Below are positions 1 through 64,000 of a DNA stretch of 64,000 nt, in pieces. Every line of letters starts with the position of its first letter. Position 1 is the stretch's first letter. The stretch covers positions 34,680-98,679 of the forward strand of contig SVTW01000001.1 of the NCBI GenBank assembly GCA_015063585.1, written 5' to 3'. Source of the stretch: Oscillospiraceae bacterium (GTDB taxonomy: Bacteria; Bacillota; Clostridia; Oscillospirales; CAG-272). A program made the position numbers and the translations under genes. The notes below the pieces were generated by a model. It was not told where the DNA came from, ran no database searches, and saw only the letters and a list, made by a program, of their open reading frames with translations.

Positions 1-147
1 AGAAAGCTCCATGGAAACGTCCTTTCATAAGTAAATGATATTTTATTATAGCATAAAATCCTGCCGATTTCGTGCTTTATTTGTAAACATTTATTTTTTT
101 GCGGCATAATCTGCTAACAAAAAGGCATAAAAGCGGAGGTTTTTCAA

Positions 148-1077
148 ATGCGCAGAGTGGATTTTTCTTTTCTAACGTCGATAACCCCCTTCGACCATAA
201 CGAACTGATGAGCGCGATCGGTGAGATGTGCGCGCAGTATGATTTTTTGGATCTGCATTATATCGGAACCTCGATACTCAACCGCCCCATTCCGCTTTTA
301 ACCGTTGGAAACGGGGCAAGAAAGGTTCTATACGTAGGTGCGCATCACGGAATGGAGTGGATCACGTCTTTTGTTTTATGCCGTTTTTTAGCATCTGTGT
401 GTGATGCGTTCGAGCAAAAAGAACACATTCACGGCGTATCGGTCCCCCTTTTGTTCGATTGCGTAACGCTTTGCATCATTCCCATGCTCAACCCAGACGG
501 TGTATCCTATCAAATTCACGGTGTAGATGACGAAAATCCACTGTTTGAGCGTGTACTCGCTATGAATGGTGGAGAACGTGATTTTCAACACTGGCAGGCA
601 AACGCACGTGGTGTTGACCTCAATCACAATTATGACGCATGCTTTCACGAATATAAAAAAATAGAGGCTGAAAATGGGATTCTGCAAGGCGCGCCGACCC
701 GCTTCAGCGGAGAGCACCCCGAATCCGAGCCGGAGGTCTCGGCACTTTGCAATTGGATTCGATTCCACGAAAACGTCAGTGGGATCTTAACACTACACAC
801 GCAGGGAGAAGAAATTTACTATCGCTGTCGTGGAACGTGTGCGAAAAGAGCGCCCGCCATTGCCGAACGGATCTCCTCTTTGTGCGGATATCGGCTTGCA
901 GAAGCAGAGGGGGCGGCATCTTTTGGAGGGTTGACCGACTGGTGCGCTTTGGAGGCGAGAATCCCCTGCTTCACTTTAGAATGCGGGAGGGGAATCAATC
1001 CCCTGCCGTTTGAAGATGCGGGTGGGATTTACCGCAAGCTTGAACGCTTGTTTTTCCGGTTTCCGATGCTTCTTTGA
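148..1077 (+). CDS. M14-family zinc metallopeptidase (gamma-D-glutamyl-meso-diaminopimelate peptidase-like)
   Basis: 309-aa ORF with M14 carboxypeptidase-type motifs (HHGMEWITS, NPDG, LHTQGE); GGAGG RBS upstream of ATG. Confidence 0.8.
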   Translation: MRRVDFSFLTSITPFDHNELMSAIGEMCAQYDFLDLHYIGTSILNRPIPLLTVGNGARKVLYVGAHHGMEWITSFVLCRFLASVCDAFEQKEHIHGVSVPLLFDCVTLCIIPMLNPDGVSYQIHGVDDENPLFERVLAMNGGERDFQHWQANARGVDLNHNYDACFHEYKKIEAENGILQGAPTRFSGEHPESEPEVSALCNWIRFHENVSGILTLHTQGEEIYYRCRGTCAKRAPAIAERISSLCGYRLAEAEGAASFGGLTDWCALEARIPCFTLECGRGINPLPFEDAGGIYRKLERLFFRFPMLL

Positions 1078-1109
1078 GTGAAAAATCCTTGCATTTTTCG
1101 GAAAAAGTA

Positions 1110-1138
1110 TTGCAATTACAAGAAAAACATGATATGAT
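1110..1138 (+). promoter_or_regulatory. sigma-A type promoter (TTGCAA-17-TATGAT)
   Basis: -35 TTGCAA 1110-1115, 17-nt spacer, -10 TATGAT 1133-1138, upstream of DUF362 gene. Confidence 0.45.
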
Positions 1139-1163
1139 GTAAAAATAAAAGGAGGTGTTGAAG

Positions 1164-2315
1164 GTGTTTGATGTATCCGTTTCCGCATGTAATTCTTACC
1201 AATCCGCCGAGGTTCGCGAGGCACTCATCAAAATTCTGGAGCCCATCGGTGGGCTTGATTGGGTAAGAGATGGGATGCGAATTGCGATCAAAGCAAACCT
1301 TGTTTCCATGATGAAGCCCGATGCGGCGGCAACCACACACCCTGCCCTGCTATGTGAGTTGGTTCGTATGCTGCGAGAGCGGGGCGCGATCCCGATCATT
1401 GGTGATAGCCCCGGTGGGCTTTACAATGCGCCTGTTGTAAATCGCATTTATGCCGCAACCGGAATGAAGGAGGCGGAAGGAGTCGGCGCAATGCTCAATG
1501 ATGATTATTCCATCGCAGATGCCTCATTTCCAAAGGCGACTGTTGCAACAAGCTTTACATATACGGCATATCTTGACCGTGCAGATGCGATCATCAATTT
1601 TTGCAAGCTGAAAACGCATGGCATGATGGGTATGAGTGCAGCGGTAAAAAATATGTTTGGCATAGTCCCGGGCACCTTCAAGCCCGAATATCATTTTCGC
1701 TTTCCCAACCACGAGGATTTTGCCTCCATGCTGATTGATCTCAATTCCTATTTTTCAGAAAAGACAAAGCTTTGCATTGTGGACGCGGTCGTTGGAATGG
1801 AAGGAAACGGACCCACGCAGGGAAAGCCGCGAAAAATCGGTGCCCTTCTTGCCTCAAAAGATCCGCACAGGCTCGATCTTCTCTGCGCGGCATTGATCGG
1901 ACTGACACCGCAAGATGTACCAACGTTAAAGGTTGCGCTAAAACAGGGACGAATCCCCGCAAGCGCAGAGTCACTTTCCATCTCAGGAGAATGGAAATCA
2001 CTCTGTGTCCGCGATTTCGACACGGTGGAGGTGCGCCGCAGTCTTCAATTTGAAGGCGCAGGTAAATTTGCCGCAATGTTTGTAAAAGAAGCCCTTCGAT
2101 CCGAGCCAAGACCCCAGCGTTCCCTTTGCATCGGCTGTAAAAAATGTGCCGAGGTATGCCCTGCACACGTCATCACAATGAAAAAGGGCGTTCCCGTAAT
2201 TGACCGCAAACACTGCATTACCTGCTTTTGTTGTCAGGAATTCTGCCCCGTTGGTGCAATGAAGATCCACCGCCCATTGATCGCAAGAATTCTCAACAGA
2301 CAGAAAAAAGAATGA
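1164..2315 (+). CDS. DUF362 domain protein with C-terminal 2x[4Fe-4S] ferredoxin domain
   Basis: ORF 1155-2315. GTG at 1164 sits 8 nt after GGAGG (1151-1155). C-terminus has CIGCKKCAEVCP and CITCFCCQEFCP cluster motifs. Confidence 0.75.
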   Translation: MFDVSVSACNSYQSAEVREALIKILEPIGGLDWVRDGMRIAIKANLVSMMKPDAAATTHPALLCELVRMLRERGAIPIIGDSPGGLYNAPVVNRIYAATGMKEAEGVGAMLNDDYSIADASFPKATVATSFTYTAYLDRADAIINFCKLKTHGMMGMSAAVKNMFGIVPGTFKPEYHFRFPNHEDFASMLIDLNSYFSEKTKLCIVDAVVGMEGNGPTQGKPRKIGALLASKDPHRLDLLCAALIGLTPQDVPTLKVALKQGRIPASAESLSISGEWKSLCVRDFDTVEVRRSLQFEGAGKFAAMFVKEALRSEPRPQRSLCIGCKKCAEVCPAHVITMKKGVPVIDRKHCITCFCCQEFCPVGAMKIHRPLIARILNRQKKE

Positions 2316-2325
2316 AAAACACGCT

Positions 2326-2368
2326 AAAAAGGAAACGGCAAGTTCTAACACTTACCGTTTTCTTTTTT
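2326..2368. terminator. bidirectional rho-independent terminator
   Basis: A-run, GGAAACGGCAAGT/ACTTACCGTTTTC stem, T-run, between convergent genes. Confidence 0.6.
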
Positions 2369-2410
2369 CATTTCATAGCATACGTTCTGTAAAAAATTTA
2401 AGAAGTCACC

Positions 2411-3358
2411 TTAGTCTACGCGGTTTCGACGTCCACCCGAGAGAAAATCGCGGATATTTTCTGCCATCTCGGTCATCACACGAACCCGTGTTTCAAAGCC
2501 GCCCCATGCCATATGAGGGGTAAAACACACGTTGGGATAGTCTTTGATGCTGTAAAAGGGATGATCGACCGCAAATGGCTCCGTACTGTAAACGTCCACC
2601 CCAAGTGCGCCGATCCTCCCTTCGCGCACAGCAGCGGCAAGGGCCGCTTCATCGGTAACAGCTCCACGCGCTACGTTGATCACGATCGCATTGCGCTTCA
2701 GCATTTTGATGTGACGCTCGTCAAGAAGTCCTCGCGTCGAATCATTGAGTGGGGTGTGGATCGACAAAATATCGGATTCACGGCAAATACGGTCAAGATC
2801 CACACACGGAACCCCGTCAATCGGCGTTCTTTTATGCACCAAAACGCGGCAACCCAATGCTTCCGCAACGCGTCCAACCTGCTTACCGATATTTCCAAAG
2901 CCGATAATACCCCATGTTTTTCCGGCAATTTCATGGTAAACGGGTGTAAGCCTGTTGGGGATTCCGCGTGCGGTATATTCACCGCTCCGCACACAGGCAT
3001 CGAATTCGGGAAGATGTGTGATCAGCGAGAGCGCCATCGCAACCGTTACCTGTGCTACACACGGCGTGGAATAACCAACCACGTTGCATACCGCGATCCC
3101 GCGAGATCGGCAATAATCAAGATCCACGTTATCAAACCCCGTTGCGGCAATACAGATCAGTTTCAATGATTTTGCGTCTGCAAGATTTACGGCACCAAGT
3201 TTCACCTTGTTGATTACAACAACGTCCGAATCCGCAATATTTTGTGCCACCCGGTCCGCCGGTGAAATATTGAAAACCCGAACCTCTCCAAATTCATGGA
3301 ACAGATTATACGAAAGATCGTCGCCAAGAGTTGCGGCATCCAACAACGTAATTTTCAT
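2411..3358 (-). CDS. D-isomer-specific 2-hydroxyacid dehydrogenase (glycerate dehydrogenase-like)
   Basis: ORF trimmed to MKITLLDAATLGDD (ATG at 3358). NAD-binding GIIGFGNIGKQVG and the family pattern are present. Confidence 0.85.
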   Translation of the reverse strand: MKITLLDAATLGDDLSYNLFHEFGEVRVFNISPADRVAQNIADSDVVVINKVKLGAVNLADAKSLKLICIAATGFDNVDLDYCRSRGIAVCNVVGYSTPCVAQVTVAMALSLITHLPEFDACVRSGEYTARGIPNRLTPVYHEIAGKTWGIIGFGNIGKQVGRVAEALGCRVLVHKRTPIDGVPCVDLDRICRESDILSIHTPLNDSTRGLLDERHIKMLKRNAIVINVARGAVTDEAALAAAVREGRIGALGVDVYSTEPFAVDHPFYSIKDYPNVCFTPHMAWGGFETRVRVMTEMAENIRDFLSGGRRNRVD

Positions 3359-3459
3359 TTCTTTTAACCTCTTTTCTCTATTCTGCCATTTAGTATAGCG
3401 TAAAACAGGCTTTTCGTCAAGGGTTGGAATAAAAAAAGCAGGATTATTTTGAAAAGGGC

Positions 3460-3488
3460 TTGAAAAAAAATGATTTTTCATATATAAT
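3460..3488 (+). promoter_or_regulatory. sigma-A type promoter (TTGAAA-17-TATAAT)
   Basis: -35 at 3460-3465, -10 at 3483-3488 upstream of ireB-like gene. Confidence 0.45.
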
Positions 3489-3541
3489 TTAAGGTGGATA
3501 TTTTTTGCGATCCGAAAATTGAGAAAGGATGTAAAAAAGAA

Positions 3542-3787
3542 ATGACAAATCAAACCGAGAATAATACCCTTCAAGAAGAAGTAACCGATATGCGTGAAAT
3601 TTTGCGCCAGGTTTATGAGGCGATGAGTGAAAAAGGATATAATCCGATTGGACAGATCGTTGGGTATCTGCTCTCAGAGGATCCCACCTACATCACAAAT
3701 TATCGAAATGCCCGTGCGTTGATTCGCAAAATTGATCGCGATGAATTGATGAGCGAGCTTGTAAAAAATTACTTGGAGTTAACGTAA
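3542..3787 (+). CDS. ireB: IreB-family regulatory phosphoprotein (UPF0297)
   Basis: [38 protein letters not shown] matches the conserved IreB/YrzL core; ORF trimmed to the ATG at 3542. Confidence 0.8.
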
Positions 3788-3791
3788 AATA

Positions 3792-4727
3792 ATGCAAGCT
3801 GTAAGTTGTATTTCTTTATCCGATGGACAAGAAACAGCGTTCCCTTCCCAAAGCGTGCTTTGCCTTGGGAACTTTGACGGCGTTCACGCGGCACACCGTG
3901 AATTAATGAAAAAAACGCTGTCGCTTCGGAATGAAAAGTTCCCCTCTGCCGCTTGTGCCGTATTCTGCTTTCGAGTTCCTTCCTCGGATTTCCTTTCGGG
4001 AGCGGCAGTGCCAAGATTGTGCACCTTGGAGGAAAAACTGCAATATTTTCGTCAAATGGGCATGGAATATGCTTTTCTTGCCGATTTCCCGTCAATTCGT
4101 GCGCTCACCCCCACTTTATTTGTGGAAGAAATCCTCAAAAATACCTGCCATTGTGTCGGTGCTGTTTGCGGATTTAATTTTGCATTCGGTCAAAATGCCG
4201 ATGGGAAAGCCGACATGCTTGCCGACATGCTCCAAGCGCCTGTCATCATTCAATCGGAGGTGTGTATCGACGGTGCGCGCGTTTCTTCCACGCGTATTCG
4301 AGAGTATCTTCTCATGGGTGCTCCCGAAAAAGCTACGCAAATGCTTCTCCGCCCCTATTCCTTCTGCGCGGAGGTCGTGCACGGAAAAGCACTCGGACAT
4401 AAGCTGGGGACCCCAACGATCAATCAATTTTTCCCGTCTGCGCTTCTGATCCCCCGTCACGGAGTTTACGTGACCGACTGTGAGACGGATGGAAGAATCT
4501 ATCGGGGGGTTTCCAACGTTGGTCTGCGCCCTACTGTGGACAATAGCTCAAGCGCCAATTGCGAAACCTATTTGCTTGATTTTTCAGGCGATCTTTATGG
4601 AAAACTTGTCCGCGTATCCTTTTTAAAATTCCTTCGCCCCGAACAAGCCTTTGATTCGATCGACACGCTCCGCGCGCAAATTCAATGCGACGTAAAGGCG
4701 GCAAGAGATTACCAAACCACACTTTAA
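3792..4727 (+). CDS. ribF: bifunctional riboflavin kinase / FMN adenylyltransferase
   Basis: 311 aa; N-terminal LGNFDGVHAAH nucleotidyltransferase motif and C-terminal riboflavin kinase region (GTPTINQ, RPE). Confidence 0.9.
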   Translation: MQAVSCISLSDGQETAFPSQSVLCLGNFDGVHAAHRELMKKTLSLRNEKFPSAACAVFCFRVPSSDFLSGAAVPRLCTLEEKLQYFRQMGMEYAFLADFPSIRALTPTLFVEEILKNTCHCVGAVCGFNFAFGQNADGKADMLADMLQAPVIIQSEVCIDGARVSSTRIREYLLMGAPEKATQMLLRPYSFCAEVVHGKALGHKLGTPTINQFFPSALLIPRHGVYVTDCETDGRIYRGVSNVGLRPTVDNSSSANCETYLLDFSGDLYGKLVRVSFLKFLRPEQAFDSIDTLRAQIQCDVKAARDYQTTL

Positions 4728-4745
4728 AAAGAAAGGAGTGTCCAT

Positions 4746-6125
4746 ATGCGTCGCAAATTCGTTTTTTTGCTCGTTGTTTTTTGTTTGACACTGATCTGCT
4801 CGGCGCATATAATCCCCTCCTTTGCCGCCGATGATACAGCACTTCCCCCATCAGCCGACGAGGCGGAGGCGGTTTATCTTGTTCACGTGGAAAGCGGAAC
4901 CCCTGTTTTTGAAAAAAATGCAACCGAAACGGTCAGCGCAGGCTCCACCGTTAAGGTAATGGCGGGTCTTTTGGCTTGTGAAACGCTTGCCGACAGACTG
5001 TATGAGGAGGTTGCGATAACCGCCGAAATGGTAAATAGCTCGGCGGGATACCGACTTTACATCAAGGTTGGAGATATCCTCACGGTGGAACAGCTTCTCT
5101 ATGCGGCGATCTGTGCCAGCTACAACGACGCATTCGATGCGCTCGCAGTCTACATAGCAGGCTCAAAAGATGCTTTTGTGGAGCGCATGAACACGCGTGC
5201 CGTCGAAATGGGATGCGACCATACCTTTTTCAGCGACCCCAGCGGTGTTGACGACGCCTCCCGTACCGATGCCGATGATCTCTACCGTATCGCAAAACAG
5301 GCCTATGAAAACACACTCTACATGCAGATCTGTTCAACTGTACGCTATTCCTTTACGGGATCCGATAAATTAGATGCCCGCACCTTTTACAATCGGAACG
5401 CCTTGGTTTCCAAAACAATGACCGACAAATATTTCAACGCAAAATGCAAAGGAATGAGTGCGGGATATACAGAACGTGGCGGTAGCTGTGTGGTTACAGC
5501 CGCAAACAAAGGGGAGGACACGTATATTTGTATTGTAATGGGTGCTCCCGAAACCGAGGAGACAACCTATGGATATCTTGTTGTAAACCGTTTTCTGGCT
5601 TGGTGCTTTGACGCGTTTGGCTATCAAACGCTGCTCTCGCCCGATCAAGCGGTCTGTACGGTTCCCGTAACAGTTTCGGATACGGTACATGAAATGGAAC
5701 TTCGCGTGGCGGAACCCTTCTCCTGCTTTTTGCCGCTGACGGCAGAAATCGGAACGGACGTTACCTTCAGCATCCGCTTAAATACCCCTTCGCTTGAAGC
5801 CCCTGTTTCGGAAGGCATGCCGGTAGGCTACGTTGCGATCCTTTACCGCGGGCAACAGATTGAGATCCTCCCGCTTTATACAGCCGGAGCTGCGGAACGA
5901 AGCGCTTTTGTCGGCGCATTGAAAGGCATTCAGGCACTCACGCAAAACCGCGCATTTATGGCGGGCTTGATCTTCTTTACAGTTGGAATTTGCGTTTGGG
6001 CAGTTACCGAAGCACTGCTAAAACGGCAACGAAGACTCAAATGGGACAAATATTTCAGCATGAAGATGACACCGTCCCCCACCGCGCTTCAAACGAAACC
6101 CGATAAAAACAAAACACCAAAATAA
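4746..6125 (+). CDS. D-alanyl-D-alanine carboxypeptidase (serine peptidase S11) with C-terminal membrane anchor
   Basis: Signal peptide, S-x-x-K (STVK) active-site motif, PBP5-like layout, C-terminal TM helix; AAGGAG RBS. Confidence 0.85.
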   Translation: MRRKFVFLLVVFCLTLICSAHIIPSFAADDTALPPSADEAEAVYLVHVESGTPVFEKNATETVSAGSTVKVMAGLLACETLADRLYEEVAITAEMVNSSAGYRLYIKVGDILTVEQLLYAAICASYNDAFDALAVYIAGSKDAFVERMNTRAVEMGCDHTFFSDPSGVDDASRTDADDLYRIAKQAYENTLYMQICSTVRYSFTGSDKLDARTFYNRNALVSKTMTDKYFNAKCKGMSAGYTERGGSCVVTAANKGEDTYICIVMGAPETEETTYGYLVVNRFLAWCFDAFGYQTLLSPDQAVCTVPVTVSDTVHEMELRVAEPFSCFLPLTAEIGTDVTFSIRLNTPSLEAPVSEGMPVGYVAILYRGQQIEILPLYTAGAAERSAFVGALKGIQALTQNRAFMAGLIFFTVGICVWAVTEALLKRQRRLKWDKYFSMKMTPSPTALQTKPDKNKTPK

Positions 6126-6134
6126 GGCTTTTTA

Positions 6135-6665
6135 TCACATGAAAAATGCTGCAAAATTCAGAATGAGCATATAAATGAGCCAAACGGTGTGAAATAAAAA
6201 GATTGCTCCCGCAAATTTGCTGACACGGTAAAAGCAAAAGGTTACTCCAAGAGAAAGACATAGGATCAGAATGGATTCGAGCACACTTAAAAAGTAAAGT
6301 CCTGCACCGAAAAAGGTAGGATACCAGCATAGCTCCAATACTGCCAATAAAACAAAGAACATACACCCCTTGTAGCGTTCTCCGTCATATCCTCCGCTTC
6401 GCATACCGAGTACAAACCCTGCCCCACAGCCGATTCCAAACAACGCGACGGTCCAAAGCGTTGTCATAATCCAAACCGGCGGAACCATGGCGCCGATCCC
6501 AAGCTCCAGGAGCGTTCGGTGCGGACTTCCGATAAAGGCGCGTACCAAAATACCGCCAACCGTTAATAAAAGTCCAATTGCGATCATGAAGATCGGATTG
6601 GTACGCTCCAATTCGGAACTAAGCCACGCGCCGGGCGTCATACGACCGTATTGTTTCTTATACAT
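6135..6665 (-). CDS. TspO/MBR-family tryptophan-rich membrane protein
   Basis: 176 aa, 5 predicted TM helices; PPVW..LWT, LCWYPTFFG and LNF motifs align with the TspO pattern as I recall it. Confidence 0.6.
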   Translation of the reverse strand: MYKKQYGRMTPGAWLSSELERTNPIFMIAIGLLLTVGGILVRAFIGSPHRTLLELGIGAMVPPVWIMTTLWTVALFGIGCGAGFVLGMRSGGYDGERYKGCMFFVLLAVLELCWYPTFFGAGLYFLSVLESILILCLSLGVTFCFYRVSKFAGAIFLFHTVWLIYMLILNFAAFFM

Positions 6666-6739
6666 AAAACAGCACCTCTTCTCCGAGGCGCTGTTTTTTT
6701 AACGCCTCTGATTAAAAAGGTATGAGGCGAGAACACAAA

Positions 6740-9178
6740 TTATTCTTCAAACAGATCGGGATCCGATATTCGAGGAAAGAGATAGCTCCAATCCATCTCG
6801 GGATCCGGTGCGTGTAAATGCGCTTGACAAGAGCGGTTAAAGGGATTTTTCGTTGGCGCAATACCGGTATATCCTTTCAAACTCTTTGCGTAATACGCGC
6901 GGGTTGGATCCTCATTGGGTTTGACAGTGAGCGGATCACCAAACCACGTGTACTGTGCGTCGGTAACGTAGACGGGAATGGGAAAGTGCCGTAAAACCCG
7001 GATAAGAGAAACTTTTTTTATGGCTTCTGCAGGACAGTTTCCATGGCTGATTCCCCCGTTTTGCACATCATAGTCGCATAAAATATGACAACTGCAATGC
7101 TTTTGAGGCTCGGTTCCAACAACAAACCAGCCGGTTTGAGAACGATCGCCACGTGCATCATAAAGACAGTTTTCGTTCAAAAGCTCTCCAGAATCACGGC
7201 AGTACGTGACACGAATGACATTGGACGGAACCGAAAACCGAACGTTTTCCCCTTTGCTTCCCACAATTTCTCTCATAACCTGATTCCAGATAGAGGTGCA
7301 AAGGTTTCGCCCCTCAAGAGGCTCGGGATATGCGTATCCACACCATACACCGCATAAAAAGTCGGGCGTATAGCCAATGAACCAACGGTCGGCGTCTCCG
7401 TTTGTCGTGCCTGTTTTCCCCGCGCATTCGGTCAGCTTTCCGAGTGTGATCGAGGAGGAGGTTCCGTATTCCACAACGCCCTGCAAAAGCTTGGTCATGA
7501 TCGCTGCATTGCTCTCCGACAGCACAATTTCGGAACGGTCGGGAGAATCAAGCAAAATTCTTCCGTCTGCTGCCAGGACTTTGAAATATGAACGCCACGG
7601 ATGATACCGCCCCGCGTCGGCAAACACGGTATATGCATCGGTCAACTCACGGAGCGTAATCCCGTAATTCAACTGTCCGAGCGCTAATGCAGCTGTATCA
7701 CAATCGTTTGCCGTACTGTTTGAAACCATATTCGACAGATGAAAGCGTTCTTTTGCCCATTGATAAGATGTTTCCCGTCCGAGCTCCTTTAAAATACGAA
7801 CGGGAACGGTATTGGTGGAATGTGCCACCGCATAGGCAATATTGGTTAATCCACGGTATTCCCCTGTTGCGTTTTTTGGCCACGCAAGCTTTCCCGAAAT
7901 ATCAAAATCGGTAGGGGTATCGTCATAAACGCTTGCCCAATTGATCAGCCCCTCCTCCAATGCCGGTGCATAGATCGAAATGGGTTTGATCGCAGATCCG
8001 GGCGGGCGAAGCGTTTGTGTTGCGAAATTTTGAATGCGGTTGGCATTTTTTTCACCAACTGCGCCTGCCACCGCTAAAATATCTCCTGTGTGCGGATCCA
8101 TTACAATGAGTGCCGATTGTGCGGATTCCCCGCTTGCATTATGCGGAAGGCGGACGACATCGCGATAATAGTCCGTTACGGTTTGTTGAAGCTCCTCATC
8201 CATCGCCATTTCAATCGACAGCCCCCCTGCATAAAAAAGCCTGGATGCGGCACTTCTTTCAAGATCATATTTTTGCATCAGGTCTCCGATCACGTCCTCA
8301 ATAACCATATCCACGTACCATGAATTAATACGGTTGCCCTCGCCTTGCTCTCGCACATGAAGTGAAATTGGCTCATTCGAGGCGGTTTGATAATCCTGCT
8401 CGGTAATATATCCGTATCGGTACATTTCAGAAAGTATCAGATTTCTCCGTTCGAGATTGTGGTCGGGGTGATGGATCGGATTATAATAAGTTGGGCTATT
8501 TGTGATCGCGGCAATCGAAGCAATTTCGGAAAGGGTTAATTCCTGCACGGATTTGGAATAATAATGATCCGCCGCCGCCCATATTCCGTTACAGTGATCC
8601 GAAAAATGAATGATATTCAAATAGCGCTCCAGAATCTCGGTTTTGTCAAGTTGGCGTTCCAGATCCAATGCATACAGCATTTCCTGTAATTTTCGGCGTG
8701 GGCTGATCTCATCATGCCCCGTAAGATTTTTAACGAGTTGTTGTGTGATGGTAGATGCACCGAATTGATTGGAAAATCCCAAAAAATAGTTCAAACCTGC
8801 CGCAGCCGTTCGGAGCCAATCCACGCCGCGATGCTCAAAAAAACGGTGATCCTCTATCGCGATAAAAGCATTGATCATGTCGGGCGGAATATCGGGATAG
8901 GATATATATTCGTTTTTTTCCTGCAAAAAGATCTCCTGCGTTACCTCTTTTGCAGTCCCCTCTCTGTTTTTGCGATCGGTAAAAGAATAGGTATAAAAAC
9001 GAGGAGAAATGCCCTTTCCGCTCGTCTCGATCAGAGTATCGGGAAGCGTTTTCTCAAAATGTGTATGCAAAAATATTCCTACACCGACTAAAAAAAACAC
9101 AGCAAAACAAAAGAAAAGCGTTATTATTTTTCTTCCGATCCACCGCTTTGGTGTTTGTATCGATCTTCTCCCTTTCAT
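6740..9178 (-). CDS. class A penicillin-binding protein (PBP1A; glycosyltransferase + transpeptidase)
   Basis: GT51 motif FIAIEDHRFFEHRGVD, transpeptidase SxxK (SAIKP), KTGT. Start set at the ATG at 9178, preceded by AAGGAG. Confidence 0.9.
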   Translation of the reverse strand: MKGRRSIQTPKRWIGRKIITLFFCFAVFFLVGVGIFLHTHFEKTLPDTLIETSGKGISPRFYTYSFTDRKNREGTAKEVTQEIFLQEKNEYISYPDIPPDMINAFIAIEDHRFFEHRGVDWLRTAAAGLNYFLGFSNQFGASTITQQLVKNLTGHDEISPRRKLQEMLYALDLERQLDKTEILERYLNIIHFSDHCNGIWAAADHYYSKSVQELTLSEIASIAAITNSPTYYNPIHHPDHNLERRNLILSEMYRYGYITEQDYQTASNEPISLHVREQGEGNRINSWYVDMVIEDVIGDLMQKYDLERSAASRLFYAGGLSIEMAMDEELQQTVTDYYRDVVRLPHNASGESAQSALIVMDPHTGDILAVAGAVGEKNANRIQNFATQTLRPPGSAIKPISIYAPALEEGLINWASVYDDTPTDFDISGKLAWPKNATGEYRGLTNIAYAVAHSTNTVPVRILKELGRETSYQWAKERFHLSNMVSNSTANDCDTAALALGQLNYGITLRELTDAYTVFADAGRYHPWRSYFKVLAADGRILLDSPDRSEIVLSESNAAIMTKLLQGVVEYGTSSSITLGKLTECAGKTGTTNGDADRWFIGYTPDFLCGVWCGYAYPEPLEGRNLCTSIWNQVMREIVGSKGENVRFSVPSNVIRVTYCRDSGELLNENCLYDARGDRSQTGWFVVGTEPQKHCSCHILCDYDVQNGGISHGNCPAEAIKKVSLIRVLRHFPIPVYVTDAQYTWFGDPLTVKPNEDPTRAYYAKSLKGYTGIAPTKNPFNRSCQAHLHAPDPEMDWSYLFPRISDPDLFEE

Positions 9179-9295
9179 TTTTTGTACTCCTTTCCGCATT
9201 TGTTGAAAGTATTCCACCGAAGCGCGCATATTACACGCAAAATGGGAAATGCTATCATTAGAAGATTTGATAAAAACTGAGAAAGGAGAAAAAGA

Positions 9296-9694
9296 ATGGA
9301 TGCCTCAAAAATTTTGCTGATACTTTGCTGTTTTATTTTAATCGTTTGCTTCACATTTTGCATTTCAACACTGACGGTACTGCGCAACACGGTGGACGAA
9401 AGCCGTGCGGTACAAACAGAAGCGGCAGAGCTTGTTGATCAGATGGAATCGCTATTATCGGAATATCGGGACAGTTCCATTCCTGTTTTGGGAGAAACAA
9501 GCGACGCAGACCGGTTTGTTTTGCGGGAAACAGACGGGCGGATCGGAATTTTTACGATCGACGGATATCTGCTACACATTCTGGACGTTGCAGTCGACAC
9601 CCTCCCCGCAAATGACCGCGCGGCACTTGCATCGGGGATTCCGCTGTCCTCATGGAAGGAATTGATCTCTTGGGTTCAGGATTATACTGCCTGA
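9296..9694 (+). CDS. hypothetical membrane-anchored protein
   Basis: 132-aa ORF with AAGGAG RBS and an N-terminal TM helix; no family recognised. Confidence 0.55.
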   Translation: MDASKILLILCCFILIVCFTFCISTLTVLRNTVDESRAVQTEAAELVDQMESLLSEYRDSSIPVLGETSDADRFVLRETDGRIGIFTIDGYLLHILDVAVDTLPANDRAALASGIPLSSWKELISWVQDYTA

Positions 9695-9714
9695 TGGGCG
9701 GCAGTAAACAAAAT

Positions 9715-9770
9715 CAAAAAAGGGGCTGTCAAACAAATGCAAAAACTGCATTTGAGACGCCCCGATTTTC
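9715..9770. terminator. bidirectional terminator with nested palindrome
   Basis: GGGGCTGTC...GACGCCCC outer stem enclosing CAAATGCA-N5-TGCATTTG; A-run before it and a T-rich run after it. Confidence 0.6.
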
Positions 9771-11154
9771 ATTTTGATTCAAAATTGGAAGAATTGGGTT
9801 CAAAGCTTCCGTTTTCCATGAACAGAAGCATTAAAGAGTAGAACATGATGGGATAGATCATAAAAAACATCACATCAAGGAGACTGAACGCCAACAAAGA
9901 TAGGATTCCTACAGCAAGAAAAAGCTTTCCATGCGTTGGTGATCGAAACAGTGCTCGGATAGATAAGACGCGGTGACACAAATAAGCAAGCAGCGCCATC
10001 ACACCGCCCGAGGAAAGCAATTGAATCACGGTGTTATGATAAAGATGCGGAAAGACGCCAACATCCCATGCGGGATTCTCGTAGGACTCATAAAATCCAC
10101 AGCCAAAGATAGGCGCACGCTTGAAATTGGAGATGCCGAGCCGCCAGATCTCAAATCGCCCATTATCCGAAAAGCCTGTTTGAAGAAAGCTTTTTACAAG
10201 AACCGCCAAATGCTCCGACACCAGAAGGACCGCAACGCCCCCCAGTCCAAATACAACCGCTGTGAAAACGCGGTTGAACCGTCGATTTTTGCCGCCAATA
10301 CAAAGGATCAAAAGACAAAGCATGAGTGCAAGAGCCCCTACAAGTAATGCGCCGCGGCTTTGGGAAAGTACAATACAAAAGAATTCGAAAAAGCCAAGGA
10401 TCAGCCCAATCCAGCCGTACCGATGGGAATGCGCGAAATAAAAGCATGCGGGCATCAGCATTGCGAGCATACAGCCCACGTTTGTCCAAACGCCCCACCC
10501 TAAAATTACACTCTCCTTTACAATTTGTCCATTCTCAAAGCGCACCGTTGTAGCATATGCGAAAAGCAACTCAGCCGAAAGCAAAAGACCGATCAGAACA
10601 AGGACCGACAGAAAATAATCAAAGGTCTTTCGATCGAATCTTAGAAAGAGCGCAAAAGGAAGATAACTAACGAGTAATGGAAGCGCGATCGAACTGACAA
10701 AGAGCAAATTTTTGGGTGTATAGTTTGCGAAAAAGACTCCGTTTGTCAGCAAAATGCAGCAGAACAGGATCATGCTCCAAAAAAGAGCGCGCGAATGAAG
10801 TGGATTCGCGTTTTTTGCATTGTGCTTGAAAAAAAGAACAAAGGCAACTATCAGCGCAACCGCCAGAATCGCGGCAAGTGTTAAAACCGCGGGATTCAAA
10901 AAGCGTTCTGCCATTCCCGTTTGACTTGGCGTGTAATCCTTGACACCGATCACAAAATAAATGGAAAGATATGGGGTGATCAGAAAACGAAGGTCTGAGC
11001 AAAGCAGGAGCGCCGGAATCACAGAGAGCGCAATCAAAGCCGCAAAAAGAACGTCCAGCTCAAGAACATGCCCTAAAAACACAAGCAAAATAACCGCGAT
11101 GGGATAGTATATTCCGTCATAAAATCGACGAATGGTATCGGTATTAGCAGTCAT
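9769..11154 (-). CDS. O-antigen ligase / Wzy_C family polytopic membrane protein
   Basis: 461 aa, about 10-12 TM helices, SQSRGALL motif region typical of the Wzy_C domain; start overlaps the upstream GT4 stop (ATGA). Confidence 0.7.
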   Translation of the reverse strand: MTANTDTIRRFYDGIYYPIAVILLVFLGHVLELDVLFAALIALSVIPALLLCSDLRFLITPYLSIYFVIGVKDYTPSQTGMAERFLNPAVLTLAAILAVALIVAFVLFFKHNAKNANPLHSRALFWSMILFCCILLTNGVFFANYTPKNLLFVSSIALPLLVSYLPFALFLRFDRKTFDYFLSVLVLIGLLLSAELLFAYATTVRFENGQIVKESVILGWGVWTNVGCMLAMLMPACFYFAHSHRYGWIGLILGFFEFFCIVLSQSRGALLVGALALMLCLLILCIGGKNRRFNRVFTAVVFGLGGVAVLLVSEHLAVLVKSFLQTGFSDNGRFEIWRLGISNFKRAPIFGCGFYESYENPAWDVGVFPHLYHNTVIQLLSSGGVMALLAYLCHRVLSIRALFRSPTHGKLFLAVGILSLLAFSLLDVMFFMIYPIMFYSLMLLFMENGSFEPNSSNFESK

Positions 11155-12251
11155 AGCAACTCCATTCCTACCGTGAATTGTTGAATATTTTCTTCAAACA
11201 CCGCGTCTAATCGGTAGTTTGAAATTTCGGGATAAATAACGCTCCCCACACCGTAGCGTTTCGATTGATAAACCTGCTGTACCGCGTCGCAAAAAGCATC
11301 CATGTCCGATGCAGGATACAAAACAGCATCTGTGCCGCCAAGCAGGTCTACCTGCCCCTTTGTGTTACTCGCCACGATGGGAAGACCGCAGGACATAGCT
11401 TCCATGACGTTGAACGGAAGCCCCTCCGATATGCTGGCGGAAAGGTAGAGATCTATCACGGAAAGATACGGTAGGATCGGCGAGCGGGCACCGCAAAGAT
11501 AAATTACATCTTTCAAACCCAGCGTTGCAATTTCCTTTTCCAGTGTCTCGCGCAATCCGCCTTCTCCAATCAACAAAAGTTGGATCGGAATACCGCGTTC
11601 CCGCAATTTCGAAACTGCGTGAATCAAAAACATTTGATTTTTTCTGCGGCTCAATTCCCCAACAAAACCGCAAACAAAAGCGGGGCCATGCCCTACAAGC
11701 GACGCGCGGAGTGTAAGATCCTTATCGGGAACTACGTCAGACAGTGTGATGCCCATACCGCGAATTGAAAAGACCCTGCCGCAACAAAGCTTGTGTTCCG
11801 TGGCAATCAGAAGATCCTCGGCGTTCATTACGGCAATTTCATCGGTTTTGCCGCGCAGGAGTGATTCACACAGCAACAAGATTCGATCCGATAGCCTTTT
11901 GGGCTTTGACGGAAAAAGATAACCGTGAACCACATTCAGGACAAAAGGACGGCGACGAAGCCCGATCATAGCCGCGCGGATCAAAAAAGCGGCAAGAGTG
12001 GTATGCAATATCACAGCATCAAACCGTTCACGCTTCAAAATGGAACGAATCCGCAAAATACTTTTCAGATTTCCAAAACTGAAAAACGATTTATGAAACG
12101 CAATTGAAAAATCAACGGCATTTCCCGTTGCCATAGTAAATACGCGATTCTTTTTACGTAGCTCCGCTATATACGGCATATGAAAATTTTTCAGATGGGA
12201 TTCGGTGGAGGCAGCGTAAAGAATTTTCTTGGATTCAAAATTCGCTGCCAT
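11151..12251 (-). CDS. glycosyltransferase family 4 (GT-B)
   Basis: ORF trimmed to [16 protein letters not shown] (ATG at 12251); C-terminal EGLPFNVMEAMSCGLPIVAS motif of GT4 enzymes. Confidence 0.85.
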   Translation of the reverse strand: MAANFESKKILYAASTESHLKNFHMPYIAELRKKNRVFTMATGNAVDFSIAFHKSFFSFGNLKSILRIRSILKRERFDAVILHTTLAAFLIRAAMIGLRRRPFVLNVVHGYLFPSKPKRLSDRILLLCESLLRGKTDEIAVMNAEDLLIATEHKLCCGRVFSIRGMGITLSDVVPDKDLTLRASLVGHGPAFVCGFVGELSRRKNQMFLIHAVSKLRERGIPIQLLLIGEGGLRETLEKEIATLGLKDVIYLCGARSPILPYLSVIDLYLSASISEGLPFNVMEAMSCGLPIVASNTKGQVDLLGGTDAVLYPASDMDAFCDAVQQVYQSKRYGVGSVIYPEISNYRLDAVFEENIQQFTVGMELL

Positions 12252-13716
12252 TTTTTTCGCCCTCCGATGCGGAATGACTTGTCCCCTGTCGGCGTGCCTT
12301 TCGTTGTTCCGCCTCGGCTTCCTTTGCCGCATACTTTTCATGACGGTTCACGGCACAAAACGGGGTGATCAGCATAATTCGAATATCGCCCCAAAACGTC
12401 CAATTTTCGATATAATTGATATCCTCATCAATGCGAGCTTGAATGGAGGTGTCGCCACGCAAGCCTTTCACTTGGGCAAGACCTGTAATTCCGGGGCGAA
12501 GCGTGTGCTTGAGCATATAAAGCGGCACTTCTTTTTTGAATTTTTCAACGTAAAAAGGAACCTCGGGACGCGGTCCCACGAGACTCATATCGCCTTTTAA
12601 TACGTTGAAAAACTGCGGAAGCTCATCGAGCGCAAATTTTCGGATAAAGGCACCGAAACGCGTTTTGCGAGGATCGTTTTCGGTTGACCAACCGGTAGTT
12701 TCCGAATCATTTACACGCATGGAACGGAACTTATACATGGTAAATTCGCGATTATTACGCCCCACGCGGGTCTGACGGAACAGGATTGGTCCCGGAGATG
12801 ACAGGCGCACACCGATCGCAGTGAACAGCATGAGGGGCAAGGTCAGAAGAATCAGAATCAAAGAACCGATCACATCGGTTATCCGTTTGAGAACACGGTT
12901 GGAAATATTATCAAGCGGTGTAGAACGAATGTCGATCAGCGGCAGATTACCAAGCTCTGTTACCTGCCGAGGCGAACGGAAATAACCGCAAATTGCAGGC
13001 ACGACCATGATCTTGATACAATTGTTGTTGCAAATTGTAATATATTTCGTGATCAAACGTTTTCGTACTGTATCAAATGCAAGCACGACCTCATCGGGGC
13101 GTAGCTCCTTGAGGAGTCGGTCAAGATCTCCCGTTGTTCCAAGATGCGGCAATCCGATCACGTTCAAATTTCCAACGTAACCGATTACCGAATAACCGAA
13201 CTGCGGGTTGTTCAATATCTCCTCCATGTACGCGTCCGCCATCTCTTGGCTGTCTGTTACAAGCAAGATATGCTTGATATTCCGTTTTCTCGCGCGTAAA
13301 CTGCGCAAAAAAGAGATCATAGCAATCTTTTTCGCCATTACAACAAGCGTTGCGAAAATAACCGTTAAAATGAGCCACGAGATATATGCGGTGGTGTTAT
13401 TTTGATGCAAGAGATAAATTACGAAGACCGAAAAAGCGGTGGTTCCCGAATTTACAAGCAAAATGCGCCCAACAAAAAACAATACGCCGCGTGTACGCAT
13501 CGGAAGATAGATGTTGTAATAATTATAAAAGAAGGAGGTGATCAGGCATAAAATGCTGATCACAAAAACAGCTCTGCCATTTCCGATTCGAAATTCGGCA
13601 GGATACATGATCTTTGTAATGAGATACGACACAAAAGCCGCAAGAAAATTGATACAGTAATCTATAAATTTATCGAGACCGGACAAAAGATACCGATAAT
13701 CCTTTTTGGAATTCAT
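12235..13716 (-). CDS. polyprenyl-phosphate sugar phosphotransferase (WbaP/CpsE-type priming enzyme)
   Basis: N-terminal TM helices plus a C-terminal bacterial sugar transferase domain ([38 protein letters not shown]). Start at 13716 follows AAAGGAGG. Confidence 0.85.
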
Positions 13717-13833
13717 CTTGTCGGATGCCTCCTTTCGCATAGTTGTTCCGCAGAATGCGTCTTTAATTATTATTCTACCATATTTTATAAAAAAATGCAA
13801 CTCATATCGAATAAAAAACGCGATTCTTTTCAT

Positions 13834-13908
13834 AAAAAAGAAAATTGCCCCGAAAGCACGCAAAGGAACCGCATTTTATCGCGGAATGCGCATCATTCGG
13901 GGCAATTT
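13834..13908 (-). terminator. rho-independent terminator downstream of prs
   Basis: 13-bp stem AAATTGCCCCGAA/TTCGGGGCAATTT with a long structured loop, followed by a T-run on the minus strand. Confidence 0.55.
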
Positions 13909-13923
13909 ATGATCTTTTAAGGA

Positions 13924-15078
13924 TTATTCTTCGTCAAAGGAGATCTTCATCTGTGCGGCAAGCTCACTGCGGTGCTTGTCCATCAAGGCCTGAATTCTCT
14001 TTACGGGATTGAGGAGCGAGCTGATAGTAGCATCGTTATTGAGCGTGTCAACCAGATATGCCACGTACTTGCACATATTAACCTCAACAAACCAAGGCTT
14101 TTGCAAAAGCTCGGGGCGGCGGTAAATCAGGTTGGTTGTGAAAACGCGATCGAAAATACCGTCCTTGAAAGCCTGATCAAACTTGTCAAAGCCATCGGTA
14201 AAGAGACCGAAGGTTGCAAAGCAGAATACACGGTTTGCGCCCTTCTCCTTGAGCTGCTTGCAAACGTCCAGCATGGATTCGCCCGAGGAGATCATGTCGT
14301 CAACCACAACAGCGTCCTTGCCATGGAGATCCTGTCCGAGATATTCGTGTGCCTCAATCGGGTTCTTACCGTTGATGACAACCGAATAATTTCTTCTCTT
14401 ATAGAACATTCCGATATCAAGACCAAGCACGGAGCTATAGTACATGCAACGGGACATTGCACCCTCATCGGGAGAAATGATTGCCATATGATCCTTATCG
14501 ATCTGAACGTCGGGAATGGCACGTACCATTGCCTTGATCATCTGGTAGGTGGGCTGAACGTTGTCAAAGCCCGAAAGCGGGATCGCATTGGAAATGCGGG
14601 AATCGTGCGCATCAAAGGTCAGAATATTGGAAACGCCCATCGAAACAAGCTCTTGGAGCATCAGCGCACAGTCAAGCGACTCACGGCTTGATCGCTTGTG
14701 CTGACGGCCCTCGTAAAGCATCGGCATGATAACCGTGATGCGGCGAGCTTTACCGCCGATTGCGGCGATGATACGCTTGAGGTCGGCATAGTGATCATCG
14801 GGACTCATCGGAACAACGTTTCCGTACATCTTGTAGGTAACACCGTAATTGAAGACATCGCAAAGAATATAAACATCCTTGCCGCGCATGGAATTGTGAA
14901 GAATTCCCTTGCCTTCTCCCGATCCGAAACGGGGACAATCTGCGATGATCGAGAAACCGTTATCCTCGCCCGCACCGCGTCTGCGCCAATCCTTCAAGTA
15001 GTTGTCAACCTGCTCCGTGAAGCGCTCACAGCCCTTCATTCCGATTACAACGAGTTCTCCGCTTTGACTGTTCTTCAT
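13924..15078 (-). CDS. prs: ribose-phosphate pyrophosphokinase family protein
   Basis: PRPP-binding VVDDMISSGESM motif and DAHD motif. Start at the ATG at 15078, 5 nt after GGAGG. Confidence 0.85.
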   Translation of the reverse strand: MKNSQSGELVVIGMKGCERFTEQVDNYLKDWRRRGAGEDNGFSIIADCPRFGSGEGKGILHNSMRGKDVYILCDVFNYGVTYKMYGNVVPMSPDDHYADLKRIIAAIGGKARRITVIMPMLYEGRQHKRSSRESLDCALMLQELVSMGVSNILTFDAHDSRISNAIPLSGFDNVQPTYQMIKAMVRAIPDVQIDKDHMAIISPDEGAMSRCMYYSSVLGLDIGMFYKRRNYSVVINGKNPIEAHEYLGQDLHGKDAVVVDDMISSGESMLDVCKQLKEKGANRVFCFATFGLFTDGFDKFDQAFKDGIFDRVFTTNLIYRRPELLQKPWFVEVNMCKYVAYLVDTLNNDATISSLLNPVKRIQALMDKHRSELAAQMKISFDEE

Positions 15079-15167
15079 AACACCCTCCAAAGTTGTATGT
15101 TTTTTCTTTTTTATATCCCCTATTACCGAATAAAGCTCCCTTTATCGGCCTGACAGGTCTTTTTTTG

Positions 15168-16640
15168 TCAGTTTAATAAACCAAAACGTTCAAAAGCCTC
15201 ATCCCATGCGGCTCGCTCGGGGGTTGGCTCATAGTGCTTCAGCGCAAAGGAATTGGAAACGATCCTGCGTGCCTCTTGCAGGTCCGCAACATCTCCGGCT
15301 GCGATCAACTGCATCATCAGGTTGCCGATTGCGGTTGCCTCCTCGGGTCCTGCGGATACGGGAATACCGCTTGCATCGGCGGTCATTTGGCTCAGGAAAT
15401 GATCCTTTGTACCACCACCTACCACGTAGATCACCTTAGCAGGCTTTCCCATCAACGCTTCAATTGATTCTGCGGTCATACGGTATTTCAACGCTAAGCT
15501 CTCGTAAATGCAACGAACGATCTCGCCCACCGTTTGGGGAACGTACTGTCCGGTTCGGCGGCAATATTCGCGAATTCGTTCAGGCATATTTCCGGGAGTA
15601 GCAAAGGATGCGTCGTCCGGATTGATAAAGGAACGAAGCGGTTGGGCTTCTCTTGCCCATGCTTCCATTTGCGCAAAGGAATAGTCCTTTCCCTCTCGCT
15701 TCCATTGGCGTCTCGACTCTTGAATGAGCCACAATCCCATAATATTTTTCAGGAATCGGATCGTTCCCATCGCACCGCCCTCATTGGTAAGATTCAAACG
15801 TTGTGATTGTTCGTTGATCAGCGGATCCCTCAGCTCGGTTCCCATCAGGGACCACGTTCCGCTGCTGATGTAAATAAAGTCTTCTTCCTCGGTCGGCACC
15901 GCAATCACCGCGCTCGCGGTATCATGCGAAGCAACCGTGATGACCTCCGCGTCGGTTTGACCGGTTTCTTCAAGAACCTGCGGCAAGAGCTTTCCAACGC
16001 GGTGACCCGGCTGAACGATCTCCCCAAACAAACGACGCGGGATGCCGAGACGTGCCAAAATCGATTCGGCATAATCACGCTCCTTCGCGTCAAGCAAAGC
16101 GCCCGTGGAAAGGATCGTATATTCATTGCACATATTTCCCGTTAGGAAATAGTTAAGCAGGTCGGGAATATTGAGCATCCGTTCGGCGCGCGCAAACACA
16201 TCGGGATCATCGCGCAGATCGGCGGCAAGCTGAAAGATTGTATTAAAATCAAGGCATTGAATACCCGCGATCTGATAAAGCTCGTCAAGTGAGAGCGTTT
16301 CATTTACATAGTCGGCAATTCCCTTTGTTCGGGTATCCCGATAATGCGTTGGGTTGGCAAGCATTCTGCCAAAGCGGTCGATCAAAGCATAGTCCACACC
16401 CCACGTGTCAATTCCGATGGAGGAGATTGCATCCCCTTCCAAAACCGTTTTGGTGATGGATTGCTTGATCTCATGAAAAATGCGGAGAATATCCCAATAC
16501 ATTCTCCCATTCACAATTACGGGATCGTTTGAAAAACGGTGATTTTCGGTAAGTGTGAGACGAGAACCGTCAAACGTTCCGACAATTCCGCGCCCGCTCG
16601 ACGCACCGAGATCGATTGCAAGCATCTTTTTGAGTGCCAT
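15168..16640 (-). CDS. rhaB: rhamnulokinase-like FGGY-family sugar kinase
   Basis: N-terminus LAIDLGASSGRGIVG...NHRFSN...GRMYWD is typical of RhaB. Start at the second ATG (16640), after GGAGG. Confidence 0.75.
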   Translation of the reverse strand: MALKKMLAIDLGASSGRGIVGTFDGSRLTLTENHRFSNDPVIVNGRMYWDILRIFHEIKQSITKTVLEGDAISSIGIDTWGVDYALIDRFGRMLANPTHYRDTRTKGIADYVNETLSLDELYQIAGIQCLDFNTIFQLAADLRDDPDVFARAERMLNIPDLLNYFLTGNMCNEYTILSTGALLDAKERDYAESILARLGIPRRLFGEIVQPGHRVGKLLPQVLEETGQTDAEVITVASHDTASAVIAVPTEEEDFIYISSGTWSLMGTELRDPLINEQSQRLNLTNEGGAMGTIRFLKNIMGLWLIQESRRQWKREGKDYSFAQMEAWAREAQPLRSFINPDDASFATPGNMPERIREYCRRTGQYVPQTVGEIVRCIYESLALKYRMTAESIEALMGKPAKVIYVVGGGTKDHFLSQMTADASGIPVSAGPEEATAIGNLMMQLIAAGDVADLQEARRIVSNSFALKHYEPTPERAAWDEAFERFGLLN

Positions 16641-16811
16641 GAAAACCTCCATTTGCAGATACTCTATACTACATTAGATTATACCATAAAGCGACAAAAA
16701 ATGTATGAATTTTTTATGAACACGCCATTCTTATTATGCACAAAAATTAATTTAAAAATCATGAAAAAAGCACAAAAATATAAAAAATAAAAGAGAAAAA
16801 GAAAAAAAGAA

Positions 16812-16840
16812 TTGACACACCTAAATTGTTATGATATAAT
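16812..16840 (+). promoter_or_regulatory. sigma-A promoter (TTGACA-17-TATAAT)
   Basis: Perfect consensus hexamers with a 17-nt spacer upstream of the phosphoesterase gene. Confidence 0.6.
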
Positions 16841-16875
16841 TTGAAATATTCTAACCTATGAAAGGGAAAAATAAT

Positions 16876-17982
16876 ATGAAAAAAATCAGAGTTTTTTGTC
16901 TTTTATTGACGCTATGCATGTTCCTGTCGTTGGCGGTAGGATGTGATTTTATCAATCTTCTCGGTAACGATTCTACCGACACAGGCACCGATGATACAAC
17001 CGAATCGGAAAGCGAATCGGATAGCGAATCGGTCGGCGATTCCGAATCGAGCTCAACAACGGAAAGCAACACGGAGGAAACAACGACCGAAAAAGATACC
17101 GAAACCGAAACCGATCCGCCGGCGGATGATGAATACCGCGTTCTCCTTACCTCTGATATGCATTACACTTCCCTCTCCTCCTATTATGGCATGGACAGAG
17201 ACGTTCGCCTGCAATATTGGGTGAACGGAATTTTGGACGAACATAAGAGAGATCCCTTTGATCTGATCATCATTCTTGGCGACATGTCGCTTGACTATTG
17301 GGGCTGGAACGGTGGTGGAAGCTATCAGCGCAACCCCTCGGTAAGTGATACACAAAAATTCATGGAAAAATATGTTTCGCAGCTTCCCCAAGATGTACCG
17401 ACGATCGTACTCCCCGGCAACCATGAGCTTTATACCAATGAAAAATGGAAGCAAATTACCGGCAACAACCGCAATGAATCCTTTGTTTTAGGTGAAAACC
17501 TCTTTGTTATGCCCGACTCGTTTAGCGGCGCAATTGATCCGGCTTACGTTGGTGGCGGAAAAAATGACAGCCCCTACAAGGCGGTGGATATGACCTTTGT
17601 TCAAGCTGAAATTGATAAGCACCCCGAATGCAAAAATATTTTCTTGATTTCTCACCATTTTGATCTTTCTAAGGAAAGCAACGAATTTAAGAATCTACTG
17701 AAAACCGAAACAAGAATCGTTGGTCTTTTCTCCGGTCATACACACAGCAATAAAGCGAAAGACCTGGGCGCGGAATATAACGGACTCCGCATTGCGCAAA
17801 CCGGTAACTTTGCCTCCTACAGTGACGAAACAGTAGCGAATTTCTCTTGGGGATACCGCGATCTACAAATCAGCGATCAGCTTATCAAATCCACCTATAT
17901 TGTTCCCGGTGATTGCTTCTATATCGTAGGCAGCAAAACCTATAAATCCACCCGCACATTCTCAAACATTGTTTTCTATTGA
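16876..17982 (+). CDS. secreted lipoprotein metallophosphoesterase
   Basis: Lipobox LAVGC, acidic S/T/D/E-rich linker, calcineurin-like motifs (DMHY, GDMS, GNHE, SHH, GHTH); an alternative start exists at 16858. Confidence 0.8.
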   Translation: MKKIRVFCLLLTLCMFLSLAVGCDFINLLGNDSTDTGTDDTTESESESDSESVGDSESSSTTESNTEETTTEKDTETETDPPADDEYRVLLTSDMHYTSLSSYYGMDRDVRLQYWVNGILDEHKRDPFDLIIILGDMSLDYWGWNGGGSYQRNPSVSDTQKFMEKYVSQLPQDVPTIVLPGNHELYTNEKWKQITGNNRNESFVLGENLFVMPDSFSGAIDPAYVGGGKNDSPYKAVDMTFVQAEIDKHPECKNIFLISHHFDLSKESNEFKNLLKTETRIVGLFSGHTHSNKAKDLGAEYNGLRIAQTGNFASYSDETVANFSWGYRDLQISDQLIKSTYIVPGDCFYIVGSKTYKSTRTFSNIVFY

Positions 17983-18015
17983 TTTTTTCGCACACAATTG
18001 CAAATAAGTTCAACG

Positions 18016-18054
18016 AAAAAATGCACGTCTTTTTGGTAGGACGTGCATTTTTTT
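18016..18054 (+). terminator. rho-independent terminator
   Basis: ATGCACGTC/GACGTGCAT stem flanked by an A-run and a 6-T run. Confidence 0.8.
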
Positions 18055-18084
18055 GAATTTTTTTATTTTTTTCTGAAAAAGGTA

Positions 18085-18113
18085 TTGCAATTTTAAAAGT
18101 TATGTGTTATAAT
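18085..18113 (+). promoter_or_regulatory. sigma-A promoter with extended -10 (TTGCAA-17-TGT-TATAAT)
   Basis: -35 at 18085-18090, TGn plus TATAAT at 18105-18113. This is the only strong promoter upstream of the repeat units and tRNA-Ser. Confidence 0.6.
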
Positions 18114-18186
18114 ATCATACGTTGCGGTGAACAGCCGCAATACAAGAAAGTTAAAAATTAGACCCTTTCAGGGTTTAATTATATAT

Positions 18187-18329
18187 GGAGAGATATCGAA
18201 GTGGGGACGTTGCCGAGCGCTGCCGGGGGCAGGTAAAGCGAGGCATAAGGAGTGGCAGCGGTCGAAATTTTGCAAGCAAGGCGAGCTAAAATTTCGGGTA
18301 CCGCAACAGGGTCATAACGGGGCGCCCCG
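18187..18329 (+). ncRNA. tRNA-Ser-derived chimeric structured RNA unit 1 (unclassified)
   Basis: tRNA nt 1-18, then a 107-nt insert (18205-18311), then tRNA nt 19-30, then the CGGGGCGCCCCG hairpin. It lacks the anticodon loop, T arm and 3' acceptor strand. Confidence 0.4.
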
Positions 18330-18375
18330 CAAGATAAATTAAAAAATTAGACTCTTTTAGAGTTTAATTATATAT

Positions 18376-18518
18376 GGAGAGATGTCGAAGTGGGGACGTT
18401 GCCGAGCGCTGCCGGGGGCAGGTAAAGCGAGGCATAAGGAGTGGCAGCGGTCGAAATTTTGCAAGCAAGGCGAGCTAAAATTTCGGGTACCGCAACAGGG
18501 TCATAACGGGGTGCCCCG
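18376..18518 (+). ncRNA. tRNA-Ser-derived chimeric structured RNA unit 2 (unclassified)
   Basis: Same architecture as unit 1; insert 18394-18500 is identical to the unit 1 insert. Confidence 0.4.
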
Positions 18519-18565
18519 CAAGATAAATTAAAAAAATTAGACTCTTTTAGAGTTTAATTATATAT

Positions 18566-18654
18566 GGAGAGATATCGAAGTGGTCATAACGGGGCTGACT
18601 CGAAATCAGTTTGTGCGCAAGCACACGAGGGTTCGAATCCCTCTCTCTCCGCCA
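18566..18654 (+). tRNA. tRNA-Ser (anticodon CGA)
   Basis: Manual cloverleaf. Acceptor GGAGAGA/TCTCTCC; anticodon stem GCTGA/TCAGT with loop CTCGAAA. Long variable arm GTGC-GCAA-GCAC; T arm GAGGG-TTCGAAT-CCCTC; encoded CCA. Confidence 0.9.
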
Positions 18655-18656
18655 AC

Positions 18657-18696
18657 AAAAAACGCACTTTTGTCTACCGACAAAGGTGCGTTTTTT
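18657..18696 (+). terminator. rho-independent terminator of the tRNA-Ser transcription unit
   Basis: 13-bp stem ACGCACTTTTGTC/GACAAAGGTGCGT followed by TTTTTT. Confidence 0.85.
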
Positions 18697-18698
18697 GA

Positions 18699-18862
18699 AT
18701 GATGTTTGCCTTCGGCAAATGATGTTGGCTCCGCCAATGATGACGGCTTCGCCTAATGATGCGTGGTTTTGCCACGTTTTGGGGCAAACATCGCATCATT
18801 GCGGAACGCAGTGGAGCAACATCATATTTGCGAAGCAAATGCATCATATCGCCGCAGGCGAT
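18699..18862. repeat. array of 7-8 mini-hairpins separated by ATGATG (first half) and CATCAT (second half) spacers
   Basis: Hairpins TTTGCC-TTCG-GCAAA, TTGGC-TCC-GCCAA, CGTGG-TTTT-CCACG, TGCG-GAA-CGCA, ATTTGC-GAA-GCAAAT and ATCGCC-GCA-GGCGAT, each flanked by the hexamer. Confidence 0.65.
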
Positions 18863-18885
18863 GCTTCATTTGACAAACACATGTT

Positions 18886-19644
18886 TTAAGGTTCATCCGA
18901 AAATAAAAAATTCAACATTCTTTCGGGAGAGTCAAAAAAATCCTTGGTTAAGAGATAGTGCTCGGTCTCGCGATAGGATACCGATTCTATGGAATGTTGA
19001 GAAATCTGATAGATCTCGGCATTCGGCATTGTCATCAGAATGGGAGAATGCGTGGAAATAATAAACTGTGAATTCTTTTCTACAAGTCGATGAATTAAAA
19101 TCATCAGTTTCATCAAACGCGCCGGCGAAAGTGCCGCCTCAGGCTCGTCGAGAATGTAAAGACCGTTTTCTCCAAAGCGGTTTTCTACAAGGGAGAGAAA
19201 GCTTTCACCGTGAGATTGCCTGTGAAGCGATACGCCACCGTAGGAATGGATGATGGGCGGTGCCGACGCGGGTATACGGTCAAGCTGATCAATATAACTT
19301 GCAACGTTATAAAAGCTCTCGGCACGCAAAAAGAAGCCGTCTCGGCTTGGTGTGATCGATCTTGCAACGGTCAGATAACGGTAAAGCTCGGAGTGGCTGC
19401 TTTCGGTTGAAAAACGGAAGTTTCGTGTTCCGCCCTCTGGATTAAAGCCCATCGCAACCGCGATCGCCTCGATCAGCGTTGATTTGCCAACTCCGTTCTC
19501 CCCCACAAAAAAGGTGATGGGAGCGTGAAAGGAGAGCTTCTCCATGCGCTCCAGATGCTTTACCACCGAAAGTGCTGAGAAATACGCGTTGGCGGGAAGC
19601 GTGCCCGACAGCGCGATATGCTTGAGATAAGGTTCTTGAAGCAT
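18886..19644 (-). CDS. AAA/ABC-like ATPase, stand-alone (COG3910-like predicted ATPase)
   Basis: Walker A GENGVGKST, Walker B YILDEPEAALS. ORF trimmed to MLQEPYLKH (ATG at 19644, GGAGG RBS). Confidence 0.8.
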   Translation of the reverse strand: MLQEPYLKHIALSGTLPANAYFSALSVVKHLERMEKLSFHAPITFFVGENGVGKSTLIEAIAVAMGFNPEGGTRNFRFSTESSHSELYRYLTVARSITPSRDGFFLRAESFYNVASYIDQLDRIPASAPPIIHSYGGVSLHRQSHGESFLSLVENRFGENGLYILDEPEAALSPARLMKLMILIHRLVEKNSQFIISTHSPILMTMPNAEIYQISQHSIESVSYRETEHYLLTKDFFDSPERMLNFLFSDEP

Positions 19645-19704
19645 GCGAGGTCCTCCAATTCTCAAAAAGGGGAAAGACGCTTGGCTCTCTCCCCTTCTCA
19701 TTTT

Positions 19705-21612
19705 TTATTCTGTCAAAGCCAAAATCAACGCGTCGCAGTCCAGCGCAAACGAATGATGGATCGGTTCCGTTCGCTCTTGAATTCCAAAGCTGTCGCGCAA
19801 TGCCATTACGCGAACGGTCTTGTTTTGCATAATGGATGCGGTTGCCATTACGTCCGACAGCAACATGCCCATTCCGCCCGAATAGATCTCCTCTTCCAAG
19901 AAGATGACGCGGCATGTCTTTTTCGGAAGGAAAGGCTCAACCTTTTTGGCAATTTCATCATATGGCTTGATTTGCTCCAACAACAAAATGCCAACCTGCA
20001 TCTGCCCTTTCAATTGCTCTGCCGCCGCCATGGCTTCCTTCACAATTCTTCCATGCGTGATGATCACAGCGTCCAATTCCTCCGGAGAATCATGGACGGC
20101 TTGGCGATAGTTGTTGCGCACACCGATCTGTGTGATCGACGCGTCTTTATAAAAGGTCTCCAAAACAGCCGGATCCTCATAACCGCTCGGGTATCGAATT
20201 GCGGTTGGAAGCTCATTTTTGAGCGCGGTTTCAAGTGAAAGACGCAATCCCGCTCGCGTAATAGGCGTATAGATGGTCAAATTGGGAATTTGCGACAAAA
20301 ATGCTACGTCAAAAATACCGTGATGCGTTGCGCCGTCCGACGCGTTGAGTCCCGCGCGGTCAATACAAAAAACAACGGGAAGCTTTTGCAACGCAACGTC
20401 GTGAATTATATTGTCATAGGCACGCTGCAAAAACGTGGAATAGATAGCTACAACAGGACGAAAACCGTTTGCCGCGAGTCCTGCCGCAAAGGTAACCGCA
20501 TGCTCCTCGGCAATTCCCACGTCAAAGAAACGGGAAGGATATGCGGCTTGGAACTTGGTCAAGCCCGTTCCGCCCGCCATCGCAGCCGTTATGGCGCAGA
20601 TCTTCTCGTTTTTAGCGGCAAGCGCGGTTAAATGCGCGCCCATTTCTGCTGAAAAAGACGGCGTGTCGGGAACGACGGTTCCCGCGGGGGCGACCCCATG
20701 GAAACGGTCGGGCGTTGCTTCCGCCGGTGCATAGCCTTTTCCCTTTTGTGTTTTCAAATGAATCACACAGCTCTGTCGGCTTGCCTTTGCCTCACGCAAC
20801 AGCAGCTCCACTGCCGCCTCGTCGTTTCCGTTTACGGGTCCGAGATAGTAAAGCCCGAGATCCTCAAAATAGTTACTTCCGTACAGCGAGGATTTGAGCG
20901 ACATCTTCAAGCGGCGCAAGCCTGACACGATCGGCTTACCGATAAGCGGAATGCGACTCAAAAAAGAATTGGTTGCGTTTTTGGTTTTAAAGTAGCCTTT
21001 TGAAGAACGCAGACGCGAAAGCGTTCTCGCAAATCTTCCGATATTTTTGGAGATCGACATTTCGTTTTCGTTCAGTATGATGATCAAACGGAGCTTTTTA
21101 CGGCAGTTGTTGATTGCCTCATGGATCATACCGCCGGTGTAGGCTCCGTCGCCCAAAACGCAGATCGTATAAGCATCTGAACCGCTGATGCGGTCTGCCT
21201 CGGCAAAGCCAAGTGCCGCGGAAAGCGACGTGGAGCTATGCCCTGTGCCAAAGCAATCGTGCTCGCTTTCGCTCCGCTTTGGAAAGCCGCTGATTCCGCC
21301 GCCTTGGCGCAACGTATCAAACGAATCGCGCCGCCCCGTGATCAATTTGTGAATATATGCTTGATGTCCCACATCAAAAATAATATGATCGTGCGGAGAG
21401 GAAAAAACACGGTGAATTGCCAAAGACAGCTCTACCACACCAAGATTGGAAGCAAGATGACCGCCGTTTTCCAAAACACGCTCGACCAAAAAAGCGCGAA
21501 TCTCCTCCGCAAGAGCCGGAAGCTCGGATGCGGGAATTGCTTTCAGATCATCCGGACTGTTCACACGAAACAGATGCGGATATTTTTCGTTTTGAAATGC
21601 TTGAGCATCCAT
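19705..21612 (-). CDS. dxs: 1-deoxy-D-xylulose-5-phosphate synthase
   Basis: 635 aa; TPP-binding GDGAYTGGM motif and GHSSTSLSAALG; full-length DXS layout. Confidence 0.92.
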   Translation of the reverse strand: MDAQAFQNEKYPHLFRVNSPDDLKAIPASELPALAEEIRAFLVERVLENGGHLASNLGVVELSLAIHRVFSSPHDHIIFDVGHQAYIHKLITGRRDSFDTLRQGGGISGFPKRSESEHDCFGTGHSSTSLSAALGFAEADRISGSDAYTICVLGDGAYTGGMIHEAINNCRKKLRLIIILNENEMSISKNIGRFARTLSRLRSSKGYFKTKNATNSFLSRIPLIGKPIVSGLRRLKMSLKSSLYGSNYFEDLGLYYLGPVNGNDEAAVELLLREAKASRQSCVIHLKTQKGKGYAPAEATPDRFHGVAPAGTVVPDTPSFSAEMGAHLTALAAKNEKICAITAAMAGGTGLTKFQAAYPSRFFDVGIAEEHAVTFAAGLAANGFRPVVAIYSTFLQRAYDNIIHDVALQKLPVVFCIDRAGLNASDGATHHGIFDVAFLSQIPNLTIYTPITRAGLRLSLETALKNELPTAIRYPSGYEDPAVLETFYKDASITQIGVRNNYRQAVHDSPEELDAVIITHGRIVKEAMAAAEQLKGQMQVGILLLEQIKPYDEIAKKVEPFLPKKTCRVIFLEEEIYSGGMGMLLSDVMATASIMQNKTVRVMALRDSFGIQERTEPIHHSFALDCDALILALTE

Positions 21613-21647
21613 TCGATGTCAGCCCCCTTCTTTTTTTCTTATCTATT

Positions 21648-21676
21648 AGTATACCACAAAAAACCGCACTTGTCAA
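21648..21676 (-). promoter_or_regulatory. sigma-A promoter for dxs (TTGACA-17-TGG-TATACT)
   Basis: The reverse complement shows TTGACA, a 17-nt spacer and an extended -10. Confidence 0.55.
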
Positions 21677-21789
21677 GGCAGGGGCGATTTTTTAAGCTTT
21701 TATTCGTTTTTTGTAAAAAAATGCGAAATCATTCGAAAAAAGGTAGGTAAATTAAAATAATTAACCGCTATTGTCTTTTAAAGTCCGCT

Positions 21790-21822
21790 TTTGACTTTCT
21801 TTGACTTTGACTTTCTTTGACT
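21790..21822. promoter_or_regulatory. two tandem CtsR operators (inverted orientation) overlapping the -35
   Basis: TTTGACT-TTC-TTTGACT occurs twice (21790-21806, 21806-21822). This is the reverse complement of the CtsR box consensus RGTCAAANANRGTCAAA. Confidence 0.75.
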
Positions 21823-21835
21823 ATCAGAGTATAAT
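21807..21835 (+). promoter_or_regulatory. sigma-A promoter of the ctsR operon (TTGACT-17-TATAAT)
   Basis: -35 at 21807-21812, -10 at 21830-21835. Confidence 0.65.
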
Positions 21836-21846
21836 GATGCCAGAAA

Positions 21847-21863
21847 GGTCAAAGAAGGTCAAA
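21847..21863 (+). promoter_or_regulatory. CtsR operator (direct orientation) downstream of the -10
   Basis: GGTCAAAGAAGGTCAAA is an exact match to the heptad direct-repeat consensus. Confidence 0.8.
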
Positions 21864-21881
21864 AAAGAAAGGAGCCCACCT

Positions 21882-22337
21882 ATGCTAGCGGATTATATTG
21901 CGAAAATAATTGAAGAAATGCTCAATGAGGGGAACGGAATTTTAGAGCTTCAACGAAATGAGATGGCAAATCGGATCGGATGTGTTCCAAGTCAGATCAG
22001 CTACGTAATCGCCTCCCGTTTCACACCCGAGCGCGGATATATGATCGAATCAAGGCGCGGCGGCGGCGGTTGTATCCGCATTGTACGCAAGCAAATGAGT
22101 CAGAATGAATACTTGATGCATTTCTTTTGCGCAATCGGCGAGAGCATTGAAGAAGGTGAGGCGATTGCGTATCTGAAAAATCTGGTCGGAAGCGGCTGCA
22201 TTGACACCACTGCCCTCCGCATGGCGCAAGCGGCACTTTCCACCTCTGCCCTCTCGGCAATTGCCCCCGAGCACCGCAGCAGAATTCGCGCTGATATTTT
22301 CAAGCAAATGATCCTTGCCCTGATGCAAAGCAAGTAA
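21882..22337 (+). CDS. ctsR: class III stress-gene transcriptional repressor CtsR
   Basis: N-terminus MLADYIAKIIEEML..., glycine-rich loop ESRRGGGGCIRI; AAAGGAG RBS; operon context with mcsA, mcsB and clpC. Confidence 0.9.
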   Translation: MLADYIAKIIEEMLNEGNGILELQRNEMANRIGCVPSQISYVIASRFTPERGYMIESRRGGGGCIRIVRKQMSQNEYLMHFFCAIGESIEEGEAIAYLKNLVGSGCIDTTALRMAQAALSTSALSAIAPEHRSRIRADIFKQMILALMQSK

Positions 22338-22454
22338 AATTTTCCACTTTTTCGTTTTTTACAGAGATTGCGACAAGTTTCGTAACCAAAAAGCGATATA
22401 ATAGAACAAAACAACGGTCGTTTCAAAAAACGGTCAAAGAAAGGATTGATTGAT

Positions 22455-22997
22455 ATGTTATGTGAAAGCTGCAAAAAAAGAACCGCAACGGTTTTTTATA
22501 ATGAAAACATCAACGGTCGCGCACGTTCCTTCTCGCTCTGCGGTGAATGTGCCGCAAAGCTTCGCGAAAAGGGTGACTTGCAGGACGTAACCTCAATGCT
22601 GGGGAGTTTTGCCGATCCCTTCAGCAACCTGCACGACAATCTGTTCGGCGGATTTTTCGGGATTCCTTCGGCAAAAATTAACTCGGTTGAGAAAAAATGC
22701 CCCGAATGCGGAGCGGGATACTCTGAGATCGCAAAAAGCGGAAAGGTAGGCTGTCCCACCTGCTACACGATCTTTCGGGACGAGCTTGCGCGTACACTCC
22801 AATCCATTCACGGAACAACACAGCACACGGGGCACGTCCCTGCCCGTCACCGCGCTAAGCAGGCGCGCGAGGAACAACTGCAAACACTTCGCGAATCCTT
22901 GCGGAATGCGATTGAAAAGGAAGACTATGAAAGTGCGGCAAAGCTTCGCGATGAAATTCGCGCTTTGAATGAAAAGAATGAAAAGGAGGGAGACTAA
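22455..22997 (+). CDS. mcsA: McsA (zinc-finger / UvrB-C motif activator of McsB)
   Basis: CxxC zinc-finger pairs and a C-terminal UVR motif (EDYESAAKLRDEIRAL); gene order. Confidence 0.85.
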   Translation: MLCESCKKRTATVFYNENINGRARSFSLCGECAAKLREKGDLQDVTSMLGSFADPFSNLHDNLFGGFFGIPSAKINSVEKKCPECGAGYSEIAKSGKVGCPTCYTIFRDELARTLQSIHGTTQHTGHVPARHRAKQAREEQLQTLRESLRNAIEKEDYESAAKLRDEIRALNEKNEKEGD

Positions 22998-22999
22998 AA

Positions 23000-24013
23000 A
23001 TGGCATGGTATAACGCAAAAGGCAACACAACCGAAACCGTGATCAGCTCACGTGTCCGTCTCGCGAGAAATATTTGCGGATATCCCTTTTCTTCCAAACT
23101 CACAGCCGATGGAGCAAACGCGATTTTGGAAAAAATTACGCCGCCTCTTGAATCCTCGGGCTTTAAAAAGATTGATTTTTCGGGGATCTCCCCTATTTTG
23201 GCAACCTCCTACGTTGAAAAGCATTACGTGAGCCCCGATTTTGCGACCAAGACGACCCCACACGCGCTTTTTTTGCAAGAAAACTCCGGAATTGCCGTGA
23301 TGGCTTGCGAGGAAGATCACCTGCGCATTCAATGCATTCTTCCGGGACTCGCTTTAGAAGACGCGTATCAGAACGCATTGCGTGCCGAAAAACGACTCGA
23401 CGAGGACTTTGATTTTGCCTACAGCGAAGAGCTCGGCTATCTCACCCACTGCCCCACCAATCTCGGGACAGGCATGCGTGCATCGGTGATGATGTTTTTG
23501 CCCGCACTCACGCGCGGCGGATATATGGAGTCCCTTGCGTCACAGCTCTCAAAAATCGGACTGACCGTGCGTGGAATATTTGGAGAAGGCAGTGGGTCCG
23601 CCGGCTGTATGTATCAGATTTCCAACCAGGTTACTCTTGGGCTGAGCGAGGAAGAAACCCTGCGAAAGCTCGCGGAGGCAATTCGTCAGATCAACGAAAG
23701 CGAGCTCCGTGCACGGCAATCGGTAACGGGAGACGCGCTCGACCGTTTGATTGACCGCATCAAGCGTGCGGAAGGCATTCTCCGCTATTCGCATATGATC
23801 TCCACCTCGGAATTTATCAAGCTCTTTGCCGACGTTCGCCTCGGCATTTCGCTGGGGGTGGTAGATGGAATCACTTATGAACAGCTCGGTCAGCTACTCG
23901 TGGAGGCAATGCCCGCCACCTTAACGCTTTCTATGGATACGCCCCCGAAAACCGAAGCGGCACGCGACAAGCTTCGTGCCCAAAAAATTCGGGAGGTCTT
24001 TGGCGGAAAATAA
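23000..24013 (+). CDS. mcsB: protein-arginine kinase McsB
   Basis: Phosphagen-kinase catalytic core (CPTNLGTGMRASVM); gene order. Confidence 0.9.
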   Translation: MAWYNAKGNTTETVISSRVRLARNICGYPFSSKLTADGANAILEKITPPLESSGFKKIDFSGISPILATSYVEKHYVSPDFATKTTPHALFLQENSGIAVMACEEDHLRIQCILPGLALEDAYQNALRAEKRLDEDFDFAYSEELGYLTHCPTNLGTGMRASVMMFLPALTRGGYMESLASQLSKIGLTVRGIFGEGSGSAGCMYQISNQVTLGLSEEETLRKLAEAIRQINESELRARQSVTGDALDRLIDRIKRAEGILRYSHMISTSEFIKLFADVRLGISLGVVDGITYEQLGQLLVEAMPATLTLSMDTPPKTEAARDKLRAQKIREVFGGK

Positions 24014-24055
24014 GTCAATATCCTTTTATCATCAAGAAAGGAAGTTAAAAAACAA

Positions 24056-26521
24056 ATGGCAAACCGTTTCACACAAAAAGCACAAAACGTTCTCAATCTC
24101 TCACTGCGGATCGCCGCTGAGATGGGACACACATACATTGGATCGGAGCACCTGCTCCTGGCTCTCCTTGCCGAGGAATCCGGCGTTGCGTCGCACTATC
24201 TGCGCGAGCGAGGGGCAGATCCCGAAAAGATCAAAAACGCGATCGCTGAGGTTTCGGGGATCGGCTCCCCCTCCTCTGTTTCGCCCTCCGATATGACGCC
24301 CCGAACCAAAAGCATCATTGAAGCCTCTTTGCAGGAATCCATGCGCTACCGTCAAAATTATATTGGAACCGAGCACCTGCTCCTGGCATTGCTGGAAGAA
24401 CAGGATTCGGTTGCGGTACGTCTGCTTGATAGCTTTGAAGTTTCGATCAGCAGCCTTCGCGAAGATCTGATCCAATATCTTTCGGGAACAGGGGCGGAAT
24501 CCTCAAATGCGGCACAAAACCGTTATAACAGCTCCGAAAAAAGAAGCTATGACGGAAAAAGCGCACTTGATTCCACTACAACACTGAAAAATTTTGGTCG
24601 GGATCTGACCGATCAGGCACGCGCGGGCGCTCTTGACCCGATCATTGGACGAAACGAGGAAACCGAACGTGTGATCCAGATCCTGTCACGGCGAACGAAA
24701 AACAATCCTTGTCTGATCGGAGAGCCCGGCGTTGGAAAAACGGCGGTTGTGGAAGGTCTTGCGCAACGGATCGTTGCGGGAAACGTTCCCGAAACGCTCC
24801 GTGAAAAATCAATTGTCACGCTGGATATTGCCTCGATGATCGCGGGCGCAAAATATCGCGGTGAATTTGAGGAACGCTTCAAAAACGTTATGGAGGAAGT
24901 TCGCAAAAACAGCAATATCATCCTCTTTATCGACGAAATTCACACCATCATCGGAGCCGGTGCCGCAGAGGGTGCGGTAGATGCCGCTAACATTATCAAG
25001 CCCGCTCTCGCACGCGCGGAAATGCAGGTGATCGGTGCTACCACAATTGCCGAATATCGCAAGCACATCGAAAAGGATGCCGCTTTGGAACGCAGATTTC
25101 AATCGGTAACGGTTGGCGAGCCGACACGTGAGGACGCGATCCTGATCTTGAAGGGCTTGCGTGAGAAATACGAGGCACATCACAAGCTGAAAATTGAGGA
25201 TGAGGCAATTGATGCTGCCGTAACGCTCTCCGTCCGATATATTCCCGATCGATTTCTGCCCGACAAGGCAATTGATCTGATTGACGAGGCTGCATCACGC
25301 CTTCGCATCAGTGCGCATACCTCGCCTCCCGATCTTAAGGCGTTGGAAACCGAAATGAAGGAGCTTGCCAAGGAAAAGGAAGCGGCGATCACAGCGCAGG
25401 AATTTGAGCGAGCCGCCAAGCTCCGCGATGAGGAACAAACTAAGAAAACCGAATATGAAACAAAAAAATCAGAATGGGAAAACGCGCAAAAAGGCACTTC
25501 CCTTTCGGTAACGGCACAGGACGTTGCGGACGTAGTGACCCAATGGACAGGCATTCCCGTGAGCCGTTTGCTTGAGGAGGAAAGCGAAAAGCTTTTGCAC
25601 CTCGACACAATGCTTCGGGAGCGTGTGATCGGTCAGGACGATGCTGTCGATGCCGTTGCCCGCGCGATCCGCCGCGGCAGAATGGGCCTCAAGGATCCCA
25701 ACCGCCCGATCGGCTCCTTTATTTTCATGGGTCCTACGGGAATCGGTAAAACAGAGCTTGCCAAGGCCCTTGCAGAGGTGATGTTTGGGGACCGTTCGGC
25801 AATGATCCGACTGGATATGTCGGAATATATGGAAAAGCACAGCGTTTCCAAGCTGATCGGCTCGCCTCCCGGCTACGTGGGCTTTGAAGAAGGCGGACAA
25901 CTGACCGAACGGATCCGTCGCAAGCCCTATTCGGTGGTGCTCTTTGATGAGATCGAAAAAGCGCATCCCGACGTATTCAATATTCTTCTGCAGGTGCTTG
26001 AGGACGGTATCCTGACCGATTCACAGGGGCGGCATGTTGATTTCCGCAACACCGTGATCATTTTGACCTCAAACGTTGGAGCGGGAGAAATGAAAGCAAC
26101 CGCATCACTTGGATTCACCGCGTCGGCGGTTTCCAATGACCGTGACGCCATGAAGACTCGTATGATGCAGGCCTTGCGCTCCACCTTCCGTCCCGAATTT
26201 CTCAACCGTATTGATGATATCATGATCTTCAACGCGCTTGAAATGAAGGATATCGAAAAGATCGTATCGCTGATGCTCGCGGAGGTCGCAAAACGCATCC
26301 AATCCCTCTCCATTGAAATCACCTTCGATGATTCGGTTCCCGCGCTTCTCGCCAAAGAAGGCTTTGATCCTACCTATGGCGCACGTCCGCTTCGCCGAGC
26401 GGTGGTACGCTTGGTGGAGGACACGTTCTCTACCGAAATGCTGGAGGGCAAGATTGCAGCCGGCGACAAGATCCTGGCAAAAGCCGAGGACGGTCACGTT
26501 GTATTTTCAAAAACAGAATAA
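24056..26521 (+). CDS. clpC: ATP-dependent Clp protease ATP-binding subunit ClpC
   Basis: 821 aa; Clp_N repeats, two AAA+ modules ([16 protein letters not shown]), UVR linker. Confidence 0.93.
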
Positions 26522-26548
26522 CCTTTCAAAAGCAAAATAAACCAATCG

Positions 26549-26591
26549 GAGTGATCTGTGTGCGAAACCGCATTCGGATCACTCTTTTTTT
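26549..26591 (+). terminator. rho-independent terminator of the clpC operon
   Basis: GAGTGATC/GATCACTC stem followed by 7 T. Confidence 0.8.
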
Positions 26592-26696
26592 GCAAAAAAA
26601 ATATTTATTTTTTTACAGAATCTATCGCAAAAGGGAGTTTTTTATGTTATAATAAAGACAGTACGATTCCACGTTGCTAAAAAGGAGGAGAAATCA

Positions 26697-28898
26697 ATGC
26701 AAGCCGTAAAAAAAGAACGCGTTAGAACACTGCTTTCCATTCTGCTTCTTGTTGCTTTGCTGTCCACACTCATTCTGCAAATGATGCTCTCCCCCAGCGG
26801 AAACGATTGCTTTTTTTCGGGAGATGCCGAAACTTATTATCAATCGCTCCTCGACGCCGGCTTTCCCGAAGACTATGCCACCGCGCTTACCGAGCTTCAT
26901 CTTCTGCACCCCACCTGGGAGTTCAAGCCCCTTCTTGTCAGCGAGCTTGAACCAACGCACACATGGAAATACGTTTTGGACCGCGAGACCGCTGATGCAG
27001 ATTTGAACCTCATCTCAAAATCCGATCCATATTCCGCGTATTGGCACGAATGGAATCGGGACGAGCCTGAGACGGGATATTTCCAGCCCTCCCGCGCGGC
27101 GGTTGCTTACTTTATGGATCCGCGTAATTTTTTGAATGAAGCGGATATTTTTCAGTTTTTCGATCTGTCGGCGGGAACCGATGCCTCTATCGCAACCGTG
27201 CAAGCCGTTTTAAACGGTACGTTTATGGAGTCGGCAAAGTTAGAGAATGGAAAAGGATATGCCGCGTATTTTTGTGAGATCGGAAACGCCCTTGGGATCA
27301 ACCCCGTTTTCCTTGCCGCTAAGGTGCGACAGGAGCAGGGTGTGGCAGGCACCTCCCCACTGATCTCGGGAACATGCGGAACCACTCTGCGCAATTTCTA
27401 CGTCCATCAAACCGAATACACCGATTCGGGCAAGGCTGTGCTTCCGCCGTCAAGCGGACACACGTCCGAAGAACTGCTCGCCTTGAACGGACTGTATAAC
27501 TACTACAACATAAAAGCCAGCGGTGCGGGAGTCTTTGCAATCTATTACAATGCGTTGACCTACGCGCAAAAAGGCTCGTCCTCAAAAGCCGATGAATGGG
27601 GCAACTCCGGTGCATGGAACACACGCTGGAAGGCACTGTGGGGCGGTGCTGAATTTCTAAAAAACAATTACATAGACGTTTATCAGCCGACCATCTACCT
27701 GCAAAAATATAATGTGGACGCGCGCTCCGCAGGCGTTTTTAAAAAACAGTACATGGCATCCATTCCCGGTGCGCTCAGTGAGGGGCGGATCCTTTATCAG
27801 TCCTTTGCCGCGACCGATATTCTGGATAGCGCATGCAGCTTTTTGATCCCTGTTTACAAGGATATGCCAACGGAAATTTCAAAAGACCCCGCAGGCGCAA
27901 CCTGCTCGTCCACCGCCATTGCCACAACGAAATATCAGTTTTCGGGGGAATTGAAAAAGCCCTCGCGTCAAAGAGCCGAAAACGGTGCGATCTATCTCAA
28001 CTATGAAACCTATCAAACAGCATCCCTTTCGATGGAAGGTGTGTTTACGCATTCGTACGGTGTAAAGGGGTTGGAATACAATTGGGACGGCGGCGAATGG
28101 ACCTCCGTATCCGATGGCAAATCACTTGACGCAACCATTCCCTCGAACTTTGAGGAGGGATCCACGCATATACTTGTAATACGGCAACAAACCGCATATG
28201 GAAGTGACGCGTCACGCAAGCACTGTGCTTACGCGCTCGCGGCGGTGATTTATGTAAAGACCATTCCCGCGCCAACGGTGACACTCACCTATCAGGTTGC
28301 AAACACAACAACGACCGAACAGATCCGCGCGGGAAGTGAAATTACCCTTCCCATCACCGAATCAAACGACTTTGCGGGCTGGCTGGGGTCGGATGGGTCC
28401 TTCCTTCCCTCCGGTGCCTCCTATACGGTTATGTCCGACCGTACCTTTTCGGCAATCTTTTTGGATTATGATGCCATTGCGGGGGCGGCACTCTCACTCA
28501 ATCCGCAAAACACGCACCTGCGTTTTTCCTGCTTGATCCGTGAATCTACTTATAAGGACCTGACCGAACGTTCCCTTTTACAGGTCCAAGCCAAGTGGAA
28601 AACCGAGCAGGATGAAGGAGCGCTGACAACGGTAAGCTCCCCCAAACGGCAGCCCGACGGACGCCTGCGCGTGGACATTGAAACGCCCACGCTCTCTCCA
28701 GCCGATTGGAACACCCCCTATTCCGCGGATTTTGTGTTTCGGATCTCTTATACGAATGAGACCAACCGCACCCTGACGTATTCCATACCTGTCTTACGCA
28801 CTGCCGCGCAAGTGGCAAGCACCGCCCTTTCCTGCACAAGCGACAATTATTCCGTTAACGAAATTGCCGTATTGCAAGCCATTGCAGACACCTACTAA
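26697..28898 (+). CDS. secreted protein, putative N-acetylglucosaminidase-like peptidoglycan hydrolase with large uncharacterised C-terminal region
   Basis: Signal/TM anchor; the GINPVFLAAKVRQEQG region resembles a glucosaminidase (GH73-like) core as I recall it; the C-terminal ~350 aa match no family I recognise. Confidence 0.6.
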   Translation: MQAVKKERVRTLLSILLLVALLSTLILQMMLSPSGNDCFFSGDAETYYQSLLDAGFPEDYATALTELHLLHPTWEFKPLLVSELEPTHTWKYVLDRETADADLNLISKSDPYSAYWHEWNRDEPETGYFQPSRAAVAYFMDPRNFLNEADIFQFFDLSAGTDASIATVQAVLNGTFMESAKLENGKGYAAYFCEIGNALGINPVFLAAKVRQEQGVAGTSPLISGTCGTTLRNFYVHQTEYTDSGKAVLPPSSGHTSEELLALNGLYNYYNIKASGAGVFAIYYNALTYAQKGSSSKADEWGNSGAWNTRWKALWGGAEFLKNNYIDVYQPTIYLQKYNVDARSAGVFKKQYMASIPGALSEGRILYQSFAATDILDSACSFLIPVYKDMPTEISKDPAGATCSSTAIATTKYQFSGELKKPSRQRAENGAIYLNYETYQTASLSMEGVFTHSYGVKGLEYNWDGGEWTSVSDGKSLDATIPSNFEEGSTHILVIRQQTAYGSDASRKHCAYALAAVIYVKTIPAPTVTLTYQVANTTTTEQIRAGSEITLPITESNDFAGWLGSDGSFLPSGASYTVMSDRTFSAIFLDYDAIAGAALSLNPQNTHLRFSCLIRESTYKDLTERSLLQVQAKWKTEQDEGALTTVSSPKRQPDGRLRVDIETPTLSPADWNTPYSADFVFRISYTNETNRTLTYSIPVLRTAAQVASTALSCTSDNYSVNEIAVLQAIADTY

Positions 28899-28924
28899 AC
28901 CGAAAGGAATCCTCTCTGACAACC

Positions 28925-29767
28925 ATGAAAACACTTGGATATTATAACGGAACATTCGATGAATTAGACCGTATGACCGTTCCCATGCTTGACCGCGCCT
29001 GCTATTTCGGAGATGGGATCTATGACGTTACATACAGCCGTAATTATCGTATCTATGCGCTTGAGGAGCACGTTGACCGTTTCTTTGCAAGCGCCGCGCT
29101 TTTACGCATTACCCCTACCATTTCAAAAGCCGAGCTTTGCGATCTGCTGTCCTCGCTTGTAAAAAAGCTGGATTGCGGAAATCTTTGGGTCTATTTTCAG
29201 TTCTCACGCGGAACAGCACCCAGATCACACGCGTTCCCGGAAAACACCCCTGCCAATCTTTGGATCATGCTCAAACCCGCTGAGATTCGAGATACCTATA
29301 TCCCCATGCGCTGTATCACGATGGAGGATACGCGTTTTTTCCATTGTAACATCAAAACCTTGAATCTGATCCCGAACGTAATTGCAACGCAGGCAACTGT
29401 GGAAGCCGGTGTAGATGAGTGTATTTTGCATCGCGGTGACATTGTAACCGAATGTGCGCATTCCAATTTGTCGATCCTCAAAAACGGAAAGCTGATCACG
29501 CACCCTGCCAATGAATTGATCCTTGCCGGTACGGGTCGCGCCCACCTGCTTGCAACCTGCGCGGCATTCTCGATTCCGATTGAGGAGCGCCCCTTTACGC
29601 TAACGGAGCTATTTGACGCTGACGAAATTTTGATAACCTCGGCATCGGCTCTTTGTATCCGTGTATCCGAGATCGACGGAAAGCGCGTGGGAGGAAAGGC
29701 GGCATATACAGTCAGGCAGCTGCAAGATGCCCTGCTCCAGGATTTTATCAGTAAAACAAACCGATAA
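28925..29767 (+). CDS. dat: D-amino-acid aminotransferase (class IV PLP aminotransferase)
   Basis: Collinear with the Bacillus Dat pattern (FGDGIYD, HCNIKTLNLIPNV, THPAN.LIL.GTGR). Confidence 0.78.
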   Translation: MKTLGYYNGTFDELDRMTVPMLDRACYFGDGIYDVTYSRNYRIYALEEHVDRFFASAALLRITPTISKAELCDLLSSLVKKLDCGNLWVYFQFSRGTAPRSHAFPENTPANLWIMLKPAEIRDTYIPMRCITMEDTRFFHCNIKTLNLIPNVIATQATVEAGVDECILHRGDIVTECAHSNLSILKNGKLITHPANELILAGTGRAHLLATCAAFSIPIEERPFTLTELFDADEILITSASALCIRVSEIDGKRVGGKAAYTVRQLQDALLQDFISKTNR

Positions 29768-29820
29768 AAAGAATCGCCCGAAACCGATTGTGATGTGGTT
29801 TCGGGCGATTCGTTTATTTC
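29766..29820. terminator. bidirectional rho-independent terminator
   Basis: 15-bp perfect stem GAATCGCCCGAAACC/GGTTTCGGGCGATTC with flanking A-rich and T-rich runs, between convergent genes. Confidence 0.75.
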
Positions 29821-30728
29821 GGGATCAAAAAGAGTCTGCCGATCGGATAATTCTCAGCGATGCGGCAGAAAAACTCTGCCGATAGATCTTCGGATCTTTG
29901 TTCGCGTAGATCCATACCGAGCGATATTTTCGTATTTTGCGCCGATCGTGCAGCAATTGCAGACATCGTGTGAAAGTCTGTCGGCGCACAAATGAGGCGA
30001 GGGGTGCCGATCTCAGCCGTCAAACGCTTCAAAAGCCCCTCCAAATCGGCTTTTTTGCAAGAGGCAGACAGAAGAAGCGGGCGATCCTCGCGCACACAAA
30101 AGGAAAACAGGTGGCGCAGAATTTGCGCATGAAGCAGATTGCGTTCCTCCTTATTTCGATCACGCTTTGGAGCGATCCTGCCAACGAGATAGGGGTTGGG
30201 CGCACGGTCGGTATAGCTTCGCGGCAAACGGTAATAGAGCGCGGCATCCGGCGCGGCTATGAAAGAAGCGAGGTTCTGCTCGACCTGCTCTCGCCATGCC
30301 TCCCAGGTCGGTGCGCGCATGCGCAAAATGGAATTGCATCGGTAAATTACGGCATCCATGCGCGGAAGGCGTTTGAACGTGAAATAAGACTTATTGCAAT
30401 TTGGAGATACTTCACACGTGGATTCGATGGAAAATTCGGGGAGCGATTTTGCGAAAAAGAGCTGTGTGCTGCTCTCCTTCCAAATCCGATCGCAGTTTTT
30501 TTGAGAAATATCCTGTGGGAGATCCAAAACCTGCTCTAACAGATAGGAACATTTTTTGCGCTGGCGGTGACCGTCAAGCAGATCCCATACGCCGCAAAAA
30601 GCGCGAAAAAGCTCATAGTCCGAAAATTTTGCAACCGATTCAACGCCGCATTGGGTCAACAGACCGCACAGCGCATCACGGTCAAGCAATTCCACAAGAT
30701 TGCTCGCATGGGTTTTACCGATCGACAT
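29814..30728 (-). CDS. hypothetical protein
   Basis: 304-aa ORF with a GAGAGGGGGG RBS; no confident family. Confidence 0.6.
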   Translation of the reverse strand: MSIGKTHASNLVELLDRDALCGLLTQCGVESVAKFSDYELFRAFCGVWDLLDGHRQRKKCSYLLEQVLDLPQDISQKNCDRIWKESSTQLFFAKSLPEFSIESTCEVSPNCNKSYFTFKRLPRMDAVIYRCNSILRMRAPTWEAWREQVEQNLASFIAAPDAALYYRLPRSYTDRAPNPYLVGRIAPKRDRNKEERNLLHAQILRHLFSFCVREDRPLLLSASCKKADLEGLLKRLTAEIGTPRLICAPTDFHTMSAIAARSAQNTKISLGMDLREQRSEDLSAEFFCRIAENYPIGRLFLIPK

Positions 30729-30889
30729 TTCAAATCCCCCCTCTCTTTTTTATTTTACCATATCAAACGCTGTTTCGTCAATCAAATTCATGTGTTTTTT
30801 CAATTTTTTTTCCGAATCTATAGACGAAAGCTCTATTTTATGATATAATAGGCTCAAGATTGTTATTATGAAAGGATACTGAATTTCAA

Positions 30890-32500
30890 ATGGATTTTAA
30901 TGAGTTCAGCCTGATCTATCCCGATGGGAATACAAGAAGCCTGCATGACCGCGGCATTACGGTTCCCGATATCGACCTGTTTACCCTGCAGGAATTGGGA
31001 CTTTTGGAAATCTTTGATCTGAAAAACGGAGATCTTTCGGAGTTCTTTACCACAGATGAGCGGGTCATTCGTTATCGCATGGCAACCTTTGACGACATGC
31101 TGGCATGCGAGGAATTAACCGACATGCTCGGACGCTTGGTTCCCGTACTCAACGATATTATGGAGCTTCGCCGCCTCGAAGCCGACAGCGGCGATACAAA
31201 CGACTATCTCTCAAGCATCACGGAAATTGAGCTTTACGTTTCCAGCATTCATATTTTGCACGAATGCCTGACACGTGTGCGTGACAGACTCAAAAGCCCC
31301 GCATTCACGTCGCTTGCCTCCCTCATTACGCAGCTTGCGGAAAGCGATTACCACCGCGAGCTGAACGCTAAGCTTGAGGAACTGACACAGCGCGTCCGCG
31401 AAATTAAAAGCGTTACAATCGGTGTCAATTTAGATGCTCAGCTCCGCCCCATTTCGGCAGGTGTTCTTTCGATCAACGCCGAAGCCTTTAAATCGGGTGA
31501 CGTGCTGGATAAGATCCTGCGTTTGAATTTTAAGAACGACAACTATACCTGTATCGCCAACCTTGTTCCGTTCGGCAAGAAGCAATCGGAAAATCAAAAA
31601 ATGGCACTCTCCCTTGCTTTCAACAGTGCAATCAACGACGTTTATAAGGCATCGCTTCGGTCTTGGAAAAAGATCGTGCAGACCTACGTGCTCGAAAACA
31701 CCGAATTCTTGCTCAATCTTATGCCCGAATTCGAGTTTTTGGTCCGTGCTACCGACGTGCTTCGCGCACTGCGAAAAAAGGGCTGTTCACTGATCATTCC
31801 CGAAATTCGACCGATGGAAGAACGCGCTTTTGTTGCAAAGAATCTTTATAATCCCTGCGTTGCGCTCAAAATTGAAGATCCGATTGTTCCGAACGATATC
31901 ACCTTTGATGAAAAAGCCTCCATCTATGTGCTCACAGGTCCAAACCGCGGCGGAAAATCGGTTATTACCTGTGCCGTGGGCTTAGCGCAAGTGTTTTTCC
32001 AGCTTGGAATGTATATTCCCGCGGAAAGCGCGGTGATCTCCCCTGTGGACGGAATCTTTACACACTTCCCCACGGGTGCTGAGGATACGATCGATAAAGG
32101 ACGTCTTGGCGAGGAATGTGCGCGTTTGGGTGAAATTTTTGAGTGTATCACGGCAAACAGTCTTGTGTTGCTTGATGAATCGCTTTCCTCTACGGGCAGC
32201 TACGAAGCCTCCTACATTGCTGCTGAGGTGCTCGGCGGACTTGCACACGTTGGGTGCCGTTGTCTCTTCTCCACACACCTGCACGAGCTTGCCGCCGAAA
32301 TTGACAATATCAATGCGCGCTCCATTACAAACGGCGGCGTTGCAATTGACACGTTGGTTGCGGGAATTGTTGGTGAAGGAAAACGCTCCTTCCGAATTAC
32401 GAGAGCCAAGCCCGACGGCAAGAGCTATGCGCGTGATATTGCCGAAAGCTACGGTCTGACCTACGAAAGAATTATTCAAAAGTTGAATCAAGAGTCTTGA
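30890..32500 (+). CDS. MutS-related protein (MutS domain V ATPase only; no mismatch-binding or Smr domain)
   Basis: Walker A GPNRGGKS, Walker B LVLLDESLSSTG, STH motif; the N-terminal ~330 aa are unassigned. Confidence 0.8.
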   Translation: MDFNEFSLIYPDGNTRSLHDRGITVPDIDLFTLQELGLLEIFDLKNGDLSEFFTTDERVIRYRMATFDDMLACEELTDMLGRLVPVLNDIMELRRLEADSGDTNDYLSSITEIELYVSSIHILHECLTRVRDRLKSPAFTSLASLITQLAESDYHRELNAKLEELTQRVREIKSVTIGVNLDAQLRPISAGVLSINAEAFKSGDVLDKILRLNFKNDNYTCIANLVPFGKKQSENQKMALSLAFNSAINDVYKASLRSWKKIVQTYVLENTEFLLNLMPEFEFLVRATDVLRALRKKGCSLIIPEIRPMEERAFVAKNLYNPCVALKIEDPIVPNDITFDEKASIYVLTGPNRGGKSVITCAVGLAQVFFQLGMYIPAESAVISPVDGIFTHFPTGAEDTIDKGRLGEECARLGEIFECITANSLVLLDESLSSTGSYEASYIAAEVLGGLAHVGCRCLFSTHLHELAAEIDNINARSITNGGVAIDTLVAGIVGEGKRSFRITRAKPDGKSYARDIAESYGLTYERIIQKLNQES

Positions 32501-32508
32501 CATAAAAA

Positions 32509-32559
32509 GGGGGTGAGTCAAATGCAAAAATGCATTTGGTACTCACCCCCGACGTTTTT
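32509..32559 (+). terminator. rho-independent terminator with nested palindrome
   Basis: GGGGGTGAGT/ACTCACCCCC stem enclosing CAAATGCA-N4-TGCATTTG, followed by GACGTTTTT. Confidence 0.65.
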
Positions 32560-32653
32560 GCTTTGCGGCTAAACACCGCAATTTTCGACTGCTTTGCAGT
32601 CGAAAACCGCAAATTCCGCGCTACAAAAAAACCTACCGTCGGCTTTTTTGAGC

Positions 32654-32686
32654 AGAGGCTGCGCCAATGACGCAGCCTCTTTTTTC
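32654..32686 (+). terminator. second plus-strand rho-independent terminator
   Basis: AGAGGCTGCG/CGCAGCCTCT stem followed by TTTTTT, about 150 nt beyond the first terminator. Confidence 0.7.
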
Positions 32687-32700
32687 ATATGTATAGTGCT

Positions 32701-32745
32701 GAAAAACAGAGATGGCGTTATGTTTCAAGGAACACAACGCCATCT
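32701..32745 (-). terminator. rho-independent terminator of nhaC-family gene
   Basis: AGATGGCGTT/AACGCCATCT stem followed by CTGTTTTTC on the minus strand. Confidence 0.7.
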
Positions 32746-32765
32746 TGTATATTTTTTGATCTAAA

Positions 32766-34340
32766 TTACGCTGCTTTTTTCTTTTTACCGAAAAGGAAGA
32801 TCAACAGAATCGAAAGTGCCAACAAGACAATGCCGGTTGCGAGAGTCAGAATAGCGGCGGGAGCATAGCTCAATCCCGTTCCAACTACAAATCCCGCAAT
32901 CAAATACGCGACAAAGGAAATGCCTGCGCAAAGAGACGCGTACGGAAGCTGTGTTTTTACGTGGTCGATGTGGTTACACTGCGCGCCCGAGCTTGCCATG
33001 ATGGTGGTATCCGAGATCGGAGATACGTGGTCTCCGTAAACAGAACCCGCAAGGATCGCGGAGATTGCGAGAATAACGTTGGGCTGCAAGCCCGTGCCGA
33101 GGATCGAGGTTGCAACGGGAATCAGAATACCAAAGGTTCCCCACGAGGTTCCGGTTGCAAAGCTGATTCCGCACGCGATCAAGAAGAAGATTGCGGGAAT
33201 CAACGCGTTTGCAAGACCGCTGCTTGCCAGCTCACCCATGTTGGTTTCCACAAACAAACGAGCATCGAGATATCCGCCCTTTGCGCCCATGATGCCGCTG
33301 AGCGTCCATGCAAACACAAGGATCAGAATGGCGGGAACCATGGATTTAAAGCCCTTGGTAAGGCTATCCATGCATTTTCCGAAGGAAAGCGCGCCGGTTG
33401 CAATGTAGATCACAAAAGTCAGGATCAAAGCGATCACAGAACCCACACCAAGCGAAATACCGGCGTCACAGTTAGAGAACGCCTCGATCACGTTGCCAAC
33501 CTGCGGCTCCGCAACCATGTTACCGTTCCAATCGTAGAAAAAGCCGTTATAGATCATCGAACCGACACAGCATACGATCAGCAAAACGATCGGAACGATC
33601 AGATGCCATACCTTGCCTTTTACCGATTTATCAATTTCAAGATCCTCCGAGGGAAGTTCGGTTTCTCCTGCAAGCAGGTCTCCCGTTTCATCGGCAATTT
33701 TTTGGTTCTTCCCCATTTTACCAAAATCAATCTTCAGGATCACAAGCGAAAGCATCATCAGGAGCGTGAGGATCGCATAAAGATTGAAGGGGATCGTCAT
33801 AATGAAGGTCAGGATCGCGTTGTCACTGTCAAGGAATCCGCTCACAGCCGCCGCCCACGAAGAAATCGGCGCGATAATGCAGACAGGTGCCGCGGTTGAA
33901 TCAATGATGTACGCGAGCTTCGAACGGCTGACACGGAACTTGTCGGTAACGGGACGCATCACCGAACCAACCGTGAGGCAGTTGAAATAGTCGTCCACAA
34001 AGATCAAACATCCGAGCGCGATGGTGGAAAGCAAGGATCCTTTTTGCGATTTGAGCTTACGCGATGCCCACTCGCCGTATGCGCGTGTAGCACCCGTTTG
34101 TGCCAAGATGACTGCAAAAATACCAAGCACAACAAGGAAAATGAGAATACCGCCGTTTTCTCCCAACTTGCCGCCCATGAGCATGATGAGATAAGAAAAG
34201 GCATTCATCAAATTTCCCTCGGTATAGAGCAGTGCGCCAACAAAGATACCGAGGAAAAGCGAGGGATAGACCTTTTTGGTCAGAAGTGCCAATGCGATGG
34301 CAACGATTGCGGGCAGAAACGCCCAAAAGGTACCGGACAT
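32766..34340 (-). CDS. NhaC-family Na+/H+ antiporter-type transporter (candidate lysine-related transporter)
   Basis: 524 aa, polytopic, NhaC-type architecture; GAAGGAG RBS; preceded by a lysine riboswitch. Confidence 0.85.
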   Translation of the reverse strand: MSGTFWAFLPAIVAIALALLTKKVYPSLFLGIFVGALLYTEGNLMNAFSYLIMLMGGKLGENGGILIFLVVLGIFAVILAQTGATRAYGEWASRKLKSQKGSLLSTIALGCLIFVDDYFNCLTVGSVMRPVTDKFRVSRSKLAYIIDSTAAPVCIIAPISSWAAAVSGFLDSDNAILTFIMTIPFNLYAILTLLMMLSLVILKIDFGKMGKNQKIADETGDLLAGETELPSEDLEIDKSVKGKVWHLIVPIVLLIVCCVGSMIYNGFFYDWNGNMVAEPQVGNVIEAFSNCDAGISLGVGSVIALILTFVIYIATGALSFGKCMDSLTKGFKSMVPAILILVFAWTLSGIMGAKGGYLDARLFVETNMGELASSGLANALIPAIFFLIACGISFATGTSWGTFGILIPVATSILGTGLQPNVILAISAILAGSVYGDHVSPISDTTIMASSGAQCNHIDHVKTQLPYASLCAGISFVAYLIAGFVVGTGLSYAPAAILTLATGIVLLALSILLIFLFGKKKKAA

Positions 34341-34381
34341 AAACGGTCTCCTTCAAAAAATATATTTCATAAAGGGAAAAG

Positions 34382-34600
34382 AATAAAAAGCCATGAGCAC
34401 AACCTCATGACTTTCCTCTTTCATCAGAAAAACACGAATAGCGCTCCACTTTTGTGACAGCCTACGAGATATTTTCACGCAAGCCAACCCGCCGTGCCCG
34501 AAGATGCAAGGCGGATTTCGGCGACGGTTCCTTTCACACACGGCATCCTCGTGCCATTTTGCGTGCTACTGATAAACGCCGCACCTCTATCCTTTATGAT
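34382..34600 (-). promoter_or_regulatory. lysine riboswitch (L-box) with terminator expression platform
   Basis: The minus strand reads GGATAGAGGTGCG...GAAAGGAACCGTCGCCGAAA...TAGGCTGTCACAAAAGTGGAGCGCTATTC. These match conserved L-box blocks of B. subtilis lysC. A GTCATGAG/CTCATGGC hairpin plus TTTTT follows. Confidence 0.85.
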
Positions 34601-34606
34601 ATGAGC

Positions 34607-34635
34607 ATTATACCATTCCCACATAAAATTGTCAA
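34607..34635 (-). promoter_or_regulatory. sigma-A promoter (TTGACA-17-TATAAT) driving the L-box leader
   Basis: Perfect consensus hexamers on the minus strand. Confidence 0.7.
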
Positions 34636-34751
34636 TAGTTTTTTCAACATTTCTAAATATATATTTTTCGAAAAAAGCACTTTACTTTTTCTCCGCTTTC
34701 CACTATAATATAAGTGTTGGGAAATATCACGAAGCATAAACGGAGGAATAT

Positions 34752-34949
34752 ATGAAAAACGAGGTCAAAAAAGCAGCCGCAAATTGTGAAAGCTGTGTGT
34801 TTTACGATTACGACGAGGATTGGGACAGCTATGTTTGCACCGTCAATCTCGATCAAGATGAGATGGCAGGCTTTCTTTCGGGTAACACGCGTACCTGCCC
34901 GTATTATCGCTTTTACGACGAATACAAAAGCGTGCAAAAGCAGATATGA
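34752..34949 (+). CDS. small four-cysteine protein (zinc-ribbon-like, conserved clostridial small protein)
   Basis: 65 aa, CxxC...C...C pattern, GGAGG RBS; its stop overlaps the GNAT start (ATGA). Confidence 0.6.
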   Translation: MKNEVKKAAANCESCVFYDYDEDWDSYVCTVNLDQDEMAGFLSGNTRTCPYYRFYDEYKSVQKQI

Positions 34950-35473
34950 GCTTATTGTACCGTCCCGCGCTTCGGTCTGATATTCCCGCCATTCTTGCGC
35001 TTTACGCGCCGTTTGTTCAAAATACAACCGTGACCTTTGAATATCAGGTGCCTTCCCTTTCCGACTTTACGCAACGCTTTGAGCGGATCTCACGCGATTT
35101 TCCGTGGTACGTATGCGAGGACAACGGGCAAGTGATCGGCTACGCGTATGCCGACCGTGCATTTGAGCGTGCGGCTTTTTCGTGGGATGCTGATCTCTCG
35201 GTTTATATCCATCCTGACTATCATCACAGAGGGATCGGAACAAAATTCTATCAATTGCTTGAGTCGGACCTGCGTAAAAAGGGATACCACAATCTTTACG
35301 CATTGATCACGGGAGAAAATCTTGAGAGCCGTCGGTTTCATGAGGCGTTGGGCTTTCAGTTGCTCGGAACGCTCCCCGAAACGGGATTCAAGCATGGTAA
35401 ATGGTTGGCTCTGTATTGGTATGGGAAACGGCTTCGCATGGCAAGCGAGCATCCTACCGAATTTCCAAAATAA
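34946..35473 (+). CDS. GNAT-family N-acetyltransferase (phosphinothricin acetyltransferase-like)
   Basis: 175 aa; acetyl-CoA binding motif HHRGIGTKFYQ; PAT-like length and layout. Confidence 0.85.
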   Translation: MSLLYRPALRSDIPAILALYAPFVQNTTVTFEYQVPSLSDFTQRFERISRDFPWYVCEDNGQVIGYAYADRAFERAAFSWDADLSVYIHPDYHHRGIGTKFYQLLESDLRKKGYHNLYALITGENLESRRFHEALGFQLLGTLPETGFKHGKWLALYWYGKRLRMASEHPTEFPK

Positions 35474-35521
35474 AACCGTATCTCTGAAAAACAAATGAAC
35501 ACCACCGGATCGGCGTTCTGC

Positions 35522-36313
35522 CTATTCCCCCTTGGTTTGCTTCCAATACAGCGGACTGATTCCAAATTGTTTCTTAAACATTTTGGAAAAATTAGAGGAG
35601 TCCTCATATCCGCAAAGCTGTGCGGTCTCCTCAACCGAAAAGCCCTCGGCAAGCCGCTTTTGTGCCGCCTCCATGCGCACAGATATCAGATATTCCTGAA
35701 CGGTTTTTCCTGTTTTCTCCTTAAAAAGGCGCGACAAATACCTTCGGTCAAGGTTCATTTGCTCCGCAATTGCCTCAACGCGTACCGGTTGCATGTAGAG
35801 CGCGCGGATATGATCCTGCACCTGCCGAACATAATGATGCCGCGCCTTTTTTCCCTCAAACAGATCGGCAAACATTTCAAACAAAAGTGCGGTGATTCGA
35901 TACTCCGCCATGTCCTTTTCTGTCGCGTCAAGCATTTCTTGCAATAACCCGTGTGGAAAGCCGACAACAGTTGGAAGCTCGCGGAGACGCTCGGCAAGTC
36001 GCCCTGTAAAGCTCACCCACTGATAGTGCCATGGATTTTCCATATCCGCCTGATAAGTGACAAGTTCATCGGGGTGAATCAAAAAGGCCTCCCCCGCACG
36101 CGCGTGATACCGGTTTCCATTTTTATAGATATAGCCTTCGCCCTGCACCACATAATGGATCAAGGTATAGCTGCGAACAAAAGGACCAAAACTTTTCCCC
36201 GCGCGGCAAATTTCATATCCAACAAAGAGCGGGTTGAGATCGCTAAAATTTCGATTGATCAAAACCGCGTTATAGGCTCTTTTTGGCTCTTGACCGTTTT
36301 TTGTACGTTTCAC
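35522..36313 (-). CDS. AraC-family transcriptional regulator (cupin sensor + HTH)
   Basis: N-terminal cupin region and C-terminal AraC HTH (YLSRLFKEKTGKTVQEYL..., GYEDSSNFSKMFKK); GTG start after GGAGG. Confidence 0.85.
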   Translation of the reverse strand: MKRTKNGQEPKRAYNAVLINRNFSDLNPLFVGYEICRAGKSFGPFVRSYTLIHYVVQGEGYIYKNGNRYHARAGEAFLIHPDELVTYQADMENPWHYQWVSFTGRLAERLRELPTVVGFPHGLLQEMLDATEKDMAEYRITALLFEMFADLFEGKKARHHYVRQVQDHIRALYMQPVRVEAIAEQMNLDRRYLSRLFKEKTGKTVQEYLISVRMEAAQKRLAEGFSVEETAQLCGYEDSSNFSKMFKKQFGISPLYWKQTKGE

Positions 36314-36453
36314 AGACTTTCACCTCCAATTAGTTACATTATACCATATATGAGTTACTGTTTGCAATAGTTTTTTTTATGAAATTATGATATAATAATT
36401 TTGTAATAAATAAATCTCGCAAAAAAATGAGAAATAAAACAAGGAGAGAAATT

Positions 36454-37773
36454 ATGAAAGTTACATTTATGGGTGCGGGAAGCACCGTGTTTTCCAAAAA
36501 CGTGCTTGGCGATACGATGATGTGTCCCGATTTTCACGATATGGAAATCGCACTTTATGACATCGACTCCGTTCGTTTGGAGGAATCCTATCTTCTGATC
36601 ACAGCGATGAATAAAAGCATCAATGAAGGTCGCGCAACCGTTAAAAAGTATCTTGGCGTTGAACAGAGAAAGGACGCGCTTCGCGATGCCGATTTCATTG
36701 TAAACGCCATTCAGGTTGGTCTTTACGATCCCTGCACGATCATCGACTTTGAAATTCCGAAAAAATACGGTCTGCGTCAAACGATTGCCGATACTCTCGG
36801 CATCGGCGGTATCTTCCGCGCAATGAGAACCATTCACGTTCTCAAGGACTTTGCTGCCGATATTGAGGAGGTCTGCCCTAACGCGTGGTTCCTCAACTAC
36901 ACCAACCCCATGGCAATGCTCACGGGTTACATGCTCCGCTATACCAACGTTAAAACGGTCGGTCTTTGCCACAGCGTTCAGGTTTGCGCAAAATCCATTC
37001 TGAAAAAGGTGGATATGGAGGACAAGCTTGACGGTTGCATTACCAAGATTGCAGGTATTAACCACATGGCTTGGTTGCTTGAGATTACCGATAAGGACGG
37101 CAACGATCTTTATCCCGAGATCCGCCGCCGCGCAAAGGAAAAGAACGCAACCGAGAAGCATTCCGATATGGTTCGCTTTGACTATATTGATAAGCTTGGC
37201 TACTACTGCACCGAAAGCAGCGAGCACAACGCGGAGTACAATCCTTTCTACATCAAACCGAACCGCCCCGATCTGATCGAGAAATTCAATATTCCGCTTG
37301 ACGAATATCCTCGCCGTTGTATCAACCAGATCGCAAAATGGCAGGCTCAAAAAGAGGAGCTGATGGCAGGCGGCAACGTTCAACACGAGCGCTCCAAGGA
37401 ATACGCATCGCATATTATGGAAGCGATCATGACCAACCGTCCTTACAAGATCGGCGGCAACGTGATCAACAATGGCTTGATTCCCAACCTGCCCGCAAAG
37501 GCTTGCGTTGAGGTGCCCTGCTTGGTTGACGCAAACGGTATTACACCTACCTACGTTGGCGAGCTTCCCCTGCAGCTTGCGGCTATGAACTCCTCTAACA
37601 TTTATCCGCAAATGCTGACCATTGAGGCTGCATACACCGGAAGCCGTGAAACCCTGTATCAGGCGGCTATGATGGAACCGCACACCGCGGCAGAGCTTTC
37701 CACCGACGAGATCGTGGCACTCTGCGACGAGTTGATCGAAGCACACACCAAAGCCGGCTACCCGATCTTTTGA
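36454..37773 (+). CDS. glycoside hydrolase family 4 alpha-galactosidase/alpha-glucosidase
   Basis: N-terminal NAD-binding MKVTFMGAGSTVF, GLCHS catalytic motif; AAGGAG RBS; divergent AraC regulator. Confidence 0.88.
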   Translation: MKVTFMGAGSTVFSKNVLGDTMMCPDFHDMEIALYDIDSVRLEESYLLITAMNKSINEGRATVKKYLGVEQRKDALRDADFIVNAIQVGLYDPCTIIDFEIPKKYGLRQTIADTLGIGGIFRAMRTIHVLKDFAADIEEVCPNAWFLNYTNPMAMLTGYMLRYTNVKTVGLCHSVQVCAKSILKKVDMEDKLDGCITKIAGINHMAWLLEITDKDGNDLYPEIRRRAKEKNATEKHSDMVRFDYIDKLGYYCTESSEHNAEYNPFYIKPNRPDLIEKFNIPLDEYPRRCINQIAKWQAQKEELMAGGNVQHERSKEYASHIMEAIMTNRPYKIGGNVINNGLIPNLPAKACVEVPCLVDANGITPTYVGELPLQLAAMNSSNIYPQMLTIEAAYTGSRETLYQAAMMEPHTAAELSTDEIVALCDELIEAHTKAGYPIF

Positions 37774-37851
37774 TTGATTCCGACAACAAAAAAACAACAA
37801 TGGCTCTCGCAAATCCGATGTACGGACTGTGAGAGCCATTGTTTATTGATT

Positions 37852-38535
37852 TTATCGATTGAGAATCAGCTTGGTCAACTCAACGGGATCCACGATCTTA
37901 TCACCCTTATATACACGCATATTGCCCGATGCGATTTCGTCGATCAAAATAACCTCTCCGTTGTTATAACCGAATTCAAACTTGATATCCCAAAGATCGA
38001 GGCCGATGGTTTTAAGGTCATCTGCCACAACCTTAGTGATCTTGAGCGTTTGCTCTTTCATGCTCTCGAACATTTCAAGAGACATAACACCAAGAGCAGC
38101 AAGTCCTTCTGCGGTTACCAGCGGGTCGCCCTTTTCGTCATTTTTGAAGGTACATTCAACGTAGCCGCCTTCCAAAGGAGTACCGTCTTTGATATATTCG
38201 CCATATCTGCGAATGAAGCTACCCGTTGCAACCAAACGGCAGATTACCTCCAAGCCGTGTCCGAACACCTTACCGGGAAGGACCTCCATGGTAGCATCCT
38301 CGATATTTGCGCTGACATAATGGGTTTTCACGCCCGCCTTCTTCAGCATTTCAAAATAGTAAACAGAGGTTTGCAAATTTGCCTTGCCGATGCCCTCGAT
38401 CGTTAAACCAACGGTGTTTTCACCCGGATCGAACACGCCGTCTTTTCCGGTGCAATCATCCTTAAATTTCAACAAAACATTGCCATTTTCAAGGCTGTAA
38501 ACGTCCTTGGTTTTTCCCGTGTAAACTTTTTTCAT
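37852..38535 (-). CDS. purC: phosphoribosylaminoimidazole-succinocarboxamide (SAICAR) synthase
   Basis: [18 protein letters not shown] start, SAICAR synthetase pattern; AAGGAG RBS. The ORF was trimmed from 38610. Confidence 0.9.
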
Positions 38536-38581
38536 AACAGTAGCTCCTTTACTCATTCGAGTTTTTTGAATTACAAGGAAC

Positions 38582-38610
38582 ATTATACCACATTTTTCAC
38601 GCTTTTTCAA
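38582..38610 (-). promoter_or_regulatory. sigma-A promoter for purC (TTGAAA-17-TGG-TATAAT)
   Basis: Hexamers on the minus strand; the short leader leaves no room for a riboswitch. Confidence 0.55.
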
Positions 38611-38699
38611 TATCCTCGGATCATTTTTTTTATTTTTCTTTTATTTTTTTCAAAAAACAAATCTTCTGTAAAATTTTATTTTATATTTGTAAAATAATA

Positions 38700-38728
38700 T
38701 TGACAAAAAGAAAGAAAAGATGTATAAT
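38700..38728 (+). promoter_or_regulatory. sigma-A promoter (TTGACA-17-TATAAT)
   Basis: Perfect consensus upstream of the HTH gene. Confidence 0.6.
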
Positions 38729-38747
38729 AAAATAAAAGAAGGAGGTA

Positions 38748-39353
38748 TTGATTATGTATATTCATTATGAAAAGCTTTGGAAAAAGCTACTTGATAAAAA
38801 AATTACAAAAACCGACTTATGCCAAATGAGTGGAATCAGTACCCGAACGATGGCAAAGCTTGTAAAAAATCAATCGGTCACAACCGACACGCTCATTCGA
38901 ATCTGCGAAGCATTGGACTGCGAATTAAGCGAGATCATGGAAATTACCAAAACCGAACCACTTCTCTCGCTTTATGAGGCATATAAAAAAGACCGTCGGC
39001 TCGTGGAAGAAGACGAATATTGCCGCCTCTATTCCTTACATTATCAGAATCGTGAATTTCGCATCAAGGAAGCAAAAAAGAAAGCCTCCAAAAGGGTGCT
39101 CATTCATTGCAAAGGCAGCTCTGTACAATGGGAACAGTTCTTTCCATCCGGTATTCATCCTGTTTCTGAAAAATCGGTTATCAGCGATTGTTCTTTCGTG
39201 GCACAAAATTGCATCTGTCTGCTGCTGATTGACGGCAGCACGGTTGGAATTACGGGACTTGACGAAGGGCGATTCCTTTCGGCTTCGCGCCCCTATGCGT
39301 TTGGCAAGCTTTGCGTCATGTCCAAAGCAAAATTCAAGCTCTACACGCCCTAA
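38748..39353 (+). CDS. XRE-family helix-turn-helix protein with uncharacterised C-terminal domain
   Basis: N-terminal Cro/C1-type HTH (ITKTDLCQMSGISTRTMAKLVKNQSVTTDTLIRICEALDC); about 130 aa of unassigned C-terminus. Confidence 0.75.
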   Translation: MIMYIHYEKLWKKLLDKKITKTDLCQMSGISTRTMAKLVKNQSVTTDTLIRICEALDCELSEIMEITKTEPLLSLYEAYKKDRRLVEEDEYCRLYSLHYQNREFRIKEAKKKASKRVLIHCKGSSVQWEQFFPSGIHPVSEKSVISDCSFVAQNCICLLLIDGSTVGITGLDEGRFLSASRPYAFGKLCVMSKAKFKLYTP

Positions 39354-39355
39354 AA

Positions 39356-39404
39356 TAAAAAACACGGCAATCTTCACCATTTTGTGTGGATTGCCGTGTT
39401 TTTA
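39356..39404. terminator. bidirectional rho-independent terminator
   Basis: CACGGCAATC/GATTGCCGTG stem with a flanking A-run and T-run, between convergent genes. Confidence 0.8.
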
Positions 39405-39419
39405 TGAAATGACACAAAA

Positions 39420-40067
39420 TCAGGTCATTTTCTCTTGCTTTACCTTATGATCGATCACGTGTCTGGACGCAAGCTCTTTATGAATATCCTCAAGAGATAT
39501 TCCCATTTCGATCATCAGTACCATCACGTGATAAACCAGATCCGAAATTTCATAAATCGTTTCGGCTTTGTCGTCTGCCTTTCCGGCAATGATAACCTCG
39601 GTGCATTCTTCTCCAACCTTTTTCAAAATCTTGTCAATTCCCTTTTCAAAGAGGTAGGTAGTATAGGACCCTTCCTTTTTTTCAATCTTTCTGCCTCGAA
39701 TAACGTCCATCAAACCTTGCAAGGAAAATTCAGACAAGGTCTCGCTCTCAAATACGGAATCATTGAAACAGGAATCCGCACCGGTATGACATGCGGGACC
39801 GTCTTTTTCCACCAGCACGGTCAAGGCGTCTCGGTCACAGTCGGCAATAATATTCACAATATGCTGGCGGTTGCCCGAGGTTGCCCCCTTTCTCCAAAGC
39901 TCCTGCCGCGAGCGCGACCAAAAGCAGGTCATTTCCTCTTTGATGCTGATCTCAAGAGACTCACGGTTCATATACGCGAGAGTAAGCACCTTTTTGGACA
40001 CCGCATCAACGACGATCGCGGGAATCAATCCCTTTTCATCAAATTTCAATTCATCTATGTTTAACAT
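39420..40067 (-). CDS. hisI: bifunctional phosphoribosyl-AMP cyclohydrolase / phosphoribosyl-ATP pyrophosphatase
   Basis: HisI (CHTG, DCD) and HisE (MazG-like) regions; trimmed to MLNIDELKF. Confidence 0.9.
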
Positions 40068-40086
40068 ATCGGTTTTCCTCTTTTCG

Positions 40087-40845
40087 TTATATTCTGACTC
40101 CGATTCCATGATCGGAAAGCGTTTTCTTCAGATCGGAAATTTCAACCTCTCCAAAGTGGAAGATCGATGCGGCAAGTCCCGCGTCCACTTTCGGAAGAGT
40201 TTGGAAAAGCTTTACGAAATCCGCTTTACAGCCTGCGCCTCCCGATGCAATGACGGGCACATCAACCACGCGACACACCGCATCCAGCATCTCAAGGTCA
40301 AATCCCTGTTTCACACCGTCGGTATCAATGCTGTTGAGCACGATCTCTCCCGCCCCCGAGTCGACACCGCGTCGGATCCACTCAATGGCATCAAGACCTG
40401 TATTTTCCCTGCCGCCCTTTGCGAAAACACGGAAAACACCGTCCACACGCTTCACGTCCACCGACAAAACCACACATTGATCGCCGTATTTCTGTGCCGC
40501 CTGCCGAATCAGGTCGGGATTACGAATCGCGCCTGAATTCACGCTGACCTTATCGGCTCCGCATTTCAATACACGGTCAAAATCGTCAACCGTATTGATG
40601 CCGCCGCCCACCGTGAGCGGAATAAAGATCGTTTTTGCCACCTCGCAGAGAATATCGGTAAACAGCGCGCGCCCCTCAGCAGAAGCCGTGATATCATAAA
40701 ACACCAGCTCGTCCGCACCGTTGTCGCTGTAAAACTGCGCAAGCTTTACAGGGGACGAAACGTCGGCAAGCCCAAGAAAATTCACGCCCTTCACCACTCT
40801 GCCGTTCTTTACGTCGAGACACGGAATAATGCGTTTGGTAATCAT
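40087..40845 (-). CDS. hisF: imidazole glycerol phosphate synthase cyclase subunit
   Basis: [20 protein letters not shown] is a canonical HisF N-terminus; 252 aa. Confidence 0.93.
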
Positions 40846-41567
40846 ACGCCCGCCTCCTCTGCCGCGCGGAGTGCCTCTTTCAGATCAAGATCCCCTGTGT
40901 AAAGTGCTTTTCCGAGGATTGCGCCGTAGAGCTTCATTTGCGCAAGCGTGCGAACATCTGAAAGCGTTGAAACACCGCCGGACGCCGTGATTTGAAGCGA
41001 GAAGCGTTTTTGCATCTCGGCATACAAAGACAAATTGGTTCCGCCAAGCAAACCGTCCTTGGATATATCGGTACAAATGACTGTAGATACGCCTTTTTTC
41101 TCAAGCATCTCACAAAAATCAAAGCAGGTCAGCGATGAGAGTTCGGTCCAGCCCTTAATTGCTACCATACCGTCACGAATATCTACGCCAACCGCGATCT
41201 TATCGCCGTATGCCTTCAACGCGCGATCCAAAAAATCGGGATCGGTAACAGCCGCCGTTCCGATGATTACACGGGATGCCCCCGCATCCACGTAGGTTTT
41301 TACGGTCTCCATTGAACGGATCCCGCCGCCGATCTCCACAAAAAGGCCGCTCTTTTCGATCAAGGAACGAACCGTGGCAAGATTTGCAGTGGATCCGTCT
41401 CTCGCACCTTCCAGATCGACAACGTGCAGATACTTCGCTCCGCAGGATGCAAAATTCTGCGCAACGGCAAGCGGGTCGTTGTGATATACCGTCATTTGAC
41501 TGTAATCACCGCGTACAAGACGTACCGCCTTTCCATCAATTATATCAATTGCAGGAAAAATATTCAT
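40842..41567 (-). CDS. hisA: ProFAR isomerase
   Basis: MNIFPAIDIIDGKAVRL is a canonical HisA N-terminus; overlaps the hisF start. Confidence 0.92.
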   Translation of the reverse strand: MNIFPAIDIIDGKAVRLVRGDYSQMTVYHNDPLAVAQNFASCGAKYLHVVDLEGARDGSTANLATVRSLIEKSGLFVEIGGGIRSMETVKTYVDAGASRVIIGTAAVTDPDFLDRALKAYGDKIAVGVDIRDGMVAIKGWTELSSLTCFDFCEMLEKKGVSTVICTDISKDGLLGGTNLSLYAEMQKRFSLQITASGGVSTLSDVRTLAQMKLYGAILGKALYTGDLDLKEALRAAEEAGV

Positions 41568-41585
41568 TGGTTGAATCTTCCTTTC

Positions 41586-42209
41586 TCATATCAAGGGTTC
41601 TATTTCACAAAAAGCGCGCAGGATCGCCAGACCGACGCGTCCGCTTTTTTCGGGGTGAAACTGTGTTCCGAAAACGTTTTTATCGGCAACAGCCGCCGTT
41701 AACGGTTGCCCGTATTCGGTCGTTGCGATCACCGAGTCGGCACAGTCCATGCCGGCATAGGAGTGGACGAAATAAACGTAATCGCCCTCCTTGAGATAGC
41801 GAAACAGCGGATTTTTATTTTCCCCAAAGGAAAGTGCGTTCCAACCGATATGCGGCACCTTCAGATCATCCGGAATAACCCCGCGGATCGGCTTTACCGA
41901 GCCCCGAATCAACCCCAGACCGCAATGCTCACCGTATTCATAGCTTTTCTCAAACAAAAGCTGCATACCGAGACAAATGCCAAGCAATGGCTTGCCTTTG
42001 GCAACCTCGTCAAGCAAAATACGGTCAAGACCGCTCTCACGCAGTTTTCTTGCCGCATCTCCAAACGCGCCAACCCCGGGCAGAATCAAACGGTCGGCTT
42101 TTGCGATCGTTTCCGTGTCGGAGGTGACGCATGCCTCCTCCCCGATGTAGGAAAAGGAGCTTGCAAGAGAAAACAGATTTCCAACACCGTAATCAATAAT
42201 CGCGATCAT
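41586..42209 (-). CDS. hisH: imidazole glycerol phosphate synthase glutaminase subunit
   Basis: [19 protein letters not shown] and the FHPEKS triad context. Confidence 0.92.
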
Positions 42210-42796
42210 ATCAGCACTCCCTTGGTTGAGGGAATTTCATTTGCCGCCGCACTGTCGATCGAAACCGCCACACGCAAGGAGCGCGCAAGAGATTTGAATG
42301 CGCCCTCCGCAATGTGATGCGAATTTTTTCCGTCCAGCTGACGGACATGAAGCGTAATGGCAGCATTGCGAACAAACGCTGTTAAAAATTCCTCCACCAG
42401 CTCGGTATCAAAAGTTCCGATCTTTTCGGTTGGAATTGAAAGACCGTACACGAGACAGTCACGGCCCGAAATATCAACCGCCGTGAGAATGAGTGCCTCA
42501 TCCATCGGAAGGAGCGTGCTACCATAGCGAACGATCCCCTTGCAGTCCCCCACCGCGGTGCGGAATGCCTGACCGAGACAGATTCCGATATCCTCCACAC
42601 TGTGGTGATCGTCAACCTCGGTGTCCCCTTTGCAGGTCAACGTCAGATCAAATCTGCCGTGTTTTGCAAACAGAGTCAGCATATGATCGAGAAAGCCGCA
42701 TCCGGTGCGGATTTCACTCTTTCCCGTACCGTCAAGCGCGAGTGACAGCGAGATATCGGTCTCGCCTGTTTTTCGATTGATCGTTGCTCTTCTCAT
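42206..42796 (-). CDS. hisB: imidazoleglycerol-phosphate dehydratase
   Basis: [24 protein letters not shown] motifs. Confidence 0.92.
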
Positions 42797-42798
42797 AT

Positions 42799-43875
42799 TT
42801 ATCTCTCCGATTTCTCCGCTAAAATTGCGCGGACCGTATTTGTCAATATTTGCATTTCTTCCATTGTACCAATGGTGATGCGGTTATAATTTTTGATCTT
42901 TTCTTTGGTAAAGTGGCGTACAAGAATCCCCCTTGCCTTGAGTGCAAGATACAGCTCCTCGCCACCGATCTGATCGGATTTTGCGAAAATGAAGTTTGCA
43001 CATGACGGCAAGACCTCAAAGCCAAGCGCGCGAAGTGAATCGGTGAGATAGGCTCGGTTTTCGATGATGCGCCGGCAGTTTTCCATGTAATAATCATTTT
43101 CTTCAATTGCGGCAGTTCCTGCAAGCAATGTTAAACGATTGATATTATAGGGGTTGGTGGAATATTTGATCTTTTCAAGATCGGCAATGAGAGCAGGGTG
43201 ACCGATCGCAAAGCCAAGGCGCGCACCGGCAAGAGAATAAGACTTCGAAAATGTGCGCACAACAAGGAGGTTGTCATATTTTTTTACCAGCTCCAATGCA
43301 CTCTCGCCGCCAAAATCAACGTACGCTTCATCAATCAGCACAACATGATCCGGGTTTGCCGCCACGATCTGTTCCACTTCCTCACGCGTCAGCGCAATTC
43401 CCGTGGGAGCGTTGGGGTTGGCAATTACAACGGTTCTGTCATTATAGCAATAATCGGAAATACGGATTGAAAAATCTTCAGCCAAGGCGATTTTTTTCGC
43501 GTCAACACCGTAAAGATCGGCATATACCTGATAGAATCCGTAGCTGATTTCGGGAAATGCGACGCCGCATTTTGTGCCGTCACAAAACGCCATAAAGGAA
43601 AAGTTTAAAATATCATCCGATCCGTTGGATACAAAAACGTTTTGCTTTTCAAATCCGAATTGCTTTGCGATCGCACGGCGCAAAAGATTACAATCGGGAT
43701 CGGAATAGAGCCGAAGCTCCCGAACCCGCTCCTGCGAAATGGCGCGAAGGACACCGGGAGAGGGCGGAAACGGTGACTCGTTGGTATTGAGTTTGATATA
43801 TTTCATATCGGTTGGCTGCTCACCCGGGGTGTATGCCTCAAGGTGTGCGTAGCGCTCTGCCATAAAACGGCTCAT
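42799..43875 (-). CDS. hisC: histidinol-phosphate aminotransferase
   Basis: Class II aminotransferase with KLNTNESP and the [15 protein letters not shown]-lysine motif; trimmed to MSRFMAERY. Confidence 0.9.
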
Positions 43876-43900
43876 ATTTGGGAGTTCCCTTCTTTTTGCG

Positions 43901-45175
43901 TTATTTTTTAGAACGAGAAAGCGCGCTTGCGGCATGTGCGGTCAAGCCCTCCTGCGTTGCAAATTTTGCAACGTCGGCAGAAACCGCGTCAAGCGCCTCC
44001 TTGGTATAATAGGTAAATTGTGACTTTTTAACAAAATCGTCAACCGATAGCGGGCTGGAAAAACGTGCTGTACCGCTCGTTGGCAACGTGTGGTTGGGTC
44101 CCGCAAAATAGTCACCAAGTGCCTCGGGACAGTATTTTCCCATAAAGATTGAGCCTGCGTGGCGGATCTTGGAAAGATAATCAAAGGGGTTGTCGGTGCA
44201 GATCTCCAAATGCTCGGGCGCGATCTCATTTGCAATATCAATTGCCGACATCAGATCGTCTGCAATGATGATCTTGCCGTTATGATCGATCGACTCACGC
44301 GCGATCTCGGCACGTAACAGGGTGGGAATCTGCCGTTCGAGGGCATCACGTACCGCATATGCAAGTGCTTCACTATCGGTTACAAGAACCGCGCTTGCAA
44401 GCTTATCGTGCTCAGCCTGTGAAAGCAGATCGGCGGCAACCACATCGGGGTCGCACGTTCCATCGGCAACTACCAGAATTTCACTCGGTCCCGCGATCAT
44501 GTCAATTGCAACCTTGCCAAATACCTGCTTCTTTGCCTCCGCGACAAACGCGTTTCCGGGACCAACGATTTTATCAACGCAAGGAATCGTTTCGGTACCG
44601 TATGCCAAAGCGGCAACCGCCTGTGCGCCGCCTACCTTAAAGATGCGATCGACGCCCGCGATCTTTGCCGCAGCGAGAATGGCTGGGTTGACCGTTCCGT
44701 CCTTCGAAGGCGGTGTTACCATCACGATCATTCCGCATCCCGCAATTTTAGCGGGAATGGCATTCATCAAAACTGAGGAAGGATATGCAGCCGTTCCGCC
44801 GGGAACATAAAGTCCCACGCGCTCGATCGGGGTCACTCTCTGCCCCATCACAACGCCGTCCTGCTCCTGCATTACAAAGCTGTTGCGCACCTGTCTTTTA
44901 TGAAACTCATAGATATTCTCAGAGGCTTTTTTCATCACACGGATCAGGTCGGCATCCACAGACGCAAATGCCGCATCGATCTCCTCAGCAGAAACCTCCA
45001 GCGAGGCAAGCTCTACGTGATCAAACTTTTTACAATAGTCAAACAGTGCTTCATCTCCGTTTTGACGAACCTGACGGATGATATCCGATACGATGGATGC
45101 CACGTCAACCTTTGGCTCCACCCGCGCAAAGATCTCGCTGTTTTCAACCTCTCCATATTTATAAATGCGAATCAT
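43901..45175 (-). CDS. hisD: histidinol dehydrogenase
   Basis: Full HisD pattern (GGAQAVAALAYGT, SQAEHD); trimmed to MIRIYKYGE. Confidence 0.92.
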   Translation of the reverse strand: MIRIYKYGEVENSEIFARVEPKVDVASIVSDIIRQVRQNGDEALFDYCKKFDHVELASLEVSAEEIDAAFASVDADLIRVMKKASENIYEFHKRQVRNSFVMQEQDGVVMGQRVTPIERVGLYVPGGTAAYPSSVLMNAIPAKIAGCGMIVMVTPPSKDGTVNPAILAAAKIAGVDRIFKVGGAQAVAALAYGTETIPCVDKIVGPGNAFVAEAKKQVFGKVAIDMIAGPSEILVVADGTCDPDVVAADLLSQAEHDKLASAVLVTDSEALAYAVRDALERQIPTLLRAEIARESIDHNGKIIIADDLMSAIDIANEIAPEHLEICTDNPFDYLSKIRHAGSIFMGKYCPEALGDYFAGPNHTLPTSGTARFSSPLSVDDFVKKSQFTYYTKEALDAVSADVAKFATQEGLTAHAASALSRSKK

Positions 45176-45191
45176 TTTTTCTTTCCTTCCT

Positions 45192-45818
45192 TCAGGACTC
45201 TGCAAGCAATTCGTTGATACGCTCGCACATCTTGACAATTTCAAGATTTTTGAATTTATAGCTTGCCTTGTTGGCAACGAGTCTCGCGCTGATATCTACA
45301 ATCGTTTCGCGCGGCTCAAGATCATTTTCCAAAAGTGTTTTTCCGGTTTCAACAATGTCCACGATCACGTCGGACAAGCCAAGGATCGGAGCCAATTCAA
45401 TTGATCCATTCAGCTTAATGATATCAATTTCACGGCTGAGTTTACTGTAATAGGTCTTTGCAATATGCGGGAATTTTGTAGCAACACGTAAGGTACGGTC
45501 GCGAGAATCGATGAAATCCTTTTTACATGCAACCGCCATACGGCATTTTCCAAGCCTCAGATCGGCAAGCTCATAAATATTTGGCTCATACTCCAAAATA
45601 ATATCCTTACCGGCAATACCGATATCTGCCGCGCCGCGCTCGACGTAAATTACAACGTCAGATGGCTTGACCCAAAAATAACGAACGCCTTTTTCGGGAT
45701 TTTCAAAAATCAGCTTTCGGTTTTCCTCATGGATCGACGGACACTCAAAGCCCGCACGCTCAAAGATTCCGTACGCCTTCTCGCCCAGCCGTCCCTTCGG
45801 CAATGCAATATTGATCAT
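45192..45818 (-). CDS. hisG: ATP phosphoribosyltransferase, short (HisZ-dependent) form
   Basis: 208 aa, MINIALPKGRL N-terminus, no C-terminal regulatory domain. Confidence 0.92.
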   Translation of the reverse strand: MINIALPKGRLGEKAYGIFERAGFECPSIHEENRKLIFENPEKGVRYFWVKPSDVVIYVERGAADIGIAGKDIILEYEPNIYELADLRLGKCRMAVACKKDFIDSRDRTLRVATKFPHIAKTYYSKLSREIDIIKLNGSIELAPILGLSDVIVDIVETGKTLLENDLEPRETIVDISARLVANKASYKFKNLEIVKMCERINELLAES

Positions 45819-45822
45819 ATCA

Positions 45823-46941
45823 TCAACCTCCCAACCGATTCGACGTCATGCGGATCACCTCACGGCAGCGAATGGTCGATTCATTTGTTTCTTGTTCTAC
45901 GCGTACGCTCTTCCCCTCAAGACGCAAAGCCTCCACCCGGTCGATCAGCTCCATCGGAGATACCGCGCCATCGAAAAGCAGGAGCACGTCTGCGTCAAAA
46001 GTCTCCTCTGCACGGTCGAGCTGCTCCAAAGCGTCAAGATAAACCGCAAATCCAATGGCACCGCCGCGTTTTCCCATCAGGCGCAGGAGCTTATCGTAAC
46101 GTCCGCCGGACAACACGCTGTCCGGAATTCCGTTTACATAACCGTGGAATACAATTCCGTTATAATAACGCATATCCTGGATCATGGAAAAATCAAGATA
46201 CAAGCGGTCGATATTTCCAAAGCGTTTCATAACGTCCGCAACCTCGCAAAGCTCGTTATATGCCTTGCGCATTTCCTCGCTTCGAATCAGCGGCTCCATC
46301 ACGGGCAGTGCCACCTGAAGCGGTGCATAAAGCTCGGTCATTTTGCAGATCGCTTGGATCATATCCTCATTGATCTGATTTCGATTGCCATATGCGCGAA
46401 GCTCGGCAGTATTTTTATTACCGATATAACCGAGAACACGGGAACGGTCGGCATCGGGAATCCCTGCCGCGGTAAGCAGACCGCCGACAAAGCCCATGTG
46501 TGAAAGATCGAGAATCGAATCCTCGGAAATTCTCGCGAGGCTTCGCTCCGCAAGCATCAATACCTCGCAAATTTCGTAAAGTCCAATCGAACCGATGCAT
46601 TCCAAGCCGGTTTGCATGATCTCTCGGAAGCCGTCCGACCCCGCAGAGGTACGGTAAACCGTTTCATTGTAATAAACCTTGTGCGTGGGCGCGCTGTCGG
46701 CGTCAATGTTTTTCACGATGGACAACGTAACGTCGGGCTTGAGTGCCATCAACTTTCCGTTGGTATCGGTAAAGGTCAAAATATTATCGCTGACCAAAAA
46801 GCTTTTGTTATAGGCATAAAGGTCGTATTCTTCAAATTTACTCACCTTATATCGCGCATAGCCGTATTGACTGTAAAGCTCACGCAATTCTAAAATTGCC
46901 TTTTCTTCTCTTTTCAAATTTTTATCTGCCAATGCCATCAC
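45823..46941 (-). CDS. hisZ: ATP phosphoribosyltransferase regulatory subunit (HisRS paralogue)
   Basis: Class II aaRS-like core without an anticodon-binding domain; sits immediately upstream of the short hisG. Confidence 0.88.
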   Translation of the reverse strand: MMALADKNLKREEKAILELRELYSQYGYARYKVSKFEEYDLYAYNKSFLVSDNILTFTDTNGKLMALKPDVTLSIVKNIDADSAPTHKVYYNETVYRTSAGSDGFREIMQTGLECIGSIGLYEICEVLMLAERSLARISEDSILDLSHMGFVGGLLTAAGIPDADRSRVLGYIGNKNTAELRAYGNRNQINEDMIQAICKMTELYAPLQVALPVMEPLIRSEEMRKAYNELCEVADVMKRFGNIDRLYLDFSMIQDMRYYNGIVFHGYVNGIPDSVLSGGRYDKLLRLMGKRGGAIGFAVYLDALEQLDRAEETFDADVLLLFDGAVSPMELIDRVEALRLEGKSVRVEQETNESTIRCREVIRMTSNRLGG

Positions 46942-47228
46942 TCGTCTCCACCGATTCTATCCAAAATTTTTTGATATCCACCTGCACCGTAGTTGTACGC
47001 GCGGTTGACACGGCTGATCGTTGCGGTGCTTGCACCCGTTTGCTCCACGATCTTATTATAGACAGCTTGCTCGGAGAGCATTTGTGCCACCAAAATGCGC
47101 TGGGAAATATCGGCTATTTCCTTTTTTGTCATCAGATCCTCAAGGAACGCCGAGCACTCGGACTCGGTTTGGAGGGAAAGCAGAGCCTTTACAAGCAACT
47201 CCATTCCGCGTTTTTCACTTGATTCCAT
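46938..47228 (-). CDS. YerC/YecD-family TrpR-like DNA-binding protein (candidate histidine operon repressor)
   Basis: 96 aa, TrpR-like HTH (YNKIVEQTGASTATISRVNRAY). First gene of the his operon; its stop overlaps the hisZ start; AAGGAG RBS. Confidence 0.8.
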   Translation of the reverse strand: MESSEKRGMELLVKALLSLQTESECSAFLEDLMTKKEIADISQRILVAQMLSEQAVYNKIVEQTGASTATISRVNRAYNYGAGGYQKILDRIGGDE

Positions 47229-47270
47229 GTTCCGTGTCTCCTTTCTTCCGCTTGATTTTCTCAAGCCTCT

Positions 47271-47304
47271 AAGCACTTTAATATGATAACACACTAAAGT
47301 GCTT
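47271..47304. promoter_or_regulatory. perfect inverted repeat AAGCACTTTA-N14-TAAAGTGCTT (candidate operator)
   Basis: The 10-bp arms are exact reverse complements and the repeat spans the -10 of the his promoter. Confidence 0.6.
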
Positions 47305-47311
47305 TTGTCAA
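47283..47311 (-). promoter_or_regulatory. sigma-A promoter of the his operon (TTGACA-17-TATCAT)
   Basis: Minus-strand -35 at 47306-47311, -10 at 47283-47288. Confidence 0.6.
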
Positions 47312-47376
47312 GTCCTTTTTCAAAATTTAACAAACAAAAACCACAAAATGCGGGGGGCTGTATACAGCATTTTAAA

Positions 47377-47421
47377 CAAAAAGAAACGTCTGCCTTGTCC
47401 TTTTAAACAAAGCAGGCGTTT
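47377..47421 (-). terminator. rho-independent terminator after pfkB-family gene
   Basis: AAACGCCTGC/GCAGACGTTT stem (1 mismatch) followed by CTTTTTG on the minus strand. Confidence 0.6.
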
Positions 47422-47432
47422 GTCAGATATTT

Positions 47433-48371
47433 TTAAAGGGTATGAACCTTGACATTGGCAAAAACAGCACGCACATCCGCGGGACGGGGTGGCAGAGTAC
47501 CTTCGGTCATACAAGCCGCTGTTCCAAATGATACGGCGGTTTGGAGAGCGTCCGCACCGGATTCCCCTTTTGCGGTTGCCGCCAGCAAACCTGCTAAAGT
47601 GCTGTCCCCTGCCCCGATCGTCGAAACAGGGTGCGCAAGCTTCGGCACCTGTAAGTGCAACCGACATGCACCGTCTGACCAAACCGCGCCGTCACCGCCC
47701 AGGCTGATCATAACCTCCTGCGCAACACCGCGCAACACAAGCTCACGAGCCGCATCCGCCGCATCCTCGGCATTGTTTACCGTTCTGCCGAGAAATGCCT
47801 CGATCTCCTGTTCATTGGGCTTAATAAACCAGGGTCGAATCGAGAGCAGATCGTTTGGTGTAAAGGAATTGGAATCCACAATTAAGCGCGTGCCTGCGTG
47901 AATCAATTTTTTCAAAAAGGAGATTACACGATCCTTAGTAATTCCGCGTGGGAGTCGGCCTGAAAAAGAGATCAGGTCGCCCGCTCCGAGGTCGGCAAGC
48001 AGACGTGCCTCCATGTTGTCCAACACAGACTCGGAAAGTGAAAAGGTATCCAGGCTAATTCGGGTCTCCGCGTCCGCCGCAGGATGCAACGTAATGTTTT
48101 CACGAATGCGACCCGGGGTATAAAACGGAACAAAGGTAAGACCGTCCCGCGTAAGCTGCGATGCAAATTCAGCACCATTTTCCTCACCAAGCACCACGTA
48201 AGCCGTGTTCGCCACGCCGTTTACCACCAAGGCGCGAGAGGTGTTAATGCCCTTGCCGCAGGCTCCGCGCGTAACACTTTGCACATAGTTTTCCTTGCCC
48301 GCAATAAATTGTTCCATGCCGTAATGCAGATCAATTGCGGGGTTGAGCGTAATTGTTTTAATTCCGTACAT
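47433..48371 (-). CDS. 1-phosphofructokinase / tagatose-6-phosphate kinase family (PfkB) sugar kinase
   Basis: MYGIKTITLNPAIDLHY N-terminus; GAGDS and DTIGAGD-type motifs. Confidence 0.85.
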   Translation of the reverse strand: MYGIKTITLNPAIDLHYGMEQFIAGKENYVQSVTRGACGKGINTSRALVVNGVANTAYVVLGEENGAEFASQLTRDGLTFVPFYTPGRIRENITLHPAADAETRISLDTFSLSESVLDNMEARLLADLGAGDLISFSGRLPRGITKDRVISFLKKLIHAGTRLIVDSNSFTPNDLLSIRPWFIKPNEQEIEAFLGRTVNNAEDAADAARELVLRGVAQEVMISLGGDGAVWSDGACRLHLQVPKLAHPVSTIGAGDSTLAGLLAATAKGESGADALQTAVSFGTAACMTEGTLPPRPADVRAVFANVKVHTL

Positions 48372-48390
48372 CCTTCTAATTCCTTCTCGT

Positions 48391-49647
48391 TCATTTGCGT
48401 TTGGGTGCATTTTTCAGCAGATAAGCCTCTGCTTCAGCGCACCACAACCCATTGTGTCGCTTTAAAACCTCGTTCAAGCCCGCCCACAAGGGATTCGTTT
48501 TTCCAAGCTCCTCCAGATCCTCCAGTGCCACGATCGGAATATCCAGCTCATTATAGCAGATCTTTTTGGATCCGCTCGGTTTTTCCATCGCAAAGATCGC
48601 CTCGGGTACTGCGCCAAGACCAAGAATATGCGAAACCATAACCCCCGGATGGATCGTTCCGTTTTCGATCAGATGGATCACGTCCACCGTATCCTCGGGA
48701 ATACTGCCCGCCGTACCCACCAAATGAATGCCGTCATAATGCACGCGGTAAAGGTTCAGGCTTCCCTGCAGATCATGAACGGGAGGTCCCGCAAAGAAAT
48801 TGATACAACCGTCAAAGCCCGCGATCTTCTCTGCCATAGTAAGAAGCCCGCTTACGGGAACCATGACGAATACGTCATCAAAGCCACCGTTTGAAAGCTC
48901 CAAAAGCGTTTGTGTTGGGTCTTCGCAGGAGGCTGTGTTCAGATAGATCAGCTCACAACCGCGTGCCGCCGCAGACGCGGGAGTGCATTTTCTTTTCGCG
49001 TATGCAAGACGCTCCTCGGAAATATCGGTTACAACCACCTGTGAGCAACCCGCATATCCGATCGCAAGCTCAATGGATGCCAGCCCCATGGGTCCTGCTC
49101 CGCCGAGGATCGCCAGCTTGCCGCCGCGTTTTGCACCGTCGGTGCGGACATAATTGGTATAGTCGGTATGGTAAAGCCCCTTGAAGGCACGCAGAACGCA
49201 TCCGATCGGCTCGGTTAATGAGCCCTCATAATAGCTCTCGCCTTCGTATGGAAGAAGACAACCGCGCTCCAGAACAAGCTTGGGAACGATCGCATAGGTC
49301 ATATTGCCGCCTACATAGGGATAGGCATAGCCGGGATCATATCCGGTGTCAAGCTTCAGGGCGGGTTGAATAACCGCGCGCTGCCCAACCTTCCACCGGT
49401 CAGCAAGCTCGGCTCCTACCTCCAAAATCTCACCGCACATCTCGTGTCCGATCACAACGGGCTGCTCGGCAATGGTTGGCGGAACGCGCTTGTGTGCTGT
49501 TCCCTGAATGACGGCTTTATAGGTGGACGCGCACACCGAATCCGATACCACGCGCATCAGAACCTCGTCGGGACCGATCTTTGGGAGCTCAAAGCTCTCC
49601 ACCCGCAAATCTCTCGAACCGTAAAGTCGAACCGCATCTGTTCTCAT
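48391..49647 (-). CDS. zinc-dependent medium-chain dehydrogenase (possibly sugar-phosphate reductase, SorE-like)
   Basis: GHEMCGEI zinc motif, GGAGPMG Rossmann motif, ~60-aa C-terminal extension. Start at the ATG 9 nt after GGAGG. Confidence 0.78.
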   Translation of the reverse strand: MRTDAVRLYGSRDLRVESFELPKIGPDEVLMRVVSDSVCASTYKAVIQGTAHKRVPPTIAEQPVVIGHEMCGEILEVGAELADRWKVGQRAVIQPALKLDTGYDPGYAYPYVGGNMTYAIVPKLVLERGCLLPYEGESYYEGSLTEPIGCVLRAFKGLYHTDYTNYVRTDGAKRGGKLAILGGAGPMGLASIELAIGYAGCSQVVVTDISEERLAYAKRKCTPASAAARGCELIYLNTASCEDPTQTLLELSNGGFDDVFVMVPVSGLLTMAEKIAGFDGCINFFAGPPVHDLQGSLNLYRVHYDGIHLVGTAGSIPEDTVDVIHLIENGTIHPGVMVSHILGLGAVPEAIFAMEKPSGSKKICYNELDIPIVALEDLEELGKTNPLWAGLNEVLKRHNGLWCAEAEAYLLKNAPKRK

Positions 49648-49681
49648 TTCGATCATCCTCCAATAAATCTATGTTGCCTAT

Positions 49682-49710
49682 ATTCTATCACATCACGCAA
49701 ACCTTTTCAA
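49682..49710 (-). promoter_or_regulatory. sigma-A promoter (TTGAAA-17-TAGAAT)
   Basis: Minus-strand hexamers upstream of the dehydrogenase gene. Confidence 0.5.
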
Positions 49711-49727
49711 GAGCTTGTGGAAAGATT

Positions 49728-49784
49728 GATCATAAATCGCATTTTGAAATCATAATCGAACATTTCCGATCATATCCGATCATA
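49728..49784. promoter_or_regulatory. four phased direct repeats (G/A)ATCATA at 20/20/10-bp spacing
   Basis: Copies start at 49728, 49748, 49768 and 49778, immediately upstream of the -35 of the minus-strand promoter. Confidence 0.4.
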
Positions 49785-49820
49785 AAACAGAGTGTCAAAC
49801 ACAATTGCATTTGACACTCC
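49782..49820 (-). terminator. rho-independent terminator after FAD-protein gene
   Basis: GAGTGTCAAA/TTTGACACTC stem followed by CTGTTTTAT on the minus strand. Confidence 0.65.
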
Positions 49821-49825
49821 GATTT

Positions 49826-51229
49826 TTATGCTTCTGCTTCTGTAAGAATTCTTCCCATAATAACGCCCATAGCCGATGCCATCATCAATCCGCGTGTCCA
49901 GCCGCTGGAGTCGCCAAGACAGTGCAATCCTTCAATATTGGTATTGAGGCGCTCATCCATTTTAACTCGATTGCTGTAGAACTTCAATTCCGGTGAATAC
50001 AGGAGCGTTTCGTAGGACGCAAATCCCGGAACGACCTGATCCATTGCCTGAATAAAATTGATGATGTTTGTCATAGCGCGATAAGGCATTGCAGCGGTAA
50101 TATCCCCCGCGACGGCATCGGGCAGGGTCGGTTTTACGTTGGACTGTACCAACTCCTTTTCCCACGTCCGCTTTCCGTCCAAAATATCGCCAAACCGTTG
50201 CACAAGAATATGCCCTGCTCCAAGCATATTGGTCAGTTCACCAACCTTTTGCGCGTATTCGATGGGCTGATTGAACGGAACCGAGAAATTGTGGGAGCAA
50301 AGAATTGCGAGGTTGGTGTTGTCGGACTTCTTTTCTTTATAGGAATGACCGTTTACAACCGCCAAGTCGTTATCATAATTTTCTTGGCTGACAAATCCAC
50401 CGGGATTTTGACAGAAGGTGCGAACCTTGTTCTTGAAAGGTGCGGGATAACCGATCAGCTTCGATTCATAGAGCACCTTGTTGACCTTCTCCATGATCTC
50501 GTTTCGAACCTCTACGCGAACACCGATATCAACGGTTCCGGGCAGATGCGCAATATTATGCTCGGCACAAAGCTTTTCAAGCCAATCCGCGCCTCTGCGT
50601 CCGGTTGCGACAATGGTGTGCTCCGCGCGGATCTCCTCGATCGCACCGTTGAGCGAAACCGTAACGCCGAGGCATTTGTTCCCATCCAAAATCAAATTAT
50701 TGCATTCACAATCAAAAAAGATCTCCACACCGTGATCGAGCAGGTACTGTTCGATATCTCCGTAAAGCTGATGCGCGCGCTCGGTTCCGATATGGCGGAT
50801 CGGGCAATCCACGAGTTTAAGGCCGGCACGAATGGCACGCTTTCGGATCTCCTTTACCTCATCGGTGATCTCCGCGCCCTCAACGTGTGTGTCGGCACCA
50901 AAATCGAGATAAATGGTGTCGGTATAATCGGTAATCGACTGAACAAAATCACTTCCGAGAAGCTGTGGAAGATCGCCTCCAACCTCACAACTCAGAGAAA
51001 GCTTTCCGTCTGAGAAAGCGCCCGCTCCCGAAAATCCCGTTGTGATATGGCAATAAGGCTTGCAATTCATGCAACGTCCCGTTTTGGCTTTGGGACAAAA
51101 ACGGTTTCTGACCGAACGTCCCTTTTCAACGATCACAATTTTCTGACGCGTATTACGGCGCAACATTTCCAACGCGGTGAAAATTCCGGCAGGACCCGCG
51201 CCTACGATTACAACATCGGTTTTCATCAT
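49826..51229 (-). CDS. FAD-dependent oxidoreductase (COG2509-type uncharacterised dehydrogenase)
   Basis: N-terminal VVIVGAGPAGIF dinucleotide-binding motif; 467 aa; GGAG RBS. Confidence 0.82.
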   Translation of the reverse strand: MMKTDVVIVGAGPAGIFTALEMLRRNTRQKIVIVEKGRSVRNRFCPKAKTGRCMNCKPYCHITTGFSGAGAFSDGKLSLSCEVGGDLPQLLGSDFVQSITDYTDTIYLDFGADTHVEGAEITDEVKEIRKRAIRAGLKLVDCPIRHIGTERAHQLYGDIEQYLLDHGVEIFFDCECNNLILDGNKCLGVTVSLNGAIEEIRAEHTIVATGRRGADWLEKLCAEHNIAHLPGTVDIGVRVEVRNEIMEKVNKVLYESKLIGYPAPFKNKVRTFCQNPGGFVSQENYDNDLAVVNGHSYKEKKSDNTNLAILCSHNFSVPFNQPIEYAQKVGELTNMLGAGHILVQRFGDILDGKRTWEKELVQSNVKPTLPDAVAGDITAAMPYRAMTNIINFIQAMDQVVPGFASYETLLYSPELKFYSNRVKMDERLNTNIEGLHCLGDSSGWTRGLMMASAMGVIMGRILTEAEA

Positions 51230-51281
51230 TTGATCTCCTTCTTTTGATAGTTCATTTTCTTTTTAAATGCAAAATCCATAC

Positions 51282-51308
51282 AAAAACCGAGGGTCCGCCT
51301 CGGTTTTT
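51282..51308. terminator. bidirectional rho-independent terminator after asnS
   Basis: AAAAACCGAGG-GTCCG-CCTCGGTTTTT. Confidence 0.8.
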
Positions 51309-51320
51309 GTAAACAGTCAA

Positions 51321-52715
51321 TTAATATTCCGCGTTTCCAACCGTACGAGGATACGGAATCACGTCGCGAATGTTGGATACTCCCGTGAGGTACATGATGA
51401 TGCGCTCAAAGCCCAAACCGTAGCCTGCGTGCTTGGTTCCGCCGAATTTACGAAGGTTGACATACCACCAATAGTCCTCTTCCTTCAGGTTGCATTCCTT
51501 CATGCGATCGAGAAGCACGTCAATGCGCTCCTCTCTTTGGCTTCCGCCAATGATCTCGCCAACACCGGGGACCAGCATATCCATTGCGGCAACGGTCTTT
51601 CCGTCATCATTGAGACGCATATAGAAGGATTTGATCTCCTTCGGGTAGTTGATGACAAATACAGGCTTGCCGAAGATCTTTTCGGTCAGATATCTCTCGT
51701 GCTCGGTTTGCAGGTCGCAGCCCCATTCCACGGGATATTTGAACTCGGCACCGCTCTTTTGCAGCAGCTCCACGGCTTCCGTATAGGTCACCTTTTCATA
51801 ATCACTGTTTGCAAGCGTGTTGAGGCGCTCCAAAAGACCCTTGTCAACAAAATTATTGAAGAACTCAAGCTCTTGTGCGCAGTTTTTCAGCACGTGGCGA
51901 ATAATATATTGAATCATATCCCACGCAAGCTGCATGTTATCATTCAGATCGGCAAATGCGATCTCGGGCTCGATCATCCAAAACTCTGCCGCATGGCGAG
52001 CGGTGTTGGAATTTTCCGCGCGGAAGGTAGGACCAAAGGTATAGATATTTCCGAATGCCATTGCGTAGGTTTCACCCTCAAGCTGACCCGAAACCGTGAG
52101 ATTTGTGCTCTTTCCAAAGAAATCCTGCGACCAATCGATCGAGCCGTCCTCACGTCTGGGCGGATTTTCGGGGTCGATCGTGGTTACGCGGAACATCTCG
52201 CCCGCACCCTCGCAGTCAGAGCCCGTAATAAGAGGCGTGTGAACGTAAACAAAGCCGCGGTCATGGAAGAAGGAATGGATCGCATAGGCAACCTCGCTTC
52301 TGACACGGAAAACAGCCGAGAAAAGGTTCGTTCTGGGACGCAGATATGCCTGCTCACGCAGATACTCAACGGTATGACGCTTTTTCTGAAGCGGATAATC
52401 GGGCGTGGAGGTTCCTTCCACCGTGATCTCGATTGCCTTGAGCTCAAACGGCTGCTTCATCTCGGGCGTCAGCACCACTGTACCGCGTACTACAACTGCC
52501 GAGCCTACGTTCAACTTTGCGATCTCATCATAATTTGCGATCTTATCACGTTCGAAAACCACCTGCATGGTTTTAAAGCAGCTTCCGTCGTAAAGATCAA
52601 TAAATCCAAATGCCTTGCTGTCACGAATGCTTCTTGCCCAGCCACCAACGGTGATTCCCTTGCCATCGAACGCATTCTGATCGGCATATACACTTTTAAT
52701 CAAGTCTCTTTTCAT
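51321..52715 (-). CDS. asnS: asparagine--tRNA ligase
   Basis: 464 aa; OB-fold N-terminus and class IIb core (FRAE, GLGFER) typical of AsnRS. Confidence 0.92.
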
Positions 52716-52762
52716 CGTTTTACCTCATCCTACGGATTGTTTCCGTCTGTTCTTAGCAATCT

Positions 52763-52791
52763 ATTATAGCATGTTTTGATTGGTTTGTCAA
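52763..52791 (-). promoter_or_regulatory. sigma-A promoter for asnS (TTGACA-17-TATAAT)
   Basis: Perfect consensus on the minus strand. Confidence 0.65.
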
Positions 52792-52829
52792 TCTTTTCGG
52801 TAATTTTATAGGTTGATTTCGCAGTTTTT

Positions 52830-54341
52830 TTACGCGTCAACAGCCTTTTCGGTCAGATACTTTCGATCCAGCTTTCCGTTCGGGGTAAGCGGCATGCGGT
52901 CAAGCCGCTCACAAATTGCGGGCAGCATATAGCGCGGCAGATAACCGCGAAGGAATCCGATCAGATCCTCCGCCGCAACATTTCCCGTATAATAGAGCAC
53001 AATTCGTTTTTTCACGCCGTCATATACCGCGCAAGAGCGTAAAATATCGGCACAGTCTGCCGCCGCGGCTTCAATTTCACCGAGTTCAATGCGATGCCCC
53101 ATGTGCTTGATCTGGGCATCCCGACGGCTGACAAATACAAGCTCCCCATGCGGATTGCGATAAGCAAGATCCCCCGTACGATATACGGTTTCGGGATAGA
53201 AGGATTGCAACGGGTTTTGAACAAACGCTTCCGCCGTTTTTTCGGGATTCGCATAATAACCAAGCGTTACGCAGGTTCCGCGCAGGTAGATCTCACCGAT
53301 CTGCCCATCCGAAACGCGCTTGCCGTCCTCACCGATCAGCATCAGATCGGTGTTGCGGAAGGGTCTGCCGATCGGAATCGCTTCTCCATCTGCAAGGGCG
53401 CGGTCGGCTTTCCAATAGCAGGACATACCTGTTGCCTCGGTGGGACCGTAGAGGTTGAAGAAGGTTGCATCTGGTAAAGCGGCTCTCCAAAGCTCATACT
53501 GACGAATTGGAAAGACCTCGCTTCCAAACGCAACGGTTCGCAGATAGCGAGGCGGGTTCTTCTCCAGCACGCCGAGTGAGGAGATCATCGTAAGCGCCGA
53601 AACCACCCAACAGACCGTATTTACACGATGCTCATTGAGAAAATCGCAGAGCTTCATCGGGAACATGAAAAGCTGCTTGGGGACAAGATATGCCGTTGCT
53701 CCGAATTTGATTACAGGCATCAGCTCCTTGAGCGGCGCATCAAAGAAAAGAGGCGTTTGATTTGCAAATACCGTATCCTCTGAAAACCCAAGTGCCGCGC
53801 AAAGTGTTTCAACGTAGTCGATCACCGAGCGGTGGCAGGCGACCACACCTTTCGGAACGCCTGTTGATCCCGAGGTAAAGACGATATAGATCGGGTCGGT
53901 ATCAATCTGCTCGGCGCGTACGGAATCAAGTGCTCTTTGATCCTCCTGCCCCACCGAAATTTCGTTATAACGCAGTACTTTCCCGCAAAAGTTGAGATTC
54001 TTGAGTGTTTTCTCGCTCTTTTCATCCACGATCAAAACACGGGCATGAACCGTGGCGAGAATGCTCTCCATTCGATGCACGGGCATATCGGGATCGATTG
54101 AAACGTAGTAACAGCCCGCATATACAGCACCGTAAAACGTGGCGATCTGTCGTGGGTGCTTTGCCATAAGGATCGCAATCGCCTCGCCGCGGAAACCATC
54201 TCGCAGGAGCGTGCTTCCAATGGTGCGCGACGCGCGGAGCAGTTCGGAAAATGTCATATCATAACTGCCATCGGAATATGCGATCTTTTGCGGCAGGCGC
54301 GGTGCCGTTGCTTCCAAATATTCCAAAATATTGGTTTGCAT
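52830..54341 (-). CDS. stand-alone amino-acid adenylation enzyme (DltA-like AMP-binding protein)
   Basis: Adenylation core motifs TSGSTGVPKG, YGPTE, YRTGD, GRRDAQIKHMGHRIELGEIE, PNGKLDR. ATG at 54341 follows GAGAGGA. Confidence 0.85.
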   Translation of the reverse strand: MQTNILEYLEATAPRLPQKIAYSDGSYDMTFSELLRASRTIGSTLLRDGFRGEAIAILMAKHPRQIATFYGAVYAGCYYVSIDPDMPVHRMESILATVHARVLIVDEKSEKTLKNLNFCGKVLRYNEISVGQEDQRALDSVRAEQIDTDPIYIVFTSGSTGVPKGVVACHRSVIDYVETLCAALGFSEDTVFANQTPLFFDAPLKELMPVIKFGATAYLVPKQLFMFPMKLCDFLNEHRVNTVCWVVSALTMISSLGVLEKNPPRYLRTVAFGSEVFPIRQYELWRAALPDATFFNLYGPTEATGMSCYWKADRALADGEAIPIGRPFRNTDLMLIGEDGKRVSDGQIGEIYLRGTCVTLGYYANPEKTAEAFVQNPLQSFYPETVYRTGDLAYRNPHGELVFVSRRDAQIKHMGHRIELGEIEAAAADCADILRSCAVYDGVKKRIVLYYTGNVAAEDLIGFLRGYLPRYMLPAICERLDRMPLTPNGKLDRKYLTEKAVDA

Positions 54342-54355
54342 GTGTTTATCCTCTC

Positions 54356-55435
54356 TCAATAGTAGGGTTCCAGGCTGGGGGTTGGGGTAATGATCCGCTC
54401 GGCACTTGCAGGATACTGTGTTACGTCATATGCGTAAAAATATCCATTCACACCCGAAACATCAAAGCGTTGACGCGTATATGCCTGCACCTGCAGATCG
54501 GTCAAAAGACAACCGCTGTGTTGAATTCCGCTGAGTCTCGTTGCGTCAAAATGATACCACAAGGGCTCCGTTTTGGTGCCAATATTCACCAGACTCCAAT
54601 AATGGCGTTCGTCTACAATGCCCTCGGTTCGTTTGATATCAATATTTTCAATTCCAAGCCGTTCAAAAAAGGCTTTTGAGAGCGCAAAATACGTGTAGCA
54701 ATCGCCCTCCCCCGTGCGAAGCCCATCATATGCCGCGCGTACCCAATCGTTTTTATCCGATACGGGATCATAGGAAACAGAATAATAGACATAATCGTAA
54801 ACTGCCCGCACTTTATCTTCTTTGCTCGCGGAGCTTGGAATATTGGCGGCAATAATGGGATCCAGCAACGCGTATAGCATCTCCTCGGTTACAACCTCCC
54901 GATAAACGTAGACCGTGATCTGCTTCACTGTTTGGTTCCCTGCCGCGTCCATCGCCGTGTAAAATACGGGATAGCGCCCCTCAGCGGAAAGATCCACCGC
55001 ATAGGAATCAACCAAAAGCTCGATCTTACCGTCGCAGTTATCCGAAACGGTTATTCCGTTTCGGTAGGATACTCCGTCACCGATACAAACCGAAAGATCT
55101 CGGACACCGTGAATCAGAGGAGGCTCATGGTCCATGACAAGCGTAAACGAGGTATCAAATGCAGTCTCTTTTCCGCTTTTGTCGGAAACAAGGATTCGAA
55201 TGGAATAGCTTCCCGTATGCGAAAAGCTGTATTCTTCGGCAAATTTTGCGGTATATCCGTCAGGTAATGCCGTTTCAAAAAAATCCTCGGCATGCGGCAG
55301 GGGTGCTCCCACGCCATAAGTCAGCTCGCGAACACCGGGAAGCGGCTCACTTGGTTGTGAGGATATGCAGGCAGAAGCGAGCAGCAAGCAAAGCATGCAA
55401 ACCGCAAGCAGACAAAATCGGAAACCGTATTTCAT
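54356..55435 (-). CDS. lipoprotein with Ig-like and transglutaminase-like cysteine protease domains
   Basis: Lipobox LLASAC; the GEGDCYTYFALSKAFF...HYWSLV...D pattern matches a transglutaminase core Cys-His-Asp; AAAGGAG RBS. Confidence 0.78.
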   Translation of the reverse strand: MKYGFRFCLLAVCMLCLLLASACISSQPSEPLPGVRELTYGVGAPLPHAEDFFETALPDGYTAKFAEEYSFSHTGSYSIRILVSDKSGKETAFDTSFTLVMDHEPPLIHGVRDLSVCIGDGVSYRNGITVSDNCDGKIELLVDSYAVDLSAEGRYPVFYTAMDAAGNQTVKQITVYVYREVVTEEMLYALLDPIIAANIPSSASKEDKVRAVYDYVYYSVSYDPVSDKNDWVRAAYDGLRTGEGDCYTYFALSKAFFERLGIENIDIKRTEGIVDERHYWSLVNIGTKTEPLWYHFDATRLSGIQHSGCLLTDLQVQAYTRQRFDVSGVNGYFYAYDVTQYPASAERIITPTPSLEPYY

Positions 55436-55458
55436 TCTAAAAACGCTCCTTTCAAGCG

Positions 55459-55490
55459 AAAAAACAGGATCGACAATCTTGCCGACCCTG
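55459..55490 (-). terminator. rho-independent terminator after asnA
   Basis: CAGGGTCGGCAA/TTGTCGATCCTG stem (with G-U pairs) followed by TTTTTT on the minus strand. Confidence 0.7.
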
Positions 55491-55504
55491 CCGTTCGAAA
55501 GGGA

Positions 55505-56518
55505 TCAAAGCAAGTGAATTCCCTTTTTTTCGCAAATTTGAATTTCCTCCTCGGACCAATGAGAGGACTGCACCTCGCCAATGTGCGCCTTACGCAAAAA
55601 GAACATACACATACGCGATTGACCGATACCTCCGCCAATCGTATAAGGCAATTTTCCGTTCAGAAGTGCCTGATGGAACGGCATTTTTTCACGTTCGGTA
55701 CAGCCGCGCTCGGCAAGCTGACGGCGAAGTGTTTCCTCATCGACGCGGATACCCATGGAAGAAAGTTCAAGAGCAATATCAAGAATCGGATAATACACGA
55801 TAATATCACCGTTGAGTGACCAATCGTCATAGTCGGGGGCTCTGCCATCGTGAATCTTGCCGCTTTTCAGCTTTCCGCCGATCTGTTCCAAAAAGATCGC
55901 TCCGTATTCCTTCGCCGCGGCATATTCGCGTTCCTTCGCGCTCTTTTCAGGCCAACGGTCCTCCAATTCCTGCGCGGTGATAAACGTGATCTTTTCAGGC
56001 AAAAGCTTGCCGATAAAGGAATATTCGTTTACAATATAGTTTTCGGTGTGATGCAGGGTGTCATAGATGCAGTTTACAACCGCATGCAGGGTCTCACGCG
56101 TGCGTTGCTCTCGCGTAATGATCTTTTCCCAGTCCCATTGATCCACAAAAATGGAATGGATATTGTCGGTTTCCTCATCACGCCGAATTGCGTTCATATC
56201 GGTATAAAGCCCTTCCCCAACCTCAAAACCGTACATTTGCAGGGCAAAACGCTTCCATTTTGCAAGAGAATGAACGATTTCAAGATCGGTGCCGGATAAA
56301 AGATCAAAGCGAACGGCGCGCTCAACACCGTTGAGATCGTCATTGAGTCCGCTCTTGGTATCTACAAACAGCGGCGCGGAAACGCGCGTGAGATTGAGTT
56401 GGATCGAAAGATCCTTTTCAAAGAAATCCTTTACCTTTTTAATTGCGCATTCGGTTTGACGCAGGCTCAAGAAGGATTGGTAGCCATCGGGAATCATCAC
56501 TTTGGACATGTTAAACAT
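55505..56518 (-). CDS. asnA: aspartate--ammonia ligase (asparagine synthetase A)
   Basis: 337 aa; AsnA pattern ([29 protein letters not shown]). Confidence 0.9.
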
Positions 56519-56573
56519 CAGCCTTTCTGATTTGGAGAATTTATGCAGATACGGATTATCCTATCTTATGATT

Positions 56574-57065
56574 TTATTGGTTTTTCTTTTTTCGTAACGC
56601 CTCAAAAAATTGACGTAAAAGCGCGAGAGATTCTTCTGCCATCACGCCCGACTGATAGAGGGGGGTGATTTCAAGCGGATAAGAGGAAAGATTTAAAACA
56701 CTGCCGCAGGCTCCCATGCGAGGATCCTTTGCTGCAAATACGACACGGGGGATTCTGGCATTGACCGCCGCTCCCGCGCACATGGGACATGGCTCTAAGG
56801 TAACGTAAAGCGTGCAATCCGACAGCCGCCAACGTCCAAGCGTTCGGCAAGCTTCGGAAATTGCAAGGCATTCGGCATGCGCCGTTGCGTCTCCGTCTCG
56901 TTCGCATCGGTTATGCGCCTGTGCGATCAACGTTTCCCCTTGCACGATTACAGCCCCAATCGGCACCTCTCCCGCATCAGCGGCAAGCGCTGCCTCTTGC
57001 ATGGCAATGCGCATCCATTTTTCATCCATACGATCATTGGAGCGATCAGAAGAAGCCATAAACAT
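56574..57065 (-). CDS. tadA: tRNA adenosine(34) deaminase
   Basis: CDA zinc motifs HAECLAI and PCPMCAGA; 163 aa. Confidence 0.9.
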   Translation of the reverse strand: MFMASSDRSNDRMDEKWMRIAMQEAALAADAGEVPIGAVIVQGETLIAQAHNRCERDGDATAHAECLAISEACRTLGRWRLSDCTLYVTLEPCPMCAGAAVNARIPRVVFAAKDPRMGACGSVLNLSSYPLEITPLYQSGVMAEESLALLRQFFEALRKKKNQ

Positions 57066-58068
57066 AATTTATCACCAAAATAAACAGGATTTGAAGTACC
57101 GAAAGGACCAAGAAAATGATCATGGAGGGTGTCATAAAATATTTTCGAACCGCAGCCGGTGAGATTGGATGAGAAGCGTACCCGTCAGCTACCGACGTGG
57201 ACCTTTCAAAAATCCCCTCCCGAAGGATCACGTCCTGCTTCGAAAAGCGAATGATCAGGATCGCAATTGATATAACACCGAGGATAAAGAGAACGGTCTC
57301 GAAAATATAAATGGCAATTGTGGAACGGAAAACATGGTCAATCCCAAGATAGACCATATCCTCCATTGTGGACATAAAGTTGTTGAACATATGCAACACG
57401 CTGCAACAAAGGAGGCTGTTTGTTTTCTCATAAACAATGCCGAGAAAAATGCCCGCAACAAAGGTATAAAGAATCTGTGCGGGGTTCTGATGCATCATAG
57501 AAAACAGAAAAGCAGAGATTAAAATTGCGTTTCCCCTGCCGAACGGACGGAGATTGGTTTGTATGGCACCCCGAAAAAGGAACTCCTCGCAAAATCCCGG
57601 AACCACGCAAAGCGCAATGACTTCCAAAACCCATTCAAAGCCAAGAGGCGACGGGTTTGTGCCGGGGATCAGGGACTCGGTTGAGAGCGGAACGTAGGAA
57701 ACGATATTGACAAAGGTTGCGTTCAAGCGCGCCGCGGAAAAGATGACGGCAACAGTTGCCGGCAAAAGCAAAAAGATCCACGGAGACGGAAGCGCTGACA
57801 TTTGCATGGGACGGTAGGGATAGTGCTTGGATCGAATCAAATGTCGGAACAGAAGGACAGGCAGCATAAAGCTGAGCATATACCCCGCGGCATAATAGAG
57901 CTGATAGACTACCGTTGCGGGAGTTGGATAGAAAAAGTGGTAAAACAGATCTTGCACAAAAACAAGTGAAATGCTGAAAAGATTCAAAAGCAACAAAAAA
58001 AGCAAAAGCGTCATACCCGCCGCCCCTGTTACTCTGCGGTAATAGGTCTCGTTTTTCGTCACCTGCAT
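57046..58068 (-). CDS. CPBP-family intramembrane glutamic endopeptidase (CAAX protease-like)
   Basis: Polytopic; EEFLFRG and FSMMH motifs; AAAGGAGG RBS. Confidence 0.8.
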   Translation of the reverse strand: MQVTKNETYYRRVTGAAGMTLLLFLLLLNLFSISLVFVQDLFYHFFYPTPATVVYQLYYAAGYMLSFMLPVLLFRHLIRSKHYPYRPMQMSALPSPWIFLLLPATVAVIFSAARLNATFVNIVSYVPLSTESLIPGTNPSPLGFEWVLEVIALCVVPGFCEEFLFRGAIQTNLRPFGRGNAILISAFLFSMMHQNPAQILYTFVAGIFLGIVYEKTNSLLCCSVLHMFNNFMSTMEDMVYLGIDHVFRSTIAIYIFETVLFILGVISIAILIIRFSKQDVILREGIFERSTSVADGYASHPISPAAVRKYFMTPSMIIFLVLSVLQILFILVINYVYGFF

Positions 58069-58162
58069 GCCTCCTTTCCGATTCTTTATAAAGTTACATA
58101 TTATTCTATCATAAAATTATATCATTGTAAAGTCTTTTCCTTAAAAAAATAAAACATTCCAT

Positions 58163-58199
58163 AAAATAAACAAGGGCTTCGTCGATTGGACGAAGCCCC
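58163..58199 (-). terminator. rho-independent terminator after the ABC ATPase gene
   Basis: GGGCTTCGTC/GACGAAGCCC stem followed by a T-rich run on the minus strand. Confidence 0.75.
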
Positions 58200-58212
58200 A
58201 AAATTGATAAAA

Positions 58213-59328
58213 TCAGTGGAGAATGCAACGCTCGGTATCTTTATCAAAGATATGCATTCTGGTCATATCAAAGCCAAGCTTAATGGTCTCGCCTGCGCGG
58301 GTCTTGGATCTCGAAGAAACGCGAGCGGTGAGTTTGCCCTCTTCGCCAACGTTGAGGTAGAGGTAAATCTCTGCACCCATAAGCTCGGTAACGTCAACGT
58401 ATGCATCAAGGGTTGCGCCCTCGCACTTGCCGATGTTGAGCTCATCATCGAAGATACACTCGGGACGGAGACCTGCAACGACTTCCTTGCCGATGTACTC
58501 AGCGAGAGCAGGATTGTTTGCCTTATCTGCGGGCAGCTTAAGCTCATTGCCCTCATAGATAAAGTAAACGTCGTTACCCTTCTTTACAAGCGTACCGTTG
58601 AGGAAGTTCATCTGAGGAGTGCCGATAAAGCCTGCAACGAAGATGTTAACGGGCTCATCGTAAAGTTTCTGAGGAGTATCAACCTGCTGGATCAGACCGT
58701 CCTTCATAACAACGATTCTCGTTGCCATCGTCATAGCCTCGACCTGGTCGTGCGTTACGTATACGAAAGTGGTTTCCACACGGTTGTGGAGCTTGGTAAG
58801 CTCGGTTCTCATCGCTGCACGGAGCTTTGCGTCCAAGTTGGAAAGCGGCTCGTCAAGCAAGAATACCTGAGGATCACGAACGATTGCACGACCGAGCGCT
58901 ACACGCTGCTTCTGACCACCCGAAAGAGCCTTCGGCTTACGGTCAAGAAGGTGGGTGATATCAAGAACGCGAGCTGCGTCCTCAACCTTTTTCTTAATGG
59001 TTTCCTTCGGAACCTTGCTCAGCTTCAAGCCGAATGCCATGTTTTCAAACACGGACATGTGAGGATACAGAGCGTAGTTCTGGAACACCATCGCGATCTT
59101 ACGGTCCTTCGGTGCAACGTCGTTTACAAGACGGTCGCCGATGAAAAGCTCGCCCTCGGAGATTTCCTCCAAGCCTGCGATCATACGAAGCGTGGTAGAC
59201 TTACCGCAACCGGAAGGTCCAACCAATACGAGAAATTCCTTGTCCTTAACCTCAAGGTTGAAGTCAGATACCGCGGTAACACCACCGGGATACTTTTTAT
59301 AAATATGTCTCAGAGATAAACTTGCCAT
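58213..59328 (-). CDS. sugar ABC transporter ATP-binding protein (MsmX/MalK/UgpC type), orphan of permease genes
   Basis: Walker A GPSGCGKST, LSGGQ, Walker B, C-terminal TOBE-like domain; GAGGAGG RBS. Confidence 0.9.
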   Translation of the reverse strand: MASLSLRHIYKKYPGGVTAVSDFNLEVKDKEFLVLVGPSGCGKSTTLRMIAGLEEISEGELFIGDRLVNDVAPKDRKIAMVFQNYALYPHMSVFENMAFGLKLSKVPKETIKKKVEDAARVLDITHLLDRKPKALSGGQKQRVALGRAIVRDPQVFLLDEPLSNLDAKLRAAMRTELTKLHNRVETTFVYVTHDQVEAMTMATRIVVMKDGLIQQVDTPQKLYDEPVNIFVAGFIGTPQMNFLNGTLVKKGNDVYFIYEGNELKLPADKANNPALAEYIGKEVVAGLRPECIFDDELNIGKCEGATLDAYVDVTELMGAEIYLYLNVGEEGKLTARVSSRSKTRAGETIKLGFDMTRMHIFDKDTERCILH

Positions 59329-59526
59329 TTTTTTATCCTCCTCATAACCGCATTCATTCGCGGCATTATTTTTATCGTATAATATTGTACCAAATTTTTC
59401 TCAAAAAAGAAAGAGTTTATTTCCCCAAAAATGAAGGTATATTATTGTGCATCTTGCACAACCCCTGTTTCGATTTTTGTTTTTTTAACAGAATTCGGCA
59501 GGTTTTGCTTTTAATATATTAAAATT

Positions 59527-61692
59527 TTAAGCTTTTGATTTCGATTTCATGGTCAAACCGATGCGTTTTTTCGCAACGTCAACACTCAACACACGAACCT
59601 TAACGATATCGCCGACCTTAACGACCTCAGACGGATGCTTTACAAAGCGATCGCAAAGCTGCGAAATATGCACAAGACCGTCCTGATGAACGCCAATATC
59701 TACAAACGCGCCGAAGTCAATTACGTTTCGAACGGTTCCCGTCAGTTCCATATCGGGTTTGAGATCCTCCAAAGAAAGAATATCATCTCGCAGAACGGGA
59801 GGCGGAAGCGTATCGCGGACATCTCGGCCCGGCTTTTCGAGTTCATTGAGGATATCAAAGAGCGTGGGCTCACCGATCGCAAGCTTTTCGCAAACGGCGG
59901 CAATTCCCGCCTTACGCACCTTATCCCCGAGATTTTTACCGATCGTTCCGTCCGCCACGTCCTGCTTGGTATATCCAAACATCTCAAGCAGCATAGCGGT
60001 TGCGGCATAGGACTCTGGATGAACCCCCGTATTATCCAAAATCTCTTTTCCTCCGGGTACGCGCAAAAATCCTGCCGCTTGTTCATATGCCTTCGCGCCG
60101 ATACGCGGAACCTTAAGCAGTTGGGCACGAGAGGTAAATTCCCCATTCTCCTCACGGTATTTTACAATATTTTTCGCGGACGTGATGTTAATTCCGGAAA
60201 TATAGGAGAGCAACGAGTAAGATGCGGTATTCAGATCCACGCCAACCGCGTTTACGCAATCCTCAACCACTCCGCCAAGCGCCTCATCCAAACGCGCTTG
60301 CTTCATATCGTGCTGATACTGACCCACGCCAATGCCCTTGGGATCGATCTTGATCAGCTCTGCCAAAGGATCCTGCAAGCGACGCGCGATCGAAACCGCG
60401 CTTCTTTGCATAACGTCAAATTCCGGAAACTCCTCGGCGGCAAGCTTGGATGCCGAATAGATCGACGCTCCCGCCTCGCTGACAACGATATATTTCACGT
60501 TTGCCTCGATCTCTTTGAGCAACTCCGCAATGAAGATCTCGCTTTCCTTAGAGGCGGTACCGTTTCCGATCGCGATTACATCGACCTTATGCTTTGCGAT
60601 CAGACGCTTGATGATCGACTTGCTCTTTTCAATTTCTTTTCTCGGTTCCACGGGATAAATAACAGCCGTGTCGACCACCTTACCCGTTTTATCAACCACT
60701 GCAAGCTTACATCCATGCGCATAACCGGGGTCAAATCCGAGCACGGTTTTGCCCTTCAGCGGCGACTGCATCAACAAATGGCTCAGATTATCGGCAAATA
60801 CCTTGATCGCGCCCTCGCTAGCGTTATCAAAAATGTCATTGCGGATCTCGCGCTCGATCGAAGGAGCGATCAAACGGTCATAGCTGTCAAGGATCGCCGC
60901 GGAAACGTATTTTTCGGCAGGGCTGTTATTGCCGAGCAGGATTTGCGCGAAAAGATAGTTGAGAACGATCTCGGAGGCAACCGAAACGTCAACCTTGAGG
61001 AAGCCCTCCTTTTCACCGCGATTGATCGCAAGCACGCGGTGCGGAAGCACCTTTTTGAGCGGCTCGGAATATTCGTAATACTGCGCGTAGACCGAATCTT
61101 CATCTTTTGCCTGTTTTGTGGTAAGAATACCAAATTCAAAGGTCAGACGGCGAAGTTCTTTTCGATATTCGGCATTATCCGAAATATCCTCCGCGATAAT
61201 ATCCTTTGCGCCTTGCAGAGCATCCTCTGCACTCGCAACACCCTTTTCTTCGTCAATAAACGCCTCAGCCGCAACCTCAAGCGCGGGATCATAGGATTCC
61301 TGCTGTGCCATCATCAATTCGGCAAGCGGCTCAAGCCCCTTTTCACGCGCAACAGACGCGCGCGTCTTTCTGTGCGGACGGAAGGGACGGTAAATATCAT
61401 CGACCTCGGTGATTGTTTTCGCCGCATCGATTGCCGCCTGAATCTCGGGGGTCATCTTTTCCTGCGCGGTGATCAGCTCGGAAACCTCTTGCTTTCTTTT
61501 CTCAATATTACGCAAAAAGGTCAGTCGGTCATTCAGGTCACGCAAAACGCTGTCATCAAGGCTGCCGGTTACCTCTTTGCGGTAACGCGCAATAAAGGGG
61601 ATCGTGTTGCCCTCGTCGATCAGCTCAACGGTTCGTTCGACCTGCTCTGTTTTGAGTTTAAATTCCTGTGCAAGTGTTTCAAGAATATTCAT
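59527..61692 (-). CDS. tex: Tex-like transcription accessory protein (S1 RNA-binding domain)
   Basis: N-terminus TIPFIARYRKE, YqgF-like and HhH regions, C-terminal S1 domain; trimmed to MNILETLAQEF. Confidence 0.9.
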   Translation of the reverse strand: MNILETLAQEFKLKTEQVERTVELIDEGNTIPFIARYRKEVTGSLDDSVLRDLNDRLTFLRNIEKRKQEVSELITAQEKMTPEIQAAIDAAKTITEVDDIYRPFRPHRKTRASVAREKGLEPLAELMMAQQESYDPALEVAAEAFIDEEKGVASAEDALQGAKDIIAEDISDNAEYRKELRRLTFEFGILTTKQAKDEDSVYAQYYEYSEPLKKVLPHRVLAINRGEKEGFLKVDVSVASEIVLNYLFAQILLGNNSPAEKYVSAAILDSYDRLIAPSIEREIRNDIFDNASEGAIKVFADNLSHLLMQSPLKGKTVLGFDPGYAHGCKLAVVDKTGKVVDTAVIYPVEPRKEIEKSKSIIKRLIAKHKVDVIAIGNGTASKESEIFIAELLKEIEANVKYIVVSEAGASIYSASKLAAEEFPEFDVMQRSAVSIARRLQDPLAELIKIDPKGIGVGQYQHDMKQARLDEALGGVVEDCVNAVGVDLNTASYSLLSYISGINITSAKNIVKYREENGEFTSRAQLLKVPRIGAKAYEQAAGFLRVPGGKEILDNTGVHPESYAATAMLLEMFGYTKQDVADGTIGKNLGDKVRKAGIAAVCEKLAIGEPTLFDILNELEKPGRDVRDTLPPPVLRDDILSLEDLKPDMELTGTVRNVIDFGAFVDIGVHQDGLVHISQLCDRFVKHPSEVVKVGDIVKVRVLSVDVAKKRIGLTMKSKSKA

Positions 61693-61733
61693 GTTGGATC
61701 GGGGTTCCTTTCTGTATCGTCTGAAAATCAATA

Positions 61734-62435
61734 TCAATGCTTTTGCAGCTCAGCAAGCTCTTGTGCGGTCAACTCCCGCCACTCACCGCGGCTGAGCGCG
61801 GGGTCCAATGTGAGTGCGCCAAAGGAGATTCGTTCCAGCTCTGTAATTTGGTTATGCACCGCTTCCATCATCAGCTTGATCTGATGGTATTTTCCTTCCG
61901 TGATCGTGATCACGCCGTCGCGCTCACCGTTGCGCGCAACTCGGCAGGGCTTGGTAAGATAACCACCGATGTCAACACCGGCTTCAAGCGCCATAATATC
62001 CGATTCGGAAAGAGGAAATTTAACGCGGAAGCGATAGCTTTTGGAAACATGGCTTTTGGGGGCAAGCAAGCGATGGGAAAGCGCACCGTCATTGGTCAGG
62101 AGCATCAGCCCAAGCGTATGCTTATCCAGGCGTCCGCACGGAAAAATGTCCATTCTGCGGTATTCCTCCGGCACTAGCTCGGTTACAACGGGGTCTCCCC
62201 TGCCGTCTTCCGTTGCGCTGATATATCCATCGGGTTTATTGAGCATCAGATAAACGTATTTTCGGTAACGAACAACGCTTCCGCAATAAACGACGCAATC
62301 ACGCTCAGGGTCCACCTGCTGGTCAGCCTTGCGCACCGAAATTCCGTTGACCGTAATTCTGCCCGCACGCGCGGCTTTTCCGCTCTCGGACCGTGTTGCC
62401 ACACCGCACTCCGAAAGCATTTTATCAAGTCGCAT
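61734..62435 (-). CDS. RsuA/RluB-family pseudouridine synthase
   Basis: N-terminal S4 domain (MRLDKMLSECGVATRSE) and the catalytic GRLDKHTLGLMLLTNDG motif. Confidence 0.88.
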   Translation of the reverse strand: MRLDKMLSECGVATRSESGKAARAGRITVNGISVRKADQQVDPERDCVVYCGSVVRYRKYVYLMLNKPDGYISATEDGRGDPVVTELVPEEYRRMDIFPCGRLDKHTLGLMLLTNDGALSHRLLAPKSHVSKSYRFRVKFPLSESDIMALEAGVDIGGYLTKPCRVARNGERDGVITITEGKYHQIKLMMEAVHNQITELERISFGALTLDPALSRGEWRELTAQELAELQKH

Positions 62436-62538
62436 GCCCTTTGCCTCCTTCTTTGGCTCTGATTCACATAACCGTTTTATTATACCACATTTCTCTCATT
62501 TTGTAAAGTTAAAATGAAGAAAAAACATAAAAATATAA

Positions 62539-62586
62539 GAAAAAGAAAGGTGCCCGAAATGCAAATTACATTTATCGAGCACCTTT
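62539..62586 (-). terminator. rho-independent terminator after mscL
   Basis: AAAGGTGCTCGA...TCGGGCACCTTT stem followed by CTTTTTC on the minus strand. Confidence 0.7.
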
Positions 62587-62598
62587 TCAGCTAAAATA

Positions 62599-63234
62599 TT
62601 ATTTTTTCAGATTGTCGCGAATTTCGCGCAGGAGAAGTGCCTGCTCACGAACGTTTGCGTAAAATTCATCGCGAATTGCCTGCTCTGCCGCTGCCGCCGC
62701 ATCCGCCGCTGCTTTCGCTTCCGCAGCTTTTGCATCTTCCTCAGCCTTCTTTGCCGCTTCTTCCGCTTCTTTTTTTGCAATTTCTTTTGCATTCAACGCG
62801 CGCTCAGCCTTGCGAATGATACGAACCGCAACAAACACACTGAGGGCGATAATGAAGAAATCAAGAATTGCCTGTAGCCACAGACCGTACTGAATGGCAA
62901 TCTCCGCCTTTTCTACGACCTCATCAACCACGACTTCTTCCTGCAAAACATACTTCCACTCGTCGATGCTGACACCGCTGGTGAAGTAGGTTACAACAGG
63001 GGTAATGATGTTTTTCACAAGTCCGTTTACGATTGCGTTGAACGCTGTGGAGATCACAACGGCAACGGCAAGATCGAGAACGTTTCCTTTGGTGATGAAC
63101 TTCTTGAAATCAGCAAAGAAGCTAACCTTTTCCTTTTTCAAAAGCTCACGCTGTCTTTTGCGAAGTGCCTTTTTCTCTTCGCGCTCTGCCTCTTTAATTT
63201 TCTGATCAATGACCTTCTTATCTTCGGATCCCAT
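62599..63234 (-). CDS. mscL: large-conductance mechanosensitive channel MscL with charged N- and C-terminal extensions
   Basis: Core FKKFITKGNVLDLAVAVVISTAFNAIV is the canonical MscL TM1 region; total length is 211 aa. Confidence 0.85.
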   Translation of the reverse strand: MGSEDKKVIDQKIKEAEREEKKALRKRQRELLKKEKVSFFADFKKFITKGNVLDLAVAVVISTAFNAIVNGLVKNIITPVVTYFTSGVSIDEWKYVLQEEVVVDEVVEKAEIAIQYGLWLQAILDFFIIALSVFVAVRIIRKAERALNAKEIAKKEAEEAAKKAEEDAKAAEAKAAADAAAAAEQAIRDEFYANVREQALLLREIRDNLKK

Positions 63235-63360
63235 GACAAAAAATCTCCTTACATTTTATTTGTAAGAAAATTATAGCACATGTTTCGGGATTCGTCAAGA
63301 ATTATTTGTATAAAAATAGAAAAATGTCGAATCAAACGGCTATCACACTGTATTTTTAGC

Positions 63361-63398
63361 AAAAAAACAGACGAAAAGCGATCTTTCCGTCTGTTTTT
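63361..63398. terminator. bidirectional rho-independent terminator
   Basis: A-run, CAGACGAAAAG/CTTTCCGTCTG stem, T-run. Confidence 0.7.
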
Positions 63399-63419
63399 AA
63401 TGTATTTTTGAAGCATGTG

Positions 63420-64000
63420 TCAAACCCGCTCGCTCAAAACGGTGGATCCGAGGATCAGAACCGCACCGATTGCGGAGAGGAGCGTCATCGGCTCACGCAG
63501 AACGATCAGAGAAAGCAGAATTGCCACAATGGGATCAAGATAGCTGAAGAGCGCCACCGTTTGTGCGGGCAAAGCCTTCATGGATCCAAAATAAAGCGCG
63601 TACGCGATACCGGTATGAAGAATACCAACCAGAATCAAAAGCGGAAGAACGTACCATGCAAGCGGCTCGGTGATCCGAGGCTCAACAATCAGCGTATAAG
63701 GCAAAACTACAAGCGCCGCCGACCCAAGCTGGATCGCTGTTTTTTGGAATGCCGGAATTTCTTTCAGAAATTGATTCAGAATCACAACCGATGCGTATAA
63801 AAGTGCGGCGGATAAGCCAAACAAAACGCCGCTTAGCTCGCTGATCCCACCAAAACCGGTTTCGATCACTCCCGAAACCAGGATCATACCGATAAAAGCC
63901 AAGACCATGCAACCGATGCGCTTCCCTGTCAAACGCTCATGGAGAATGATTGGAGAGAGCAACATTACAAAAAGCGGAGCCATATAATAGCAAAGCGTTG
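63420..64000 (-). CDS. EamA/DMT-family transporter (5' end lies beyond the window)
   Basis: Multi-TM EamA-like repeat pattern; the reading frame stays open to the window edge. Confidence 0.78.
   Translation of the reverse strand, partial: TLCYYMAPLFVMLLSPIILHERLTGKRIGCMVLAFIGMILVSGVIETGFGGISELSGVLFGLSAALLYASVVILNQFLKEIPAFQKTAIQLGSAALVVLPYTLIVEPRITEPLAWYVLPLLILVGILHTGIAYALYFGSMKALPAQTVALFSYLDPIVAILLSLIVLREPMTLLSAIGAVLILGSTVLSERV

Follow-up and report, generated by a model that had tools for sequence, protein, structure and literature searches.

A conserved structured element within duplicated 5′ tRNA fragments upstream of a tRNA-Ser(CGA) gene in Clostridia

Two tandem units upstream of a tRNA-Ser(CGA) gene in an Oscillospirales bacterium each contain an insert of about 107 nt, and both inserts belong to a family of conserved elements of about 108-115 nt. 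We found more than 150 copies of this element, spread over more than 100 contigs from Oscillospirales MAGs and phages. The original prediction had treated the insertion as anonymous and the arrangement as a local oddity. Instead, the element is conserved and multi-copy, and the tRNA fragment is one of several hosts. The explanation that we prefer, to which we give roughly an even chance, is a dispersed and probably mobile element that acts at the RNA level. It would have lodged in a displaced 5′ fragment of the tRNA, been duplicated by recombination and be co-transcribed with the tRNA.

The tRNA-Ser(CGA) locus and its tandem units

The window, i.e., the whole stretch of 64,000 nt that was analyzed, contains a single tRNA according to ARAGORN. 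The features of its locus are as follows, where promoter and terminator calls are consensus matches and motif spans are taken from covariance-model matches.

18085-18113, + strand: promoter-like site, TTGCAA-17-TATAAT with an upstream TG (TG-n-TATAAT), homologous to the promoter of the motif-less loci L167, L176 and L168
18121-18141, + strand: native 5′ leader hairpin GTTGCGGTGAACAGCCGCAAT, found by folding just past the presumed transcription start; the same hairpin occurs in relatives
18147-18335, + strand: tandem unit 1 (TRF, repeat comparison, folding)
18156-18180, + strand: hairpin of the leader copy in unit 1
18187-18204, + strand: tRNA nt 1-18 in unit 1
18203-18310, + strand: motif copy 1, which forms a three-way junction and occupies the D-loop of the tRNA 5′ fragment (107.4 bits and E = 2.6e-31 by cmsearch with model R1)
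18311-18323, + strand: tRNA nt ~18-30 in unit 1
18319-18330, + strand: fold-back palindrome of unit 1, CGGGG-YG-CCCCG
18336-18524, + strand: tandem unit 2, with the same parts as unit 1 (TRF, repeat comparison)
18376-18393, + strand: tRNA nt 1-18 in unit 2, with A9G
18392-18499, + strand: motif copy 2 (cmsearch with model R1, 107.4 bits)
18508-18519, + strand: fold-back palindrome of unit 2, with C to T relative to unit 1
18525-18565, + strand: third leader copy with its hairpin, directly 5′ of the intact tRNA
18566-18654, + strand: intact tRNA-Ser, anticodon CGA (ARAGORN; 54.3 bits against the Rfam tRNA model, match span 18566-18651)
18656-18697, + strand: intrinsic-terminator-like hairpin, a 19-bp stem followed by a T-run

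The promoter-like site is the only one on the + strand upstream of the tRNA, and none lies between it and the terminator, which agrees with the original prediction of one promoter-to-terminator unit around a single tRNA. TRF reports a tandem repeat at 18153-18583 with a period of 189, 2.3 copies and 97% matches. The 18-mer GGAGAGATATCGAAGTGG is found at 18187, 18376 (one mismatch, A9G) and 18566, against a chance expectation of 0.04; these are the positions that the original prediction gave for the tRNA fragments and the tRNA itself. Both units stop at tRNA nt ~30 with a palindromic fold-back, and the predicted CGGGG-YG-CCCCG hairpins were recovered in each. Neither unit has a complete cloverleaf, ARAGORN calls only the one tRNA, and the 25-mer at the 3′ end of the tRNA occurs once in the window. 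The units thus cannot be tRNAs, and it is indeed the 5′ rather than the 3′ part that is duplicated. The insertion was also correctly assigned to the D-loop, but its placement exactly after the conserved GG was too precise. The boundary is ambiguous by 2 nt because G's are common to both sides, and the model matches span 108 rather than 107 nt.

The units differ at 7 of 189 positions. All seven differences lie in the 81 nt outside the motif, whose two copies are identical (108/108), and they include compensatory C-G to T-A changes at 18164/18172 in the leader hairpin of unit 2 relative to unit 1. These sites bear on the idea of an assembly artifact, in which the genome would really have one unit or none and the tandem copy would be a mis-join; mis-assembly would not create such differences. 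In two metagenome contigs from the same species, one (L155) has only one unit and the other (L156) breaks inside the insert, and the copy number would therefore be either polymorphic or collapsed in these assemblies. However, L155 is the exact chimera (5′ part of unit 1, 3′ part of unit 2) that is predicted if two units collapse, and double or triple units occur independently in L050, L054, L076, L105, L123 and L126. An artifact is thus hard to credit.

The neighbors of the locus are housekeeping genes and one AAA ATPase gene. No integrase or other element genes were found within 12235-24013 of the window, as the original prediction had it. We rejected a small ORF (ATG at 18185, 34 codons): most relatives lack the ATG, and in L007 the conserved 3′ half follows the stop.

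A dispersed family of structured elements

The family occurs in gut and rumen Oscillospirales (Clostridia) and on phage contigs, and it is multi-copy. Vescimonas fastidiosa pMM35_01 has 25 copies, and several MAGs have at least seven loci each. A 22-nt pattern was found at 15 IMG/VR loci and at least 120 GTDB loci; the family sample was seeded with exact patterns, and conservation of the pattern region is consequently inflated. Most copies are not adjacent to tRNAs and occur in REP-like hairpins or phage operons.

The family is uncatalogued. A cmscan search against Rfam 15 (E ≤ 10) matched only the tRNA and returned nothing but noise below 15 bits on 18114-18565, and searches with homologous loci gave no match either, in line with the original prediction. 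BLASTN against the INPHARED phages with the unit and with a type-1 copy gave no match. Neither keywords nor sequence strings led to a description of the element in the literature.

The 5′ domain of the motif is a hairpin (P2) with tandem G·A pairs. In its 3′ domain the helices P3 and P4 stack; this domain also has a GGG bulge, and its tip varies in length. The domains are joined by near-invariant purine-rich strands (GGGGA, GAGUGGC(A)G and CAACAGG), and the closing stem is supplied by the host sequence. When 114 distinct copies are aligned, 99.2% of the cells are paired and 208 are double-change cells, compared with 59.7 ± 5.7 in shuffles and 0-23 in slid controls. Divergent phage copies exhibit compensatory changes in P3 (GGGGU/ACCCC, GGGAU/AUCCC) and P4 (e.g., CGACGA/UCGUCG) around constant junction strands. 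G·U cells (~11) are no commoner in the alignment than A·C cells (~11), and wobble asymmetry is therefore no proof of structure at the level of RNA over that of single-stranded DNA. Tandem G·A pairs and GNRA-like loops are stable in DNA too. A candidate loop-to-tail pseudoknot (CCUGU with ACAGG) was rejected, as the loop varies without compensation. Some copies form head-to-tail arrays with a period of 112. Truncated copies persist, and the copy number varies from one to three.

The motif usually resides in the loop of an existing hairpin. Its hosts are REP-like palindromes, hairpins of small ORF-less elements that flank tRNAs, and the D- or anticodon arms of disused partial tRNAs. In the window, a truncated 5′ copy of tRNA-Ser(CGA) contributes its D-arm as the host hairpin, and the closing helix is only the 3-bp D-stem. 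Type-1 copies have closing arms of 9-14 bp that differ among host hairpins, and their flanks pair at a mean of −12.6 kcal/mol, versus −7.6 with mismatched partners (all copies). Host hairpins in V. fastidiosa have a GTAG-type 5′ motif, as in classical REPs. We found three pairs of empty and filled hairpins. One, in L137, is REP-like; the second is the D-arm of tRNA fragments, which occurs with and without the motif; and the third is the hairpin GCAACTGTC-CAGTG-GACAGTTGC, which is empty in L041 and filled in L045, L103, L040 and L093. No target-site duplication is evident in these three comparisons, and the insertion boundaries are not clean. Neither a mobilizing enzyme, a transposase link nor a recurrent protein family was found adjoining the copies.

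On phage contigs, 31-32 of 35 copies lie on the gene-sense strand. They precede capsid and terminase genes and follow portal genes, and the three copies in L193 are all in intergenic gaps of one operon. Chromosomal copies exhibit no orientation bias relative to their neighbors, and their strand bias with respect to GC skew (73:53, p = 0.09) is not significant. The sense bias in phages, the operon copies in L193, the identical motifs in the window and the lack of an internal promoter there point to a strand-specific action.

One candidate for such an action is a small self-cleaving ribozyme of a new kind, or else a defined module recognized by an RNase, that would cut the transcripts in which it resides. 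Such a module would divide phage late operons into separate cistrons and trim tRNA leaders, and its spread would be secondary. The roughly 30 junction nucleotides that are fixed while the helices covary freely fit this idea, as do the arbitrary closing stem, the distal stem of variable length and the head-to-tail arrays. Phage contigs can also have several copies, nearly always sense and intergenic, and twister, hammerhead and HDV-like theta ribozymes occur in comparable contexts. However, the Rfam ribozyme families do not match, an attempt to draw an HDV-like P1/P1.1 pairing by hand failed, and the only loop-tail pseudoknot candidate does not covary. The motif also has more conserved positions than most small ribozymes, and the chromosomal copies have no preferred orientation. 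We therefore regard this proposal as doubtful.

Known classes were also considered and rejected. Among self-cleaving RNAs, hammerhead, twister, twister-sister, pistol, hatchet, HDV-like and glmS ribozymes have no consensus match. For a bridge-RNA or omega-RNA guide, the variable positions mismatch the flanks, and genes for a recombinase or a TnpB-like protein do not recur in the neighborhood. A type III antitoxin array would have another unit size, and the toxin gene is absent. A group I intron in the tRNA gene does not fit an insert of 108 nt (below 200 nt) that lies in the D-loop rather than the anticodon loop, in a host copy without its 3′ two-thirds.

Relatives of the locus and the link to tRNA genes

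A tRNA lies at most 400 nt downstream on the same strand for 40 of 151 copies, namely tRNA-Ser(CGA) for 34, tRNA-Ser(TGA) for four and tRNA-Pro for two. The modal gap between motif and tRNA is 62-79 nt, and the layout of the window recurs in about 35 genomes. The flanks of the motif track the tRNA of their own genome, and the tRNA-Pro version maintains the D-stem via a compensatory change. This recurrent layout, with its matching flanks, could reflect selection for a function tied to tRNA-Ser. Other copies of the motif lie within 3′ partial copies of Ser, Met, Gly and Arg tRNAs.

A constant link to tRNA-Ser, which the original prediction proposed to check, was not found: at 26 metagenome loci, the first 44 nt of the tRNA are identical and there is no motif. 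In L167 and L176, the promoter and first hairpin are as in the window, and the tRNA starts 15-35 nt after the hairpin. Relatives also have arrays of heterologous displaced 5′ tRNA fragments, some without the motif. These motif-less loci, the layout of L167 and L176 and the heterologous arrays favor an insertion over an ancient leader.

The same observations bear on whether the units are a dedicated cis-regulatory leader of tRNA-Ser(CGA). In such a leader, the copied acceptor/D-arm strand and the motif (as an aptamer or protein site) would compete with the true 5′ half of the tRNA for its 3′ half and thereby tune the maturation of functional tRNA. In about 35 genomes the position relative to tRNA-Ser is the same (62-79 nt upstream, same strand), the unit is always directly behind the only strong promoter, and the fold-back sequesters nt 25-30. 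The covariation of the flanks with the local tRNA, the compensated D-stem of the tRNA-Pro version and junction strands that are conserved like aptamer cores would also be expected. However, in relatives that share the promoter the tRNA follows almost directly, the motif is missing from the 26 loci with an identical tRNA 5′ half, and the majority of copies lie away from tRNAs. The variation in copy number and the survival of truncated copies are likewise unfavorable, and the matching flanks are explicable by gene conversion between repeats that are ~100 nt apart. We thus consider a dedicated leader improbable. A riboswitch or cis-regulatory leader would also be expected to keep one position and orientation ahead of a single functional class of genes, but the copies that do not precede a tRNA follow no orientation rule, and the same tRNA often lacks the motif.

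The fragment arrays of relatives break in the anticodon loop (or T-loop), and their spacers hold paired direct repeats (TTCTCGCA, TTCTCTCC and GTTTGACCAC, each twice). Genes for tyrosine integrases abut the tRNA in six relatives only (L017, L033, L035, L105, L112 and L114), and at least two other inserts occupy the same place in the tRNA leader of relatives. The original prediction was right that the window has no element genes, but in view of these arrays, direct repeats and adjoining integrases it dismissed recombination at the tRNA too quickly. In these organisms, the region upstream of tRNA-Ser(CGA) and tRNA-Pro genes is a fast-changing pile of displaced 5′ tRNA fragments, which mirrors the well-known duplications at 3′ att sites.

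At the extreme, the units could be a recombination scar and nothing else, i.e., attL/attR-type remnants of integrase insertions at the tRNA, with the motif as part of an attachment arm that proteins bind at the DNA level. The break points, direct repeats and integrases just described are consistent with this reading, and other copies are flanked by partial Met, Gly, Arg and Ser(GCT) tRNAs. The window differs in that its units break at nt ~30, where they carry a fold-back, rather than in the anticodon loop, and neither an integrase nor an element body was found at the locus or near it. Furthermore, the helices of the motif covary, the motif is found in REP loops and phage gaps far from tRNAs, and some 5′ fragments lack it. 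A search of 2.9 million viral contigs for the junction between tRNA and motif in the D-loop (TCGAAGYGGGGACGTT) gave 17 matches, all of them chance matches in coding DNA; the tRNA-linked form was therefore not seen on viral contigs. Taken with these points, a pure scar is highly unlikely. A scan of metagenomes with a 20-mer from the window promoter found none, although L155 and L156 contain the 20-mer, and the scanned collection is evidently without them.

Proposed origin and comparison with known elements

In the explanation that we prefer, displaced 5′ tRNA fragments would accumulate upstream of tRNA-Ser(CGA) and tRNA-Pro through recombination at conserved tRNA segments (D-loop, anticodon loop and T-loop). 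Such fragments would provide dispensable hairpins behind a strong promoter, and the element would reside in them. A unit of ~190 nt (leader, nt 1-18, motif, nt 19-30 and fold-back) would then have been duplicated, either through unequal crossing-over that involved the repeated leader and 5′ segments or because the unit inserted again. Judging by the sequence and by textbook tRNA processing, the single promoter would give one precursor of ~570 nt, and cleavage by RNase P at the 5′ end of the tRNA would release the mature tRNA and a leader RNA with two folded modules. The GC-rich fold-back may tie up the copied anticodon-stem strand, sparing the folding of the real tRNA.

We rank four candidate activities for the module itself. 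A cis-acting module for RNA processing or stability, perhaps self-cleaving, comes first, with clearly less than an even chance. A purely selfish, non-autonomous repeat that spreads with REP-type hairpins by means of a trans-acting enzyme follows close behind. A protein-binding small RNA is improbable, and a ligand-sensing regulator of the tRNA is very unlikely.

A bolder proposal is that the motif represents a new small RNA class with an activity of its own, perhaps a ribozyme that cleaves or inserts itself or else the RNA component of a new mobility system, that colonizes hairpin loops, including disused tRNA arms, and rides tRNA promoters. This is unlikely, but if the motif were such an active class, the leaders of tRNA-Ser and tRNA-Pro in gut Clostridia would serve as its nurseries and those of similar elements. 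If appearances hold, the human and ruminant gut microbiome and its phages harbor an abundant RNA element with a clear, well-conserved fold. Its habit of occupying hairpin loops raises the question of how a non-coding element of 110 nt enters them, and whether it cuts, stabilizes or marks transcripts.

The original prediction named the rtT repeats of E. coli tyrT, which give rise to RtT RNA, as the closest precedent. Both are tandem repeats with a piece of tRNA within a tRNA transcription unit, neither needs an ORF, and the co-transcription with the tRNA that is known for rtT would apply to the window units judging from their sequence. The rtT repeats lie downstream of the tRNA and contain a 3′ tRNA segment. 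By contrast, the window units lie upstream with nt 1-30, the core that they conserve is a structured element in its own right and occurs far from tRNAs as well, and no Rfam family (RtT, if included) matched at E ≤ 10. The analogy is thus loose, and holds only as repeats with a tRNA fragment inside a tRNA operon.

The tRNA duplications at integrase att sites, and ORF-less remnants of the CIME-like type, share with our locus direct repeats of tRNA segments beside an intact tRNA, and with its relatives break points in the D-loop, anticodon loop or T-loop, arrays built by successive events and integrases beside some of the tRNAs. However, the fragments here are mostly 5′ parts and lie upstream, and the presumed elements are only 170-350 nt long and have no ORF. 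The break point of the window, at nt ~30 with its palindromic fold-back and no integrase nearby, also differs.

Resemblance to small self-cleaving ribozymes (hammerhead, twister, pistol, hatchet and the HDV-like theta ribozymes by phage tRNAs) extends to the size range, arbitrary closing stem, conserved junction nucleotides with covarying helices, multiple copies and phage or tRNA neighborhoods, but not to the sequence or structure of any of these classes. Intervening sequences (IVS) of 23S rRNA are similarly structured extra segments of ~100 nt that replace the loop of an RNA hairpin and are sporadic among relatives. IVS are located in an essential RNA and are excised by RNase III, whereas the host hairpins of the motif are dispensable.

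REP/REPIN sequences, MITE-like elements and the Rickettsia palindromic elements, which insert into RNA genes, are likewise multi-copy, intergenic and non-coding and occur, like the motif, in chromosomes and phages; of their palindromic arms, the type-1 copies have a counterpart in their closing arms, and the window copies have only the D-stem. Many dispersed intergenic copies per genome are found for the motif as well. By contrast, what is conserved here is the content of the loop rather than the arms, with covariation in multiple helices and fixed junction strands, and no transposase link or terminal inverted repeats were found for the motif, nor a clean target duplication in the three comparisons of empty and filled hairpins. 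In practical terms, copies of the motif break short-read assemblies, as in L156, and can be mis-called as ORFs.

The tRNA-Ser(CGA) locus and its two units

The tRNA-Ser(CGA) gene at 18566-18654 is the sole tRNA that ARAGORN finds in the 64-kb window, and it scores 54.3 bits with the Rfam tRNA model. There are three copies of its first 18 nt, starting at 18187, 18376 and 18566 (chance expectation 0.04), but a single copy of its last 25 nt in the window. The original prediction of a single tRNA within a promoter-to-terminator frame, preceded by two tandem units of ~189 nt that reuse the 5′ but not the 3′ part of the tRNA, was thus borne out.

Features of the tRNA-Ser(CGA) locus, in window coordinates
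18085-18113, + strand: promoter-like site TTGCAA-17-TGnTATAAT (sequence match)
18147-18335: full unit 1
18153-18583: tandem array, period 189, 2.3 copies, 97% matches (Tandem Repeats Finder)
18203-18310: motif copy 1 (covariance model, 107 bits)
18336-18524: full unit 2
18392-18499: motif copy 2 (covariance model, 107 bits)
18656-18697, + strand: terminator-like 19-bp hairpin and T-run (sequence match)

On the + strand, there is no further promoter-like or terminator-like site between the two framing sites, so it is likely that the tRNA can be expressed only via read-through of both units. The neighbouring genes encode a metallophosphoesterase, an AAA_21 ATPase, Dxs and CtsR/McsAB, and no tyrosine integrase gene is nearby, in agreement with the predicted lack of element genes. 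The ATPase gene (18886-19701, - strand) is a lone 271-aa AAA_21/AAA_15 (AbiEii/OLD-like) gene between the tRNA and dxs. It could be what is left of a small defence system or island on the 3′ side of the tRNA; no repeat of the tRNA 3′ part was detected in the window. Short GC hairpins, with AATGATG in front of each, follow the terminator directly at 18698-18860 (TRF period 18, 3.4 copies) and have a weak likeness to Rfam Gut-1 (25 bits; gathering score 50). A native leader hairpin at 18121-18141 (GTTGCGGTGAACAGCCGCAAT) is common to motif-less relatives. Its arms (ACGTTGC, CCGCAA) are similar to the two motif ends, perhaps by chance or because a copy was deleted there and left a scar.

The two units differ at seven positions: five in the leader, and one each in the tRNA fragment and the fold-back. 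The leader differences include a compensatory change of a C-G to a T-A pair in the leader hairpin. All seven fall in the 81 nt outside the motif, whose two copies are identical at 108 of 108 positions. Such identity is improbable by chance given the differences elsewhere, and points to constraint or recent homogenisation. Of two metagenome contigs from the same species, L155 has one unit that joins the 5′ part of unit 1 to the 3′ part of unit 2, and L156 terminates inside the motif. This pattern is expected from a collapsed short-read assembly and from a true unequal-crossover deletion alike. The distinct unit variants within the window argue that both units are real in its source genome. The locus disrupts short-read assemblies, since L155 and L156 end at or collapse the repeat.

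A dispersed motif family and its fold

The predicted 107-nt insertion is present in both units, but is not a local oddity. A sensitive BLASTN search with one unit matched 19 places in Vescimonas fastidiosa pMM35_01, and the matches comprised the insert and a few flanking bases only. The conserved entity is therefore the insertion itself. The best match is intergenic, upstream of a phage major-capsid gene. A type-1 copy, which has closing arms of 9-14 bp from a host hairpin, matched 25 places in the same record. Patterns drawn from the shared blocks found 15 loci in IMG/VR and at least 120 in GTDB species representatives. Among the matches listed, nearly all GTDB carriers are Oscillospiraceae, Acutalibacteraceae, Ruminococcus, Faecousia and other Clostridia MAGs, from human gut, rumen and hindgut. 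The homologues (L-numbers) come from pattern-seeded scans, as matches listed only, and are mostly on MAG or short-read contigs.

A covariance model built on 114 distinct copies detects no third copy in the window. Rfam 15 has no match to the motif at E ≤ 10, in the window or in homologues. We found no description of it in the literature by keyword or sequence string, and no protein family recurs beside its copies. The V. fastidiosa locus, L137 (NZ_AP023416.1, 263554-303668), belongs to a record labelled as a plasmid that is chromosome-like, as it carries dnaA, dnaN, recF, gyrB, rnpA and rpmH. Its intergenic regions are crowded with several GTAG-type palindrome families.

The family has a common fold. 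In the 5′ domain, P2 has Watson-Crick pairs around tandem G.A pairs and a 5-bp hairpin cap (CYGCC-NNN-GGCRG). The 3′ domain consists of P3 (GCGGU/ACCGC), a GGG bulge and P4, whose tip varies in length. The single strands GGGGA, GAGUGGC(A)G and CAACAGG converge at the junction with a closing stem that is provided by the host sequence. This fold has strong support in the 114-sequence alignment: standard pairs make up 99.2% of cells, and both partners have changed in eight pairs. Double-change cells number 208, compared with 59.7 ± 5.7 for column shuffles and 0-23 for slid partners. G.U cells (~11) are no more frequent than A.C cells (~11), so wobble asymmetry does not decide between RNA and single-stranded DNA.

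Because the sample was seeded with an exact 22-mer, we sought divergent members, and found L041:218-332 and 15 phage copies (5′ pattern). In these, P3 becomes GGGGU/ACCCC or GGGAU/AUCCC and P4 becomes, for example, CGACGA/UCGUCG, while the junction strands are retained. A functional folded nucleic acid would be expected to vary in this way. A longer, rearranged variant occurs in L009:5743-5934, L015:1-88, L107, L115 and L186. Its P3 5′ strand is right after GGGGAAA, and a large additional hairpin takes the place of the usual 5′ side of P3/P4. It may be a permuted or expanded subclass.

Motif sites and variability upstream of tRNAs

Motif copies usually reside in hairpin loops, and their link to partial tRNA copies is frequent but not obligatory. 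Among 151 pattern-matching copies, a tRNA lies at most 400 nt downstream on the same strand in 34 cases for Ser(CGA), four for Ser(TGA) and two for Pro(TGG). The gap has a mode of 62-79 nt (66 nt in the window). Linkage to tRNA-Ser is common but not constant: in metagenome contigs scanned with the first 44 nt of the window tRNA, 26 of 26 loci lack the motif.

Some 25 genomes have exactly the flanks seen in the window (tRNA nt 1-18, motif, tRNA nt ~20-30, short palindrome), and the flanks match each genome's own tRNA. They read GGAGAAGUACUCAAGUGG / motif / UCGAAGAGGCG in L036, L054, L061 and L119, and the tRNA-Pro version preserves the D-stem through a compensatory change. Some copies are downstream of intact tRNAs, within 3′ partial tRNA copies; L044 and L066 have tRNA-Ser nt 8-18, the motif, and nt 20 to CCA. 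In L110 and L135, the motif is within an anticodon-arm remnant of tRNA-Met. In L040, L045, L093 and L103, it is in ORF-less elements of ~330 nt, flanked by one inverted and one direct copy of the 3′ end of tRNA-Arg, tRNA-Gly or tRNA-Ser(GCT). Other copies occupy loops of REP-type GC-rich palindromes, between housekeeping genes and in phage contigs.

Flank pairing of type-1 copies averages -12.6 kcal/mol, versus -7.6 for a mismatched-partner control over all copies. Three comparisons pair an empty with a filled version of the same hairpin: GGGCCGAUG-UAGG-CAUCGGCCC versus GGGCCGAUGU[motif]AUCAUCGGCCC, 250 nt apart in L137; tRNA-Ser 5′ fragments with versus without the motif; and GCAACUGUC-CAGUG-GACAGUUGC, empty in L041 and filled in L045 and L103. 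Head-to-tail arrays of period 112 occur in L063, L123 and L126, in the latter two within the D-loop. The L063 array (1150-1487, - strand) has 3.1 copies with the junction CAACAGGGGACG; it begins at the 3′ arm of a hairpin and its last copy is partial (15 nt).

The upstream regions of the 26 metagenome loci are of three kinds: a simple one (promoter, 25-40 nt, tRNA), one with other 5′-fragment units without the motif, and one with other uncharacterised structured inserts in the 5′ fragment. The window promoter and first leader hairpin are common to L167, L176 and L168. This hairpin is followed after 15-35 nt by the tRNA in L167 and L176, relative to which the window locus has ~380 nt more. Two other structured inserts or units lie in tRNA-Ser 5′ fragments of relatives, with examples in L163, L168, L173 and L084 (~60-230 nt upstream of tRNA-Ser) and in L171, L175 and L177. 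None of them matches Rfam. Examples are the insert GGAGAGATAT[ATCGCCTATGGCGAT...GCGAATG]CGAAGTGG... and, in tandem units, a mock anticodon arm CTGACATCGAAATCAG with a fold-back.

In eight loci (L017, L033, L035, L079, L101, L105, L114 and L136), the motif-bearing fragment extends to the anticodon loop and is followed by one to three more fragments of leader plus nt 1-37, then the intact tRNA. Among these fragments are some from another sequence type of tRNA-Ser, and the spacers have paired direct repeats. L126 has the same design with tRNA-Pro. In arrays broken in the anticodon loop (L101:3380-4100, L017, L033, L105, L126:5730-6290), the spacers of 100-150 nt contain promoter-like sites of their own as well as the paired direct repeats TTCTCGCA, TTCTCTCC and GTTTGACCAC. 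Such arrays resemble cassettes that combine a promoter with a tRNA 5′ half and have no ORF.

A complete, imported tRNA interrupts an older one in L041 and L066, with splits at the D-loop and T-loop of the latter. Tyrosine integrase genes adjoin the tRNA 3′ end in six fragment-bearing loci. Fragment breakpoints fall in the most conserved tRNA segments, a pattern compatible with site-specific recombination and also with homology-driven recombination between tRNA genes that have diverged. On these comparisons, the tRNA-Ser leader is not fixed and is best read as a variable accumulation of displaced fragments. E. coli can do without tRNA-Ser(CGA), as UCG is also read by tRNA-Ser(UGA); the gene would thus be a tolerant site.

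Relation to known systems and possible activity

The proposed precedent, the tyrT/rtT repeats, holds only in that these are also tRNA-fragment repeats within a tRNA operon; position, polarity and conserved core all differ. The partial tRNA copies are similar to att-site duplications of integrative elements, but most of those here are 5′ parts, and they are very short and lack ORFs. The dispersed, hairpin-borne copies are reminiscent of REP/REPIN or MITE elements, whereas here the conserved part is the loop content, with a multi-helix fold. rRNA intervening sequences are alike in that a structured segment of ~100 nt replaces a hairpin loop. Small self-cleaving ribozymes are similar in how they are conserved and in having phage and tRNA neighbours, although no class matches the motif. 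Given these likenesses, we class the finding as a dispersed non-coding repeat together with a duplication at a tRNA locus, both of known kinds; something categorically new is unlikely.

The 5′ tRNA fragment would be a displaced, dispensable copy. The ~190-nt unit may have been duplicated via unequal crossing-over between repeated leader/5′ segments, or by re-insertion. The sequence suggests a single precursor transcript of ~570 nt, which RNase P would split into the tRNA and a leader that contains both folded modules. In the fold-back, nt 25-30 and their complement could prevent the copied anticodon-stem strand from disturbing the real tRNA.

In phage contigs, 31-32 of 35 motif copies are on the purine-rich, gene-sense strand, with gene orientation judged from crude ORF calls and skew, and L193 has three copies in consecutive intergenic gaps of one operon. 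Both observations favour an element that acts on the transcript or inserts in a strand-specific manner. No orientation bias was seen for chromosomal copies. We tentatively rank first a module that acts in cis on RNA processing or stability and might cleave itself. Second, by a small margin and rather doubtful, is a repeat that is purely selfish and is mobilised in trans along with REP-type hairpins. A protein-binding small RNA, ranked third, is improbable, and a ligand-sensing regulator of the tRNA, ranked last, is very improbable.

What the first reader, a model, noticed from the sequence alone, without database searches (positions are those of the whole stretch)
18205..18311. 107-nt GC-rich D-loop insert predicted to form a three-way junction, identical in both copies while the flanks have diverged
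The insert occurs at 18205-18311 and again at 18394-18500. It has three mutually compatible helices. P1 is GTTGC (18209-18213) with GCAAC (18303-18307). P2 is CGCTGCC (18218-18224) with GGCAGCG (18254-18260). P3 is CGAAATTTT (18263-18271) with AAAATTTCG (18288-18296). P1 would stack on the retained tRNA D-stem. The 5' strand of P2 can instead pair with a proximal GGCAG (a CTGCC-GGG-GGCAG hairpin), giving two exclusive folds. The two copies show 0 differences in 107 nt. The ~82 nt of flanking unit sequence carries 5 substitutions and 1 indel. That points to selection or targeted gene conversion on the insert. I could not match it to any riboswitch or small-ribozyme consensus I know: the hammerhead CUGANGA is absent and the resemblance to twister is only vague.
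Basis: partly seen in the sequence, partly recalled or inferred. Interest (0 to 1): 0.7.

Follow-up and report, generated by a model that had tools for sequence, protein, structure and literature searches.

The report
New structured RNA element beside tRNA-Ser
The 107-base "insert" is real, but it sits in a broken-off front piece of a tRNA-Ser gene copy, not in a working tRNA, and it belongs to a widespread, uncatalogued family of folded non-coding elements in gut and rumen Clostridia and their phages that repeatedly lodge in tRNA gene fragments next to an intact tRNA.

Summary
The 107 nt at 18205-18311 recur unchanged at 18394-18500 within a 189-bp tandem repeat that ends in a genuine tRNA-Ser(CGA).

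The repeat units carry tRNA nt 1-18 and about nt 20-30 but no anticodon arm, T arm or 3' acceptor strand. They are truncated pseudo-tRNA pieces.

The insert has homologues in more than 110 loci of Oscillospiraceae, Faecousia, Vescimonas and other Clostridia genomes, and in 22 stretches of phage contigs. Rfam 15 has no matching family.

It also supports the local CTGCC/GGCAG hairpin, a GCGGT/ACCGC helix, and a long 5' hairpin built around tandem G.A pairs. It rejects P1 and P2, so the fold is two hairpin domains, not a three-way junction.

Of 110 copies, 43 lie within 600 nt of a tRNA gene, and 39 of those are on the same strand. The layout "truncated tRNA copy + core + intact cognate tRNA", with the core entering at a GGU, recurs for Ser, Arg, Pro and Leu.

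My best reading is a new, probably mobile, structured element that rides on tRNA transcription units. Its function is untested.

The parts
18085..18113 (+). Sigma-70-like promoter (TTGCAA, 17-nt spacer, TG-TATAAT). It is the only promoter-like site upstream of the units and the tRNA.
   Evidence: Consensus scan, 10 of 12 matches with an extended -10. Transcription from it is inferred, not shown.
18121..18141 (+). Hairpin near the start of the transcript (GTTGCGG-TGAACA-GCCGCAA).
   Evidence: Read directly from the sequence.
18153..18583 (+). 189-bp tandem repeat, 2.3 copies. Each unit is leader + pseudo-tRNA 5' piece + core + pseudo-tRNA D-arm 3' piece + small hairpin.
   Evidence: TRF score 820, 97% matches; alignment A1.
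18160..18177 (+). Leader hairpin followed by AATTATATAT, lying directly before each GGAGAGA. Further copies at 18349-18366 and 18539-18556.
   Evidence: Pattern positions. An equivalent hairpin plus AT-rich tract precedes both the unit and the tRNA in several homologous loci, e.g. L033, L087 and L118.
18187..18204 (+). Pseudo-tRNA 5' fragment, copy 1. It is identical to tRNA-Ser nt 1-18 (GGAGAGATATCGAAGTGG).
   Evidence: 0 of 16 mismatches to the cognate tRNA; alignment A1.
18203..18311 (+). Core element, copy 1 (GGGG...AACAGGG). The first GG doubles as tRNA G18G19.
   Evidence: Covariance model R1: 106.4 bits, E = 3e-28 for 18191-18321. Homologous to 113 aligned copies.
18206..18251 (+). 5' domain of copy 1, one irregular hairpin. 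Watson-Crick pairs: 18208-18249, 18211..18214 with 18245..18242, 18217-18239, 18218-18238. Tandem G.A pairs: 18206.18251 with 18207.18250, and 18215.18241 with 18216.18240. The apical hairpin P2 pairs 18220..18224 with 18232..18228.
   Evidence: Covarying pairs by alignment column: 18-61, 25-54, 28-51, 32-42. G.A modules are near-invariant in 111 sequences. Coordinates.
18258..18304 (+). 3' domain of copy 1. GCGGT (18258-18262) pairs with ACCGC (18300-18304). A conserved GGGT bulge lies at 18297-18299 plus the adjoining base.
   Evidence: Seven of 8 P3 pairs change on both sides. The GCGGT/ACCGC helix is 99.6% paired with one double change. Coordinates.
18312..18322 (+). Pseudo-tRNA D-loop and D-stem 3' fragment, copy 1 (TCATAACGGGG, about tRNA nt 20-30).
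   Evidence: The same string occurs in the tRNA at 18584. A 12-nt contiguous match.
18318..18329 (+). Small GC hairpin CGGGG(C/T)GCCCCG that re-uses the D-stem 3' strand. Copy 2 at 18507-18518.
   Evidence: Read from the sequence. An equivalent hairpin with different sequence follows the core in most tRNA-Ser-type loci. In the 189-nt fold the CCCC instead pairs with 18200-18205, so the two pairings exclude each other.
18376..18393 (+). Pseudo-tRNA 5' fragment, copy 2 (one change, A to G at 18384).
18392..18500 (+). Core element, copy 2, identical to copy 1.
   Evidence: R1: 106.2 bits, E = 3.7e-28 for 18380-18510. Identity confirmed.
18501..18511 (+). Pseudo-tRNA D-arm 3' fragment, copy 2.
18566..18654 (+). 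Intact tRNA-Ser(CGA) with encoded CCA, the cognate of the pseudo-fragments.
   Evidence: ARAGORN; Rfam RF00005, 54.3 bits.
18656..18697 (+). Intrinsic terminator ending the unit-plus-tRNA transcription unit.
   Evidence: 19-pair stem followed by a T run.

Best explanation
**What it is.** The insert is one of two tandem copies of a roughly 110-nt structured, non-coding element. The family is large and undescribed, and occurs in gut and rumen Clostridia (Oscillospiraceae, Faecousia, Vescimonas, Acutalibacteraceae and others) and their phages.

**Fold.** On the + strand it forms two hairpin domains.
- The 5' domain is a long irregular stem of short G-C segments alternating with tandem sheared-type G.A/A.G pairs, capped by the CYGCC/GGCRG hairpin.
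- The 3' domain is the GCGGU/ACCGC helix with a conserved GGGYA bulge, continued by the variable P3 stem.
- These domains are flanked by near-invariant unpaired GGGG, GUGGC and AACAGG.

**Setting in the window.** Each copy sits in a decayed 5' copy of tRNA-Ser(CGA), entering after G18G19. I infer that one promoter (18085-18113) transcribes both units and the intact tRNA through to the terminator at 18656-18697. RNase P cleavage at tRNA +1 would then release the upstream unit RNAs.

**Proposed mechanism (inferred).** The element is a selfish, non-autonomous mobile element, or at least one that is repeatedly copied. It enters exposed GGU sites in hairpin loops, and tRNA genes are its preferred targets. 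Insertions in essential tRNA genes survive only where a partial local duplication leaves an intact copy alongside. That requirement produces the recurring layout of truncated tRNA + core + intact tRNA. The second unit in this window arose by unequal crossover.

**Shown and inferred.**
- Shown: homology, fold, tRNA association, a shared insertion motif (GGU), copy-number variation.
- Inferred: transcription, processing, mobility, and any cellular role.
For: **Family membership**
- blastn hit to Vescimonas fastidiosa pMM35_01: 74% identity, E = 4e-9, 24-25 places in one 861-kb replicon.
114 of the 120 loci were confirmed by nhmmer.
- The same pattern found 22 stretches in phage contigs.
- Model R1 scores the two window copies at 106 bits and other copies at 93-132 bits.

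**Fold**
- 96.7% of cells are paired. 15 of 22 pairs change on both sides.
- The covariation score is 0.413, against 0.135 for shuffles and at most 0.12 for slid controls.
- The G.A modules are near-invariant.
- The minimum-free-energy fold of the window copy equals the family fold.

**Functional strand**
- 39 of 43 tRNA-adjacent copies are co-oriented with the tRNA (p = 3e-8).
- Every phage copy whose flanking genes I examined is co-oriented with the flanking head and packaging genes.
- G.A pairs would read as C.U on the opposite strand.

**tRNA targeting**
- 43 of 110 copies lie within 600 nt of a tRNA gene.
- The same change, GGU replaced by GGGG...CAGGA (with small variations, e.g. CAGGG-U in the window), appears in four places. 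These are the D-loops of tRNA-Ser, Arg, Pro and Leu, nt 9-11 of another tRNA-Leu, and T-stem GGU sites.

**Survivorship**
- Flanking direct repeats of 14-80 nt occur in about 30 of 102 copies, essentially only the tRNA-context ones.
- These repeats include locus-specific leaders or trailers at 98-100% identity in L021, L036 and L007, so they are local duplications.

**Signs of mobility or recent spread**
- The four full copies read in a 50-kb stretch of the Vescimonas replicon are 90-95% identical to the reference copy.
- No protein family is enriched next to the copies.
- Tandem arrays hold 1, 2 or 3 units.
Against: - No empty-site/filled-site pair was found. Two searches for empty sites in phage contexts returned nothing. 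Mobility is therefore inferred from distribution only.
- No transposase, reverse transcriptase or recombinase partner was identified.
- There are no terminal inverted repeats and no consistent short target duplication.
- The tRNA-Ser form looks stably inherited. It shares hisH/hisF synteny in 4 genomes. The core lies 62-71 nt from tRNA +1 in 14 loci. The 16-nt 5' arm is identical to the cognate tRNA in 12-13 of 20 loci, including lineage-specific variants, while the leaders have diverged. That pattern fits a host function or coupling to the tRNA better than a decaying relic.
- Unpaired nucleotides conserved at 90-100% across genera suggest a specific molecular partner or catalysis.
- G.U versus A.C asymmetry is not significant (26 against 16, p = 0.16), so an RNA-level fold is not formally separated from a single-stranded-DNA fold.
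Confidence: 0.5

Rival explanations
1. The unit is a host-serving RNA tied to tRNA-Ser(CGA) biogenesis. It would be a cis-acting leader module in which the pseudo-tRNA arm (nt 1-18, identical to the real tRNA) competes with, or mimics, the true 5' strand and D-arm. The core would act as a sensor or protein-binding platform that sets how much mature tRNA-Ser(CGA) is made.
For: - The 16-nt arm is identical to the cognate tRNA in 12-13 of 20 loci, and it co-varies with lineage-specific tRNA variants: GGTGACG in L121, GGAGAAGTACTCAAGT in L058/L105/L120, GGAGGGTTATCGAAGC in L103.
- The 30-nt leaders are mostly dissimilar over the same loci.
- The core lies a constant 62-71 nt from tRNA +1 in 14 loci.
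- hisH/hisF synteny is conserved in 4 genomes.
- The post-core hairpin keeps its pairing although its sequence follows each tRNA.
- In the window, CCCC at 18324-18327 can pair either with 18318-18322 or with 18202-18205, a possible two-state switch.
Against: - About 60% of copies are not near any tRNA, and phage copies lie between head and packaging genes.
- The arm has decayed in some loci: L056 has 1 mismatch, L095a and L075 have 5.
- The same core occurs with four different tRNAs, and also downstream of tRNA terminators.
- A sister strain carries an ordinary tRNA-Ser(CGA) with no unit at the same chromosomal site, so the unit is dispensable for the locus.
Confidence: 0.2
2. The core is a new small self-cleaving ribozyme, or another RNA-processing signal, that cuts polycistronic transcripts such as tRNA precursors and phage late operons.
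For: - Its genomic habits resemble those of small ribozymes. It has many copies per genome, lies between phage structural genes and next to tRNAs, and is always co-oriented with the transcript.
- Near-invariant nucleotides sit in junctions and bulges, next to stems that covary freely.
- Theta (HDV-like) ribozymes set a precedent for ribozymes placed beside tRNAs in gut phages (PMC10879173).
Against: - It matches no hammerhead, twister, twister-sister, pistol, hatchet, HDV-like or other Rfam model, even at E<=10.
- It is not positioned to make a tRNA end. It lies 62-71 nt upstream of tRNA +1, or 60-140 nt beyond a tRNA with a terminator in between.
- No activity data exist.
Confidence: 0.12
3. 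The conserved fold acts in single-stranded DNA, not RNA. The two hairpin domains would be the ends of a minimal transposon-like element (comparable to IS200/IS605-derived palindrome-associated elements), or recognition sites for a recombinase supplied in trans.
For: - There are two separate hairpin domains with sharp outer boundaries.
- Insertion is at specific short motifs in hairpin loops.
- There is no significant G.U over A.C excess, and tandem G.A pairs are also stable in DNA.
- Integrase genes and tRNA fragments cluster at tRNA-Ser(CGA) loci.
Against: - No TnpA, TnpB or IscB-like gene, nor any other gene, is enriched nearby.
- The two hairpins are unlike each other, whereas IS200/IS605 ends resemble one another.
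- No IS605-orfB or HEARO family match in Rfam.
- Strict co-orientation with transcription is not required of a DNA element.
Confidence: 0.1
4. One reading: a three-way-junction RNA (P1, P2, P3) inserted in the D-loop of an otherwise retained tRNA, kept identical in both copies by selection or targeted gene conversion.
For: - The insert does follow G18G19 of tRNA-like sequence, and the two copies are identical.
- P3 is real.
- P2 is complementary in 88.7% of cells.
Against: - P1 is paired in 29% of cells. P2 has no covariation, and rare variants preserve the competing P2 hairpin and the GCGGU/ACCGC helix instead.
- The units lack the anticodon arm, T arm and 3' acceptor strand.
- The identity of the two copies is explained by a recent unequal crossover.
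Confidence: 0.02

Closest known systems
GOLLD and ROOL RNAs (large ornate orphan RNAs of Firmicutes and rumen bacteria)
   Same: The genomic habits match: often next to tRNA genes, often in prophages, but also elsewhere (PMC5737381, read). The taxa and habitat also overlap (rumen and gut Clostridia). All are orphan structured RNAs with strong covariation and unknown function.
   Different: GOLLD and ROOL are far larger multi-domain RNAs that assemble into RNA-only homo-oligomeric complexes (PMC12286853). This core is about 110 nt with two hairpins. It shows no Rfam similarity to either. It occurs at up to about 25 copies per replicon and is physically embedded in tRNA gene fragments.
Theta (minimal HDV-like) ribozymes next to tRNAs in gut phages
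   Same: Small structured RNAs of the gut virome placed systematically beside tRNA genes and co-transcribed with them (PMC10879173).
   Different: Theta ribozymes have the HDV double-pseudoknot fold and lie beside phage (viral) tRNA genes. This core has no HDV-like P1/P1.1 complementarity. It lies 62-71 nt upstream of tRNA +1 or beyond the terminator, and its phage copies are not near tRNAs.
Small non-autonomous interspersed repeats that fold as RNA (ERIC/IRU, BOX, RUP, Correia/NEMIS, REP/BIME); compared from general knowledge
   Same: Short, non-coding, intergenic and multi-copy, with no gene of their own. They are often co-transcribed with neighbouring genes and have conserved secondary structure.
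   Different: Those elements are imperfect palindromes or carry terminal inverted repeats, with short fixed target duplications. This core has no terminal inverted repeat, has two unrelated hairpin domains with invariant unpaired bases, is conserved across genera, and is strongly biased to tRNA genes in one orientation.
tRNA gene fragments left by integrative elements (attL/attR of tyrosine-integrase islands); compared from general knowledge
   Same: A partial tRNA copy lies next to an intact tRNA. Breakpoints fall in tRNA loops. Integrase genes and a strain-level replacement with a T-arm breakpoint occur at this very tRNA-Ser(CGA) locus.
   Different: Here the duplicated segments include locus-specific leaders or trailers at 98-100% identity, so they are local duplications rather than imported attP sequence. 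The inserted DNA is only about 110-250 bp and carries no integrase.
Eukaryotic tRNA-derived SINEs; compared from general knowledge
   Same: Non-autonomous, multi-copy, and linked to tRNA sequence at the 5' side. Dispersed Vescimonas copies still carry D-arm-like flanks (CGATGTGG...GTCATCG) resembling the tRNA-Ser context.
   Different: No reverse transcriptase partner, poly(A)-like tail or internal promoter logic is evident. Retro-mobility is pure speculation here.

Membership tests
tRNA (Rfam RF00005): is the repeat unit a tRNA with an insert? | Complete cloverleaf: acceptor stem from both strands, anticodon arm, T arm. | tested here: not met
   ARAGORN and Rfam find only 18566-18654. After the D-arm 3' piece the unit continues CGCCCCGCAAGATAAATT with no anticodon or T arm. 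Removing the core in silico, with 20 junction variants for each of 110 copies, gave no tRNA spanning a junction.
tRNA intron (group I/II, or archaeal-type bulge-helix-bulge) | An insert inside an otherwise complete tRNA gene, with intron catalytic core or splice motifs. | tested here: not met
   The host copy is truncated. No group I or II model hits in Rfam at E<=10. An intact intron-less tRNA lies alongside.
Known small self-cleaving ribozymes (hammerhead, twister, twister-sister, pistol, hatchet, HDV-like, hairpin) | Match to the family's covariance model (conserved core plus helices). | tested here: not met
   No such family at E<=10 in window 17500-19300, at E<=1 on the Vescimonas copy, or at gathering score on 126 kb of phage loci.
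Known small self-cleaving ribozymes | Site-specific self-cleavage. | not testable with these tools
   Needs in vitro transcription and cleavage assays.
Riboswitch classes in Rfam | Match to an aptamer model, with a position in the 5' UTR of a regulated gene. | tested here: not met
   No aptamer family hit. Orientation relative to neighbouring protein genes is unbiased: downstream neighbour on the same strand in 32, on the opposite strand in 22.
GOLLD / ROOL | Match to Rfam models; size of several hundred nt. | tested here: not met
   No hit. The core is about 110 nt. Only the genomic context is similar.
MITE-type element | Terminal inverted repeats and a short fixed target-site duplication. 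| tested here: not met
   The ends GGGGAGCGA and CGCAACAGG are not complementary (alignment). Flanking repeats are absent in about 70% of copies and are 14-80 nt long when present.
IS200/IS605-type element or its omega/guide RNA (Rfam IS605-orfB, HEARO) | A model match, and tnpA/tnpB/iscB nearby in at least some copies. | tested here: not met
   No Rfam hit. The largest neighbouring protein cluster is an ABC transporter in 8 of about 114 loci, with no transposase cluster. Only 8-kb neighbourhoods were searched, not whole genomes.
The new family defined here (model R1) | Significant score to a covariance model built from 113 copies, with helices kept by compensatory change. | tested here: met
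   Window copies score 106.4 and 106.2 bits, E about 3e-28. The window sequence was in the training alignment, so its score is partly circular. Independent support comes from blastn at E = 4e-9 and nhmmer. Fifteen of 22 pairs change on both sides.
The new family, tRNA-Ser leader configuration | Promoter, then tRNA nt 1-18, core, D-arm 3' piece and small hairpin, then about 65-70 nt and an intact tRNA-Ser. | tested here: met
   The same layout occurs in 20 loci. The window differs in having two units and a recently duplicated leader (27 of 30 identical).

The most novel reading that the evidence does not exclude
The core is the RNA (or single-stranded DNA) body of a previously unknown class of bacterial non-autonomous mobile element. 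It would home to GGU sites in the loops of tRNA genes, as a bacterial counterpart of tRNA-linked SINEs. Its conserved two-domain fold would either be catalytic (a new ribozyme class) or recruit a host or phage enzyme for its own propagation.
Probability: 0.25. Interest if true: 0.85.

Novelty: new variant of a known kind. Interest (0 to 1): 0.66.

Why it matters
If the family is what it appears to be, it adds a well-supported orphan RNA motif to the small set of structured RNAs tied to tRNA genes and prophages, alongside GOLLD, ROOL and theta ribozymes. The support is more than 100 representatives, strong covariation and unusual stacked tandem G.A modules.

It also gives that set a tractable, small member. 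One carrier, Vescimonas fastidiosa MM35, appears in the plasmid database as a named strain with about 25 copies on one replicon.

The recurring layout of truncated tRNA + element + intact tRNA, with the element entering at a GGU in four different tRNAs, is a concrete and testable signature of site-specific insertion into essential genes rescued by local duplication.

For annotation, it explains odd tandem repeats and "half tRNAs" upstream of tRNA-Ser(CGA) in many gut and rumen genomes.

Tried and rejected
- **Rfam.** Searches of the window region (E<=10), a Vescimonas copy and 126 kb of phage loci found no family for the core.
- **Intron or complete-tRNA idea.** In silico removal of the core never restored a tRNA.
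- **Phage database.** blastn with the window unit and with the Vescimonas copy found nothing meaningful. An exact 22-mer in viral contigs gave nothing.
- **Partner protein.** All-against-all clustering of 1520 ORFs from the loci showed no enriched family and no transposase or reverse transcriptase. The three integrases lie beside tRNA-Ser, a common integration site.
- **Orientation relative to protein genes.** No bias was seen, though the ORF calling was crude.
- **Empty-site searches.** Two recurrent phage contexts gave zero hits, so mobility is not demonstrated.
- **Long target duplication as part of the insertion mechanism.** Rejected, because about 70% of copies have no flanking repeat.
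- **Imported attP from an integrative element.** Rejected for L021, L036 and L007, because their repeats include locus-specific leader or trailer sequence.
- **Strand call from G.U versus A.C asymmetry.** Not significant. I withdrew an earlier notebook statement that A.C was rare.
- **Literature.** Seven full-text searches were run: three by topic and one by sequence string for the motif itself, two for comparators, and one more by topic. None turned up a description of this motif.
- **The other side of the locus.** Looking up the AAA-ATPase protein gave no record.
- **A guide-RNA reading of the 16-nt arm.** Considered, because of the IscB- or Cas9-like order of guide then scaffold. Set aside because dispersed copies pair their two flanks with each other, and no effector gene is linked.
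Full report
**1. What is at the coordinates**

- Window 18153-18583 is a 189-bp tandem repeat of 2.3 copies (TRF). It ends in a genuine tRNA-Ser(CGA) at 18566-18654 (ARAGORN; Rfam tRNA 54.3 bits).
- A sigma-70-like promoter lies at 18085-18113. Intrinsic terminators lie at 18014-18055, closing the upstream gene, and at 18656-18697, just after the tRNA. The units and the tRNA therefore look like one transcription unit. This is inferred.
- Each unit reads, in order:
  - a leader hairpin followed by AATTATATAT;
  - GGAGAGATATCGAAGTGG, which equals tRNA nt 1-18;
  - the 107-nt insert;
  - TCATAACGGGG, about tRNA nt 20-30;
  - CGCCCCGCAAGATAAATTA.
- The two inserts are identical. The units differ at 18164, 18169, 18172, 18195 and 18323, plus one A at 18342.
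- The units have no anticodon arm, T arm or 3' acceptor strand. They are truncated pseudo-tRNA pieces, not tRNAs with an insert.

**2. How much the "0 versus 6" contrast means**

- If all six differences were independent, the chance that every one falls in the 82 flanking bases is (82/189)^6 = 0.007.
- A metagenome contig of the same species (L001) carries a single unit. It has the window's outer leader and GATATCG on the left, and GGGGTGCCCC with the seven-A spacer on the right.
- Two things follow. The three leader-hairpin differences pre-date the second unit. The one-unit and two-unit alleles are related by an unequal crossover within or around the identical core.
- About three changes remain after the duplication, giving p of about 0.08. 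The within-locus case for selection or targeted conversion is weak.
- The strong evidence for constraint comes from other genomes.

**3. Homologues**

- blastn of the unit against plasmid records hit Vescimonas fastidiosa pMM35_01 at 74% identity, E = 4e-9, with 24-25 places in that 861-kb replicon.
- From the two sequences I derived the pattern GAGTGGCNGCGG-N(25-55)-CCGCAACAGG.
- nhmmer confirmed 114 of those loci. The six unconfirmed loci are from unrelated phyla, in line with roughly eight chance matches that I estimated from the pattern length and database size (not a tool result).
- Titles are nearly all Faecousia, Oscillospiraceae, Vescimonas, Acutalibacteraceae, Ruminococcus, or "Clostridia"/"Eubacteriales" genomes assembled from human, ruminant and other gut samples.
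- The same pattern found 22 stretches in viral contigs.
- Rfam 15 has no family for it: window at E<=10, Vescimonas copy at E<=1, phage loci at gathering score.
- Full-text searches by topic and by sequence string found no description.
- A covariance model built from 113 distinct copies (R1) finds exactly two matches in the 64-kb window, at 106.4 and 106.2 bits.

**4. The fold**

On the 113-sequence alignment (A2) I counted pairs for both models.

  - P1 is paired in 29% of cells.
  - P2 is paired in 88.7% but shows no double change, and its central pair is broken in 82 of 113 sequences.
  - P3 is paired in 89%, with 8 of 9 pairs changing on both sides.
- The family model:
  - 96.7% of cells are paired, and 15 of 22 pairs change on both sides.
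  - The covariation score is 0.413, against 0.135 for column shuffles and at most 0.12 when partners are slid.
- Key covarying pairs, by alignment column:
  - 32-42: C-G 60, U-A 53, none unpaired;
  - 18-61: G-C 82, C-G 28, A-U 2;
  - 28-51: G-C 83, C-G 27;
  - 25-54;
  - all of 76-82 with 115-121.
- The 5' half is one long irregular hairpin. Short Watson-Crick segments alternate with near-invariant tandem G.A/A.G pairs. There are three such modules in the 83 "AGC-type" copies and two in the 28 "ACG-type" copies, to which the window belongs.
- The 3' half is GCGGU/ACCGC with a conserved GGGYA bulge, continued by the variable P3.
- GGGG, GUGGC and AACAGG are 90-100% conserved and unexplained by pairing.
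- The minimum-free-energy fold of the window copy reproduces this architecture.
- The fold is therefore two hairpin domains rather than a three-way junction.
- The strand call rests on three points:
  - G.A modules would be C.U on the other strand;
  - 39 of 43 tRNA-adjacent copies are co-oriented with the tRNA (p = 3e-8);
  - the phage copies examined are co-oriented with their flanking genes.
- G.U versus A.C asymmetry is not significant (26 against 16). A fold in single-stranded DNA is therefore not formally excluded.

**5. The link with tRNA genes**

- 43 of 110 copies lie within 600 nt of a tRNA gene.
- Twenty loci repeat the window's layout. The order is promoter, tRNA-Ser nt 1-18, core, D-arm 3' piece, a small hairpin, then an intact tRNA-Ser. 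The anticodon is CGA in most and UGA in L095 and L103.
- In 14 of these loci the core ends 62-71 nt before tRNA +1.
- The same design occurs with other tRNAs:
  - tRNA-Arg(CCG) in L021;
  - tRNA-Pro(UGG) in L124;
  - tRNA-Leu(UAG) in L065 and L091.
- A common pattern marks the junction: a GGU of the tRNA is replaced by GGGG...CAGG followed by A. It is not strictly identical everywhere; the window and L120 read CAGGG-U and keep the U, and L021 keeps no tRNA sequence after the core. The site is:
  - G18G19U20 in the D-loop for Ser, Arg, Pro and one Leu;
  - nt 9-11 in L091.
- L082 is the mirror image: an intact tRNA-Ser, a terminator, then nt 8-18 + core + nt 20-76.
- Copies "downstream" of tRNAs sit in partial 3' copies of the neighbouring tRNA. 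They again enter after a GG that precedes U in the T-stem, and are followed by the last 11-34 nt of the tRNA plus its trailer and terminator.
- Flanking direct repeats of 14-80 nt occur in about 30 of 102 copies, essentially only in tRNA contexts.
- In L021, L036 and L007 the repeats include locus-specific leader or trailer sequence at 98-100% identity. They are recent local duplications, not imported attachment sites and not an intrinsic target-site duplication.
- The simplest reading is survivorship. Insertions into essential tRNA genes persist only where a partial duplication keeps an intact copy.

**6. Other contexts**

- In Vescimonas the core replaces the loop of a GC-rich repeat hairpin. 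Its immediate flanks (CGATGTGG...GTCATCG) resemble the tRNA-Ser D-arm context.
- In phage contigs the copies lie between head and packaging genes and are co-oriented with them:
  - upstream of the large terminase gene;
  - between terminase and portal;
  - between portal and scaffold;
  - after the major head protein gene.
- Some phage contigs carry three copies, and none of the phage copies is near a tRNA.
- No protein family is enriched within the 8-kb neighbourhoods.
- Tandem arrays of 1, 2 and 3 units exist.

**7. Interpretation**

- Shown: a large, uncatalogued family with a covariation-supported two-domain fold, a strong and oriented association with tRNA genes at a defined motif, multi-copy dispersal, and copy-number change by recombination.
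- Inferred: the element is transcribed with its host unit, and RNase P at tRNA +1 separates the units from the tRNA.
- My preferred mechanism (confidence about 0.5) is a selfish, non-autonomous element that enters GGU sites in hairpin loops and rides on highly transcribed units.
- Three observations weigh against a purely selfish reading.
  - The 16-nt 5' arm is identical to the cognate tRNA in 12-13 of 20 loci, including lineage-specific variants, while the leaders have diverged.
  - The spacing to the tRNA is constant.
  - hisH/hisF synteny holds in four genomes.
- These fit a role coupled to tRNA-Ser(CGA) (rival, 0.2).
- A new self-cleaving or processing RNA (0.12) and a DNA-level recombination element (0.1) remain open.

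**8. Comparison with known systems**

- It behaves most like GOLLD and ROOL in where it lives: near tRNAs, in prophages and elsewhere (PMC5737381). It is much smaller, multi-copy and embedded in tRNA fragments.
- It recalls theta ribozymes in being a gut-virome RNA placed by tRNAs (PMC10879173), but it lacks their fold and position.
- It recalls ERIC, BOX and REP-type repeats in being small, non-coding and dispersed, but it has no terminal inverted repeats and far deeper conservation.
- It is not a member of any of these families by the tests I could run.

**9. Verdict**

- The sequence observation is confirmed. The structural model is one-third right. The finding points to a real, apparently undescribed RNA or element family.
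- I rate it a new variant of a known kind (orphan structured, tRNA- and prophage-associated elements), with interest 0.66.
- I put about one chance in four on it being a categorically new kind of tRNA-targeting mobile RNA element or a new ribozyme class.

Noticed in passing
window 18696-18880: Between the tRNA terminator and the end of the AAA-ATPase gene lies a run of short GC hairpins. They are separated by AATGATG in the 5' half and CATCAT in the 3' half. The run folds into one long imperfect hairpin (MFE -73.4 kcal/mol, z = -4.65). A sub-threshold Rfam 'Gut-1' hit lies at 18660-18730 (25 bits against a cut-off of 50).
   Followed up: partly
L147 (JGI 3300032167), matching window 18626-22468: A sister-strain contig is 99.97% identical to the window from the DXS gene down to the T arm of tRNA-Ser(CGA). 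Upstream of that point it has a different, ordinary-looking tRNA-Ser(CGA) body and a tadA-like deaminase gene, in place of the units and the metallophosphoesterase gene. This is a strain-level replacement or rearrangement with its breakpoint in the tRNA T arm. No second copy of the tRNA 3' end exists in the window.
   Followed up: partly
L001 2130-2450; L095 5332-5751; L105 546-1008: The number of tandem units varies between genomes: one in L001 (same species as the window), two in L095 and three in L105. Collapse during short-read assembly cannot be excluded for L001.
   Followed up: partly
L131 5427-5492 and L129 7078-7143 (phage contigs): The Rfam motif DUF3800-VIII RNA lies about 220 nt upstream of core copies. 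In L131 a lone extra 5' domain directly precedes a full core (5712-5757, then 5763-5895), so the two domains can duplicate separately.
   Followed up: no
L003 2590-3140 (Vescimonas fastidiosa pMM35_01): The intergenic region upstream of an N4-gp56-type major capsid gene is packed with other repeat modules. Examples are GGGCGGG-stem-loop-CCCCTACGG hairpins and a repeated TACGGATTGCCACAGCCGGTGTGCG...GCAATGACA unit. The core occupies the loop of one such hairpin.
   Followed up: no
L006, L056, L121 (downstream of tRNA-Ser(CGA)); L082 about 640-690: Tyrosine-integrase genes lie next to tRNA-Ser(CGA) in three loci. L082 also carries an inverted partial tRNA-Ser 3' fragment. The locus is a general recombination hot spot, independent of the core.
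   Followed up: no
window 18200-18205 with 18324-18329, and 18194-18197 with 18332-18335: In the fold of the whole 189-nt unit, GUGGGG pairs with CCCCGC and UAUC with GAUA. This closes the core and competes with the small CGGGG/CCCCG hairpin (z = -4.05). In L087-type loci the segment after the core (CCCCGUUCGA) is likewise complementary to UCGAAGUGGGG, by my own reading. It is not conserved in L058 or L103.
   Followed up: partly
L006 about 4540-4620: Between the core-bearing pseudo-tRNA and the intact tRNA-Ser lies another truncated tRNA-Ser-like piece (GGAGAGTTGTCCGAGTGGTCGAAGGTGCAGCACTCGAAA...) with no core. Partial tRNA-Ser copies therefore also arise without the element.
   Followed up: no
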